Program-made: the position numbers and the translations under genes
The notes under the pieces: model-generated
The model's database searches: none
What the model was told of the DNA's origin: nothing
The model's input: only the letters and a program-made list of their open reading frames with translations
Shown: in pieces, positions 1-53,660 of the stretch
Layout: each line of letters opens with the position of its first letter
Numbering within the stretch: the first letter of the stretch is position 1
Origin: Leptolyngbyaceae cyanobacterium
Lineage (GTDB): Bacteria; Cyanobacteriota; Cyanobacteriia; Phormidesmidales; Phormidesmidaceae
Assembly (NCBI GenBank): GCA_050331235.1
Contig: JBHJHA010000063.1
Coordinates: forward strand, 1 to 53,660
Reading direction: 5' to 3'
DNA: 53,660 bases

Positions 1-192
1 GAGGGTCGAAAATCCGCAGCAGGTCGAAGCCTCCTGGCAGTTGCCCAGTGAGGGATAAGCTGTTATTTTGTCTCATAAAATTCTCTCAAAGTATCTGGAT
101 AAAATTAAGCTCTCTCATAGGAAGGATGCAATGAAGCCCCCTTTTATTCATCGTAAAGAGTGGCCTGATCATATTCAAACAGGAGCCTTCAA

Positions 193-1035
193 ATGTTCAC
201 CATCAATCACCATGGGTCATCAATGCCACTCTTGGGATTTGGGACTTACCAGTTAGAAGGGCAAACGGCTCAGGAGATGGTAAAGGCTGCGATCGCGATT
301 GGCTATCGCCACATTGATACGGCACAGCTCTATGAAAATGAGGCAGAGGTAGGAGCCGGCATCCAAGCTTCAGGCATTGCCCGCGACGAGATTTTTTTGA
401 CCACCAAAGTCTGGATTAATCAGTTTACTCAAGACAAATTGGAGCCTTCAGTCGATAAAAGCCTGCGCCAGCTTAATACCGACTATGTTGATTTGTTGCT
501 TTTGCACTGGCCCAACACCGACGTGGCTCTCGAAGAAACCTTAGAAGCCTTGATGCAGGTAAAAGCAGCTGGCAAAACCAGGCAAATCGGCGTGAGCAAC
601 TTCACCACTGAGCTCATGCGTCAGGCAGCCACCATCTGCGGATCGGGTGTATTGATAAACAATCAGGTTGAGTACCATCCCTATCTGTGGCAAGACGCGG
701 TCATTGAGCAAGCTCAAACGCTAGATATGACGATAACCGCCTACCGTCCCATCGCCAAAGGAAAAATCTTTGATGATGAGGTCATCTGTCAGATCGCCCA
801 GCAATACGGCAAAAACGCCGCCCAAGTCACCCTCCGATGGATTTTGCAGCAGGGGATCGCGGCGATTCCGCGGACGAGCGACCCAGATCATGCCAAACAA
901 AACTTCAATATCTTCGACTTTGAACTCTCGGATGACGACATGCGGCAGATCGATAATCTGCGGGGCGAGGGGCGTTTAGTCTCCCCTGACAGTCTTGCCC
1001 CAGAGTGGGATCCCGTGCCCGCAACCCGGCGCTAA
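193..1035 (+). CDS. Aldo/keto reductase (2,5-diketo-D-gluconate reductase-like)
   Basis: LGFGTY, GYRHIDTAQLYENE, IFLTTKVW, DLLLLHWP, IGVSNF, NQVEYHP: canonical AKR motifs. Confidence 0.93.
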   Translation: MFTINHHGSSMPLLGFGTYQLEGQTAQEMVKAAIAIGYRHIDTAQLYENEAEVGAGIQASGIARDEIFLTTKVWINQFTQDKLEPSVDKSLRQLNTDYVDLLLLHWPNTDVALEETLEALMQVKAAGKTRQIGVSNFTTELMRQAATICGSGVLINNQVEYHPYLWQDAVIEQAQTLDMTITAYRPIAKGKIFDDEVICQIAQQYGKNAAQVTLRWILQQGIAAIPRTSDPDHAKQNFNIFDFELSDDDMRQIDNLRGEGRLVSPDSLAPEWDPVPATRR

Positions 1036-1298
1036 GCCAGAAGTGAGCCTCAAGCAACAGATATTGCTCCAGAGTACCGATCGCCGCCGGGAGCTTTGTC
1101 GCATCGTCGATTGTCGGAAAAGCCTGCGGCCGCGATCGCAAAATCCAACCTTTCTGCGCATAGATACATCCGCTTGAGGTTGGTGCGTGTGTCCGTGCCG
1201 GCTAAGAAGACTGCGCCCTAACCTTGCCGATAGCGACACATTACCGAACAGTTGGGGTGCCACTAGTAAGGACCAGCAGTCAGCGACTGCTCACAGAT

Positions 1299-2498
1299 TC
1301 AGACTGGCTCAATGGGAAAAATCACGGTGAAGGTTGATCCTTGACCAAGTTGAGACGATAGCTGGATTTCACCTTGCATCAGTTCTACCAGCTGAGCCAC
1401 GATCGCTAAGCCTAATCCAGTGCTATTTTCATGGCGTGGCGCATCACCTTTAACTCTAAAATAAGGCTCAAAAATACGCTTTTGGTCCTCTGCGCTGATA
1501 CCGATGCCGCTATCGCTCACAACCAGAGACCACTGATCGTCTAATGCTGTCTTCAAGACAACTTTAATGATGCCTGTGGGGGTGTAGTAAACAGCATTGC
1601 TCAACAAATTAATCATGATTTGCTGCAGCCGCAGGGGATCACTGTTTACGGTTTGTGGACTGCGATTGCTGTCAATCTGCAATTCAACGGGCTTATTTTC
1701 AAGCAAAGGTTCAACAACCTCAATAACTGATTGCAAAATGTCTTGAGGTGAAACGACTCCAAAGTTGAGTGCGATATTTCCCTGATTCTTTTGTAGCTGT
1801 AGGATGTCATTAATTAGCCGCAAAAGTAGACGGCCACTGCGCAATATCCGTTTTACACTTTCTAGATTAGTCGTCGTCTTTTCAGGATAGAGCTGCTGCT
1901 GCCGCAGAAATAGATCAGCATAGCCAATAATTGAAGTCAGCGGGGTTTTTAGCTCGTGGGTCAGCTGCGAGATGCCCGCTTGACTATCTTGTACTAAACG
2001 CGTCAACTCTTGATTGGTCAACTGCATTTGTGCTTTGATCTCTTCGTCTTCAGCCATGCGGCTACGGGTATAACTGTCAAAACAATAGGCGATCGCCTCA
2101 TCAACAACCTGATCAATGAGGCGAGTGACCTGAAATAAATCTTTAGCATCGGCACGGAGCAAATCTGACTCTAACTCAGAAAAAATGACGCTCCGTAAAA
2201 TCCGGTATTCGCGAGCAATTTCCGCCGGTTCAAATCCTTGCTCTGCACGAATCAGACCGTGCTCCAAGCTAGCCGCATCGATGGCTTGAAAATTTTCAGC
2301 CCCCTGGGGAATGAGCATCTTTGCCATGGAGGCTAGAACCTTGGGCAAGCTGTCACGCACGTGAGCAAACGTCAATTCTTGGGTTGCTTCAATATCTTCG
2401 TCAGCGCATACCGCCTCTACCCAGCGCTCGATAATCTCGTCTTGTTTGTGACTCAAGATTGAACTGAAATCGATCTTCATAGAACTCAAATCAACCAA
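1299..2498 (-). CDS. Sensor histidine kinase with N-terminal RsbRD_N-like domain
   Basis: H-box LTHELKTPLTSI, N-box QIMINLLSNA, G1 DSGIGI, F-box IFEPY, G2 GLGLAIV; N-terminal 'IIERWVEAV...EHGLIRAEQGF'. Start may be ATG at 2480. Confidence 0.88.
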   Translation of the reverse strand: MVDLSSMKIDFSSILSHKQDEIIERWVEAVCADEDIEATQELTFAHVRDSLPKVLASMAKMLIPQGAENFQAIDAASLEHGLIRAEQGFEPAEIAREYRILRSVIFSELESDLLRADAKDLFQVTRLIDQVVDEAIAYCFDSYTRSRMAEDEEIKAQMQLTNQELTRLVQDSQAGISQLTHELKTPLTSIIGYADLFLRQQQLYPEKTTTNLESVKRILRSGRLLLRLINDILQLQKNQGNIALNFGVVSPQDILQSVIEVVEPLLENKPVELQIDSNRSPQTVNSDPLRLQQIMINLLSNAVYYTPTGIIKVVLKTALDDQWSLVVSDSGIGISAEDQKRIFEPYFRVKGDAPRHENSTGLGLAIVAQLVELMQGEIQLSSQLGQGSTFTVIFPIEPV

Positions 2499-2856
2499 AC
2501 TTGACTAACCCTTTTACACTATTGAGGTTCCGCCCAAGCTCCCTATCTATGGGGAAATACACTGGCAAATATCCTAAGAAGAGCAATCAGCAAACAACCC
2601 TTGGTCTTGATGAGCAACTTCTTAACAAAGAAGTCCAGTTCGCAATCATCTCAAAGCCTTGATATTACAGCTTTGGCACCGCAAGTTCTAACACTGTTGG
2701 TCAGCTAATCCTGAGAAAATTCGTCTGACTCAGTTTAGACAATAGGCCGAAAAGCCTGGCTAAAAACGTTTCAATCCGTGATGTCAGGATCACGTTTCTT
2801 TACCTCCCATCAGACCACCGCTCAGCCACCCTGTCACTGATCGCCTGACTGACCCA

Positions 2857-3588
2857 TCACTGAGTCAGGGCTCGGATAAACTGGCTCAGCTCGGCCAAAA
2901 AGCCCCCTCTTTTCGGGCGAGTAGCAGACGTTGGCACACCGTCACTCATCTCCTCGGCACCCTCATCAAATAGCGCAGCGATCGCCTCACCAGACGGCTT
3001 GCTCGAAAATTCACCCAGCAGCTCATATTCATCGTCTGCCGTTTCTCCCCAGACCTGCCACGGGCCGGGATATACCCTTAGCAGGGTCGCCCCTTCTAAG
3101 GGTTGGAGATAATACGCTGTTTCTAGGGTGCTGAGGAAGCGATCTCGCAGTTGTCGAGCCGCATAACCAATGCCGACCACCGCAATGTCCTCCATCTTCG
3201 GACTCAGCAGAATCGTATACTTACCCGCTGCTTCATTGCAAAGCGCTTCCACCTCGTTGACCTCAACGGCAGACGGTTCCACCACCAAACAGGCATCATC
3301 CTCTGGCGCTAACCGCCCCTTAAATTCGTTAATGCCGCGAATGCTGAAGTCGGGGTCCTGCCAATCACGCCGCGCCAGCGCCGCCGCCCCCGCATCAGGA
3401 AAAAATAACTTAAAGGTCAGCCCCAGCTCCTGCAACACCGGATAAAACTGCTCAGCTACGGGCATCACCTTTAATTCTGGAATGTTGAAATCCACGACGA
3501 TGCGCGGCAAACCAGCCTGAATCGCCTCTCGGGTAGCTGATTTGGCTTGCTCAACGGCGGCTTCGATACTGCGGGGCACTCCAGTCAT
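2857..3588 (-). CDS. DUF1995 family protein (LPA3-like)
   Basis: FFPDAGAAALARRDW, VGIGYAARQLRDRFL, LLRVYPGPWQV are typical of cyanobacterial DUF1995. Confidence 0.85.
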   Translation of the reverse strand: MTGVPRSIEAAVEQAKSATREAIQAGLPRIVVDFNIPELKVMPVAEQFYPVLQELGLTFKLFFPDAGAAALARRDWQDPDFSIRGINEFKGRLAPEDDACLVVEPSAVEVNEVEALCNEAAGKYTILLSPKMEDIAVVGIGYAARQLRDRFLSTLETAYYLQPLEGATLLRVYPGPWQVWGETADDEYELLGEFSSKPSGEAIAALFDEGAEEMSDGVPTSATRPKRGGFLAELSQFIRALTQ

Positions 3589-3597
3589 AGCTTTGGG

Positions 3598-4764
3598 TTA
3601 CACAACATGAACGGTTACGGGGGGCAGCAGGCGATCTAATATTTGACGCAGCACTAACGTCGTCCAGTCAATGTCGGCAGGGGTGGTCAACCGCCCGAGG
3701 GTGAGGCGGATGCCACTGAGGGCCAGGCGATCGCCATAGCCCATCGCCTGCAAAATCGGGCTGGGACTCAGCTTACCACTGTGGCAGGCCGACCCTGCAC
3801 TGATGCCAATGCCCGCTAGATTCATCTGCCGCACCAAGGTTTTGCCACTCACGCTATTGCCATCTGCGGCAGTCAGGCAGAAGCTCGCATGGTGGGGTAG
3901 TCGATGGCGACGATCGCCCGTGATGGCTAAGCCGGGGAAATCAGCCAGTTGCTCAAATAGGCGATCGCGCAGTTGAATGAGGCGTACGGTTTCTGACGGC
4001 ATTTCTGCCGCTGCGAGCTCCGCCGCCACACCAAACCCCGCAATATTGCTAATGGCTTGGGTGCCCGACCGCTTGCCTGCTTCTTGACCGCCACCGCCGA
4101 AGAGCGGCATGAGCTCAACCCCAGGCCGGAGATAAAGCGCTCCCGCCCCCTGCGGTCCATAGAATTTGTGACTCGACAATGAGAGCAAATCAACCGGCAG
4201 GGTTTGCACATTGATAGGCAAACGCCCAGCTACCTGCACTGCATCGGTATGAAATAGCACTCCGTGGGCCCGGGCAATTTGGCCAAGGGCGTCGATGGGC
4301 TGCAGGGTACCGACTTCGCTCTGACCATAAATTATAGAAACGAGCACCGTATCAGGACGGATCGCCCAACTAAGATCATCCGGGTTGACCCGCCCTGTGC
4401 GGTCTACCGGCAACCAAGTGACTTCCCAGCCCCGCGCCTCTAAAAAGCGGACCGGCTCGGCGATCGCCGAATGCTCAACACTGGAAACGATGAGATGCTG
4501 AGGGGTGCTATAGCGTCGCGTAATGCCGAATATTGCCAGGTTGTCGGCTTCGGTGCCGCCTGCCGTAAAAATAATACTGTCAGCGGGAGCATTGATCAAT
4601 CCGGCCACCTGCGACCGTGCCAGTTCCAACTGGGTGGCCGACCGATTGCCCCAGTCATGGAGGCTAGAGGGGTTGCCCCATTGCTCAGCCATAGCCGCCT
4701 GCATGACCGCGATCGCCTCGGGGCGGGTTGGCGTAGTCGCGCTGTAGTCCAAATAAATTTGCAT
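3598..4764 (-). CDS. iscS: Cysteine desulfurase (IscS/NifS class V aminotransferase)
   Basis: MQIYLDYSATTP start, GNPSSLH, HTDAVQ, LSSHKFYGPQG (PLP Lys), SAGSACHSG (catalytic Cys). Confidence 0.93.
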   Translation of the reverse strand: MQIYLDYSATTPTRPEAIAVMQAAMAEQWGNPSSLHDWGNRSATQLELARSQVAGLINAPADSIIFTAGGTEADNLAIFGITRRYSTPQHLIVSSVEHSAIAEPVRFLEARGWEVTWLPVDRTGRVNPDDLSWAIRPDTVLVSIIYGQSEVGTLQPIDALGQIARAHGVLFHTDAVQVAGRLPINVQTLPVDLLSLSSHKFYGPQGAGALYLRPGVELMPLFGGGGQEAGKRSGTQAISNIAGFGVAAELAAAEMPSETVRLIQLRDRLFEQLADFPGLAITGDRRHRLPHHASFCLTAADGNSVSGKTLVRQMNLAGIGISAGSACHSGKLSPSPILQAMGYGDRLALSGIRLTLGRLTTPADIDWTTLVLRQILDRLLPPVTVHVV

Positions 4765-4961
4765 ACGTTCGATGACGGTTTCAACTGAGCAGTTGCCCAA
4801 TGGTTCTGATCCTAGCAGGGTTCCACAATGAGAACTGTAGCCCTCGGAGAATCGTCAAGCCTGGCAATTGTCGTTGGGCTGGCCATCAAATCCCAACAGG
4901 CAGGCTTCCTTGCACTAAAATGTCGAGCGAGCGACACAACGATCACCCCGAGGAGATACTG

Positions 4962-5450
4962 ATGAAAGCTCAACTACTTGGCTACGGAGTCGGCCTTCTC
5001 ATCTTGTTAGGTCAAGCGCCTGCAGCCTTGGCCCATGCGGCCCAAACGGACTACTTTGTCGATTTGTTTGCGTCAGAGCTGCAGCTGGAGTTTACCGCGA
5101 GCTTTAGTACTGGGGAGCCTATGGCTGAGGCAACTGTTGTCGTTTATGCCCCCGGCGATCACGACACCCCCTGGGAAACGACCACCACAGACGCCAATGG
5201 ACACTACACCTTTAGGCCCGACGAGGAACTGGTGGGCGATTGGCGCATCGAATTTGAACAAGATGGCCACAAAGACATCCGCATCATCCCCCTCGATGAC
5301 CTCGGTATTGACTATCAAGGTATTAGTCGCGAGCCCACTGACATGACGTTCCTTGCCTTAGTCCATTGGCGCTATGCGGCAGCAGCCCTAGCGACCACGA
5401 CGGTAGGAGCAGGAGCCCTGCTAATACAGCGACGACGTTGGTCGCCATAG
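4962..5450 (+). CDS. Exported protein with carboxypeptidase-regulatory/transthyretin-like domain and C-terminal anchor (Ni/Co uptake accessory-like)
   Basis: AGGAG RBS before ATG 4962; signal peptide ending ALA-H; FSTGEPMAEATVVVYAP...TDANGHYTFRPD...W; C-terminal hydrophobic helix. Confidence 0.6.
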   Translation: MKAQLLGYGVGLLILLGQAPAALAHAAQTDYFVDLFASELQLEFTASFSTGEPMAEATVVVYAPGDHDTPWETTTTDANGHYTFRPDEELVGDWRIEFEQDGHKDIRIIPLDDLGIDYQGISREPTDMTFLALVHWRYAAAALATTTVGAGALLIQRRRWSP

Positions 5451-5537
5451 GGGGCGTCGTGCCCAGGGAGCTGATCAACAGCAGCGGCTGTCCAAGGGCG
5501 CTTCGACAGGAAGTATTGACCCTTGGCAATCGCCCCA

Positions 5538-6377
5538 TTAAACCGGATAGGATGTAATCAGCAACTCAGAGATTTTGCCACGCCGCTTGGCATTGGAGTT
5601 AATTGCCCGGGAGGCGCGAATTTCAGTAATGTGAAACCCTTGGTATAAATTGCGAATAAACTCACAATCGGAATTTGACAACATCACCTGGACGCCGCGC
5701 TGAGCTAGGTGCACAAAGGTTTGCTGGAGACGCTCTTGATCGGCAGCTCGAAAGCCATAACGGTTGTAGCCAGTAAAGCTACTCGTGGCGCTGATGGGAT
5801 GGTAAGGCGGATCAAAGTAAACAAAATCTTGGCGATTGTGAGCCTGCTCCAAGACCTGAGTAAACTCCGCGCACCTGATCTCCGTCTGTTGTAGCGCTAA
5901 AGAGGCTTGGTACAGCGTGGCGCGATCGCACACGTTGGGCTTCTTATAACGGCCCATAGGCACATTAAAGTGGCCCTTAGAGTTTTCACGATAGAGGCCA
6001 TTGAAGCAGGTTTTATTGAGGTAAATCAGCCGAGCCGCCCGACGCACAGGCGATCGCAGCTCTTGTCCCCGGACCGCATAGTAATATTCTTGGCAGTGCT
6101 GCGACTGATGGGTGGCTAACAGAGCAATGAGTTGCTCTACATCATCCCGCACGCAGCGATAAACATTGACCAACTCTTCGTTTAAGTCAGCGAGCACAGC
6201 ACGACGGCAGCCCGTAGACAAGTAAAAAAAGATAGCTCCCCCGCCCAAAAACGGCTCGTGGTAAGCCCGAAACCGCTTAGGGAAATATGCCTTGTATTGC
6301 TCTAAAAGTCGGCCTTTGCCGCCGGCCCATTTGAGGAACGGTCGCGGATGACAAGACTGTTGCAGTGCCGCTGTCAT
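5538..6377 (-). CDS. dam: D12-class N6-adenine DNA methyltransferase (Dam-like), no adjacent restriction enzyme
   Basis: PFLKWAGGK, EPFLGGG, CFNGLYREN, FVYFDPPY motifs. Confidence 0.88.
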   Translation of the reverse strand: MTAALQQSCHPRPFLKWAGGKGRLLEQYKAYFPKRFRAYHEPFLGGGAIFFYLSTGCRRAVLADLNEELVNVYRCVRDDVEQLIALLATHQSQHCQEYYYAVRGQELRSPVRRAARLIYLNKTCFNGLYRENSKGHFNVPMGRYKKPNVCDRATLYQASLALQQTEIRCAEFTQVLEQAHNRQDFVYFDPPYHPISATSSFTGYNRYGFRAADQERLQQTFVHLAQRGVQVMLSNSDCEFIRNLYQGFHITEIRASRAINSNAKRRGKISELLITSYPV

Positions 6378-6448
6378 GAATTTGGAGAGGCGATCATATC
6401 GACTGGGTCAGCGGTCAGCAACTGCACCTGCAGCCTCACAACCGCCAC

Positions 6449-6462
6449 AAAACAAATGTACT
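6449..6462 (-). promoter_or_regulatory. Possible cyanobacterial LexA box upstream of dam
   Basis: Minus strand AGTACATTTGTTTT, one mismatch to RGTACNNNDGTWCB; a TACAAT -10-like hexamer lies just upstream on the minus strand. Confidence 0.35.
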
Positions 6463-6597
6463 TATACTGATTGTAGGCCCATAGGGGCACCAACTGGATC
6501 AATGGATTCACTCCTGAACTGCGATAGGATAAGACCGAAGTCATATCACCCGAACGATCGCGCGACTTACCAATACACGGCTGCGCTGGATTGAATT

Positions 6598-6801
6598 ATG
6601 CAAGAGTTTTTTAAGAATGTTTCACGTTACCCCAGATTTTTGATTTCCTTCACCTTGGGAATCTTCTTTAACGCGATTGAGCCGCTCATGCCGCTGCTCA
6701 GACGACCCACGACTGCGATCGCCCTTGTGGGTATCGTCATTTCCACCTTTGTGTTTTTGACGTTTACCTTGCGAGCAATGCTAGGCTTGTCAATCGCCTA
6801 G
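6598..6801 (+). CDS. DUF751 family small membrane protein
   Basis: FFKNVSRYPRFLIS...TLRAMLGL; usual position upstream of rbfA in cyanobacteria. Confidence 0.88.
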   Translation: MQEFFKNVSRYPRFLISFTLGIFFNAIEPLMPLLRRPTTAIALVGIVISTFVFLTFTLRAMLGLSIA

Positions 6802-6891
6802 GGTAGCAACGTATCCGTTGGGGTATTCGCCCTGAGCGCTCTAGGAGCCCTATCGCGGTTGCCCTAGCCGCATGTATAGAAGAGGTTTGTG

Positions 6892-7326
6892 ATGGCAAAT
6901 GATCGACGAGTGGCACGGGTGGCCTCCCTAATTAAACGGGAAGTCAGCCAGATGCTCATGTCGGAAATTAAAGATGATCGCGTCGGTGCTGGCATGGTCA
7001 GCGTGACTGACGTTGAGGTTTCTGGCGACCTGCAGCACGCTAAAATCTTTGTCAGTATTTATGGGACTGAGGCAGCTAAGGCCGAGACCATGGCGGGGTT
7101 AGCTGCCGCTACGAAGTTTGTGCGGCACGAACTGGGTCAACGCATCCGGCTCCGGCGCACACCAGAGATTTTGTTTCGCGAAGATCGCGGCGTAGAGCGT
7201 GGAACACGGGTTTTATCGTTAATCAATCAGCTCAGCGCCGAACGCAACTCGTCCGAGGAATCCCCAGAGTCGCCTGATATGGCTCCAGAGCTCTCCACAG
7301 AACGGCCCGCCGAGGACGCCGAGTGA
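6892..7326 (+). CDS. rbfA: 30S ribosome-binding factor A
   Basis: [44 protein letters not shown]. Confidence 0.96.
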
Positions 7327-8972
7327 CTAGCCTAGGGTTGCCGGAGCCAGAGTCTCTATCGCTGACGGAGCAGGTGGCCCAGCTCATTGTGGTGCGGGCC
7401 TCCGGTTATTTGTTTGACCACCAGCGGCGTTATCCCCAGTGGGAACTCAACCAATCATCTCTGAGGCACTGCATCGAAACCTTAGGAATCGGCGGCGTCA
7501 TCCTACTGGGGGGCAGCGCCGCCGAAGTGGGCTTACGATCGCAACAGTTGCAGAGCTGGGCAACGGTACCGCTGCTACTGGCCGCCGACATCGAGGAAGG
7601 GGTCGGCCAGCGATTTGCCGGAGCAACCCAGTTTCCCCCCCCCATGGCCCTGTCTGCGATCGCTCGTCACCATCCCCAGTCAGCTCAGGACTATGCCTAC
7701 GAGATGGGGGCAATCACGGCCCGAGAGGCGATCGCCATCGGCCTCAATTGGCTGCTGGCCCCCGTGGTCGACGTCAACAACAATATTGACAATCCGGTAA
7801 TCAATGTCCGGGCCTTTGGCGATACCCCAGCTCAAGTTAGTCAATTGAGTACGGCCTACATTCATGGGGCGCAGCAGTTGCCGGTGCTGACCACGGCTAA
7901 ACACTTTCCCGGCCATGGCGATACGGCGATCGACTCCCACCTACACCTGCCAGAAATTTCCCACTCCCTGGAGCGGCTGTACCAGATAGAGTTGGTTCCC
8001 TTTCGTAGCGCGATCGCCGCCGGAGTCGATACCGTGATGACGGCGCATTTAATGGTGCCCGCATACGATCAACAATGGCCGGCCACTCTGTCTTCTCAGC
8101 TTTTGACTCAGCTGCTGCGGCAACAGCTCAACTTTCAAGGGCTCGTGGTGACAGATGCACTGATCATGGGAGCGATCACCCGTCATTACGGTCCCTATGA
8201 GGCTGCAGTCCAAGCCGTTGAGGCAGGCGCGGATATCTTGTTGATGCCGACTGACCCGGAGGGCACCATTGAAGCGATCGCCGAAGCCATACGCACCGGA
8301 CGGCTTGATCGCGACCGCATTACGGCCTCAGTGGGACGCATTTGGCGAGCTAAGCAAAAGGTCTGCCATGACTTGACGATCCCCCCAGAAACTTGCCACG
8401 CCTGGGAGCACAGCCCACCGCCGCCGGTACAGTTAGCGGCCCTTGCTACGCCGGCCGCGAGGGCAACCCTGACGGAGATACTACAGGCATCCAGCCAAGT
8501 TCGGGGGCAGCTGCCCCCCGTTGCCACCAGCACAGCCCAAACCCTGATTCTTGTGGATGATGTGGTCAACGCCGACTGGCTGCACGGGGCCGCCGGAGCG
8601 ATCGCGCTGCCCGCATCTTTGGGATACGATGTGCGCCTCCTAGACGAGCGGCTCTGTCGACTCCCCCTTGCAGCAATCCCCTTGCGGTCAACGCTGCTCC
8701 AAATTTTTAACCGGGGCAATCCCTTTCGAGGTGCGGCGGGCCTCAGCGACTACGCTGTTGAATGCTTTCACCATCTGCTCACCCACGGTTGCTTAGCCGG
8801 CTTAGTGGTATACGGTAGTCCCTACGGGTTTGAGCAGTTACGCTCAGATTTGCCCGCCGATCTTCCCTACGGCTTTACCTATGGACAATCGCCAGAGTCG
8901 CAAACGGTGCTGCTGACTCAACTGTTGCCCAGCCAACAACCCGTGTCTCAGCCCCAAGCCTTTACCAACTGA
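7323..8972 (+). CDS. Glycoside hydrolase family 3 (beta-N-acetylhexosaminidase, NagZ-like)
   Basis: [38 protein letters not shown] motifs; start overlaps rbfA stop. Confidence 0.9.
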
Positions 8973-8980
8973 CCCGGCGA

Positions 8981-9136
8981 CTACTCAGCCGCTTGCGATC
9001 GCCGCCGCCGACACCGCTCTGAGCAGTATTTCACCTCGTCCCAGCAGTCTGCCCACTTTTTGCGCCAGGTAAAAGGACGCTGACAAACGGGACAGACTTT
9101 AGTCGGCAAATCAGATTTCGAACGTTGACGCGCCAT
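8981..9136 (-). CDS. DUF2256 small zinc-binding protein (51 aa, below ORF-track cutoff)
   Basis: Manual translation [51 protein letters not shown]. Confidence 0.9.
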
Positions 9137-9317
9137 TAGTCATCAAAGCTTTTCACTCTCATCATGACGCCAAATCTTCATACTGGCGAGCCGACACCCT
9201 GATAGAACCTACACACTAAATGACGTTTTAGACGATGGTCAGATCTCCTCGGCTGCGCCACCGATCGTGTTGTCGTTTTTGGCTGCGTAAGTCTCGAGTG
9301 AGTGCCATGAATGGCTA

Positions 9318-9430
9318 ATACCAATTCTCTGTAATAGCGCTACTGATTCAAAGCTCCCTCGCTGTCGCTGCCCCCTTGCAAAAGGGGCTTTGAAGAATCT
9401 ATGTGTAGTCGTGATTCGCAGAGATAGTAT
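9318..9430. repeat. MITE-like dispersed repeat, copy 1
   Basis: Nearly identical to 19834-19947; ATACCAATTCTCTG...CAGAGATAGTAT imperfect terminal inverted repeats; internal GCCCCCTT..AAGGGGC hairpin. Confidence 0.8.
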
Positions 9431-9513
9431 AACCACGTCTTACGGCCAATCTCCTGGTTGAAATTTAACTGTCTGGCCAGTATAAGTGCAGTCATTGAGC
9501 TTAGAGTCATTCT

Positions 9514-9909
9514 ATGGTTAAGGTCACTTTCCGCCGCATCTCGACACGCTTGCTACCGGCCTTGCTGGCCAGCACTACCCTCTGGCTCTCCGCCTGCACT
9601 GCACCAGAGAACGCTACCGATGGAGTCGATGAGGCCGATGAGGTTGAGATCGTCACCCTCTATGTAGGCCCCGAAAAGACAGATTGTGTCGGGGTTGGGC
9701 CTCAAGAATGCCTCCAGGTACGCTATGACCCGGAGGACGAATACGAACTGTTTTACAGCAGCATTGACGGCTTTATGTACGAACCGGGCTATGACTATGA
9801 GCTCATTGTGCAAAAAACGCCCGTAGAAAATCCTCCAGCGGATGCCTCCGCGATCGAGTGGACCTTGGTTGACATCGTCAGCCAAACACCGGCAGCTACT
9901 AATCCCTAG
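9514..9909 (+). CDS. DUF4377 domain lipoprotein
   Basis: Lipobox LSAC; CVGVGPQECLQV...FYSSIDGFMYEPGYDYEL...PPADAS. Confidence 0.85.
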   Translation: MVKVTFRRISTRLLPALLASTTLWLSACTAPENATDGVDEADEVEIVTLYVGPEKTDCVGVGPQECLQVRYDPEDEYELFYSSIDGFMYEPGYDYELIVQKTPVENPPADASAIEWTLVDIVSQTPAATNP

Positions 9910-9916
9910 CCAGCAA

Positions 9917-10780
9917 TCATAGGGGGGGCGGTCCGGACCGCAAGGTTGAGCCCACGCTGGCTAGGCTGACCAGAATGATCGCCACCACCATTCTCAAGCT
10001 GAGCTGTTCACCTAAAATCATTAGGCCAATGCAGGAAGCAACCGCTGGTTCCAAGCTCATCAAGACACCAAATACCTTAACTGGGAGCTGACGCAGCGCT
10101 GCCATCTCTAACGAATAGGGCAAAGCTGAAGAGAGAATCGCTACGAGCAACCCCAGCATTAAGATCGAGGGCTTAAACAGCTTGACGCCCTCAGCCGCAA
10201 GGCCAAAAGGGACGACAACCATTGCGCCGACGGTCATGGCCATGGCCAGCCCTTCGCTGCCTGCAAAAATTTGCCCGACCCGGGCAGAAAGCATAATGTA
10301 TGCCGCCCAACAGCCCCCTGCCAACAGGGCCAACAGCACGCCGAGAGGATGCAACGACACCCCACCAACGGGAGCCAGTAGTAGCACGCCTGCGGCAGCT
10401 AGCGCCACCCATAGCCAATCAGTACCCCGCCGCGAGTGGGCTAAGGCCACCCCCAAGGGACCGATGAACTCCAGCGTCACCGCGACTCCAATGGGAATGT
10501 AGGCGATCGCGTGATACAGGCTGGCATTCATCACTCCCATCGACACCCCCAGGAGCGCCAGCAGACGATAGTCTGGCGCGGCATGGTCCCGCCAGCGCGG
10601 ACGGGCCAATCCGATCAGCACTAACGCCCCAAGTCCGAGTCGCAGGCTCACCATGCCAAATGGGCTTACCTGACTAAAGAGGCTTTTAGCGATCGCCGCT
10701 CCAGAATGGATCGACGCCATCGATAGGAACAACAGCACTATCGGCGATCGCCAAGTCAGTCGGATAATCGGTTTGGTCAC
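9917..10780 (-). CDS. EamA/DMT family transporter (RhtA-like)
   Basis: ~10 TM helices; IPIGVAVTLEFIGPL, SALPYSLEMAALRQL, FGVLMSLEPAVA. Confidence 0.9.
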   Translation of the reverse strand: MTKPIIRLTWRSPIVLLFLSMASIHSGAAIAKSLFSQVSPFGMVSLRLGLGALVLIGLARPRWRDHAAPDYRLLALLGVSMGVMNASLYHAIAYIPIGVAVTLEFIGPLGVALAHSRRGTDWLWVALAAAGVLLLAPVGGVSLHPLGVLLALLAGGCWAAYIMLSARVGQIFAGSEGLAMAMTVGAMVVVPFGLAAEGVKLFKPSILMLGLLVAILSSALPYSLEMAALRQLPVKVFGVLMSLEPAVASCIGLMILGEQLSLRMVVAIILVSLASVGSTLRSGPPPL

Positions 10781-10986
10781 GAGATTTCTGCGCTAAGGAC
10801 GTTATGACCATAGCTTAGGGAATCAGAGGCTTTTAGAAACAATTGTGATGACCGCCGTGAGCCCCCCTCATACTCACGGCATATCTCAATCGTCCGCAGC
10901 AGACGGCACGTCAAGCCATTCGTCAGTAAGCTTATAGAAAGATAGGCATCCGAAGTTCCGGCAAATTAGGTTAGGTGATTTTCCCC

Positions 10987-11874
10987 ATGTCTCGTACCGC
11001 TACGGTTTCTGTGAATGACTGCACTTGGCCTTGGCAAGGCTTGCCAATTCGCTACCAAACAGCGGGGACAAGCGGTGCCCCCCTTCTCCTCATCCACGGG
11101 TTTGGGGCCTCCAGCGACCACTGGCGCAAAAATATTCCGGTACTGGCTGAGAGTCACCGAGTCTACGCGATCGATTTGCTAGGCTTTGGCAAATCGGTCA
11201 AACCGGCTCCGGGCGACCCAATGCCCTACACCTTTGAAACCTGGGGCCAGCTCGTGGTAGATTTTTGCCGCGACATGATCGGTGAGCCAGCGTTTCTGAT
11301 TGGCAACTCCATTGGCTGTATCGTCGCTCTTCAGGCCGCCGTTGACGCTCCCCAACAGGCCCGGGGAGTGGCGATGCTCGACTGCTCGCTACGGCTGCTC
11401 CACGATCGCAAACGAGCCACCCTGACATGGTACCGAGGGGCCCCCACCCCATTGTTTCAAGCATTACTCGGTTTACTCCCCCTGGGTCGCTTCTTCTTTT
11501 CGCGCTTAGCCCGACCCAAGTTCATTCGCAATGTGTTGCTCCAGGCCTACGGCCGCCAAGAGGCCGTCACCGATGAGCTGGTCGATCTCTTGATCGAGCC
11601 TTCCAAAGATGCGGGGGCAGCGGACGTTTTTCTTGCCTTTGTCCGATATTCCCAGGGTCCCCTGGCCGAAGACCTGCTGCCCCAAGTACAGTGCCCCGTC
11701 TTGGTCATCTGGGGAGCGGCGGACCCTTGGGAACCGATCGCACTTGGTCGTGCCTATGCCGATTATTCAGCGGTCGAAGACTTCATTGAATTAGCAGGTG
11801 TCGGTCACTGTCCACAAGATGAAGCGCCAGAGCTCGTCAACCCCGCCCTGCGAGACTGGGTAGCTCAGCACTGA
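10987..11874 (+). CDS. Alpha/beta fold hydrolase
   Basis: HGFGASSDHW, AIDLLGFG, GNSIG nucleophile elbow, GHCPQDE. Confidence 0.92.
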   Translation: MSRTATVSVNDCTWPWQGLPIRYQTAGTSGAPLLLIHGFGASSDHWRKNIPVLAESHRVYAIDLLGFGKSVKPAPGDPMPYTFETWGQLVVDFCRDMIGEPAFLIGNSIGCIVALQAAVDAPQQARGVAMLDCSLRLLHDRKRATLTWYRGAPTPLFQALLGLLPLGRFFFSRLARPKFIRNVLLQAYGRQEAVTDELVDLLIEPSKDAGAADVFLAFVRYSQGPLAEDLLPQVQCPVLVIWGAADPWEPIALGRAYADYSAVEDFIELAGVGHCPQDEAPELVNPALRDWVAQH

Positions 11875-11936
11875 CAGCCCTTGACCGCGGTTGCCGAGTC
11901 CCGGCAAACCTCTTTACCAAAGCCAGCAGACTAGCC

Positions 11937-12418
11937 ATGAAACATGTGACGCGCAGGATTTGTATGGGATTTGCGGTGGTGTCTTGGCGATCGCCCTGCC
12001 CCTCTTGGAACTGTCGCCGCGAACCACAATCGCTCAAGTTCCCGATTTGATCGAAAACAATTTGTTAGCTGAGCCCATACAGGTGGATCTGTAACTGGGG
12101 CGCAGTCTGCCTGATGGCAGTACAGTGTCCGATGAGGCGTTTACCGAATTTATCGACACCGAGATCACGCCTCGTTTTCCTGAAGGGTTGACGGTTTAGG
12201 CTGTCAGCGGCCGCTATCAAAACGCGAGTGGGGACGTGATCGCGGAACCTTCCAATGTGATTCGTCTGATCTTTTTAGACACCCGCACCAATGAAACGGC
12301 TTTACTCGAAGTGATCCAGGCTTACATTCGCACCTTTGACCAAGAAAGCGTCATGGTGCTGGTTGACGAAGATATCACCGTCGAGTTGGTGCCCAACCTG
12401 GCACCGATCGCAAACTGA
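11937..12418 (+). pseudogene. DUF3574 family protein interrupted by two in-frame stops
   Basis: One frame reads ...QVDL*(TAA 12092)LGRSLPDGSTVSDEAFTEFIDTEITPRFPEGLTV*(TAG 12197)AVSGRYQNASGDVIAEPS...FDQESV; ATG 11937 is out of frame. Confidence 0.78.
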
Positions 12419-12421
12419 GCC

Positions 12422-14584
12422 TTAGAAATACAGCAGCAGATTTAAACCCGGGATGGTGCGCGAAAATGTCCACAGTAGCAGCGTCACATAGGCCAGGCCT
12501 ACCCCCCATTGATACCAAACCAGGGCTGTGACGAGCCCCGGCACGTCTTCATCCCGCAGGCGCAGATCATTGAAGCCAAACTTAAACCAGTTATTCAGAC
12601 TGAAGTCGTAATAGTTCAGCCAGTTGCGGCGCTTGTGCCAATCGATGGGATAAAAGCGATCGCGGAAAAAAGGGAATTTGGGAATCACCGGCAACCGAGC
12701 AATCAATAGCCGCAACTGCCGAAAGCCCCCATCTTCGACCAAGTAGCTCGTTGTGAGCTGATCATGAAACCGTCCCTGCCGATACAGTAAGCCAGCCAAA
12801 AGCAGGGGAATCGGCAACGTCAGCAGAGTCATCGCCACCATGGTCAGCCAAGGCATATCTCCCAATCGCGTCAAAATGAGGACAGCCACACTTAACAAGA
12901 GGGCAAAGCTACCCAGCATCCACAGAGACTCTTCCCAGGAGGGAATGATCGGGGTAGGTACCTGCCGCCGATAGCGATCAACCCACCAAAACAAAAGACT
13001 CGACAGCGCGATCGCCAATAGCCCCACTCCCAATGTCAGCCCCAGGCTGGTGCCATAGTGACTCAGGAGTAGCAGCGCTGCCAACGCCAGCCAGCGCAAC
13101 CATAACTGCAACCGTTTGACCAATGACAGCGGCGGCTGGGCAATCAGGCGATCGCGAACTTTGACATAGGTTGACAGATCAAACCCCGCCACGTCCAAAA
13201 TATCGGACGCATTGATGAACTGGCTCTCCTGCCGCTGGGTCACAATCGTCTCCACCTGCGTCTTGGAAAATCCTAAAGCGGTCAGGCGACTCCGGGAGGC
13301 AGTATTGAGGTTGACATCAGTCAGCCGATGCTGGAGCGATCGCAGCCGCTGCCGCTCAGTCATATACTCAATCTGGTTGGCATCTTGCACCTGTTCCAAC
13401 TGCCGAAAATTACGGACTAAATTACGCAATAGCGTTTCATTGCCGGCTAAACTGGGCACCGATAACACTCGACCGATCTGTCCCGGACTGCCCAATAGCG
13501 CTCCCTGCTCACTGTTAAAATCGAGCCCTGAGATATTGATACGCGCATCCATTCCGAAGTCGGCGTCACCCAAGTCGAGCTGGCTTTGCACCGTCGCGCC
13601 CCTGAGGTTAGCCCCTTTTGCTAAACGACTCTGCCGAAAGCTGAGGGGAGCAGCAAAGCGCGCTTCGGTCAAAAACAGATCGCCTGCAAAGGTGCTCTTC
13701 AAAAAGGAACCGTTGCCCTGCCAGAGAGTTTTGCCAAAATCAGCATTTTTTTGAAAACTGGTGCGACTAAAGTTGGCCTGCTGCTGAAAAGTGACTTGAC
13801 CAAAACTTGCGCTTTCCGAAAACTCGCTGCTCTGAAAGTTAACGAGTCCTTGAAATTGGGCTTGGCCCAGCCGCAGGCGATCAAAAAACAACGCGCTACG
13901 AAACCATGCGCTTTGCTGAAACTGACACACCACCAAGGAGACCAAACCGCTAAACCGGCTCTCAGTAAAATTGACCGACTGTTGAAACTTGACCCCTTGC
14001 AGGTTGATTGGCCGCAAAAAAAAGATATCTGATCCCTGCACAGATCCCTCAAAGCGGGTCTGAGCCAGGTTAAGGCCGTTGCGAAATAGATAGATCCGCA
14101 GCGCTCTGGACTGGGGCTGTAGCAGGAGCGATCGCGATAGCTGGCTAAGTTGAGACAGGCGGCGGCGATCGCGCTTCAGTTGGATTTGCTCCGTCTCGGT
14201 CAATAAAGGAAAAAAAGCTTCTCCATAGAGCGGTTCACGCAGACTCAAGCGCTGCAAATCGAAATCGCCCTGCACCACGGACTCACTCAAATCGAGATTG
14301 AGGGTCGTATCACCCATCTGTAAACGACTTTGCAGGAGGGCATAGAAGCGATCACGAAATTCGCTGTTGTCATCCCGCAGGTCCAGGGTAATGCGCCGCA
14401 AATCGACCGTTGGCTTACCGTCGCGCACTACAGGGTTTTCTAATCGGGTTTGGAGATCGGCGATCGTTAACACCTCGAGTGAGGTAGTTGCCGCCCAGGC
14501 TGATCCCGGCTGGCTCAATCCCACAAAACCAGCCAGCACCACGCATAAAACCCCCTGCAGCCAACTGCGCACGTCCTCACCCAC
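12422..14584 (-). CDS. Pentapeptide-repeat protein with helix-hairpin-helix motif and C-terminal membrane domain
   Basis: Signal peptide; periodic xFxxx/xFxxxx repeats (e.g. ASFGQVTFQQQANFSRTSFQKNADF); VNLNTASRSRLTALGF ComEA-like HhH; several TM helices. Confidence 0.8.
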   Translation of the reverse strand: MGEDVRSWLQGVLCVVLAGFVGLSQPGSAWAATTSLEVLTIADLQTRLENPVVRDGKPTVDLRRITLDLRDDNSEFRDRFYALLQSRLQMGDTTLNLDLSESVVQGDFDLQRLSLREPLYGEAFFPLLTETEQIQLKRDRRRLSQLSQLSRSLLLQPQSRALRIYLFRNGLNLAQTRFEGSVQGSDIFFLRPINLQGVKFQQSVNFTESRFSGLVSLVVCQFQQSAWFRSALFFDRLRLGQAQFQGLVNFQSSEFSESASFGQVTFQQQANFSRTSFQKNADFGKTLWQGNGSFLKSTFAGDLFLTEARFAAPLSFRQSRLAKGANLRGATVQSQLDLGDADFGMDARINISGLDFNSEQGALLGSPGQIGRVLSVPSLAGNETLLRNLVRNFRQLEQVQDANQIEYMTERQRLRSLQHRLTDVNLNTASRSRLTALGFSKTQVETIVTQRQESQFINASDILDVAGFDLSTYVKVRDRLIAQPPLSLVKRLQLWLRWLALAALLLLSHYGTSLGLTLGVGLLAIALSSLLFWWVDRYRRQVPTPIIPSWEESLWMLGSFALLLSVAVLILTRLGDMPWLTMVAMTLLTLPIPLLLAGLLYRQGRFHDQLTTSYLVEDGGFRQLRLLIARLPVIPKFPFFRDRFYPIDWHKRRNWLNYYDFSLNNWFKFGFNDLRLRDEDVPGLVTALVWYQWGVGLAYVTLLLWTFSRTIPGLNLLLYF

Positions 14585-14722
14585 ACCTCATCAAGCCAGG
14601 GTAACTTGTTTTAGCTCAGTTAGACCGAGCCCCAGGCGCATTGAGACATGAACTTGATGACTCGGGTTACGCGCCCAGATGCCGTCGCTGGGAGTACTCT
14701 AAAAGGGCTTGCTCATCGCCGC

Positions 14723-14989
14723 TTAGGGTACGGCGAGCCCATAGCCAATAATTGAGCCAATGATGCCAAAGGCCCAGTATTCGGCATTCTTGGAAAATCT
14801 TTGCGACAGAATGATGTAGACCGACAGGAACAGCATCACCGCGAGAGGTACGGCAACGGCCCAAGTATCACTTGATAGAGCGATCTCGGCGGGGGAACCT
14901 GAGAACTCGGATGCCACTACGCCAAACAAGCTGGCAGACAGCAACACGCCAACAATCAGACTCAAAATCCTGCCATCCAGCTGCTCCAT
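14723..14989 (-). CDS. Small hypothetical membrane protein (3 TM)
   Basis: Three hydrophobic segments; ATG start; co-oriented with neighbours. Confidence 0.65.
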   Translation of the reverse strand: MEQLDGRILSLIVGVLLSASLFGVVASEFSGSPAEIALSSDTWAVAVPLAVMLFLSVYIILSQRFSKNAEYWAFGIIGSIIGYGLAVP

Positions 14990-15130
14990 AGGTTGGGGTT
15001 AATGTCTCACCGCGTGCCATCACCATACGCCGAAGCGGCCCAGCAAGTCCGTGATCGCTCCTCAGTCAGACTAGGCCGAGTGCAACAGAAATCACCGGAC
15101 TCTAGCCCCCGTACCACGGGGGCCTCTGCA

Positions 15131-15793
15131 CTAGCTCACCGCTAATCCTTCGGGGCGCTGCAGCCAAATGCCTCGGAGGCCCGCAGCTTTTGCACCTTCG
15201 TAATCGTCGGTGTAACTATCGCCCACATGCCACGCTTCCGTCGGATGACAGTTATGCTTTTCCAGAGCGGCTTTGAAAATCTCGACGCTGGGCTTAGCCG
15301 CGCCAACCTCAGTGGAAATCGTTACCGTCTTAAAAAAGTCAGCCAGGGCCAAAGCATCCAGTACGGTGTAAATGCGGGAGTCAAAGTTGGAGATAATGCC
15401 CAACTCAATATCTTTGGCCCGCCACCGCTCCAGGGAATGGTAAGCATCTGGGTAGACAATCCAAGGATCAGCCCCGGCAAAATAGGAATACAGCTCTGCA
15501 AAAAACGACTCAAAATTGTCAAAGGCTTTGTACTGGCCAATGTTCACAAACGTCTTTTGGGCGATCGCCTGCCACCATTCATACTCTTTTGCCGGAACCT
15601 GTGTAGGCTCTACCCCCGGAAACGCCATCGCCTCTTGTTCGCCAAAATGATGAAAAAAAGCCTTGTCCAGGGCGTCTGGGTCGGCCTCAACCCCCCAGCG
15701 CTTCGCCACGGTGGCATAGGCTTGCCCCACACTTCCATCAACGCCAAACAGCGTTCCGACGGCATCGACAAAGATAACTTTAGGTCTTTCCAT
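15131..15793 (-). CDS. HAD-IA family hydrolase (REG-2-like)
   Basis: IFVDAVGTL, ISNFD, AAKP, HVGDSYTDDYEGA motifs. Confidence 0.9.
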   Translation of the reverse strand: MERPKVIFVDAVGTLFGVDGSVGQAYATVAKRWGVEADPDALDKAFFHHFGEQEAMAFPGVEPTQVPAKEYEWWQAIAQKTFVNIGQYKAFDNFESFFAELYSYFAGADPWIVYPDAYHSLERWRAKDIELGIISNFDSRIYTVLDALALADFFKTVTISTEVGAAKPSVEIFKAALEKHNCHPTEAWHVGDSYTDDYEGAKAAGLRGIWLQRPEGLAVS

Positions 15794-15801
15794 AGCGATC
15801 G

Positions 15802-16995
15802 CTATACCGATAACAAGTCCCGCAGTGGCTGCTGAATCCAGTTCAACCCTACCCGCATCTGGTGGTTGACCGTAGGCATTCGATACAGATAGGTCAGCCG
15901 TCGGGCCACATGGGCTAAAGGCCCTTCCAACCGTAAGCCTAAGCCGGTCAGGGTGGCATTATCAATCCCGAGGGTCATCATTTCACCCAGATGCTGATAG
16001 CGGAAGGGCAGGAGGGGCCGATCACTCAAATCCGCCCAGATATTCCAACCGACGTAGTCAGCTTGTTGCAACGCTGACTGAGCCGTGTTGGGAACCTGCT
16101 GACCAGCGGCATCTCGACAGTCAGCCAAGTCGCCAAGGGCATAAATCTCAGGATGGTCGATGACCTGGAGGGTAGGCTGAACCTTGATTTGTTGTCGCTC
16201 GTTACGCGGGAGATCGAGGGCGTCGATCAAAGGGACCACCTTGGTTCCCACGGTCCATAAAACGATATCCACCGGCAACTCATCAGATTGTCCGCGATAG
16301 TTGAGGGTCAAGGTATCGCGGGTAACGGCCTCTACAGAGGTTTCCAAGTCAAGCCAGATGCCTCGTTGGGAGAGCGCATCGCGAGCTGCCTGACGATTAA
16401 AATCAGTGGACGTTTGCAAAATGTCATCGCCCCGCTCAATGAGTCGCACGCGACCACGACCGCCCAGCCGATCCGCCACTTTGCACGCCAGCTCTACCCC
16501 GCTGTATCCCCCCCCAACGATGGCCACTCGCACCTTTTCGGCATCGGCCGCTTCCAGATGGCGGAGGCGATCGCGCAGTCGATGGGCATCTTCAATCGCC
16601 CGAAAGGGAATCGCAAATTCAGCCGCTCCCGTCACGATATCCATCGGCGTTTCGCCGCCCACGGCAAGCACGAGTCGATCATAGGTGAGGGTTTCTCCGG
16701 TTCCCAATTGGACCTGCCGCTCAGGCTGGTTGACTGCCTCCACCTGGGTTTGGATGAACCGAATTTGTGTCCTTGACAGCAGCTCCACATACAGCGGCGC
16801 AATTTCCCACGTAGCCAGTTCCCCGGTTACGAGCTCATACAGTAAAGGCGCGAACAAAAAGCGATCGCGGGGATCAATTAAAACAATCTCGACTGGGTTA
16901 CTGGCGCTCCAAGGCAAAGAATTGAGCCGCAAGGCAGTATATAGCCCGCCAAAGCCACCGCCTAAAATACAAATTCGCTTTACTGACTCAGTCAT
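15802..16995 (-). CDS. ndbB: Type II NAD(P)H dehydrogenase family, NdbB/NDC1-like (demethylphylloquinone reductase candidate)
   Basis: GGGFGGLYTALRL, PLLYEL, GGGYSGVELACK, ALGDLA, AQSALQQA, PFRYQHLGEMM. Confidence 0.78.
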   Translation of the reverse strand: MTESVKRICILGGGFGGLYTALRLNSLPWSASNPVEIVLIDPRDRFLFAPLLYELVTGELATWEIAPLYVELLSRTQIRFIQTQVEAVNQPERQVQLGTGETLTYDRLVLAVGGETPMDIVTGAAEFAIPFRAIEDAHRLRDRLRHLEAADAEKVRVAIVGGGYSGVELACKVADRLGGRGRVRLIERGDDILQTSTDFNRQAARDALSQRGIWLDLETSVEAVTRDTLTLNYRGQSDELPVDIVLWTVGTKVVPLIDALDLPRNERQQIKVQPTLQVIDHPEIYALGDLADCRDAAGQQVPNTAQSALQQADYVGWNIWADLSDRPLLPFRYQHLGEMMTLGIDNATLTGLGLRLEGPLAHVARRLTYLYRMPTVNHQMRVGLNWIQQPLRDLLSV

Positions 16996-17225
16996 AACCA
17001 CCTAAGAAAAGCTACTGCCTATCTTTAAGATAGACGCCATCTGACGATCAGGGCACGGGCCAGCAAAATTGTCTCCATCCCTGCTGACACCCTAATCTCT
17101 GACTGCTATAGTGCGCCCCGCCGAGCCAACTCCAGCGATCCAGTTTCCCTAAAAATTTGTGAATCCTGCATTTTCTCGCAATTTTTCTGTGCCAAGGTCA
17201 AAGTGAAGATCGGCTAACTGAAACT

Positions 17226-18539
17226 GTGCGCACCATTGCCTATGCCTGGCTATCACCTTTAGATCCGACACCGCTCAATGAACAGCCTTGGCCACAAGCG
17301 GTGGATCAGCTTGTAGTTGATCGGTGCCCGTTTGACCAACCCCGGGCTGAACTCACAGCGCTTTTGCAGGCTAATCAGACCGCCGGTCCTATCCAGCTTT
17401 GGGTGCACGAAATTGGCGAGCTCGGTCCCACGCCGCAAGCAGTGTTCGCTGTCATTACCGCTTTAGAAGCGCAGGGAAGCCAAGTCATCACCGTCGATGA
17501 AAGTTACGTTTCGAGGCCAGAGGCCGCGATCGCCCATCCCACCACACTGCTTAACCTGGCATCAGTGGTCGAGCGGCAACATCGCAATCAACGGTTACGG
17601 GCAGGCCACGCGCGCAATCGCTTGCAATTGTTGCCACCACCAGGCCGCGCCCCCTACGGCTACCGCCGGGGACGCTATCGCTACGCCCTAGATAAAGCCA
17701 CAGCCCCCGTCGCAAAAGCCTTTTTTGAAAACTTCATTTTGTACGGCTCGATCCGGGGAGCCGCTCGCCATATTGAAAAAACCTACGGCAAAAAGATTGC
17801 CCCCGCGACAGCCCAGCGGTGGTTACAAAATCCGGCCTATCGCGGGGATTGCCAGTACAAAGATGGCCGTATCATCCGTGATACCCATACGCCCATCATT
17901 GATCGCGAAGAAGCTGCACAGGTCGATCGCTTGCTCCGGCGTAATCGCAAGTTGCCGCCCAAAACTGTCAGTGCTGCGCGATCGCTGGCCGGACTGGTCC
18001 AATGTGCCGACTGCCAAAGCCGATTGAAGGTCTCAAGGGTGACTCGGCCTCGGCAGTCCCAGGAGTACCTATACCTCAGACCCCAGCAGTGTCCTCTAGA
18101 GCGTCCCTGCCGGGCCTTAGATTACGACAGCGTATTGCAACAGACCATTCAATCCATTTGCCAGACCTTTCCCCAGGCGGTAGAGCGCTTCAGCGCACCG
18201 CCAGTCAAAATCATCAAACGCCACCTCCAAACTGAGATCCAACACAAAGAATCGATCTTGACAAAAATACCAGAGCTAAAAGAGCAGGGCGTCTTAGATG
18301 ACCCTAGCGCGGCCATGAGAATTTACAACCTCAAAAACGAAATCGCCACTCTGCAGCAGAAGATTTCGCAGCTGCCCCCCGACAATCTGCCAGAAATCGC
18401 CAAAACCATTGCCACTGAGGACTTTTGGCGGGGCCTGTCGGAATCCGAGAGACGAGTCTATCTCAGGGAGTTTATTCAATCTATCCAGATCAACCGGATA
18501 GGAGAAACTTGGAGCGTGAACATTCAGTTTGTAGTGTGA
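17226..18539 (+). CDS. Large serine recombinase-family protein with degenerate catalytic domain
   Basis: Recombinase domain (GRAPYGY, WLQNPAYRG, HTPIID), zinc ribbon LAGLVQCADC, coiled coil; catalytic YxRxS reads YAWLS and no DRxxR motif is visible. Confidence 0.8.
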   Translation: MRTIAYAWLSPLDPTPLNEQPWPQAVDQLVVDRCPFDQPRAELTALLQANQTAGPIQLWVHEIGELGPTPQAVFAVITALEAQGSQVITVDESYVSRPEAAIAHPTTLLNLASVVERQHRNQRLRAGHARNRLQLLPPPGRAPYGYRRGRYRYALDKATAPVAKAFFENFILYGSIRGAARHIEKTYGKKIAPATAQRWLQNPAYRGDCQYKDGRIIRDTHTPIIDREEAAQVDRLLRRNRKLPPKTVSAARSLAGLVQCADCQSRLKVSRVTRPRQSQEYLYLRPQQCPLERPCRALDYDSVLQQTIQSICQTFPQAVERFSAPPVKIIKRHLQTEIQHKESILTKIPELKEQGVLDDPSAAMRIYNLKNEIATLQQKISQLPPDNLPEIAKTIATEDFWRGLSESERRVYLREFIQSIQINRIGETWSVNIQFVV

Positions 18540-18559
18540 TGGGGCGATCGCCCTACCGT

Positions 18560-19411
18560 TCAATACATCACCGTGAGGCCATGAAACAGCAAGACCGTGA
18601 TGAAAAAGTCGACCACAAACAAACCTACCCAGGTCGTCACGACCGCCGAGGTAGCTGACCGCCCTAACCCCTTGCTACAGGTGGTTGTCAGGCCCCAGGT
18701 GCAGCCCGCCAGGGCAATCATCGCGCCAAAGATCAGCGCTTTGAGCAAAACTGCAATCAGGTCCATGGGCTCAAGCAACGTCTGCACCGAATCTAAAAAG
18801 ATGGTGCCCTGTACGCCGTAGAACAAATTGGCCGCAAACAAACCGCCGCCAACGCCCAAGACCAAACCCATCATAGTAAGCACGGGCAACATGACACAAC
18901 AGGCAACAACCCGGGGAACCACCAGATATTCAATCGGATCGGTTCGCAGAATCTTCAGCGCGTCAATCTGCTCAGTAATCTTCATACTTCCGATTTCGGC
19001 GGCAAAGGCTGAACCCACCTGACCGGCTAAAATAGCGGCCGTCAAAATTGGGGCTAGTTCACGGCAAAAACCCAAGGCAAACGCCCCACCTAATGCACTC
19101 ACCGCGCCAAAGCGAGCCATTTCCCTCGCCGTCTGAATCGAAAAAATCATGCCGGCAAATAAGTTAGTCATCAACACCGGCATTAAAGATCCGGGTCCGG
19201 CGTTTACCATGTGCTCCATAACCCGGTGCCGCTGCACTTTTCCTTTCAAAATTCGCATGAGCACCTGACCGCCCAAGATCAACCCCATGCCGATGTGAAA
19301 CATACAGGAGCGAGTGCCAACCCCACTGGCAGTAGACAAACGATCAACAGGAAAGCGTCGCGCCCCTAAGGGATAGCGACTAGCAGAACTGGGCTTAAAA
19401 GGGTTCAACAT
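18560..19411 (-). CDS. mlaE: MlaE/Ycf63-family lipid ABC transporter permease
   Basis: RELAPILTA, GQVGSAFAAEIGSMKITEQIDAL, DPIEYLVVPRVVA, TSAVV. Confidence 0.88.
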   Translation of the reverse strand: MLNPFKPSSASRYPLGARRFPVDRLSTASGVGTRSCMFHIGMGLILGGQVLMRILKGKVQRHRVMEHMVNAGPGSLMPVLMTNLFAGMIFSIQTAREMARFGAVSALGGAFALGFCRELAPILTAAILAGQVGSAFAAEIGSMKITEQIDALKILRTDPIEYLVVPRVVACCVMLPVLTMMGLVLGVGGGLFAANLFYGVQGTIFLDSVQTLLEPMDLIAVLLKALIFGAMIALAGCTWGLTTTCSKGLGRSATSAVVTTWVGLFVVDFFITVLLFHGLTVMY

Positions 19412-19615
19412 GTATGCACCTGGTTTTAATTAAAGTGCCTGGGAAAAGGAAGAAACGAACGGCAGCAATGGGGAATGCATTGCGGAACCTGACAATACGA
19501 TGGAGGTTGCGCCTGACACCAACCAGTGCAAAAGCCCCAAAAAGCAAAGGAAATAACGCGTAGATGCCGCAAGCTAGCAAAAAGCCCTCATTGACAATAA
19601 CTGGTGTTGTTATGC

Positions 19616-19643
19616 CGAAAGATTTCATTTAAGAAATCTTTCG
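19616..19643. promoter_or_regulatory. Perfect 11-bp inverted repeat (operator or hairpin)
   Basis: CGAAAGATTTC-ATTTAA-GAAATCTTTCG in intergenic DNA upstream of mlaE. Confidence 0.45.
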
Positions 19644-19833
19644 ACTTGTGGGAGTGAAATGGGTGCAACCGAGTGGATCCGCCGCCGACCGTTCAAGTGA
19701 GGCAGGCTGGATGACAGGATTACCGACAACGGCGGCAGAGGTTGTTCGGCAGGAACTATTCAGGCTTAAACGATTGCCTGAGGTGAGCCATAACGAATCC
19801 TGTAAGGGTAGCAGGACTCCCTGCCAGAGTCTT

Positions 19834-19947
19834 ATACCAATTCTCTGTAATAGCGCTACAGATTTGCAGATCCCCCGCTGTCGCTGCCCCCTTTAAGAAA
19901 GGGGCCTTGAAGAATCTATGTGTCGTCGTGATTCGCAAAAATAGTAT
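19834..19947. repeat. MITE-like dispersed repeat, copy 2
   Basis: Nearly identical to 9318-9430, same orientation. Confidence 0.8.
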
Positions 19948-20330
19948 TACTCCGGTTTGCCAAGCATGGACGAGAGGACACTCTGTTACGGCTCAGCCAC
20001 TCCATAACATGATATTGCCTGACAGACTGCTGACCCTGCCCAATCAATGAGACGCCACCGTACCCATCAAAGTTGCGATCGCGCCAGAGCGACCACTAAC
20101 GAAGGCTTCCAGGACCCATTAAATAGTTAAGCAGCAGAGCTGAGCAGATGGCCGCATCCTTGAGCAATCGCCAGTCCAACAAGAAAACATGGCTTATAGA
20201 GGTGAACCGACTGAATGCTGGAGCCTGCTTAGCCTGGGGCGACGATAGCGGCGGGGTAGCGATTACCGCTGGTCCACCTCTAGGAATTGGGGCACTCACT
20301 GAACAAATTGAAAAAAGTGCAGCAAAACCA

Positions 20331-20386
20331 TTGCAATCCTCCGCAAGTTTAGTACACTTGTATTACTTAATCAGTATATATGTACT
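20331..20386 (+). promoter_or_regulatory. Promoter overlapped by two tandem LexA-like boxes
   Basis: -35 TTGCAA (20331), -10 TACACT (20353); AGTACACTTGTATT (20351-20364) and AGTATATATGTACT (20373-20386) resemble cyanobacterial LexA consensus AGTAC-N4-GTACT. Confidence 0.6.
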
Positions 20387-20416
20387 GAAGCCTTGCCCCA
20401 GCGTTTGGTATGTCCT

Positions 20417-21337
20417 ATGTCTCTAGATATTAGTGCGATCAGAGAGCAGTTACTGGCGAATCAAGCAGAGCCAAATCCGCCAGCTCATACTCCTGCAGAA
20501 AAATCATCTGCGTCCCCTAGGCTTCCAGTCGTCGGCAATGAGGCAGTGCATTGGCAAGCACCCCATCGGACGGAAGTGCTGCAAGCCTTGCGGCAGCGAT
20601 CGACTCCACCAGCGACGCCCCACAGTCCTGAAGAGCTCGCCGCGAGTCCCCCAGCCCACCAAGGAAATTCTGACTCCGCTTCTGTATCTCGTTATCTCCA
20701 GCGGCTACATACCGAAGCCGAGATTATCAACGAGCTCTATCGACAACAGGAAGCCGCCATCCGTAAATTTCAAGGGTCTGTCCACGGTCTATCGCTGATT
20801 TTGATGCGCCAACCTCACGGGACGAAGTTTCACATCGACCAGTTTTGCGAGATACGCGATGCTGCTTTGACAACGGTCATTCAGGACGCGGATGAGCGGT
20901 ATGTGCTCACGGCCGTTGATCTAGACCTGACCTTGGAGGAACAGCAGGCGTCGGCGACTGCTGCTACCATTCGCGATCGCAGTATGCAACGGCCATCAGC
21001 TAGGGCCGGGTTTGCAAGTGCAGTCCCTTTCTCAATGGCGCGGTTGCGGCAAACCCTCAGCGCCGTTCGCCGGGCCTATCAGACCAACAGCGCAACAAAA
21101 CCCATTGTCACCCCGATGGATATTTTGTTTTTTTGCGGGGGAGGCGTCATTGCTCGTTTAGCCCTTGAGCTACTTTTGGCGGCGAACTCTAATCTATGGC
21201 ATTGGGTCGTGGGAATTACCATCGGAGCTGTTGTTTTGGGCCTGTATCGCCTACTGTTTTCCCCTAATCCTGATGTAGTGTTCGTTTCCAGGCTGTTTTT
21301 GGTGCTTGTCGGGTTGGGCATTGGCGGTCAGCTATAG
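20417..21337 (+). CDS. Hypothetical protein with coiled coil and three C-terminal TM helices
   Basis: Long ORF; AEIINELYRQQEAAI coiled segment; C-terminal hydrophobic helices. Confidence 0.75.
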   Translation: MSLDISAIREQLLANQAEPNPPAHTPAEKSSASPRLPVVGNEAVHWQAPHRTEVLQALRQRSTPPATPHSPEELAASPPAHQGNSDSASVSRYLQRLHTEAEIINELYRQQEAAIRKFQGSVHGLSLILMRQPHGTKFHIDQFCEIRDAALTTVIQDADERYVLTAVDLDLTLEEQQASATAATIRDRSMQRPSARAGFASAVPFSMARLRQTLSAVRRAYQTNSATKPIVTPMDILFFCGGGVIARLALELLLAANSNLWHWVVGITIGAVVLGLYRLLFSPNPDVVFVSRLFLVLVGLGIGGQL

Positions 21338-21465
21338 CGCTATTTCTAGGCAGCACGTTGCCCCAATGCCTGTTTGACCTAGTTGGACTTAAATTGACTG
21401 CCCACTTCGCAGTTAGACAAGTCTTTTGCGTTTACCTTGCCTTTCATTCCTAGGAGCTCTATTTC

Positions 21466-21876
21466 ATGATGAGTCAACCAACCCCTGCCCCTAATCCCTT
21501 GCCGTGGAAGTCACTCTTTGCCGGAGGAGTCATCGTTGCAGCGGCGCTAGTGCTGTTGGATGTGCAAAACATGCGCAGTTGGATGGCGCGATCGCAGTCT
21601 TCGGTCAACGAAAAAGCCTGCCACGAGTTTGTGCAAACGGAAGCCACCTTATCCCGTGATCAGCTGGCGCAACTACTCACCATTCCTGAGCGCGACTCGA
21701 AAGCGCGTGTCAGAGAAATCGTGTCTGAACCTTATTGTCGGTTAGATGAACTGAACGTCCGGGCTGATGTTCGGGCTGAGCGTGAAGCCTACCCGCTGGA
21801 ATTTGACCCTAAAACGCAGTTAGTAATCCTGTACGAAAACGATGAGTATGCTGGGTATCGCTTCAATTTTGAATAA
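21466..21876 (+). CDS. Hypothetical membrane-anchored protein
   Basis: AGGAG RBS; N-terminal TM; C...LSRDQLAQLL...PYC...REAYPLEFDP. Confidence 0.8.
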   Translation: MMSQPTPAPNPLPWKSLFAGGVIVAAALVLLDVQNMRSWMARSQSSVNEKACHEFVQTEATLSRDQLAQLLTIPERDSKARVREIVSEPYCRLDELNVRADVRAEREAYPLEFDPKTQLVILYENDEYAGYRFNFE

Positions 21877-21889
21877 GTTAAGGACGGTC

Positions 21890-22381
21890 TTGAATGATTT
21901 CCGTCAGGGCGATCGCAATCGGTGGCGAGCCACTGTGGGACTATGGCTGCTTATAGTTGCTAGCAGCCCTGGGTTGGTCAGCTGTCGTCAAGAAGCCGCA
22001 GCCGCCCCCCGCACCATTGCTGTTGAGCAAACCTGGGAGGTGGGGTTGGGCAGCGTGATTGAAGGATTTCAGGTCGTTGCTGGACTAGGCGACGTGTCGA
22101 TGCATTTGCGAGGAGCATCCATCAGAGCGCCCTTTGATGGCGAGGTGCAACTTGCATCTGGTGGCCAAGCCTGCATTTTGTTTGCGTCTCCCGAGGTGCC
22201 GGCTTATTTGTTTCGCTACTGCGGTATTAACCGACCCAACTTAGGAGCAGTCGACGCCGGAGAGCCCATGGGTCGAGCTGCCTACCTCCATTTTGCTACC
22301 CTCCGCCGCCAACCAGAAGGGACCTGGGCCATTGTCGAGCCCTCTGCCCATGTGCTCGAGCGTTCCCTCGAGAGGTATTGA
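21890..22381 (+). CDS. Hypothetical lipoprotein, degenerate M23-like fold suspected
   Basis: AAGGA RBS before TTG 21890; lipobox GLVSC; IRAPFDGEV and YLHFA resemble M23 elements without a full metal site. Confidence 0.6.
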   Translation: MNDFRQGDRNRWRATVGLWLLIVASSPGLVSCRQEAAAAPRTIAVEQTWEVGLGSVIEGFQVVAGLGDVSMHLRGASIRAPFDGEVQLASGGQACILFASPEVPAYLFRYCGINRPNLGAVDAGEPMGRAAYLHFATLRRQPEGTWAIVEPSAHVLERSLERY

Positions 22382-22486
22382 GGTTGGTCCCGTACCCCCT
22401 GAGTTCCCCCACCCAGTCTGTCTAGACTGCCTACTCATCATTTCCTCCTGACTACTGTTTCGGCCAAAATTAAAGGATTAGCCGCC

Positions 22487-24505
22487 ATGCTAAAGCCCCG
22501 CCAAGCCCTGTTGACCCTCGGCACTCTCGCTGTCTCCTTCAGTGCGGCTAATGCTGCTAAGGCAGATGGCAATATTGCCCTTTCTTTTGACCTGCCCCCA
22601 ACGACACCGTCAACGGAGGCGGCTGATGTCCCAGCCCCGGTGATCGATGGGGCGGCTGAAGCCGCAAATTTACCGCTCCCGGTAACCGATTTTGAAGCCC
22701 CGTTGCCAATCCCTGCAGGGGCAGAAAATCCACCTTTGGCAAGCGACTCGGCCCGACCAGCAGGGGTCTATGGCGGTTTAGACGGGATCTCAATCAGTTC
22801 CACAGACTCTCTAGAGACTTTACTGCCGCCACCACCACCCATCCCCGATTACCTGCAGGCGATCGCTGCCCCCGTGCCTGCGGTAGATGCGGTAATGCCG
22901 CTGGTCAACGAGTCGACCCCTGTTGAGGCAAGCCCGGCCCCCGTTGCCGTTAACTTTGGGTTGAACAAGTCTAATTTTGCCATTGAGCCGGCGATCGCCG
23001 AAATTACCCCAGATCCGGTCGAACCGCCATCGCTGGTTTATTCCGCTGATCGCATTCAGGCATTCTTTGCGGGGGGGACCGAATCATTAGTGGCCAGAGC
23101 CGTAGGCAGCGCAGAGGGCACCCGGACTCCGGAAGGACACAAAAATCCCGCCTACTTTGGTCATGTCGATCCTGGCAATGGCGTTTGGAACTTAGGCACT
23201 TTTTCTTATCAGCATGGAGCTGCAACTCCTGAGGAAGCCGATGATAAGCAGTTGCGCAGACTACAAAAACAAACCGAAGTATTACGCGAAAAAGCCCAGG
23301 CCCATGAGCTAGAACTCTCTTCCGAAGAACTGCTGAACGGGATTGATTTGGCTAACCAAGCTCCCTTGGCAGCCCTTGATCGCGGCGGCTACATTGAATG
23401 GCTCAAGCAGGCCAGGAGCTTAGGCATGGCCGGTGCAGAAGCCATTGTCTATGCTCGCACTCGTTCCTTTCTTGACCCCGATACTCAGCGCTGGAACGCC
23501 CCAGGCTTAGGTAACAACATTCACTCCATTAGCCACGATCAAGAACGCCGGGCCCATGCGATCGCCCGAGCGATTTCAGCCTTTGGGCCAACGGATGTTG
23601 AGCCAGAGTCGCTTATTGCTCAACCTGAACCGGTAGAGCAAGCTCCCTTACCCGCTCCGGTTCGAGAAGTCGTTGCATTTAATGTGTTTGATCCCCAACC
23701 GCTACTGCATACCTTTGAGACTGATGCGATCGCAACTGAACCCGCGCCTCAAGCAGACATTTCTCCTAGTCCCGACTCTGATGTAGATGTTTCCGGCCCG
23801 ACTGCTGCCACCGCTGCGACGCCCCAAACTATCACGTCAAAGATTCCAGCCTCAGTAGAGCCTCCCCGAGTATCCCCCGCTAGTGAAGCCACCGACAGCT
23901 CATTGGTGGAGACATTCACCTCGGCTCTGACTACCGCTTCTCCTCCTCTTGATTTCTCAGAGACAACTACCGCCGACATTGTCGACCCAGCTTCCGATGC
24001 AGGGTTGATGCCGCCGATCGCCCCGACTGACGAATTTGATGGCAGTAGTCAACCGCCATTCCCCGAAACAGAACTCGGGCGGGCTCAGCTTCATAGTCAT
24101 CTCCTCACAGACGTAACGGACTCCGAATCTACTTCCACCCCCGCTGCCCCGGACTCCGAAGCCTCTGTAGTGGCTGCAGCACCAGCGATCGCACCGGAAT
24201 CGACTGCGCCTTCCCCTTTGCTACCCTTTGCCCCTCCGACGGTACTCTTGCCCGATCACGAGATCGTTCCAGATGCCTTGTCCGGTGAACTCGCAACCAT
24301 CGAGCAGCCTAGTGCGGCGTCTCAGGTCACGACAACACCGCCTATCGCAGTGCCAGACGGCACTTCATCGGACGATAATGGAGCCCATAAAAAAGCGTCC
24401 GCGTTTGAAACGGACGCTAAAGCATATACGAAAAAGACCTTGGCTTCACTCGATGAGCTGCAGCAACGCATTCGCTCAGAGTTTAGTCAAAGCACTATTC
24501 GCTAA
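22487..24505 (+). CDS. Secreted Pro/Ala/Thr-rich protein with a central conserved-looking globular domain
   Basis: Signal peptide ANA-AKA; central AVGSAEGTRT...YFGHVDPGNGVWNLGTFSYQH domain between low-complexity arms. Confidence 0.75.
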   Translation: MLKPRQALLTLGTLAVSFSAANAAKADGNIALSFDLPPTTPSTEAADVPAPVIDGAAEAANLPLPVTDFEAPLPIPAGAENPPLASDSARPAGVYGGLDGISISSTDSLETLLPPPPPIPDYLQAIAAPVPAVDAVMPLVNESTPVEASPAPVAVNFGLNKSNFAIEPAIAEITPDPVEPPSLVYSADRIQAFFAGGTESLVARAVGSAEGTRTPEGHKNPAYFGHVDPGNGVWNLGTFSYQHGAATPEEADDKQLRRLQKQTEVLREKAQAHELELSSEELLNGIDLANQAPLAALDRGGYIEWLKQARSLGMAGAEAIVYARTRSFLDPDTQRWNAPGLGNNIHSISHDQERRAHAIARAISAFGPTDVEPESLIAQPEPVEQAPLPAPVREVVAFNVFDPQPLLHTFETDAIATEPAPQADISPSPDSDVDVSGPTAATAATPQTITSKIPASVEPPRVSPASEATDSSLVETFTSALTTASPPLDFSETTTADIVDPASDAGLMPPIAPTDEFDGSSQPPFPETELGRAQLHSHLLTDVTDSESTSTPAAPDSEASVVAAAPAIAPESTAPSPLLPFAPPTVLLPDHEIVPDALSGELATIEQPSAASQVTTTPPIAVPDGTSSDDNGAHKKASAFETDAKAYTKKTLASLDELQQRIRSEFSQSTIR

Positions 24506-25334
24506 GGTCAGAGGCATTAAAAATGAACGGTACGCTACCGCTATTTTGGCCACCTGTCACGAGGACTCGGGGCATTTGTGCGCCGCCCGACTTCCAAGCT
24601 TCGATCGCTTCCTTTTGTAGAACGAGTTCGCCACCCTGGGCCTTCAAGGTTTCTGCCAACAAGCGTTGTGCCTCTGCTCGACCTTTTGCCCGGTTGATTT
24701 CAGCTTGGGCAGTTTGCTCGGCTTCCTGGGCCACGTAAACCGCTCGGCGAGCCCGCTGTTCAGCAATTTGCTTTTCCTCAACTGCCTTAGCAAATTCGGG
24801 CGAAAATTCCAGATCGACTACGCTTGTGTCCAGGACAATGATGCCGTACTTGTCCAGTCGAGTCCCGAGCGCATCGTCAAAGTCTTCCTTCAAGTCTTCA
24901 CGCTTAGTAATCGCTTCTTCGACCGTACGTCTGGCCGCAGCGATTTTGAACGATTCCTGAGTTTGGGGAGCCACAATTTTTGACACGATGTTCTCTAACG
25001 TGCCTTGGGTCCTCCGCACGGTCACAACTTCGCTCGGATCTAGGCGAAAGTTAATCGCAAATCGGGCAGAAAGATCCTGGAGGTCTTTCGTAGAACTTTG
25101 CGCTGGCACCTCAAACTTTTGCACGGTAACGTCATAAATATCGACGGCAGACACAACAGGCGGCTTGAAGTGAACCCCCTCTAGCAGCGCGCCATCTTGC
25201 GCCTTACCCAAAATACTTAGCACGCCAGCTTGCCCTGGATTAATGATGACAAAGCTGCTGGAAGCAATCGTAAATACGACTAAGGCTAAGAACGCCAGCG
25301 CGATCGGCTGCCAGCCGAGAGATTGAGATTTCAA
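24495..25334 (-). CDS. Prohibitin/SPFH (band 7) family protein
   Basis: EGVHFKPP, SSTKDLQ, FAKAVEEKQIAEQRA; AAGGAG RBS before TTG. Confidence 0.93.
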   Translation of the reverse strand: MKSQSLGWQPIALAFLALVVFTIASSSFVIINPGQAGVLSILGKAQDGALLEGVHFKPPVVSAVDIYDVTVQKFEVPAQSSTKDLQDLSARFAINFRLDPSEVVTVRRTQGTLENIVSKIVAPQTQESFKIAAARRTVEEAITKREDLKEDFDDALGTRLDKYGIIVLDTSVVDLEFSPEFAKAVEEKQIAEQRARRAVYVAQEAEQTAQAEINRAKGRAEAQRLLAETLKAQGGELVLQKEAIEAWKSGGAQMPRVLVTGGQNSGSVPFIFNASDLSE

Positions 25335-25550
25335 AAGGGTCTCCTTGTTTATTTTGTTTAAGCTGTAACCATTCTAAGGAGGTCGTCGCTGATTCACCAT
25401 CAGCCAGTCTTAACTTGGCGATTGTAGCGATGCGACTGTTGACTCGAAAACTGCCGCTTGCTTAGGTCATCCGGCCAACTGTGAACCACTTGCTCAGGTC
25501 GCCTTCTAGGACCGGGCAACACCCTCACCGCAGATTGACTTCAAAGGAGA

Positions 25551-26033
25551 CTATGCTGCCATCAATAGGTCGAAGAGCCCATCCTCGATCTCGTAGCCCA
25601 ACATTTGGGTCATTAATTTAAGCCGCGTTGTTTGGCTCTCACCCTGAGCCTGCAACCAGTGGGCAATGACAAAAATCTTTTTCATCACAAAGATTTCCAA
25701 GCCCTCTGGGTTGTAGCGAATGCCATCTTTAGGGCTGAACTGATGGGGCACCAACATGGCGGTATATCGACCTAACTCGCCGGATTCCCAGTCGAGAATA
25801 TATGGCAGCCATGGATAAATCGCATCCAGGCGAATAAACCAAAGCCTCACTTCTGAAATTTCTGAGAGTTCTCTGGGGTCGGTCGGCTCTCGGGGGTAGT
25901 CAATGTCAAAGCTCAGCCTGACAGTGGGATTCAGCAGTTTGCCCTGGCTTTCTAAAGGGTCGATAAATGCGATCGCGCCGGTTAAATCTAGGCTGTAGAG
26001 CGTTTCGGGGGTAAGCCGTAGGGTATGAGCCAT
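25551..26033 (-). CDS. crr6: CRR6 family NdhI maturation factor (DUF1817)
   Basis: DPRELSEISEVRLWFIRLDAIYPWLP, YTAMLVPHQF, YNPEGLEIF. Confidence 0.88.
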   Translation of the reverse strand: MAHTLRLTPETLYSLDLTGAIAFIDPLESQGKLLNPTVRLSFDIDYPREPTDPRELSEISEVRLWFIRLDAIYPWLPYILDWESGELGRYTAMLVPHQFSPKDGIRYNPEGLEIFVMKKIFVIAHWLQAQGESQTTRLKLMTQMLGYEIEDGLFDLLMAA

Positions 26034-26160
26034 GCGCCTTCATCGTTGTGCAACCCTTTTATTCTGCCAGCTTCCCTGTACAGTCATTCACGACATGCCA
26101 TGATAGGTAAGTTTGTTTTCTGCTTGTGCAGCAGCGCCGTTTATTGGAACTGTCCGCCCC

Positions 26161-27276
26161 ATGTCTGCGCCTACCTCTGTTTGCATCACCCTAGGAACTC
26201 GCCCCGAGGCGATCAAGTTGGCCCCGGTGATCAAAGCCTTTCAGCAATCGGATGACTTTGCGACGCAAGTAGTCCTCACGGGGCAGCATCGGGAAATGGT
26301 GGCGCAGGTAATGGATTTATTTCAGCTGGAGGCGGATGAGGATTTAGACATCATGCAGCCCAAGCAGACACTGACAGATATCACCTGCCGCAGTTTGCAA
26401 GGTTTAGAAGCCTATTTTCAGCGATCGCAGCCGCAGTTAGTAATTGTGCAGGGCGACACCACCACGGCCTTTTCCGCCGCTCTAGCCGCGTTTTATCAAC
26501 AGATTCCCGTGGGCCATGTCGAAGCCGGATTGCGCACCGATGACCTGCTCAATCCCTTTCCTGAAGAAGCCAATCGCCGTCTCATTTCACAAATTGCCCG
26601 GCTACATTTTGCGCCGACCGATACCGCGGTCAGTCATCTTCGCAGCTCTGCTGTCGTGGGCCAAATCCACCAGACGGGCAATACGGTAATTGACGCGCTG
26701 CTCACCGTGGCTGGGCAAAACCCGGCCTGTGAGATTGCGGGACTTGATTGGCAAAAGTACCGCGTCATCCTGTCCACCGTGCATCGCCGGGAAAACTGGG
26801 GTGCTCCGCTACAGGGAATCATCCAAGGCTTTTTGCAGACCCTAGATCGTTGCCCCGATGCGGCCCTGCTGCTGCCGCTACATCGCAATCCTACCGTGCG
26901 GAAGCCGCTCAAGGCTGCTTTAGAGGGGCATCCTCGAGCATTTTTAACGGAGCCCCTCGATTATGGCCAGTTGGTAGGGGCAATGCAGCGGTGTACTTTG
27001 CTATTGACTGACTCGGGCGGCCTGCAAGAAGAGGCACCCGGTCTCGGGAAGCCGGTGCTGGTGCTACGGGAAACGACAGAAAGACCCGAAGCGATCGCGG
27101 CTGGCACCGCTAAACTCGTGGGGACAGACGGCGACGCGATCGCCCACGCCGCCGTTGATCTCCTCACGTCACCTGCTGCTTATTCAGCGATGGCCCAAGC
27201 TGTCAATCCCTTCGGCGATGGTCGAGCTGCGCAACGCATTTTGCAGATTGTTCAGCAATACTTTCAGCTAGATTAG
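26161..27276 (+). CDS. wecB: UDP-N-acetylglucosamine 2-epimerase (non-hydrolysing)
   Basis: GTRPEAIKLAP, TGQHREM, GDTTT, HVEAGLRT, HRREN, DSGGLQEEAP, TERPE. Confidence 0.96.
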   Translation: MSAPTSVCITLGTRPEAIKLAPVIKAFQQSDDFATQVVLTGQHREMVAQVMDLFQLEADEDLDIMQPKQTLTDITCRSLQGLEAYFQRSQPQLVIVQGDTTTAFSAALAAFYQQIPVGHVEAGLRTDDLLNPFPEEANRRLISQIARLHFAPTDTAVSHLRSSAVVGQIHQTGNTVIDALLTVAGQNPACEIAGLDWQKYRVILSTVHRRENWGAPLQGIIQGFLQTLDRCPDAALLLPLHRNPTVRKPLKAALEGHPRAFLTEPLDYGQLVGAMQRCTLLLTDSGGLQEEAPGLGKPVLVLRETTERPEAIAAGTAKLVGTDGDAIAHAAVDLLTSPAAYSAMAQAVNPFGDGRAAQRILQIVQQYFQLD

Positions 27277-27547
27277 CGATCGCCGTTTGACTAAGTTTGT
27301 CAGCGAGCTGCCTGAGTTGCCCAATAACGCTGTCTTGAGATGATAGCCGCTGCTTTTGGTTAGCACGTTGACTGTGAGTGTCGGTATGCTTAGAGGCTAG
27401 CTTTTCGCTGCTTCACCTTTGCTGATTGAGGGTTATCACATCTTCAGAGATGACCTGAGCCGGCCACCTCACAGACTTGCCAACTGCCTCGCGGCTCGGG
27501 AAGTTAGCTACAGTAAAGTCAGGACCTCGCAAGGACGCTCTCTCCTC

Positions 27548-28429
27548 ATGGAATTCACATCACAAAAGCAAGTATTGGTAGGACTCAAAGCCAACCACTT
27601 TCGTCATCCCTTAGATTTGGATGCCACCAATTCTCTGCGCCAGTTGCCTGGTCTCGACATCATCATCCGTACCGCCTTAGGCCCCATCGCAGAACAGGTG
27701 ATGTATCTCGACAACATTTCCTCGAGTGTGCTGGTTGGTCCCCGTCAGCTCCCCGATCTCCATGAGCTATTGATTGAGGCCGCTAAAATTCTCGACCTAG
27801 ACCCTCCCCAGCTCTACGTGCGTCAACATCCGGTCCCAAATGCTTATACATTTGCGATGCGGGGTAAGCAGCCATTTATTGTGATCCATACAGCGCTGAT
27901 TGACTTGCTGACACCGGCGGAGATTCAGGCGGTCATTGGGCACGAACTGGGCCATTTGAAGTGTGACCACAGTGTGTATCTCACCTTGGCCAATTTACTC
28001 GCTTTAGCGACGAGCCAGCTACCGTTCGGTGATGTCCTGGTTCCCGCGTTTCAATCACAAATCATGGAGTGGGTGCGATGTGCCGAGTTTACCTGCGATC
28101 GCGCCGCGCTGCTGGTGGTGCAAGATGCCAAAACCATTGCGTCCCTTTTGATGAAACTCTCAGGCGGTTCGCCCCAGCTCTCTAATCAGCTCAACGTGGA
28201 AGCGTTTCTTGAACAAGCTCGCGCCTATGATACCGCAGCGGCTTCCGAGGTTGGTGAAGCTGTCAAGCAAATCCGGACGCAAGAACTCACCCACCCGCTC
28301 CCAGTTTTGCGTGCGCGGGAGATCGATCGCTGGTCTAATACGCCCCAGTATCAATCTTTGCTAAATAGCGATGTTTCGGCGTATAATAATGACGAAATGT
28401 CATCTAAGGGCGGATGGCGGAATTGGTAG
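27548..28429 (+). CDS. M48 family zinc metallopeptidase
   Basis: PNAYTF, HELGH, AEFTCDRAA, THPLPVLRA; last codons overlap the tRNA. Confidence 0.9.
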   Translation: MEFTSQKQVLVGLKANHFRHPLDLDATNSLRQLPGLDIIIRTALGPIAEQVMYLDNISSSVLVGPRQLPDLHELLIEAAKILDLDPPQLYVRQHPVPNAYTFAMRGKQPFIVIHTALIDLLTPAEIQAVIGHELGHLKCDHSVYLTLANLLALATSQLPFGDVLVPAFQSQIMEWVRCAEFTCDRAALLVVQDAKTIASLLMKLSGGSPQLSNQLNVEAFLEQARAYDTAAASEVGEAVKQIRTQELTHPLPVLRAREIDRWSNTPQYQSLLNSDVSAYNNDEMSSKGGWRNW

Positions 28430-28489
28430 ACGCACCTCACTCAAAATGTGGCGGCTTCGGTCGTGAGAGTTCGAGTCTCTCTCCGCCCA
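28408..28489 (+). tRNA. trnL: tRNA-Leu(CAA)
   Basis: Acceptor GGGCGGA/TCCGCCC+A, D-loop GGAATTGGTAGAC, anticodon loop CT-CAA-AA (28442-28444), long variable arm, T-arm GAGAG-TTCGAGT-CTCTC; CCA not encoded. Confidence 0.95.
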
Positions 28490-28510
28490 TGTTAATCACC
28501 AGGTCAGCTT

Positions 28511-28717
28511 ATGGCAACTCTGAAGCGATGGGAGTCGCCTCGTCGTAAGGGGCGCAATGATAAGGGTCGCGGCGGTTCTGCCCGGCAGCGACAGCTCAAA
28601 AAGCGTGGACAACAGCTCCGCAAACGGTTGAAAGCCGATACGCCTAATCACAATTCTCTAAAAGAGAGGTCAGCCGACCTCTCTTTTTTGCTTTTGGTCT
28701 CAGAAAAAACTGGATGA
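28511..28717 (+). CDS. Small basic protein; candidate alternative ribosome-rescue factor (ArfA/BrfA/ArfT-like)
   Basis: 17 of first 41 residues are K/R; KGRGGS motif; intrinsic terminator inside the CDS; hydrophobic tail LSFLLLV. Function is inferred. Confidence 0.6.
   Translation: MATLKRWESPRRKGRNDKGRGGSARQRQLKKRGQQLRKRLKADTPNHNSLKERSADLSFLLLVSEKTG
28660..28689 (+). terminator. Intrinsic terminator lying within the small ORF
   Basis: AAAA-GAGAGGTC-AGCC-GACCTCTC-TTTTTT; ends about 26 nt before the TGA at 28715. Confidence 0.8.
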
Positions 28718-28754
28718 TCTGGTGAAGTTAATCAGGTCGGATTGATGCACTCCC

Positions 28755-29249
28755 ATGAATCTCTTTGAAATCATCTTTCAATATTTTTGGCTGCTGGCGA
28801 TCGCCACTGGCATTTTTAATACGTGGGTGATCCGACAGCGAATTCAGCCCTCTATGCAAGACAATCCCGCTTTGGCACCGGGCTACAGCAAGCTGCTGCG
28901 TGGCTACGGCTTCATGATGATCTTTCCGTGGATTGTCATGGGCATCGGCATTGTGTTTGGCGGCATCCCCAGCATGATTTATTACCTTTATCCCCGCATT
29001 GGCAATCTAAACGTGTGGGTTTGGTGGGGCATTTATTTGTTGATCAATGGCTACATCAGTGCTTGGGTTCTTTGGCAAGGAGGAGCAGACATGCTGATCA
29101 CCCATCCTGGTTTCTTAAAGGGCAATCCAACCAGGACTCAAACGATCAAGCTCTATGCATTGCTGATGCTGGTCGGCAGTGTTGCGGTGACGGTGATTCT
29201 GTTTTCTCAAGTACCGACAGACCTGCCACCTCTCAATAATTTCCAGTAA
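28755..29249 (+). CDS. Hypothetical membrane protein (4 TM)
   Basis: Four hydrophobic helices; W..GGA..L..HPG motif. Confidence 0.7.
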   Translation: MNLFEIIFQYFWLLAIATGIFNTWVIRQRIQPSMQDNPALAPGYSKLLRGYGFMMIFPWIVMGIGIVFGGIPSMIYYLYPRIGNLNVWVWWGIYLLINGYISAWVLWQGGADMLITHPGFLKGNPTRTQTIKLYALLMLVGSVAVTVILFSQVPTDLPPLNNFQ

Positions 29250-29292
29250 ATCTTGACGCGATCTCGCTTCCCAACATCGCAGAGGCGATCGT

Positions 29293-29868
29293 TCACGATT
29301 GAAGCTGGTCCACGTTTTCGTAAAGAGCCGCAATATCACAGGCGAAGTCAATGCTGACAAACTCCACACGATCGCCCTCACGAAAAACTTCTGGCACCCA
29401 GAGATTATCCGCTTTTCGTTGAAATCGCTCGACGAGAACCTGTTTCTGATGGATCAGTACATATTCCTCAAGCACAGGATTGGATTGATAGTCCGTAAAC
29501 TTATCGCCCCGGTCAAAAGCTTCTGTGGAGTCGGATAATACTTCGATAACCAGCTTAGGATGCAGAATGAACGCTTCATCAGAGCGACGGTCTCGCTCAT
29601 CACAGGTCACAGCCAAATTGGCGTAGTAAAACAGATTCAACTCCGGCAACCGCACTTTCATGTCGGCTGCGTAGGACAAGCATCCCGAACCCCGCAAATG
29701 GTTGAGCAGTAGCGCCGAGAGATTGCCCGTGATGATGACGTGGGCTTTACTCGCACCCACCATTGCTACGATTTGCCCTTGCATATATTCGTGCTTGATG
29801 GGACTGATGCGCTCAATCTCCAAATATTCCTCTGGGGTAAATGAGGCGTAGTGTTTGCTGGTAGTCAT
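29293..29868 (-). CDS. Uma2 family (DUF820) PD-(D/E)xK endonuclease-like protein
   Basis: EEYLEIER..KHEY, PKLVIEVLSDSTEAFDRGDKF, LEEYVLI; expected YYPD reads YYAN. Confidence 0.9.
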   Translation of the reverse strand: MTTSKHYASFTPEEYLEIERISPIKHEYMQGQIVAMVGASKAHVIITGNLSALLLNHLRGSGCLSYAADMKVRLPELNLFYYANLAVTCDERDRRSDEAFILHPKLVIEVLSDSTEAFDRGDKFTDYQSNPVLEEYVLIHQKQVLVERFQRKADNLWVPEVFREGDRVEFVSIDFACDIAALYENVDQLQS

Positions 29869-30084
29869 GGTTTGGGGGAAGGGCTAGGGGCGATCGCCGT
29901 TCACCTTATATTGTGGCACCGCTAGCTGTAGCGATCGCTCTCCCTATCAGCGTAGCGGCGATCGTCCTTCGGACAGGCTATAGGTGCGCCAATGCTCTGC
30001 CAAACCCTTGAGCAGACTGTTGTGTCGTCAGTATGGCGATCGCAAGATAAATCTTGATGGTTTAAAAAAAGTGAAACTCTCTTG

Positions 30085-31473
30085 TCAACCACAAAGGTCA
30101 GCAACGGAATTATTATTAATCAGGGGCAAAGGCTCTTCAGACTCTATATCACAATAAACATGCCTAGCTCCAGTTTCCACCTGTTGCTCTCCAAACTTGG
30201 AAGCCAGAAATTGGTGAAAATAATGAGCTTTGTCAAAATCACTGAAAGTTGCAACTTGCACTCTATCTTTTCGTTTCGAATAGAATGCATCCTCACAATA
30301 ACTTGTACTAACCTGCAACAAATTCTCTTCGGAAAACATTAGGAATACGGGCACCATCAACCAAGGATAAGCTTCGCTGACTTCTAGTTTACGATCACCA
30401 CAGAAAGTTAATGGAAAATCAACTCCATCAAACGGATTTTGATTCTCAGGCAGATCTACCAAGGTTTCGTCAGGCTGTACAGTTACTTCTTCGTCACCAC
30501 CCATAGCAACTTCAGGAGGTAAAATCGATTTGTCACTTTGAGCGATAAAATCATCTATCTTTTCAGCAGGAATATTCCATGAACCATCTTGTCTTATGAT
30601 TTCGCGTTCTTGCAATTGAGAAACTGCATTACTTAAAGTTTTAGAATTGAGGAAGGCATATATATAAAATCTAGTTGCTTCTTCTTCATCTCCCGAAAAC
30701 ACTTGAACCTCTGCCATTAGATTCCAAACTCTTCCCCTGAAACTTTTGCTGTTATTAGGCTGATCCTCCAATATTTCATTAAGCTGATTAAGTGCATTTT
30801 GAAGTCCTTTGCGCCTTGCATTTTCATCTTTAATTGAAAGAGATTTCAATATTGAGCTGAAACCACTCCAATAAAATGCTTCGTACGCTTTTCCTGAATC
30901 AAAGATAAAATCTTGATTCGAAATCAAAGTATCTTTGGCTGCCTGTTTATCGAAATAATCAGGATCTTTCTTGCAATTAAAATATGCTGCATTAAAAAGT
31001 CTAGAGGACTCGTTATAGTCATTTAGTTCTAGCAGATTTTCTGCATAAGCATAAAAAATTTTTGTCTGAAAGTATTCAAAATTCTCAAATTTACTTGCTC
31101 TACTTTCTTCGGAGAAGTCTCTCAAAACTCCTTCCCAAATCCTCCGCATATCTTGAGTGCTAGAGCTATAGCTTTCAAGGATTCCAAATTCGTATGCAAG
31201 CTCTATTGAGTCATGTTTCGAATAGTCCTTAGGAACGTAGGTTCGATCTTGAAATGAATCGTGCCCAATAATTACAAGACCACAGAAAAAGACACCTACA
31301 GAGAAATAAGTAAAAAATCTATTGTCGTCTCTTGCTTCAGCAGAAGCATCTCCAAAAGAGAACTTTGAGAGTTGACTAAGTATTATTAGTACGAACCCCA
31401 CAGCCGCTACGGCGCTTCCGAATGGCCTCATGAGAAGATAATTCAGTACTATAGCGATCCATTGAACGAACAA
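30085..31473 (-). CDS. Low-GC hypothetical membrane protein with TPR-like helices and C-terminal FP..CGD domain
   Basis: AT-rich and no HIP1 seen; N-terminal TMs; helical repeats; in-frame ATG 31557 separated from the ORF by TGA 31477-31479. Confidence 0.65.
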   Translation of the reverse strand: MFVQWIAIVLNYLLMRPFGSAVAAVGFVLIILSQLSKFSFGDASAEARDDNRFFTYFSVGVFFCGLVIIGHDSFQDRTYVPKDYSKHDSIELAYEFGILESYSSSTQDMRRIWEGVLRDFSEESRASKFENFEYFQTKIFYAYAENLLELNDYNESSRLFNAAYFNCKKDPDYFDKQAAKDTLISNQDFIFDSGKAYEAFYWSGFSSILKSLSIKDENARRKGLQNALNQLNEILEDQPNNSKSFRGRVWNLMAEVQVFSGDEEEATRFYIYAFLNSKTLSNAVSQLQEREIIRQDGSWNIPAEKIDDFIAQSDKSILPPEVAMGGDEEVTVQPDETLVDLPENQNPFDGVDFPLTFCGDRKLEVSEAYPWLMVPVFLMFSEENLLQVSTSYCEDAFYSKRKDRVQVATFSDFDKAHYFHQFLASKFGEQQVETGARHVYCDIESEEPLPLINNNSVADLCG

Positions 31474-31852
31474 ACTTCATAGGTCTGTAGTATTATCTGT
31501 GGATGCTTGCAAGAAGATAGGCCAGAGCATTTTTAGTGCAGATGAACTCAAATTCATGGGTAAAAGCCCGGTGAATAGCTATGCATAATGATAGTTTTTA
31601 CCGAAGCACATATGACTACGCCGAAAATTTATATTATTCCAAACGCATTTTCAGGAACTTTGGGCTTTTAACGAATTCTTTAAGGGTATTAACGTACTAA
31701 TAAGTACATGGACGTAGTTAAACGTAGCTCTGAGCTACTGGAAGCCCTACGATGCCGTTGCCGGGATGTCCATTAATTCTGTCTACCTACTTATATATGA
31801 ACTTTCTTCGAAAAGTCACGTCTATTGATCTCTAGTATATTCTCAGTGCTCA

Positions 31853-31976
31853 TGCTCAAAATCCCGACTTCTCGAAAAAGCCGGGGTTCTCTTTTAGGGT
31901 GCTACACGGTCGCGAGTTCGGGGGCTTGGCGGTTGAAGAAAAGGCGTTCGTTTTCCACATCGGCGTAGAAGCGATC
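31853..31976 (-). repeat. Diverged duplicate of clpB 3' end plus downstream hairpin
   Basis: 124 bp aligning gap-free to 33597-33720 with about 16 mismatches by hand count; encodes [24 protein letters not shown]. Confidence 0.92.
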
Positions 31977-31991
31977 CCATGTTTCATGCCA

Positions 31992-32375
31992 CTAGGATAG
32001 CGAAAGGCGCTGTCGAATGCTTTGCCTGACGCGATCGTATAAACCGTAGACTTCTTCAGCAACGGCCTGATCCGCTGAGAACCCTGGATACCGCACTGCG
32101 ACGGCGTAGTCCGTCAGCATCCCTAAAGCAAACCGCAGGGTTTCTAGCTCCGGGTCGTGGGGTAGCAGCAAGTCCAACAGTGCGGTTAAATCGTGGATTT
32201 TGGGAACTGGGATGTCGGTTTCTTGCAGTCTGGCTTCGAGATACTTTTCGGCACATTGCTGAGCATGGAAGCAAACGGCATCATAGTTGGGCAACTGCTC
32301 GGCCCGTAGCTCCCGACCCGCAGTCCGAAAATCGCCCTCCGCTTTCTCAATCCACTCCTGGGTCAGTGGCTTCAT
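31992..32375 (-). CDS. HEPN domain protein (MNT-HEPN pair)
   Basis: WIEKAEGD, VCFHAQQCAEKYL, PKIHDL, YAVAVRYPG. Confidence 0.9.
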   Translation of the reverse strand: MKPLTQEWIEKAEGDFRTAGRELRAEQLPNYDAVCFHAQQCAEKYLEARLQETDIPVPKIHDLTALLDLLLPHDPELETLRFALGMLTDYAVAVRYPGFSADQAVAEEVYGLYDRVRQSIRQRLSLS

Positions 32376-32676
32376 AAAGCACTTTGCCTTCATCGACGAT
32401 TTCTTTCATAAAAAAATCTCCCATCTCTAAACGCTGACGCAGCAACTCAGGGGTGCGCACGAGTAAATCTAAGGGAAACTGAGGGCGAACCTGAAACCGG
32501 ATTTCAGCCGCTTGCCGAGGAGAATGGCCCTCAAACGGCATCACCACCAGCAAATCCACGTCCGAATCTGGAGTCGGTTCACCATAGGCGTAGGAACCAA
32601 ACAAGATGATGCGCTCAGGGTGGAACTGCTCAGCAATTTGCTGGCTCAGCGCTTCGATTTGCGACATCTCGACCAT
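32347..32676 (-). CDS. Minimal nucleotidyltransferase (MNT) antitoxin
   Basis: IILFGSYAYG..DSDVDLLVV, EGKVLYE; overlaps the HEPN start. Confidence 0.92.
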   Translation of the reverse strand: MVEMSQIEALSQQIAEQFHPERIILFGSYAYGEPTPDSDVDLLVVMPFEGHSPRQAAEIRFQVRPQFPLDLLVRTPELLRQRLEMGDFFMKEIVDEGKVLYEATDPGVD

Positions 32677-32794
32677 AGCGGCCTCGCAAGGGTTTTCTCT
32701 ATTTTGCCATTGAGCTAAGAATCGACGAGCGATCGCCCTTCTTTATATAAATGAGATGGCAGTGGGGGAGCGATCGCCCCCCGGCAGTGCCCAT

Positions 32795-33143
32795 TCACAG
32801 TGGCAAAAACTGTACTTGATTTTCCAAATTCCGAGTATTCGCCCAAAGTCGCAATCAGCTCGAAATCTCGAATGCAGGTGCCAATGGAGACTCGCGATTG
32901 CCGAGCAAATACGAGCCCCGGAAAATCAACCGCTGCTTGCTAGCATCGTTGCGCTTCTGTAGGCAAATCATCGTCTTGAGTAAACAGGATGCGGCGCAAT
33001 TCCGTCGCTCGATCCAAAACTACTGGATCGGCGATGCCGCTGCGGTGGTCTTCTTGAACGGTCAGGACATTCACTCGTCGTTGGCGTAAGCCGTTGGTAA
33101 TCGCTCCGTGCACATTCTCATCCATGTAGAGCGTGAGGCTCAT
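32795..33143 (-). pseudogene. DUF5615 PIN-like toxin pseudogene
   Basis: YMDENV...LFTQDDDL; in-frame TAG 32940-32942; homology continues (DFPGLVFARQ..SIGTCIRDFELIA); then a 1-nt frameshift before ENQVQFLPL*. Confidence 0.82.
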
Positions 33144-33469
33144 GCCAACAAACCCTGGTTCCTGAGTCGTGCAACAAAGGTCGAGCTCGGCGACTGTTGC
33201 TCTAAATTGGCCACATAGGCGTCTCGCTGCTCAATGTCGGCATCCAGGGCTTCGCGATGATCCCAGTAGTATGCGAGGGCCGCATAAATCTGTCCCATAC
33301 TGAGATATCGGTGATTGATTTGAATTTCTTCTGGCGTCCAACCATAGGCCCGCTGCGCCATCACCAGCTCCACAATTTTGAGCGTTGTGCCTGCAATGAT
33401 GGGCACTTGCTGGGGGGCTAACCCAATGTGAGGATATTCCGTTTGGGTCAGTCGCTGCGCGTTGGTCAT
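33140..33469 (-). CDS. DUF433 domain antitoxin
   Basis: PIIAGT, GWTPEEI...LSMGQIYAALAYYWDH; ATGA overlap with the DUF5615 gene. Confidence 0.9.
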   Translation of the reverse strand: MTNAQRLTQTEYPHIGLAPQQVPIIAGTTLKIVELVMAQRAYGWTPEEIQINHRYLSMGQIYAALAYYWDHREALDADIEQRDAYVANLEQQSPSSTFVARLRNQGLLA

Positions 33470-33601
33470 TCAGGAATCCCGATCGGCCGTTTGGGCTATT
33501 TTAGCAAGCGCTTAACTGTCGTTATGGGCGATCGCTTTCTACATCCTCGCAGTTGCGATCGCGCAAATGAAGGCGATCGCCCCACCACCTCCCAGTTGCT
33601 C

Positions 33602-33634
33602 AGAACCCCGGCTTCTTTGAGAAGCCGGGGTTCT
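33602..33634. terminator. Hairpin after clpB (REP-like repeat/terminator)
   Basis: AGAACCCCGGCTTCT-TTG-AGAAGCCGGGGTTCT perfect 15-bp stem. Confidence 0.65.
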
Positions 33635-33645
33635 CTTTTAGAGGG

Positions 33646-36264
33646 CTACACCGTCGCGAGTTCAGGGGCTTGGCGTTTGAAGACGAGGCGTTCGTTTTCC
33701 ACATCGGCGTAGATCCGATCGCCGTTCTGAAAATCGCCCCTGAGAATCCCCTTAGCGATAGGCGTTTCCAACTCCTTCTGGATGGCGCGCTTGAGGGGGC
33801 GGGCACCGTAGACGGGGTCGTAGCCCACCTGGGCCACCCAATCCAGCGCCTCTTCCGACAGCACGAGGGACATCTTGCGATCGCCCAATCGCTGCTCCAG
33901 CCGTTGGATTTGTAGCTTGACGATGGACTTCAACTGCTCCTGACGCAGGCTGTGGAAGATGATCAGCTCATCCACCCGGTTCAGGAACTCAGGTCGGAAC
34001 TCGGCCCGCATGGCCTCCATGACGCGATCGCGCATCAGGTCGTACTTCTCATCGTCGCCCGCCAGATCCAGGATGAACTGGGAGCCGATGTTGCTGGTCA
34101 TGATCAGCACCGAGTTGCGGAAGTCCACCGTGCGCCCCTGGGAGTCGGTCAAGCGACCATCATCCAGAATTTGCAGCATGATGTTGAACACATCGGGGTG
34201 GGCCTTCTCGATTTCGTCGAACAGGATGACCGCGTAGGGCCGACGGCGAATCGCCTCCGTGAGCTGACCGCCTTCCTCAAAACCGACGTATCCCGGAGGG
34301 GCACCAATCAGCCGCGCCACTGCGTGCTTCTCCATATATTCCGACATGTCGATGCGGACGATCGCCTCTTCCGTATCAAACATATAAGACGCTAGTGCCT
34401 TCGCCAGTTCCGTCTTACCGACGCCCGTGGGGCCGAGAAAGATAAAGCTGGCAATCGGCCGATTCGGATCAGCGAGTCCAGCCCGCGATCGCTGAATCGC
34501 ATCTGCCACCGCCGTGACGGCTTCCTCCTGACCAATCACCCGTTGGTGCAGTTCATCTTCTAGGTGCAGCAGCTTCTCCATTTCGGATGCCACCAACTTG
34601 CTGACCGGAATGCCCGTCCACTTGGAGATAATTTCAGCGATGTCTTCCTCTGTTACCTCTTCCCGCAGCAGCGATTGACCACTGGTCTGGGCATTTTCCA
34701 GCTTTTGTTCCGCTTCCTCAACCTGGCGTTGCAGGTCAGTCAGTTTGCCATATTTCAGCTCAGCGGCGCGATTCAAGTCGTAGTTGCGCTCCGCCTGCTG
34801 AATCTCGATGTTGACGTGATCTAGCTCTTCCCGTAGCTTTTGAATATCATCGATCAGGTCTTTCTCGGACTGCCACTGAGCATTCAGACCAGACTGGGTT
34901 TCCTTCAGATCCGCCAGTTCTTTATCCAAGCGCTCCAGCCGATCTAGGGAACCGGCGTCGGTCTCGTTTTTGAGGGACAACCGTTCCATTTCCAACTGCA
35001 GTATCTTGCGGTCAACTTCGTCCAGTTCTTCCGGCTTGGAGGTGATCTCCATCTTCAGCTTGGCGGCGGACTCATCCACCAGGTCGATCGCCTTATCGGG
35101 CAAGAAGCGATCGCTGATATACCGCGTTGACAGCACCGCCGCTGCCACCAGCGCACTGTCGGAAATCTTCACCCCGTGGTGGACTTCGTAGCGCTCCTTC
35201 AGCCCCCGCAAAATCGAGATCGTGTCTTCAATGCTAGGCTGATCGACAAATACCTGCTGGAAGCGGCGTTCCAGAGCGGCATCCTTTTCGATGTATTTAC
35301 GATACTCATCCAGCGTTGTCGCCCCAATACAGCGCAGTTCGCCCCGCGCCAGCATCGGCTTCAGCAGATTGCCTGCATCCATTGAGCCCTGGGTCGCACC
35401 CGCACCCACAACAGTGTGGATCTCGTCGATGAAGAGCACCATCTGTCCATCAGAATCTTGCACTTCCTTTAGGACAGCTTTTAGCCGTTCCTCAAATTCA
35501 CCCCGGTATTTGGCCCCGGCAATCAGGGCCCCCATATCGAGGGCGATGATTTTGCGATCGCGCAACGACTCCGGCACATCCTTACTGACGATGCGCTGGG
35601 CCAGTCCTTCGGCAATCGCGGTCTTCCCGACACCGGGTTCACCAATCAGCACCGGGTTGTTCTTCGTCCGCCGCGACAAAATTTGAATCGTCCGGCGAAT
35701 TTCATCGTCCCGACCAATCACCGGGTCGAGCTTGCCCAACCGCGCCAGTTCCGTCAAGTCGCGGCCATATTTTTCCAGCGCTTCGTATTTGCCTTCCGGG
35801 TTTTGATCCGTCACTTTCTGATTCCCCCGTACGTCTTTGATGATCCCTCTAAGGGTGTTTTCGTCTAAGCCAAACTCTTTGAATAGGTTGCGCCCAAAGC
35901 GATCGTCCTTCGCGTAGGCCAACAGCAGGTGCTCGATGGAAATGTACTCGTCGCCAAAGTCTTTACGGTAGCCATCAGCGCGATCGAGCAGTTTGTCCAG
36001 ACTGTTACCCAGATACACCGAGCCGCCCGCATTGCTGATCTTGGGCTGCTTGGCAACAAAATCAGTTGTTCGGTCGCGCAAGTTCTGCACGTTCACTTCC
36101 GCTTTATTAAAAACGGAAATCGCCAGTCCGTCTTGCTCTAACAGCGCCTGCATCAGATGCTCGCTTTCGATCTGCTGATGCTTAGCTTCTTTGGCGATCT
36201 CTGGCGTCCGCACGATGGCCTGCCACGCCTTTTCGGTAAATTGATTGGGGTTGGTCGGTTGCAT
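33646..36264 (-). CDS. clpB: ATP-dependent chaperone ClpB
   Basis: [14 protein letters not shown] start; GEPGVGKT and GPTGVGKT Walker A motifs; middle coiled coil [15 protein letters not shown]. Confidence 0.98.
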
Positions 36265-36393
36265 AATCTCTCCGGCTAGCAAGATATCCACTCACAACGC
36301 ATCAGAAGCCAGGAGCCAGCCAACAGCCCAGTGATAGCTGATGTCTGACATCTGATGTCTGTATTAAATATGAAGGATTTCCCAAAAAATCAG

Positions 36394-36409
36394 GTTCGTG
36401 AAGCCGAAG
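36394..36409. promoter_or_regulatory. K-box-like heat-shock element upstream of clpB
   Basis: GTTCGT-GAAG-CCGAAG vs recalled K-box GTTCGG-NNAN-CCNNAC (2 mismatches), ~130 bp upstream of the clpB ATG. Confidence 0.3.
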
Positions 36410-36474
36410 CCAAAAGGGCGCGATCGCCCCACCCTGAGAAGCTGCATCTCCCTTTCAGCTCCCACAAACACCCC

Positions 36475-36548
36475 TCTTGTAAAACGGCCATCCTGGCCGT
36501 CTTTCTTCGCCTTTCTTCAAAGGCAGGCCAGAGGCCCGCCCGACAAGA
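36475..36548. repeat. Inverted pair of REP-like palindromes upstream of RAYT
   Basis: TCTTGTAAAACGGCCATCCTGGCCGTC ... GGCAGGCCAGAGGCCCGCCCGACAAGA (degenerate inverted copies). Confidence 0.55.
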
Positions 36549-36608
36549 GACATATCAAAATCTTGGAATGAGCAGGGCATTCTGAAACAAACCTCTCAAA
36601 TCACAACT

Positions 36609-37073
36609 ATGAAAGAGCCAGAACTCAAAATTACCCAGAGAATGCTGCCTCACTGGGAATATGATGGCTCGATTTACTTCATCACCTTCAATACCTGGAA
36701 GAGACAAACACTTTCACCTCATGCTCGTCAAATTGTCCTTGATGCTTGCCTCTTCTTCAACACCCAGCGTTATGACCTCTTCGCTCTTGTTGTTATGCCC
36801 GACCACGTTCACCTGCTAATCCAACCACTGCCAAAAAATGAGGACGAGTACTGGTCACTCAGCAGCATTGTGCACAGCATCAAAAGCTACAGCGCCAAAC
36901 AGATTCCGAAAGTGACGCCCCACATCGGCACTGTCTGGCAACCTGAACGCTATGACCACATCGTCCGCGACGATCGCGCCTTTACCGCCATCTGGCATTA
37001 CATTCGCCAAAATCCGGTGAAAGCTGATCTAGCGAACTCACCAGATTGCTATCCATTCTTTTGGCAAAAATGA
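36609..37073 (+). mobile_element. REP-associated tyrosine transposase (RAYT, Y1_Tnp/IS200-like)
   Basis: LPHW...YFITF, VVMPDHVHLLI (HUH), WQPERYDH, YIRQNPVKA (catalytic Tyr). Confidence 0.9.
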
Positions 37074-37116
37074 TGCTGTGCCAAAATTCTGAGACAGGTA
37101 AGATACCACAGTATGG

Positions 37117-37348
37117 GCGATCGCTACCCATCAACAACGCTACTTTGAAAACCCTCATGCAAGAACTCGGGGATGAGTGCAGCCGCGTTCTTGAACCCAT
37201 GCATCAACTCCAGGTGTCAAATCTACAAGACGACCAAAAAGCAGTTATTTTGGCTGAGATTTTGGCATCAGTGATTCACCTGTATACCCACTGCGATGAA
37301 GACTTACAGGGAGCGATTTCAGATGAATTGGATAGTCTGCTGGAATAA
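37117..37348 (+). pseudogene. Small acidic hypothetical protein, probably 5'-truncated at a HIP1 site
   Basis: RSLPINNATLKTLMQELGDEC...ILAEILASVIHLYTHC...ISDELDSL; coding-like stretch begins at HIP1 37117. Confidence 0.4.
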
Positions 37349-37498
37349 TTTTGTGGAGAGCGATCAATCTACCCTTTCAAGCATTCTGCTCGCAATTCTT
37401 TTCTAAAAAAACCCTTGTTTTACAGCTATCATAGTCAAACTTCAGCAAAATTCTGAGGAGCATGGGTGGGCCATAAGGCTCACCACACAGATTTCTCA

Positions 37499-39003
37499 AT
37501 GTATTTGAGAATCCTGGAAAAGGATAATCGTTCTACTTAGCTATCGATAAATTCAAAATCCCAAGGATTATTCTCTTATTGTAAGTTCCAAACCTTAAAG
37601 ATAAGGACAGATTTTGAAAACCTTAAAAAGACGCTAGAAGATTATTTTGATGGTCAGATTGATATCGAATGGAAGCAAGTTCATGAGCTATTACGGCAAA
37701 TAAAACAATCATCTTCTTCGGATTTATCAGCAGAAGAAGTTAAAATTTACAATATTATTTCTGATCCACCAAAGTATCCAGTTACTTTATATGATTCGGA
37801 AATCTATAGACACTCAAAGCTGTATAAAGAAACTTTGCTTTTAATGTGTGATCTGCAATTTGCCAAGCAACACATAAACAAAGAAATCGAAAATTTAGAG
37901 GCAAACTACTCAAAAGAAGTCAGCAGAATAAAGATTGATACAGGTGTTTCCAATATTTTCTATATTCTTGGTTTCGAGAAAAGCCACGAAGACCAGAACG
38001 AGAAGCTGGCCAGGCTTTTTTTAGAATATTTTTTTGACAGAAAGCCTTCTAAGGAGGCATATATTAAGATAAAACTTTATCCAGTCAAAACAAAAGGAGA
38101 AAAAGAGTACATTTACAAAGAGCTCAAAAAACCTTCTTCAATCTACAAAGAACATAAAGACGAAAACAATTCATATGGTTATTTTTCCTTAATTAGGATA
38201 GCAAATCTTCTTACATATGCTCTTGGAATAAGTGATGCGATTACCGATATCCAATGCTTTAAAGTAATGAATTTGTTCGAAAATCATATTAATATTTTTT
38301 TTTGCTCAGTAGAAAGATAGAAATTCTGAGGGACAAGCTAGGTGATCTAGAAAGTTCTCCTATGCTTACTCAGATTCGCACTGAATACAAAAAAGAGGTG
38401 AATAGCTATTATCGAGACTGCAAATATCTTTCACCTGCGGAGAACTGCATAAGAAACCGATGTGCGGGCAAATTTGAAGATTATACTGAAAGGCTCGAAA
38501 TCGTAAAAAAATTGAGCGGAAGGTTTGAGACTTTAAAGAAGCAGGGAGGAAATGCTCTTCGTAAGCAAGGTCATTCAAAACTTAATATCGGGAAGCTAAA
38601 GGTAAACTATATAGATTGGAAGCTATTGGAGGAATATGACCACATTAGAACAAAAGAATCTAAGGAGTTGTTGCTTAATTATTGCAAGAGTATTTTCAAG
38701 AATAAGCTTGATAAGCAAAGAATTGAAAAAATTTATGAACTTCAACCAAGCGAAATCTATATGGGCGGCAATGAACTCAGAGGATATATTTGCTTCCTCT
38801 TTAAAGATGTTGAAATCGCCGTCTTAGAAAAGCCTATTTATGGTAATGCTACTTACTTATTGCCCCGGAAAAACTGGAAAGAGCTATCAAAACTGACCAG
38901 AGAAACTTTGCTTGTAAAACACCCTCAAGTAAAGCGGTGCATTCATTATGATTTAGATAGTTGGATTGCAAGTGTGAAACAATATCTTGCAGAAGTTCAA
39001 TGA
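37499..39003 (+). pseudogene. Low-GC ~500-codon gene of unknown function, split by TAG 37538 and a T9 frameshift
   Basis: ATG 37499 in frame with ORF 37835-38320 except TAG 37538-40; T9 run 38295-38303 joins it to ORF 38302-39003 if T10; C-terminal GYICFLF..AVLEKPIYGNATY..W motif. Confidence 0.65.
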
Positions 39004-39456
39004 AGTTGTAGAAGCGTTGAGCAGTTGGAGGCGTGGGGCGATCGCCTCTCAGTCTCAGTCCTCGTATTCGCTAGTTAGAGTATCTTTTGAGCGATCGCCC
39101 TACCCATCCAGAGATAGCATCTAGAGAAGTTAAGGGAAATGATGATGCCACGGCATGGGCGATCGCTGCGTGGGGATGGTTAGAAATCGCCCTCCAATCA
39201 ACCTCACTGGAATTAAGACAAGCGGTTGGTGGAGTGGGGCGATCGCTTTCTTTGGCAATTAAGAGCATCGTTCTTTCGGTAGTCGGCTCTAGCTCGACAT
39301 CTTCATAGAGAGCAGCGATTAAAAGCTAAAGTTGAGTCAGAGAGTCCCTCGACAATGAGTTGCGATAATAACAAATTTTTGTAGAATTCAAAGTCACCAT
39401 GGCCAAGATACTGAGTGATCGACCAAAGCGAGAATATCGCTTCAGCAAGCTTCAGT

Positions 39457-41136
39457 TCACTTAGGCTCACTATGGTAAGGACCCTCTATCAAGTCAGGAT
39501 AAGACGTTTCCCCGACGACTGCCTTGAGGTCAATCTGATCCCATCTAAAGTCGCTGACATCTTTCACCTTTTCGCCTAAGTATTCAGCGTGGCAATAGAG
39601 ACCTTTAACCGGTTGATGCTGGAGATAATCATCCGCCAAAGACGAAAATCGCCCTACAATCGGATTAGAAACCCCTGCCTCAATGCATTTAAATCCCAAA
39701 GCCTCTGAAAAAAGAACCCTCAAGGCCATATCACTAAATTGAAAGAAATGCCAAGGTCTTTCATGGGACGAAAACGAAAAGTGAGTTTCCACAAAAATAT
39801 ATCCACCCACCTTCAACACTTTGGCAATCTCGGTCGCCACAATCCAGGGCATAGCAAAATGTTCAAAGCAGGCACTTGTATAAACCAGATCAAACTTTTC
39901 TTGAGCAGAAAAGTAAGACGAAAGCTGATGGACATCGCCAACCACGTCGACATTTTTTCCAGGCAAGTAATCAAATCCGACGTACTCTGCCTGAGAAAAA
40001 CTATCCCTGGCTCTAGAGGGACGGCAAACTTCTCGACTCCCAATTTCTAGTATGCGCATCCCTGGTTGGTTACCCAAACTGTAGATAAAAGGCCGCCATT
40101 TTTGATGACTCACTAGCTGTGACTGGGGCACATCAGGTGCAATATATTGCGCGTCCGCATTCAGTAGAACTTTCTTGCGTTCAACTGACTGAGTTTGGCT
40201 AGCGATAGGCTCCTGTGCAGAAGGAAATAGCTCTTGCCAATTGAAGCTGCGAACTTTATGCAGCGCTTGCTTAAGAGTTTGTTTGGGTGACTTCAAGTAG
40301 TTCCACACGGTGCGATCGGCGTCAATCCCAGCTTTGACTTCGCCATCAATTTTGCGCAGCATTTCAGACCTGGAAAGCTGACTACCGTTACCCTGTTTAC
40401 CCAAAGTCATAAAAAACTCATAGGCGTCAGTCTCATAAAAATCAATTTCCTTGATATCGATGAGACCTAATTCAAACAGATCGTGAATCAACAATCGAAA
40501 GGAATGAGGAACAAAACACCAGGCATGAACATCCAAGTAAACTTGCTGCTGAACGACCGATTCAATACTTCGATAGGCATCATCCAAAGAGTGAACAAAT
40601 TGATAATCTCCTATGCTCTTTTCAGACCAGGCTAGGCAGGATGATCGAGTGACCACATTTAGCATGTATTCGGCGACAGTTCCTGGTGTATGAATTTTAG
40701 ACCTTTGATAATGACTATCAATAATTTGGGCCAGACTGGTCAGCGATCGATAATGATCAAAGCAATAGCGTTTGTCTGGAATAACAAGAGAAATGACTCC
40801 CTGATCATTCAGAATTTCAGTGCAATCCTTCAAGAAGCTGATTAGATCGGGCACATGCTCAATGAGATGAGAAGCAATAATCCAATCGTAGTAATGAGAC
40901 TTACCAGTTAGGTCAGCATAAGATTGATTCTTCCATACAAAATCGACCGTTTCTATGCGGTTAATATCGATTCCGTGGCCGGCATATTTTTCAACGAGCT
41001 CATCGCGGCTCATATGGTCAATAATCTGAACATTAAAGCCTTCTCTTTTCGGTGCTACAGGATTGTGACTAGGTCCTATCTCAACACCATTACCATCTTT
41101 ATTAATGTGCTTGAGAATTTTCTCTTTTCGATTCAT
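39457..41136 (-). CDS. Tandem SAM-dependent methyltransferase-domain protein (glycan modification likely)
   Basis: Two class I MTase motif sets: GVEIGP...IIASHLIEHVPD and ILEIGSR...ACFEHFAMPW...LKVGG. Confidence 0.8.
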   Translation of the reverse strand: MNRKEKILKHINKDGNGVEIGPSHNPVAPKREGFNVQIIDHMSRDELVEKYAGHGIDINRIETVDFVWKNQSYADLTGKSHYYDWIIASHLIEHVPDLISFLKDCTEILNDQGVISLVIPDKRYCFDHYRSLTSLAQIIDSHYQRSKIHTPGTVAEYMLNVVTRSSCLAWSEKSIGDYQFVHSLDDAYRSIESVVQQQVYLDVHAWCFVPHSFRLLIHDLFELGLIDIKEIDFYETDAYEFFMTLGKQGNGSQLSRSEMLRKIDGEVKAGIDADRTVWNYLKSPKQTLKQALHKVRSFNWQELFPSAQEPIASQTQSVERKKVLLNADAQYIAPDVPQSQLVSHQKWRPFIYSLGNQPGMRILEIGSREVCRPSRARDSFSQAEYVGFDYLPGKNVDVVGDVHQLSSYFSAQEKFDLVYTSACFEHFAMPWIVATEIAKVLKVGGYIFVETHFSFSSHERPWHFFQFSDMALRVLFSEALGFKCIEAGVSNPIVGRFSSLADDYLQHQPVKGLYCHAEYLGEKVKDVSDFRWDQIDLKAVVGETSYPDLIEGPYHSEPK

Positions 41137-41320
41137 ATCTAGCAGCGATTGACGATTTTTTTAAGTCTGTACTCGAGTTTTGCTAGGCGATTCATAACAA
41201 TATTCGGCAACTGGCTCAATCAATGATGCTGGCTGCTCATGCTTCAACTGAGCTAAAAAAGCCGATAATCCTCCGTCCTATTGGAAATTCAGATTTACCT
41301 GGCTCATTCATATCCAAGTT

Positions 41321-42850
41321 TTATTTTGCCGGGATAGCAGGAGATTTTAACTGAACACGGTAAAGATAATAAGTTTCATTTTGCGATCGCTCAAAAGACT
41401 TAATCAAATCAACCGCCAACTCAGGCACAGCGGCTGCGAGGGGGTCGGTCAACACTAACAAAATTGAGGCGTACTGGCTAGATAAGGTGAGGACTTGGCG
41501 CAGAACCTCAGCGTGATCTACGGGCTGGCGATCGCCTTGAAAAAAGAGCGTGTAGCTGCCCAGCGCCTGTCGCTCTGGATAGTAAATTTGTTGCCGCAGG
41601 TAACCACTGAGGGGAGCCAACTCGGCATCTCGACTGCCCACCATGATCGAGTACTCTAAGTCCGCTGAGCGAATATAGGCAGCAGTTGCCCGCCCTGCTG
41701 AGTAGGGCACGGCCCAATCGAATCCGGCACGATAAAGGCCACTGGCCAGATGGACGACCAGCATCACTCCCAACAAGCCGGCAAACCAAGGCCGCGATCG
41801 GGCCTGCCAGGTGGCCAATTGCGGCCATCGACGGGTAATCAGTGGTGAGGCATAGGACTGCTGAGCTAGCCATAGAGCAGCAATCAAAACAAGATAGTAG
41901 TTGCCAAAATGTCGAATGAAGCGGGGCATAAATTTGGCATAGGTAAAGCCTAAGAGTAGTAAATTGGCTGACCAGTAAAAGGCTAGAGCGTAGGGCTGTT
42001 TGACCAATTGCAGACTGGCTAAGATCAAGGTCGCGATCGCAATCAGGCTGCAGACCCCTACGTCTAAAAGGCGATCGCGATTAGGCAACACCACAAAATA
42101 GCCTCCAAATAGGCGCCCAACCGTACTGACCAAACGATCCCAATCAAAGTAAAAGTACGACTCTCCGAGGGCTGTGGTCGCCACCTCACTGGGCGGCAAA
42201 ATAAAATATAGTGCTACACCGCAGCCTAAAATCATCGCGCTAAAGCTGACACCGACGTCGAGCCAGCGGTCATGCCATTTAGCGTGACCGACTATCTCAA
42301 GGGCTAAGGTGACCACCAGCGCGATCGCCATCCACAGAGCGTAGACATTGCTATTAGCCAGCAGCACCACCAGCCCAGCAATGGGCCAGTAGGCTCGCTG
42401 TCGGGCTGGCCAAATCGCGCAGATGGCAAACAGCAGCAGCATGGCAATTCCGTAGTTGCGGGCAATGACCCAATATTCGTAAAAGGGCAGATAGCCAAAA
42501 GTGAATAGCCATTTTTGCCAAAGCGCAAACCGACTCAACCGCCAAAAAAGCACCAGACTGCCTAAACCTATTAGCCAGTGCCAAATCTGCATCGCAATCG
42601 GTGCGTCAAAGAGTGATTGCACGGCGGCCACGGTCAGGTGCCATAGCCCTGGGTGGGCTCGGTCATAGTGAATATTTTCAATCAGGGCTGCTAATGAGGG
42701 GCTATCGCGCGCAATCAACCAAACGTTGATCTCATCGCGCCACATGGGATGCTGCAGCAGCGTAATGAAGCTAAGCACGGCGGCGATCGCGATCGCCGTC
42801 CAGCTAGAACGCCAGCATACATTCCATCCCTTCATCCATTGACGGCTCAC
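41321..42850 (-). CDS. Polytopic membrane protein, GT-C-like glycosyltransferase candidate
   Basis: WRDE motif in first loop, HPGLWH, EYWVIARNY; about 10-11 TM helices. Confidence 0.65.
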   Translation of the reverse strand: MSRQWMKGWNVCWRSSWTAIAIAAVLSFITLLQHPMWRDEINVWLIARDSPSLAALIENIHYDRAHPGLWHLTVAAVQSLFDAPIAMQIWHWLIGLGSLVLFWRLSRFALWQKWLFTFGYLPFYEYWVIARNYGIAMLLLFAICAIWPARQRAYWPIAGLVVLLANSNVYALWMAIALVVTLALEIVGHAKWHDRWLDVGVSFSAMILGCGVALYFILPPSEVATTALGESYFYFDWDRLVSTVGRLFGGYFVVLPNRDRLLDVGVCSLIAIATLILASLQLVKQPYALAFYWSANLLLLGFTYAKFMPRFIRHFGNYYLVLIAALWLAQQSYASPLITRRWPQLATWQARSRPWFAGLLGVMLVVHLASGLYRAGFDWAVPYSAGRATAAYIRSADLEYSIMVGSRDAELAPLSGYLRQQIYYPERQALGSYTLFFQGDRQPVDHAEVLRQVLTLSSQYASILLVLTDPLAAAVPELAVDLIKSFERSQNETYYLYRVQLKSPAIPAK

Positions 42851-43268
42851 GGTTTTTGCCGTCTCCCATGCAGGTATTCGATCATCAAGTTTAGTAGCGG
42901 CTGACCTAAATTTAGTGAGTAAGCTACCACAGATTCCCCGACTGATTGCGAGATGAATGTCCGATCGCTCAACTCAGCGCCACTGTGTACAGGCATTAAA
43001 GTGACAGGCCAAGCATTTGGCGTGAGTCAAGTTGACATGTTACAACCCGATTGGGATGTGCCTATCAATAAGACGAAACTGACGGTGACATTACTCGTCA
43101 GTGCTGAGGGGCGTCAACCTAGTACCGTTGCCTCTGACTCGCGCACTCAATCTGTTTCATTCTTCCTCGGCTTTATTTAACCAGGAACGACTAGCCACAA
43201 GCGAGTTCTCGGTTTTGCCCATTACCGTTCCAGTGACCAGGCGTTACCCTTTCCAGCTTATTTGAACC

Positions 43269-43865
43269 ATGAGTGATTTTGCACCCACAGCCCTAACCGA
43301 ATCTGAGCAACTGGTAGAGCTCCTAAACCAGCGGCAGCAGGTTCCTCAACAAGTTGACGAAATCGATCGCGAAATTTGCCGTCGATTCTCAACAACTTGC
43401 GCAGTCGTAGTGTTAGACATGGCCAATTTTTCTCGCCTGACCCAAGCAGTGGGCATCATTGCGACCCTGCAACAAATTCAAACCATGCGGGATCTGGCCA
43501 TTCCCATCATTGAGCAGGGCAATGGGCGGGTCCTCAAAACCGATGCCGATAACCTCTACGCTCAATTTACCCACGCTGACGCTGCAGTCATTACAATGAC
43601 CTGCGTCAGGCAACATTTACATGACGCAGATATTCACATCAGCGTGGGTATTGGTTATGGTGAGCTGCTCTTGGTGGATACCCACGACCTATTTGGCCAC
43701 GAGATGAATCTAGCCTCTAAATTGGGTGAAGATCTCGCCAAAGACGATGAAATTTGGCTAACTGAGGCAGCCTATCAAGCGTTATCTAAATCTTCCTATG
43801 AATTTATGGCAGCGTCCGAGACGGTTTCCGATGTCACGTTTACCTCATATCGGCTGCTACTTTAG
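43269..43865 (+). CDS. Stand-alone class III nucleotide cyclase domain protein
   Basis: VVVLDMANFS, LKTDADN, VGIGYG, DLFGHEMNLASKL, IWLTEAAY. Confidence 0.85.
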   Translation: MSDFAPTALTESEQLVELLNQRQQVPQQVDEIDREICRRFSTTCAVVVLDMANFSRLTQAVGIIATLQQIQTMRDLAIPIIEQGNGRVLKTDADNLYAQFTHADAAVITMTCVRQHLHDADIHISVGIGYGELLLVDTHDLFGHEMNLASKLGEDLAKDDEIWLTEAAYQALSKSSYEFMAASETVSDVTFTSYRLLL

Positions 43866-43894
43866 GCAAATGCTGCAACCAAGTGCCCTCAGAA

Positions 43895-45622
43895 TTAAGC
43901 TTTAGCGGCTTTGCGAGCTGCAGACTTTTCCTTCTGTTTCTCTTGTTGCTTGCGGCGTTTTTCGGCTTGTTTAGCAGCTTTAGCGGCTTCGGCGACTTTG
44001 CGGCGGGCTGCTTCTTTCTCCGCTTCAACTTTTTCGAGATAGTAGTGATAATCGCCACGGTAGAGGCGCAGTTCCCCCTCACGGATTTCCACAATTTTGT
44101 TGGCCACTTGCGAAATAAAGTAGCGGTCATGGGATACCAGCAAAACGGTACCATCATATTGGCTCAGCGCTGCTTCCAGCGTTTCCTTGGCGGGAATATC
44201 AAGGTGGTTGGTGGGCTCATCCATAATCAAAAGGTTGGCCGGCTGTACCAGCATGGCAGCCATGGCTAGGCGAGCTTTTTCGCCCCCGCAGAGCGCCCCC
44301 ACCAGCTTAAACACCATGTCGCCGCTGAATAAAAATTGTCCCAGCAGCGTCCGGACCTGCTCCATTTTCCAATCGGGGACGATGTCCTGAACTGTATCCA
44401 ACACGGTTTTGTTGAGATCCAGGGCTTCCGCTTGGTTTTGCTCAAAATATTTAGGTAAGACATTGTGCTTACCTAAGCGCACAGTGCCTTCGGTGGGTTC
44501 CTCTCGGCCTAAAATCAGCCGCAACAGCGTTGATTTGCCCGCACCATTGGGGCCTAAAAAAGCCACGCGATCGCCCCGCTCAATCGCCAAATTTGCCCCC
44601 AAAAACAAAATTTTGTCGTCATAGCAGTGGGTGAGATCCTCAATCAGCACCACCTCTTCGCCACTACGGGGCGCAGGGGGAAACTGGAACTTAAGCGTTC
44701 GCACATCGGTTTCTGGCGCTTCGATCAGTTCCACTTTGCTGAGCTGCTTTTCTCGGCTTTTGGCCTGGGTACTGCGGGTAGCGCTCGCCCGAAAGCGTTC
44801 AATATACGCCTGCTGCTGCGCAATATCTTTTTGCTGACGTTCATAAGCACTTTGCTGAGCCAGGCGGCTTTCCGCTTTTTGTTCTAAATACTGGGTGTAG
44901 TTGCCCAGATAGGTCGTTGAGATGCCCCGCTCAGTTTCCACAATCTGGGTGCAGAGTCGGTCTAAAAACTCGCGATCATGAGACACGATTACCATAGGCG
45001 TATTCACACCCTTTAAATAGTCCTCTAGCCACTCAATGGTCTCTAGGTCTAAATGGTTAGTCGGCTCGTCCAACAGCAAAATGTCTGGCTCTTGCAGCAG
45101 TACTTTGCCCAGCCCCATGCGCATCTGCCAGCCACCGCTAAACTCACTCACCAGGCGATCGCCATCCACCGGGGCAAACCCCATCTCGGGTAATATCTTC
45201 TCAATGCGCGAGTCTAAACCGTAGCCATCGAGGGCCTCAAACTTCCGCTGTTGGCGATCAAGTTCATGAATGAGAACGTCGAGCTCATCGGGATCAGCCA
45301 CTTCCATTTGATGGGGAATTTCCATTAGCCGCTGGTGAATGGCATTTGCCTCATGAAAGACCGTCCAAAATTCATCGCGAACGGTGCGCTCTTCTTCAAC
45401 TTCAAATTCTTGATTGAGGTAGCCAATCTTTAAGCTTGCGGGACGAATCACACTACCGCTGGTTGGCTCGACGTCCCCACGAATGATTTTAAGCTGAGTA
45501 GATTTGCCGGCTCCATTGACACCGACTAAACCGATGCGATCGCCAGGTTTGACTTCCCAGTTCACATCCCTGAGCACCTCACCTGTCGGATAAATTTTGC
45601 AGATATTTTCCAGGCGTAGCAT
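43895..45622 (-). CDS. ABC-F family ATP-binding protein (ribosome-associated)
   Basis: Two NBDs (GVNGAGKST, GPNGAGKST; FSGGW and LCGGE; DEPTNHLD x2), YLGNYTQY linker, no TM. Confidence 0.95.
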   Translation of the reverse strand: MLRLENICKIYPTGEVLRDVNWEVKPGDRIGLVGVNGAGKSTQLKIIRGDVEPTSGSVIRPASLKIGYLNQEFEVEEERTVRDEFWTVFHEANAIHQRLMEIPHQMEVADPDELDVLIHELDRQQRKFEALDGYGLDSRIEKILPEMGFAPVDGDRLVSEFSGGWQMRMGLGKVLLQEPDILLLDEPTNHLDLETIEWLEDYLKGVNTPMVIVSHDREFLDRLCTQIVETERGISTTYLGNYTQYLEQKAESRLAQQSAYERQQKDIAQQQAYIERFRASATRSTQAKSREKQLSKVELIEAPETDVRTLKFQFPPAPRSGEEVVLIEDLTHCYDDKILFLGANLAIERGDRVAFLGPNGAGKSTLLRLILGREEPTEGTVRLGKHNVLPKYFEQNQAEALDLNKTVLDTVQDIVPDWKMEQVRTLLGQFLFSGDMVFKLVGALCGGEKARLAMAAMLVQPANLLIMDEPTNHLDIPAKETLEAALSQYDGTVLLVSHDRYFISQVANKIVEIREGELRLYRGDYHYYLEKVEAEKEAARRKVAEAAKAAKQAEKRRKQQEKQKEKSAARKAAKA

Positions 45623-45809
45623 GGTGAAATTTCCAATAACGGGCAGTGACAGGAGACGTAGATTGGTTCATCGGTGTTGGCGCTGGCCACGCTAAAGCCG
45701 ATCAGCACAAACGTCGCGGCAATCTATCTGCCAGTACCTTAACAAATGTTACGGAGCGATCGTACTTTTACACCATCCGACTCGGGATACATCGAGCTAG
45801 GATCGATGA

Positions 45810-46145
45810 ATGGCTATTCAAACCGCTTTAAAGCAGCTTTTAATTTGGAGCATTCAAGGATATCGGCGCGTCATTTCGCCGTTGTTTCCACCTACCTGCC
45901 GATATACGCCGACCTGCTCCCAATATGCCCTTGATGCAATTCACCGATTCGGAGCATTGCAGGGGGGCAGACTCGCACTTTGTCGGATTCTGCGTTGTCA
46001 CCCATTTCACCCGGGCGGATATGATCCCGTTCCCCACGGGCTATGGCAAACTGACCAAACTCGACTACAGGACGTCATCACGCCGTCCCCCGTAACATCC
46101 GGTGAGCGGGGTGAGCCAGAGACCCCAAAGCGGGAACACTACTAA
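45810..46145 (+). CDS. yidD: Membrane protein insertion efficiency factor YidD
   Basis: [19 protein letters not shown]...[17 protein letters not shown]. Confidence 0.95.
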
Positions 46146-46207
46146 CCAAGCTGCTGAAGTCACTGAATTGTCAACGGCCTGGAGGCCGTGTTCTGAAATG
46201 TCACTGC

Positions 46208-46498
46208 TTGACAACTGCCACAATGGAAATCTTATTTGCGATCGCGATATTAGTCGCTAGCCTTTGGTGGCTTAACCGTAAACGCTCAAAGCGCCGCCGC
46301 TATCCAGTGGCGGCGAGCCGTTCCCGCTCTGGGGTGGCCGTTCCAGAAGGGCTGATGCGCCGCCTTGATCGACTCACCAAAGATCGACGCGTCTCGCAGC
46401 GCCTGATTGAGCGGGTGGAGCTCAACCATCCGGGACGCTCAAAGCGATGGTGTGTTGAAAAAGCGATTTACGATCTTCAACGCGATCGCCGCAGTTAA
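46208..46498 (+). CDS. Small hypothetical membrane-anchored protein
   Basis: N-terminal TM; RLI.....HPGRSKRWCVEKAIYDLQRDR C-terminal motif typical of cyanobacterial hypotheticals. Confidence 0.75.
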   Translation: MTTATMEILFAIAILVASLWWLNRKRSKRRRYPVAASRSRSGVAVPEGLMRRLDRLTKDRRVSQRLIERVELNHPGRSKRWCVEKAIYDLQRDRRS

Positions 46499-46652
46499 TC
46501 TTCTTCCCTGATGCTTCATGGCGAAAAATTACAACTCATGCCGCCATGGATGTATAACAGCCTAATTTGTTACGTTGAAGCATCTGCTTTTCGGTGCATC
46601 TTCCTTGACTTGAGCTTTTGGTTTTTTATTATTCTGTTGATTTTCTTTGCCC

Positions 46653-47390
46653 ATGCCTCGACGACGTGTTTTTATTGGCGACGTTCACGGTCATTACATC
46701 GGTCTGAGACACTTGCTAGATAAGATTGATCTGGCCAGTGGTGATCAGGTCTACTTTGTCGGCGATTTAATTGACCGAGGTCCCCAAAGTGCCAAAGTTG
46801 TCAGCTACGTGCGCGAACAAGGTTTTCCCTGCGTGTTGGGCAACCACGAACAACTCCTGCTCGATGCGTTTGCAAAAACCCGGGAAGCCACTCAAACCCT
46901 TCAAGCTTGGCTATACAGCGGGGGACAATCGACCTTAGCGAGCTATGACCAAGACGTTGATCTGTTATCGGCCCACATGGAATGGTTTCGATCGCTGCCG
47001 CTGTATATCGATCTAGATGATATTTGGCTAGTCCATGCAGGACTCGATCCGGCATTGGCAATTGATGAACAAACAGCCGAAGAGTGCTGCTGGATTCGGG
47101 ATATCTTTCACAGCGCACCCGAGCCATATTTCAAAGACAAGTTGATCATCACCGGCCATACCATCACATTTACGTTCCCCGATATCGAGCCGGGTCAGAT
47201 CGTAGCCGGCCCGGGTTGGTTGGATATTGATACCGGTGCCTATCACCCCAAAAGCGGGTGGCTAACCGCGATCGACATTGATAATGAAGTCGTCCATCAA
47301 TTCAATGTTTTTGAAGCAACCTATCAGCGGCGATCGCTTGAAGACGCCTGTAGCCCTTTCACCCAGGGTCGCCGTCGCCTCACCGTCTAA
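46653..47390 (+). CDS. PPP-family Ser/Thr protein phosphatase (metallophosphoesterase)
   Basis: GDVHG, GDLIDRG, GNHE, VHAG, GHT, IDTGA. Confidence 0.93.
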   Translation: MPRRRVFIGDVHGHYIGLRHLLDKIDLASGDQVYFVGDLIDRGPQSAKVVSYVREQGFPCVLGNHEQLLLDAFAKTREATQTLQAWLYSGGQSTLASYDQDVDLLSAHMEWFRSLPLYIDLDDIWLVHAGLDPALAIDEQTAEECCWIRDIFHSAPEPYFKDKLIITGHTITFTFPDIEPGQIVAGPGWLDIDTGAYHPKSGWLTAIDIDNEVVHQFNVFEATYQRRSLEDACSPFTQGRRRLTV

Positions 47391-47504
47391 CTAGCCCCTT
47401 ACCACAATCATCACACCCAATCTCTCAAGGCCGTAGCTCAAGGCCATAAACTCGGCTCTTAACCCATCCCAATGAGTGATTCAATGCTGCTGCAGCCAGC
47501 TTGA

Positions 47505-49514
47505 TTAGCGATAGCGAGTGTAAGCAGCCGGGGCAATTTCGGCCTGCTTCACAGGGGCTCGATCTAACAGCACATCTCGCAACAACCGAGCAGCCGCCCG
47601 CTGGGTAAGATTACCCACAATCCGTTGACCCATGTCGCGCGTTTCACGCTTGGCCAAAATTCGTGGCAGTTCACGGGCAATCAGCGTCGCATCGAAACCG
47701 TCCGTCTGGCGGAGCAGATCAATAATTCGCACAATACGGTCAAAGTTGCTGTCGCTACTCTCCGCTGCAGTGGTCAGGGTCACTCGTTTGGGATCAGGCT
47801 GCCCCCAGCCCAACCGCTGTTGTACCGTCCTTTGCACGGTGTAAACTACGTTGCTGCCTAAGTTGTCAATTTCTTTCGCCACTTCATCGGCAATGCGATG
47901 ACGGATAAACTCGCCGCGCTTTGAAAACAAAAAGTCAATGGTCTGATCCACCACCTTTTCCATATCGTAATCGCTGCTGTCGCTAGCGTTACGTAGCAGG
48001 TTTTCGAGCCGATTCCAACGAAATTCGCCGTCCCTAAACAGCAAATCCTGTAAAGAAGCGCGTAACTCGGGAGAAGGATCCGTCAGCAAGCGCTTGGCCA
48101 CATAGGGATAGGCTTTGCTCAACACTTTAAATTCCGGATCGACGTTGATCGCAATACCTTCAAGGGTGACCAGTGAGCGAATAATCAACGCGTAGTACGC
48201 CGGCACCCGAAAAGGATATTCATACATCAGCGCCGAGAATTCATCTGTAATGCTTTTAAAGTTCAGCTCTGCAACACTAGCCCCTAAAGCATTATTAAAT
48301 ACTTCAGCGAGAGCCGGTATGATCGGCCGTAAGTCGGTATCTGGCGTCAAAAATTCTAGCTTGACGTAGTCGTTGGCTAGCCCTTCAAAATCGCGATTGA
48401 CCATATGCACCACCGCTTCAATTAGGCCTTAGCGCTGGTAGGGCTTGACCTCGCTCATCATGCCAAAGTCAAGGTAGGCAAGTTTGCCGTCTCGCATTGC
48501 CAGCAAGTTGCCGGGGTGGGCGTCAGCATGGAAGAAACCGTGCTCCAATAGCTGCCGTAAGGAGCACTGCACCCCAATATCAATTAGATGAGTCGCGTCA
48601 ATGCCCTGGGCTTCGAGGGCAGGGAGATTAGTCAGCTTGGTGCCGTCAATCCACTCCATGGTGAGTACCCGGCGCGCGGTGTACTCGGTGTAGATTTTGG
48701 GGACATAAATATCTTTGAGATGACCATACAGTTCCGCAAAGCGTATGGCGTTGCCACCCTCGTGGGTGTAGTCCATCTCTTCGAAGATGCGAGCGCCAAA
48801 CTCGTCCATAATCGCGACTAAGTCACTGCGAATCCGAGAAACATTCTCGGTTGCCCACTTTGCTAACCAGCGCAAAATGTACAGATCGAGCGTAATGCGC
48901 TGCGCTAAGCCAGGGCGCTGCACTTTGACCGCAACGGTCTCACCAGACTTGAGCTTGCCTTTGTAAACCTGACCCAGCGAAGCCGCGGCGACTGGCTGGG
49001 CTGACAGATCATCGTAGATGGCAGCAGGCGCAGCCCCAAGTTCTTCTTCGATATAGCGGAAGGCGACCTCATTCGGAAAGGGAGGTAGCTGATCTTGAAG
49101 CCTGGTGAGCTCATCCAGATAGATGGGGGGCACCAGATCAGGACGGGTCGACAGGGCCTGGCCAATTTTGATGTAGGCAGGTCCCAGGTCAGTCAACAAC
49201 TCACGGAGACGCGTTGCTTGCTGACGCTGCATCTTTTCAGAGGTGCCACCGCGGCCATTCCACCAAACCCGCAGTCCAAAAAATACCATTGGCCAGATCA
49301 CCGTCAAAATCCGCATCGCAACCTGCGGCAAGCGGCGGCGGTAATAAGCATTGATGCCGACTGGGTCGTAGGCCAAATCTTCGAAGGGATCGTAGGAGCG
49401 AGGCGATCGCGCAACGGTGGATTCTGGGGTGGTGGCTGACAGGTCTTCGGTCTGCTCGACCGTCTCAGCTGCCGCTAGAGTTGACGTGTCGGGTGAAGGA
49501 ATTGTCTGGGTCAC
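47505..49514 (-). pseudogene. ABC1/AarF (UbiB) kinase interrupted by a single in-frame TAA (possible sequencing error)
   Basis: LGPAYIKIGQ, AAASLGQVY, VAVKVQRP, HADAHPGN, LDFGMM; ...PYQR*(TAA 48429-31)GLIEAVVHMVNRD continues in frame; start GTG 49514 with GAGG RBS. Confidence 0.85.
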
Positions 49515-49953
49515 CGTCGCTGCCTCATGTCTTGTGCCTTTGTTAACTATTGTAATGAGTATCCGACTCAAAGGTCGGTAGTAAATGCCGTCGATTTCGT
49601 AGAATGGTTGGTATGTACTTCTTTTGGAGCCGATTGCCCCGACTTCACATCGCGAACCATGGCCCAGCGACTTCATCAGGAAACTTAGAAATCCATGTCA
49701 TAGTGTTTTGAGTTGCTCAAACTCTAAAATGGCAATTTGAGTAGCCCATCATGCGATCGCGCGCCTCTGCCTATTTCCTCCGAACCGTTCATATTTCGCT
49801 TAAAATCCCTATCTGCCCGTTCCGTTATAGATAGCTATCGATGGATCAGCTAGCAGGCAAGTTGTGAGGCGCGGTCCGGCAACAGCCACTCATCAAAATG
49901 GCAACATTCCTTAATTCGGGTTCCGACTCTTATCTAGATTGTGCAAATCGCCT

Positions 49954-51717
49954 ATGTTGGTCGCTCTAAAAATTGAGAATTTTGCCTTGATTGATCAGTT
50001 AGCCCTCGAGTTTCAGTCTGGGCTCAACGTGCTAACCGGAGAGACTGGTGCCGGCAAGTCCATTATGCTCGATGCCTTGGATGCCGTGTTGGGCGGTCGC
50101 GTGAGCCAACGCATGATCCGTTCCGGCGAAAAGCGTGGTGTCATTGAAGCAACCTTTGCCATTACGGCTTCTACACGCGCCTGGCTAGAAGCCCATGACA
50201 TTCCGGTGCTCGATGAACAGTTAGTCTGTGTGCGAGAACTCACGGCGGGCAAAAACACCGTTCGCAGCCGCTCTCGGCTGAACGGCATCAGCGTCAATAA
50301 GCCTCAGGTGGAAGCGCTGCGTCTGCATTTGATTGAAATCACCGCTCAGGGACAGACTCTCCAAGTGGGCGATCCTCAGATGCAGATAACCTGGGTTGAC
50401 GGCATTGGGGGAATGGAAACGGCCCAGCAGCGGCAGCGTGTGACTGCCTATTATGAAGCCATGGTGGCAGCTAAAGCTCATTTGGAGCGCCGCCAGCGCG
50501 CCGAGCAGCAGCGCCAAGACCAGCTCGACCTGTTTGATTATCAATGGAAAGAGTTAAGCGCCGTTGGCCTCGAGGATCCTGAAGAATTAGTCCAGCTCGA
50601 GCAAGAACAGCAGCGGCTTAGTCATGCCGTAGAGCTGCAACAGCAAAGTTACCAGGTCTATCAACTACTGTACGAGAGCGACCAAGAGAATGCAGCCTGT
50701 GCCGATCTCTTGGGTCGAGCCACCCAAACTTTGGAAGATATGCTCCAGTATGACAATGCGGTAGAACCCATTCTGGACTTAGTGAATGACGCCTTAGCTC
50801 AGGTCGAAGAGGCCGGTCGCCAAATTAATACCTATGGAGAAGAGGTTGAAACGGATCCGCAACGTTTGCAAGACGTGCAAGCGCGGATCAGTCAACTCAA
50901 GCAGTTGACCCGCAAATATGGCAAATCACTACCGGAACTTATTGCCTACGTACAGGAGATTCAGGCCTCATTAGCCCTGCTCAATGGTGAGGGACAATCG
51001 TTAGAAACCTTGGAGGCGGCTTACCAAAATGCCCGGGCCGATCTTGAAAAAGCCTGTCGTCAGTTGACGAAGCTCCGCCAGCAAGCAGCCAAGCAGTTGG
51101 AAGCCAATTTAGTTGCAGAGCTTCAGCCGTTAGCAATGGATCGGGTCCAGTTCCAAGTCGAGATCATGCCGACCGAGCCCACAGCCCTAGGGGCCGACAG
51201 AGTCCAGTTTCTCTTTAGTCCTAATCCGGGGGAACCGTTACAATCCCTGGCGGAAACTGCTTCAGGCGGTGAAATGAGCCGCTTTTTACTAGCGCTCAAG
51301 GCTTGTCTGTCGCAAATTGACGTTGTCAATACCTTGGTGTTTGACGAAGTTGATGTAGGCGTTTCAGGGCGGGTGGCCCAGGCGATCGCCGAAAAACTGC
51401 ATCAGCTAGGGCGATCGCAGCAAGTGCTCTGTGTGACTCACCAACCCATGGTCGCAGCCATGGCCGACGCTCATTTTCGAGTCGGGAAAGAGATCATTGA
51501 ACCAGCCATGGCTGGCAATGGCAAAACTGCTAAAACCCGATCTAAAACCAGACAAACAACCAGCGACCAAGTCAGAACCGTTGTGAGAGTCACCCCGCTA
51601 GACGAATCTAGCCGCCGCGATGAGCTTGCGCAGTTGGCCGGGGGACAAACTCATCAAGAGGCCCTATCGTTTGCTGACTCTCTGCTAAACCAAGCTAAAA
51701 AGCTACGGCAAGCTTGA
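49954..51717 (+). CDS. recN: DNA repair protein RecN
   Basis: LKIENFALID, TGETGAGKS, ASGGEMSRFLLALK, FDEVDVGVSG, CVTHQP. Confidence 0.97.
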   Translation: MLVALKIENFALIDQLALEFQSGLNVLTGETGAGKSIMLDALDAVLGGRVSQRMIRSGEKRGVIEATFAITASTRAWLEAHDIPVLDEQLVCVRELTAGKNTVRSRSRLNGISVNKPQVEALRLHLIEITAQGQTLQVGDPQMQITWVDGIGGMETAQQRQRVTAYYEAMVAAKAHLERRQRAEQQRQDQLDLFDYQWKELSAVGLEDPEELVQLEQEQQRLSHAVELQQQSYQVYQLLYESDQENAACADLLGRATQTLEDMLQYDNAVEPILDLVNDALAQVEEAGRQINTYGEEVETDPQRLQDVQARISQLKQLTRKYGKSLPELIAYVQEIQASLALLNGEGQSLETLEAAYQNARADLEKACRQLTKLRQQAAKQLEANLVAELQPLAMDRVQFQVEIMPTEPTALGADRVQFLFSPNPGEPLQSLAETASGGEMSRFLLALKACLSQIDVVNTLVFDEVDVGVSGRVAQAIAEKLHQLGRSQQVLCVTHQPMVAAMADAHFRVGKEIIEPAMAGNGKTAKTRSKTRQTTSDQVRTVVRVTPLDESSRRDELAQLAGGQTHQEALSFADSLLNQAKKLRQA

Positions 51718-51873
51718 GCTTAGGGCTGACTCACTGGATGGTGTAGTCACAGCAGATAGCTGACTCAATAACCCGAAACAGACCTTGCCACAAATTTTTG
51801 ACAAATAGTCTTCATCTCGAAGCACTGACTTTAAGATAATCTCTTGAAGAACCGTTTTGTGATTTGCCAACCT

Positions 51874-53481
51874 ATGCAATTCCCTTTATTGCTCGTTGAG
51901 GCAGCTTTAGAAGATCCGTTCATCGAAGAAGGACTCCGCAAGTTCCTACTAGTTTTGTCGGTATCTTTGGGCGTTGCGACGCTTTCAAGAGCTTTGAGCT
52001 GGTTACGCAATATTCCCTACACGCTGCTATTACTGTTGGTGGGACTTGGGTTGGCCACCATTGATGTACGGCTTATCAATCTATCCCCTGAGCTGATCTT
52101 GTTCATCTTCCTACCGCCCTTGCTCTTCGAGGCGGCTTGGAACATCAAATGGTCCAACCTGAAGAAAGATTGGCTCCCGATCTGCTTATTTGCGATCGTG
52201 GGCGTAGTGATCTGCGTTGGCGGTATCTTTCTCGGTTTACGCCAATTTGCCGGGGCTTCCCTCGCCACGGCCCTACTCGTAGGAGCCGGCCTCTCAGCCA
52301 CCGATCCAGTCTCCGTGGTCGCCCTGTTTCGAGAGTTGGGCGTCGACAAACGGCTTACCACGCTGATGGAAGGGGAAAGCCTCTTCAACGACGGGGTTGC
52401 GGTAGTCGCTTACAACCTCCTGCTAGGCATTGCTCTTGGCGCTGAGCAGTTTGATTTACCCGTGACGATTTCTCGCTTCTTGGTCTTCGTCGGCATTGGC
52501 CTGAGCATCGGCAGCCTGATCGGCTTCGGCATCTCATACTTGACCCAGCGGTTCGACTTACCCCTTGTCGAGCAGTCGCTCACGCTGGTATCAGCCTACG
52601 GCACCTATTTGGTCGCTGAGCAGTTGGGCGGCTCTGGCGTAATTGCGGTAGTGACGACCGGCTTGGTTTTGGGCAATTTTGGCTCTCGCATCGGCATGAG
52701 TCCTCGCACGCGCCTGTCGGTTTCGGAATTTTGGGACTTCGTCGCCTTCTTTGTGAATTCCATCGTCTTTCTGTTGATTGGCGATCAAGTCAGGTTTGAC
52801 GGCCTCATCGCGAACCTCAACATTATCCTCATCACGATTTTGGTCATGAGCGTAGCCCGGGCGATCAGTATCTTTGGGCTGAGCGCGATCAGCAACTGGT
52901 GGGATGACTCCGATATTTCGCTACCTAATCAGGTCATTTTGTGGTGGGGTGGGCTTCGGGGCTCAGTCTCGGTTGCGCTGGCGCTGAGCGTACCGGAGTC
53001 GCTGGCAGAACGAGAAGATATTATCGCCATCATTTTTGGCGTGATGTTGTTCACCCTGCTAGTACAAGGATTAACCACCAAACCGCTGCTAGAAGCCCTT
53101 AACTTACTAGGCGATCAGCCTTTAAAGCAGGAATTCATTCAAAAAATTGCGCGTCGGGTGGCGCTCAATCGTGTAATGGACGAACTCGAAAGGGTGAAGC
53201 AGCAAAAGTCTATCGATGCTGAATACTGCGACTATCAAATTGCTTTGGTTGACGGGCAGCTCGAAGAAATACAAGCAGAAATGCGGGTAATGCAGCGTGA
53301 TCATCCTGACTTATCGCAGCTTTTAATTGAGCGTCTCAATGAGAGTTTAGTGGCAATAGAGTCTGATACTTATGCCCAGTTCATCCGCGCTGGCTATCTC
53401 AAAGAAGAAATTACGCCTCTCTTGGAATCCCTTTTAGAGGCCAATCAAGAAGAGGATAGCAACTCTCCGCAAGCGGTTTGA
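51874..53481 (+). CDS. CPA1 (NhaP-type) Na+/H+ antiporter
   Basis: FLPPLLFEAA, SATDPVSV, EGESLFNDG, WGGLRG. Confidence 0.93.
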   Translation: MQFPLLLVEAALEDPFIEEGLRKFLLVLSVSLGVATLSRALSWLRNIPYTLLLLLVGLGLATIDVRLINLSPELILFIFLPPLLFEAAWNIKWSNLKKDWLPICLFAIVGVVICVGGIFLGLRQFAGASLATALLVGAGLSATDPVSVVALFRELGVDKRLTTLMEGESLFNDGVAVVAYNLLLGIALGAEQFDLPVTISRFLVFVGIGLSIGSLIGFGISYLTQRFDLPLVEQSLTLVSAYGTYLVAEQLGGSGVIAVVTTGLVLGNFGSRIGMSPRTRLSVSEFWDFVAFFVNSIVFLLIGDQVRFDGLIANLNIILITILVMSVARAISIFGLSAISNWWDDSDISLPNQVILWWGGLRGSVSVALALSVPESLAEREDIIAIIFGVMLFTLLVQGLTTKPLLEALNLLGDQPLKQEFIQKIARRVALNRVMDELERVKQQKSIDAEYCDYQIALVDGQLEEIQAEMRVMQRDHPDLSQLLIERLNESLVAIESDTYAQFIRAGYLKEEITPLLESLLEANQEEDSNSPQAV

Positions 53482-53523
53482 TAGCTGCAGGCCTTGACGC
53501 TACCCACCTGAGCAATGGCACTA

Positions 53524-53660
53524 GTACTCAACGGCACAAATAAGCATAGCCATTATGCGGTTAAGGGCTTGCCCGTATAGTTCCATTTGAAAGGCTTGGC
53601 CATGGTGCGATTGAAGTAATCGATGAAGTCGAGAATCTTAGCCTTGAGATGAGCTTGACT
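53524..53660 (-). mobile_element. Right end of an IS630-family element (transposase C-terminus 53553-53660, truncated by window edge)
   Basis: Minus strand SQAHLKAKILDFIDYFNRTMAKPFKWNYTGKPLTA*; terminal TA-GTACTCAACGGCACAAATAAG resembles cyanobacterial IS630 ends with a TA target. Confidence 0.8.

Follow-up and report, generated by a model that had tools for sequence, protein, structure and literature searches.

The window, meaning the whole 53,660-nucleotide stretch of Leptolyngbyaceae DNA that was analysed, holds a 68-codon ORF whose ATG lies 21 nt beyond the end of a tRNA-Leu(CAA) gene (Table 1). The first 41 residues of its product contain 17 K/R and 2 D/E. A hairpin followed by T6, quoted as 28664-28689 in an earlier note on this DNA, lies inside the reading frame, and a closer inspection revealed that the stem extends to 12 pairs (28660-28687). 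For the 91-nt region the folding energy is -28.8 kcal/mol (z -3.7), a value that 0/200 shuffles equalled. The U-tract ends ahead of the TGA, which starts at 28715, and therefore an RNA ending at the U-tract would comprise 59 codons and no stop. Thus the spacing of ORF and tRNA, the very basic N-terminus and the strong terminator inside the coding sequence, all read from the letters by the earlier note, were confirmed.

Table 1. Coordinates of the features at the tRNA-Leu(CAA) locus of the window.
Feature	Position	Strand	Remarks
Sigma-70-like promoter upstream of tRNA	28358..28387	+	Consensus match 10/12
tRNA-Leu(CAA)	28408..28489	+	ARAGORN; ORF would be read from the tRNA 3' trailer
68-codon ORF, unnamed family	28511..28717	+	Translation of 68 aa; Pfam/NCBIfam without match at E<=1
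Conserved basic core, residues 1-41	28511..28633	+	WESPR segment, RNxKG[KR]GG turn, predicted basic helix
KGRNDKGRGGS motif	28547..28579	+	Weak alignment with KKGKGS region of ArfA
Variable polar linker	28634..28659	+	Kept free of in-frame stops
Predicted intrinsic terminator inside reading frame	28660..28689	+	12-pair stem, 4-nt loop, U-tract; position conserved in homologues
Unconserved tail and TGA	28690..28717	+	Read only on terminator read-through

Three promoter-like sites were seen against 2.1 expected, so the site upstream of the tRNA is not significant alone. This putative promoter likely drives a joint transcript of tRNA and ORF in the window. An M48/HtpX-like peptidase ORF (27548-28429, +) lies upstream, its last codons and stop overlapping the tRNA-Leu gene (28408-28429).

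Distribution and conserved core of the family

The ORF had no match in PHROGs, as in the two databases given in Table 1. A genome scan returned 111 relatives, of which 80 were kept, nearly all titled cyanobacteria, and protein searches gave 999/999 and 1542/2237 candidates, whose listed names were all 'hypothetical' or 'uncharacterized'. Carriers with strain names include Tolypothrix tenuis PCC 7101, Nostoc carneum NIES-2107 and Cylindrospermum stagnale PCC 7417. A core profile made from alignment A1 (35 sequences, 14 invariant columns) matched 92/301 genomes of the phylum, each with a single copy except for one decayed second copy (L168). There was 1 match among the last ten families (166 genomes, mostly from other classes) and there were 0 in the 14 small genomes of family f18; by count from tallies, about 92/136 genomes of the window's class carry the gene. 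A profile search of 1.84 billion proteins gave 458 matches, 408 of them at E<=1e-10, and the best 150 of the 458 all share the same core. Matches in the ESM Atlas were unnamed clusters only, and the annotated phage and plasmid collections gave no family match. Weak matches to five Pfam families, each in 1-6/35 members, were rejected as unrelated to the family, and three PDB matches of the core profile at E 0.3-0.7 were put down to chance.

The ORF is constrained at the protein level: over 86 homologous loci the minor-allele fraction was 0.17 at the first, 0.08 at the second and 0.41 at the third codon position. The KG[KR]GG motif is present in 86/90 loci, so the motif named in the earlier note is conserved, and past residue ~41 the family proteins diverge in length and sequence. 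Residues 1-41 are likely the working protein. AlphaFold2 modelled the core as a coil followed by a helix at 18-42 (mean pLDDT 75), with no beta-strand. One copy (L075 107-262) looks frameshifted in an A-run.

Neighbour analysis revealed no conserved partner besides tRNA-Leu and the M48 peptidase, and no neighbour hints at function. A search by title, abstract or peptide motif, covering few subscription papers, found no cyanobacterial factor of this type. The family is not mentioned in passages of PMC6514570, PMC11633108, PMC4235212, PMC2584231 and PMC12873609. Cyanobacterial data tables on small proteins, Ribo-seq or Term-seq might contain the gene as a locus tag.

Position of the terminator relative to the stop codon

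Homologous loci were scored in three sets: set A, selected with the full-length query (79/80 loci scored; L046 dropped for its short flank); set B, selected with the core-only profile and including the window's own locus (90/93 matches fetched, 88 scored; L089 and L155 dropped); and set C, the best 80 of 295 metagenomic matches, all scored. The loose rule took the first hairpin and U-tract with dG<=-7 within 220 nt 3' of the core, and the strict rule required dG<=-10 and at least 6 U. A terminator was present in 78/79, 84/88 and 80/80 loci of sets A, B and C, a total of 242/247 cellular loci. An in-frame stop lying wholly before the sixth U was found in 0/242 (0/78, 0/84 and 0/80 by set, with kin overlapping between sets); in the borderline locus L144 the stop overlaps the U-tract. 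As for the other two frames, 47/162 and 130/162 loci of sets A and B and 14/80 and 74/80 of set C contain a stop, and linker-only shuffles predicted stops in 59/141 and 22/49 distinct segments (about 40%). Related loci recur among the sets and do not count as independent; still, the linker to the U-tract varies freely from 25 to about 180 nt and the U-tract occurs in all three phases, so simple inheritance does not account for the absent stop. By the strict rule an in-gene terminator was found in 72/88 homologues versus 17/700 long ORFs sampled from the 1871 of this genome. Because 222/700 ordinary genes also pass the loose rule, it is the strict rule alone that separates homologues from background.

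A tRNA-Leu(CAA) lies within 60 nt upstream in 21/86 core-selected (set B) and 13/76 full-length-selected (set A) loci, and the M48 peptidase lies upstream in 15/86 and 29/76, respectively. Among the set-B loci without a close tRNA, 63/67 keep the in-gene terminator, and the hairpin therefore belongs to the ORF; many of the tRNA-less loci show a TATAAT-like box just upstream, as read by eye. In the window a promoter-like site speaks for the co-transcription with a tRNA put forward in the earlier note; across the family no more than about one locus in four has the tRNA close by. Since the terminator-before-stop counts exceed the shuffle and ordinary-gene background and persist without the tRNA, the non-stop layout is almost certainly selected, as in arfA and brfA. 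The terminator is conserved inside the coding sequence while the tail is free in phase, length and sequence, the pattern for which that note had proposed to look.

The tail was examined in its own right. Mean hydropathy is +1.19 for the five codons ending at the U-tract versus 0.07 in the tail beyond (151 distinct loci), and the hydrophobic stretch, encoded by the 3' arm of the hairpin and the U-tract, is found in all three phases across homologues. Because the phases vary and the tail beyond is neutral, the patch is a by-product of U-rich DNA, and of the hydrophobic tail that had been claimed only the stretch at the U-tract stands, not a conserved tail. The distance from U-tract to stop is 5-283 nt among homologues. 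The frame stays open past the U-tract for a median of 16 codons versus 10-11 in the other frames, which is close to neutral (p 0.04, with kin not independent).

No terminator was scored by the loose rule in five loci (L137, L075, L168, L153 and L161). L137 has a weak hairpin that is still ahead of the stop. Two others are intact with an early stop: L153, of 43 aa, directly before rimM (L153 161-836, genome G165), and L161, of 51 aa. Loss of trans-translation was considered for these stop-bearing copies and rejected, as both genomes (G165 and G233) have SmpB and tmRNA. The same-genus genome G185 keeps the terminator form, unlike L153, which is a natural constitutive variant. At a Microcystis locus (L045), assembled contigs of 4/24 listed RNA runs cover the whole stretch; such contigs are uninformative on transcript ends.

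Viral copies and known rescue factors

Three scans of viral contigs gave three full-length copies and one fragment. The copy on a 119-kb contig (L201, 42 aa) lies beside thymidylate synthase, dCMP deaminase, HNH and tRNA genes, that on a 208-kb contig (L202, 43 aa) has 7 neighbours without a PHROG match, and that on a 21-kb contig (L208, 41 aa) lies beside a Bro-N gene. All three (3/3) stop 0-6 nt past the core, and in L201 and L208 a terminator follows the stop. As viral copies end there with a normal stop, the bare core of 41-43 aa is probably the working unit, and the normal stop would free them from tmRNA control. The fragment (L203 3001-3042) holds the first 14 residues only, then unrelated sequence.

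ArfA matches 16 records of the phage collection. Of 9 fetched, 7 stop 11-18 residues past the motif, one without a clear motif is equally short and one has 34; a U-tract precedes the stop in only one of the 9. In marine gammaproteobacteria 3/4 arfA loci (L301, L302 and L304) also stop before the predicted terminator, so the parallel between the viral copies and phage ArfA is a loose one; perhaps not every arfA is under non-stop control, or a cleavage event provides it. Pelagiphage arfA is reported to be highly expressed (PMC12753301). In GenBank the ArfA-like frame of phage Arash is labelled 'ribosomal protein L2', and those of RsoM2USA, pf16, Cr30 and CRP-212 are unannotated (L292, L294, L296, L298 and L299, including Arash).

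In its working the layout appears to be a switch of the ArfA/BrfA type, yet no sequence match placed the family in either. BrfA (YqkK), an RF2-dependent factor of Bacillus subtilis, is likewise small and basic, with no GGQ and with an intrinsic terminator within the coding sequence; only when SmpB is absent does the protein build up, and the release factor that it recruits is RF2 (PMC6881298). About 9 C-terminal codons of brfA are dispensable (PMC6881298), their counterpart here being the unconserved tail. BrfA consists of N-terminal helices, a beta-strand and a basic C-terminal tail and has a KH motif, whereas the core here is a coil followed by one long basic helix, without KH; moreover, BrfA rescue has been tested experimentally, whereas the present family is known from sequence and model. 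The core profile matched no BrfA chain of the PDB at E<=10, the presence of the BrfA entry 6SZS (PMC8012679) in the searched copy being unconfirmed.

The gene for ArfA is controlled like brfA, and the two proteins share the KH motif and a short strand (PMC8012679). Escherichia coli ArfA resembles the family in its non-stop mRNA (predicted here), poorly conserved tail and phage copies and, marginally, in a KGKG-like motif (PMC8012679), but its motif is preceded by 20-30 residues and followed by a loop, whereas here about 13 precede the motif and a helix of ~20 residues follows. A PDB search with the core profile at E<=10 matched no ArfA chain, a positive control having shown that the searched copy contains such chains, and Pfam ArfA had no match among 35 members. 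The KGxGG region aligns with KKGKGS of ArfA (E. coli ArfA and a 14-sequence profile) at an hhalign probability of 1.3-1.6% and E 0.03-0.04, a marginal likeness, as 6/200 column shuffles reached the score. KH was found in 0/35 cores and GGQ in 0/35 (the core being about 41 aa), and the lone AlphaFold2 model has no beta-strand, although a strand joining the RF2 sheet could form only on binding. The earlier note's description of the protein as a counterpart of ArfA and BrfA therefore has strong support for the non-stop design, not for features of those families, which were not detected.

The motif of ArfA, KGKGS, is channel-binding, and the KKGGS stretch of Francisella ArfT, whose gene lacks an internal terminator, has been compared with it (10.1101/465609). 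ArfT, here compared by description, is about 40 aa and stop-terminated like the viral copies; its motif lies near the C-terminus, and cellular copies of the present family differ in having the internal terminator. The C-terminal channel-binding helices of ArfB and SmpB are basic and of similar length to the one modelled here (PMC8012679), but the GGQ domain of ArfB and the tmRNA-binding domain of SmpB are absent from the family, and profiles of the ArfB and SmpB tails, the latter of 3 sequences, gave no alignment with the core.

This genome (95.5% complete) has tmRNA, SmpB, RF1 and RF2, and no ArfB match was found in it. Among the sampled genomes of the class, ArfB and this gene occur together in 42, this gene alone in 50, ArfB alone in 21 and neither in about 23. 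Complementarity with ArfB was rejected overall on these counts, ArfB being present in 42/92 carriers versus about 21/44 non-carriers. The 14 sampled small-genome relatives of f18, all without this gene, have ArfB in 14/14. Genome G000 has no ArfB match, and G247 of the same genus has one.

Candidate functions

The genes brfA and arfA have this same layout and both encode rescue factors (PMC6881298, PMC8012679), which is why a rescue role is proposed. The predicted terminator inside the reading frame would end the mRNA without a stop codon, the tmRNA system would control the level of the product, and on failure of the main rescue system the basic core would free stalled ribosomes as a back-up. 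On this analysis the gene probably encodes a conserved basic protein of ~41 residues, produced off an mRNA without a stop codon and likely acting as a tmRNA-controlled back-up ribosome-rescue factor. Control of the product by trans-translation is very likely, and it is reasonably probable that the core would act through a release factor. Several observations count against this explanation: the family has no detectable homology to known rescue factors, no KH and no strand; two cellular copies (L153 and L161) stop early despite tmRNA and SmpB; complementarity with ArfB is absent; intrinsic termination is a minority in Synechococcus elongatus; and the neighbours are uninformative.

The non-stop data would also fit a protein that is gated by tmRNA, binds ribosomes and aids stalled ones without recruiting RF1 or RF2, be it by subunit splitting, peptidyl-tRNA drop-off, aid to ArfB or RQC, or protection of idle ribosomes. 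A fold unlike that of ArfA and BrfA, with its long basic helix after the motif, and the position of one stop-bearing cellular copy directly before rimM speak for it. Nevertheless, the characterised small proteins of this layout described in the cited papers, ArfA and BrfA, recruit RF2 (PMC6881298, PMC8012679) and the motif, despite its marginal likeness, suggests the mRNA channel, and we regard such a protein as unlikely, if a serious alternative. Trans-translation might instead set the level of a basic nucleic-acid-binding peptide with a target off the ribosome, such as a regulator of the stress response, given that 17/41 basic residues could bind any RNA or DNA and that the neighbours are unrelated genes. 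The size, charge, glycine-lysine turn and phage capture match known rescue factors, though, and no DNA-binding family was matched, which makes a sensor of this kind improbable.

Two further readings concern the hairpin itself. Were it leaky or masked by the ribosome, most of the mRNA would reach the stop, the full-length protein would be made, and the hairpin would tune its level, mRNA stability or downstream read-through. The slightly longer open frame past the U-tract agrees with this, as does the report that canonical intrinsic terminators explain 22% of transcript ends in S. elongatus (PMC12642595), but the idea leaves unexplained why none of 242 cellular loci has its stop ahead of the hairpin when viral copies do, and why the tail is free in phase, length and sequence; its probability is low. 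In the other reading the hairpin is only the terminator of the tRNA, which the earlier note named among its refuting cases, and the ORF is a chance frame in the trailer where the window's copy sits. This is contradicted by the protein-level conservation of the core and refuted by the tRNA-less loci that keep the terminator, and retains next to no probability.

Beyond a back-up rescue factor, a wider proposal can be made, and we offer it tentatively, with slightly more doubt than belief. The family would be a fourth, independently evolved rescue factor that recruits a release factor, confined to oxygenic cyanobacteria and built unlike ArfA, BrfA and ArfT, with a short N-terminal segment, a glycine-lysine turn and a long basic helix. 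In its ancestral state it would be translated from a tRNA-Leu transcript's trailer, and cyanophages would have captured it in a form that ends in a stop codon and escapes tmRNA, so that the recycling of host ribosomes goes on in infection.

A review predicts more small, sequence-unrelated rescue factors, which must be found by genetics (PMC8012679). For an entire class of photosynthetic bacteria the family offers a ready rescue-factor candidate, with 50/92 sampled carriers having no ArfB match, and a natural stop-bearing form of 41-43 aa exists for direct assay. If the role were confirmed, it would represent a new structural solution to termination without a stop codon, the added stop codon would show how phages rewire a quality-control switch of the host, and looking for 'terminator before stop' would be validated as a way to find such factors in further phyla.

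Lastly, the window contains at 31992-33469 (-) two small gene pairs resembling nucleotidyltransferase/HEPN and DUF433-type pairs, which we take to be putative toxin-antitoxin modules. A ClpB-like gene (33646-36291) lies beside them, and the similar translations of 31856-32062 and 33600-33806 suggest a repeated element flanking the pairs.
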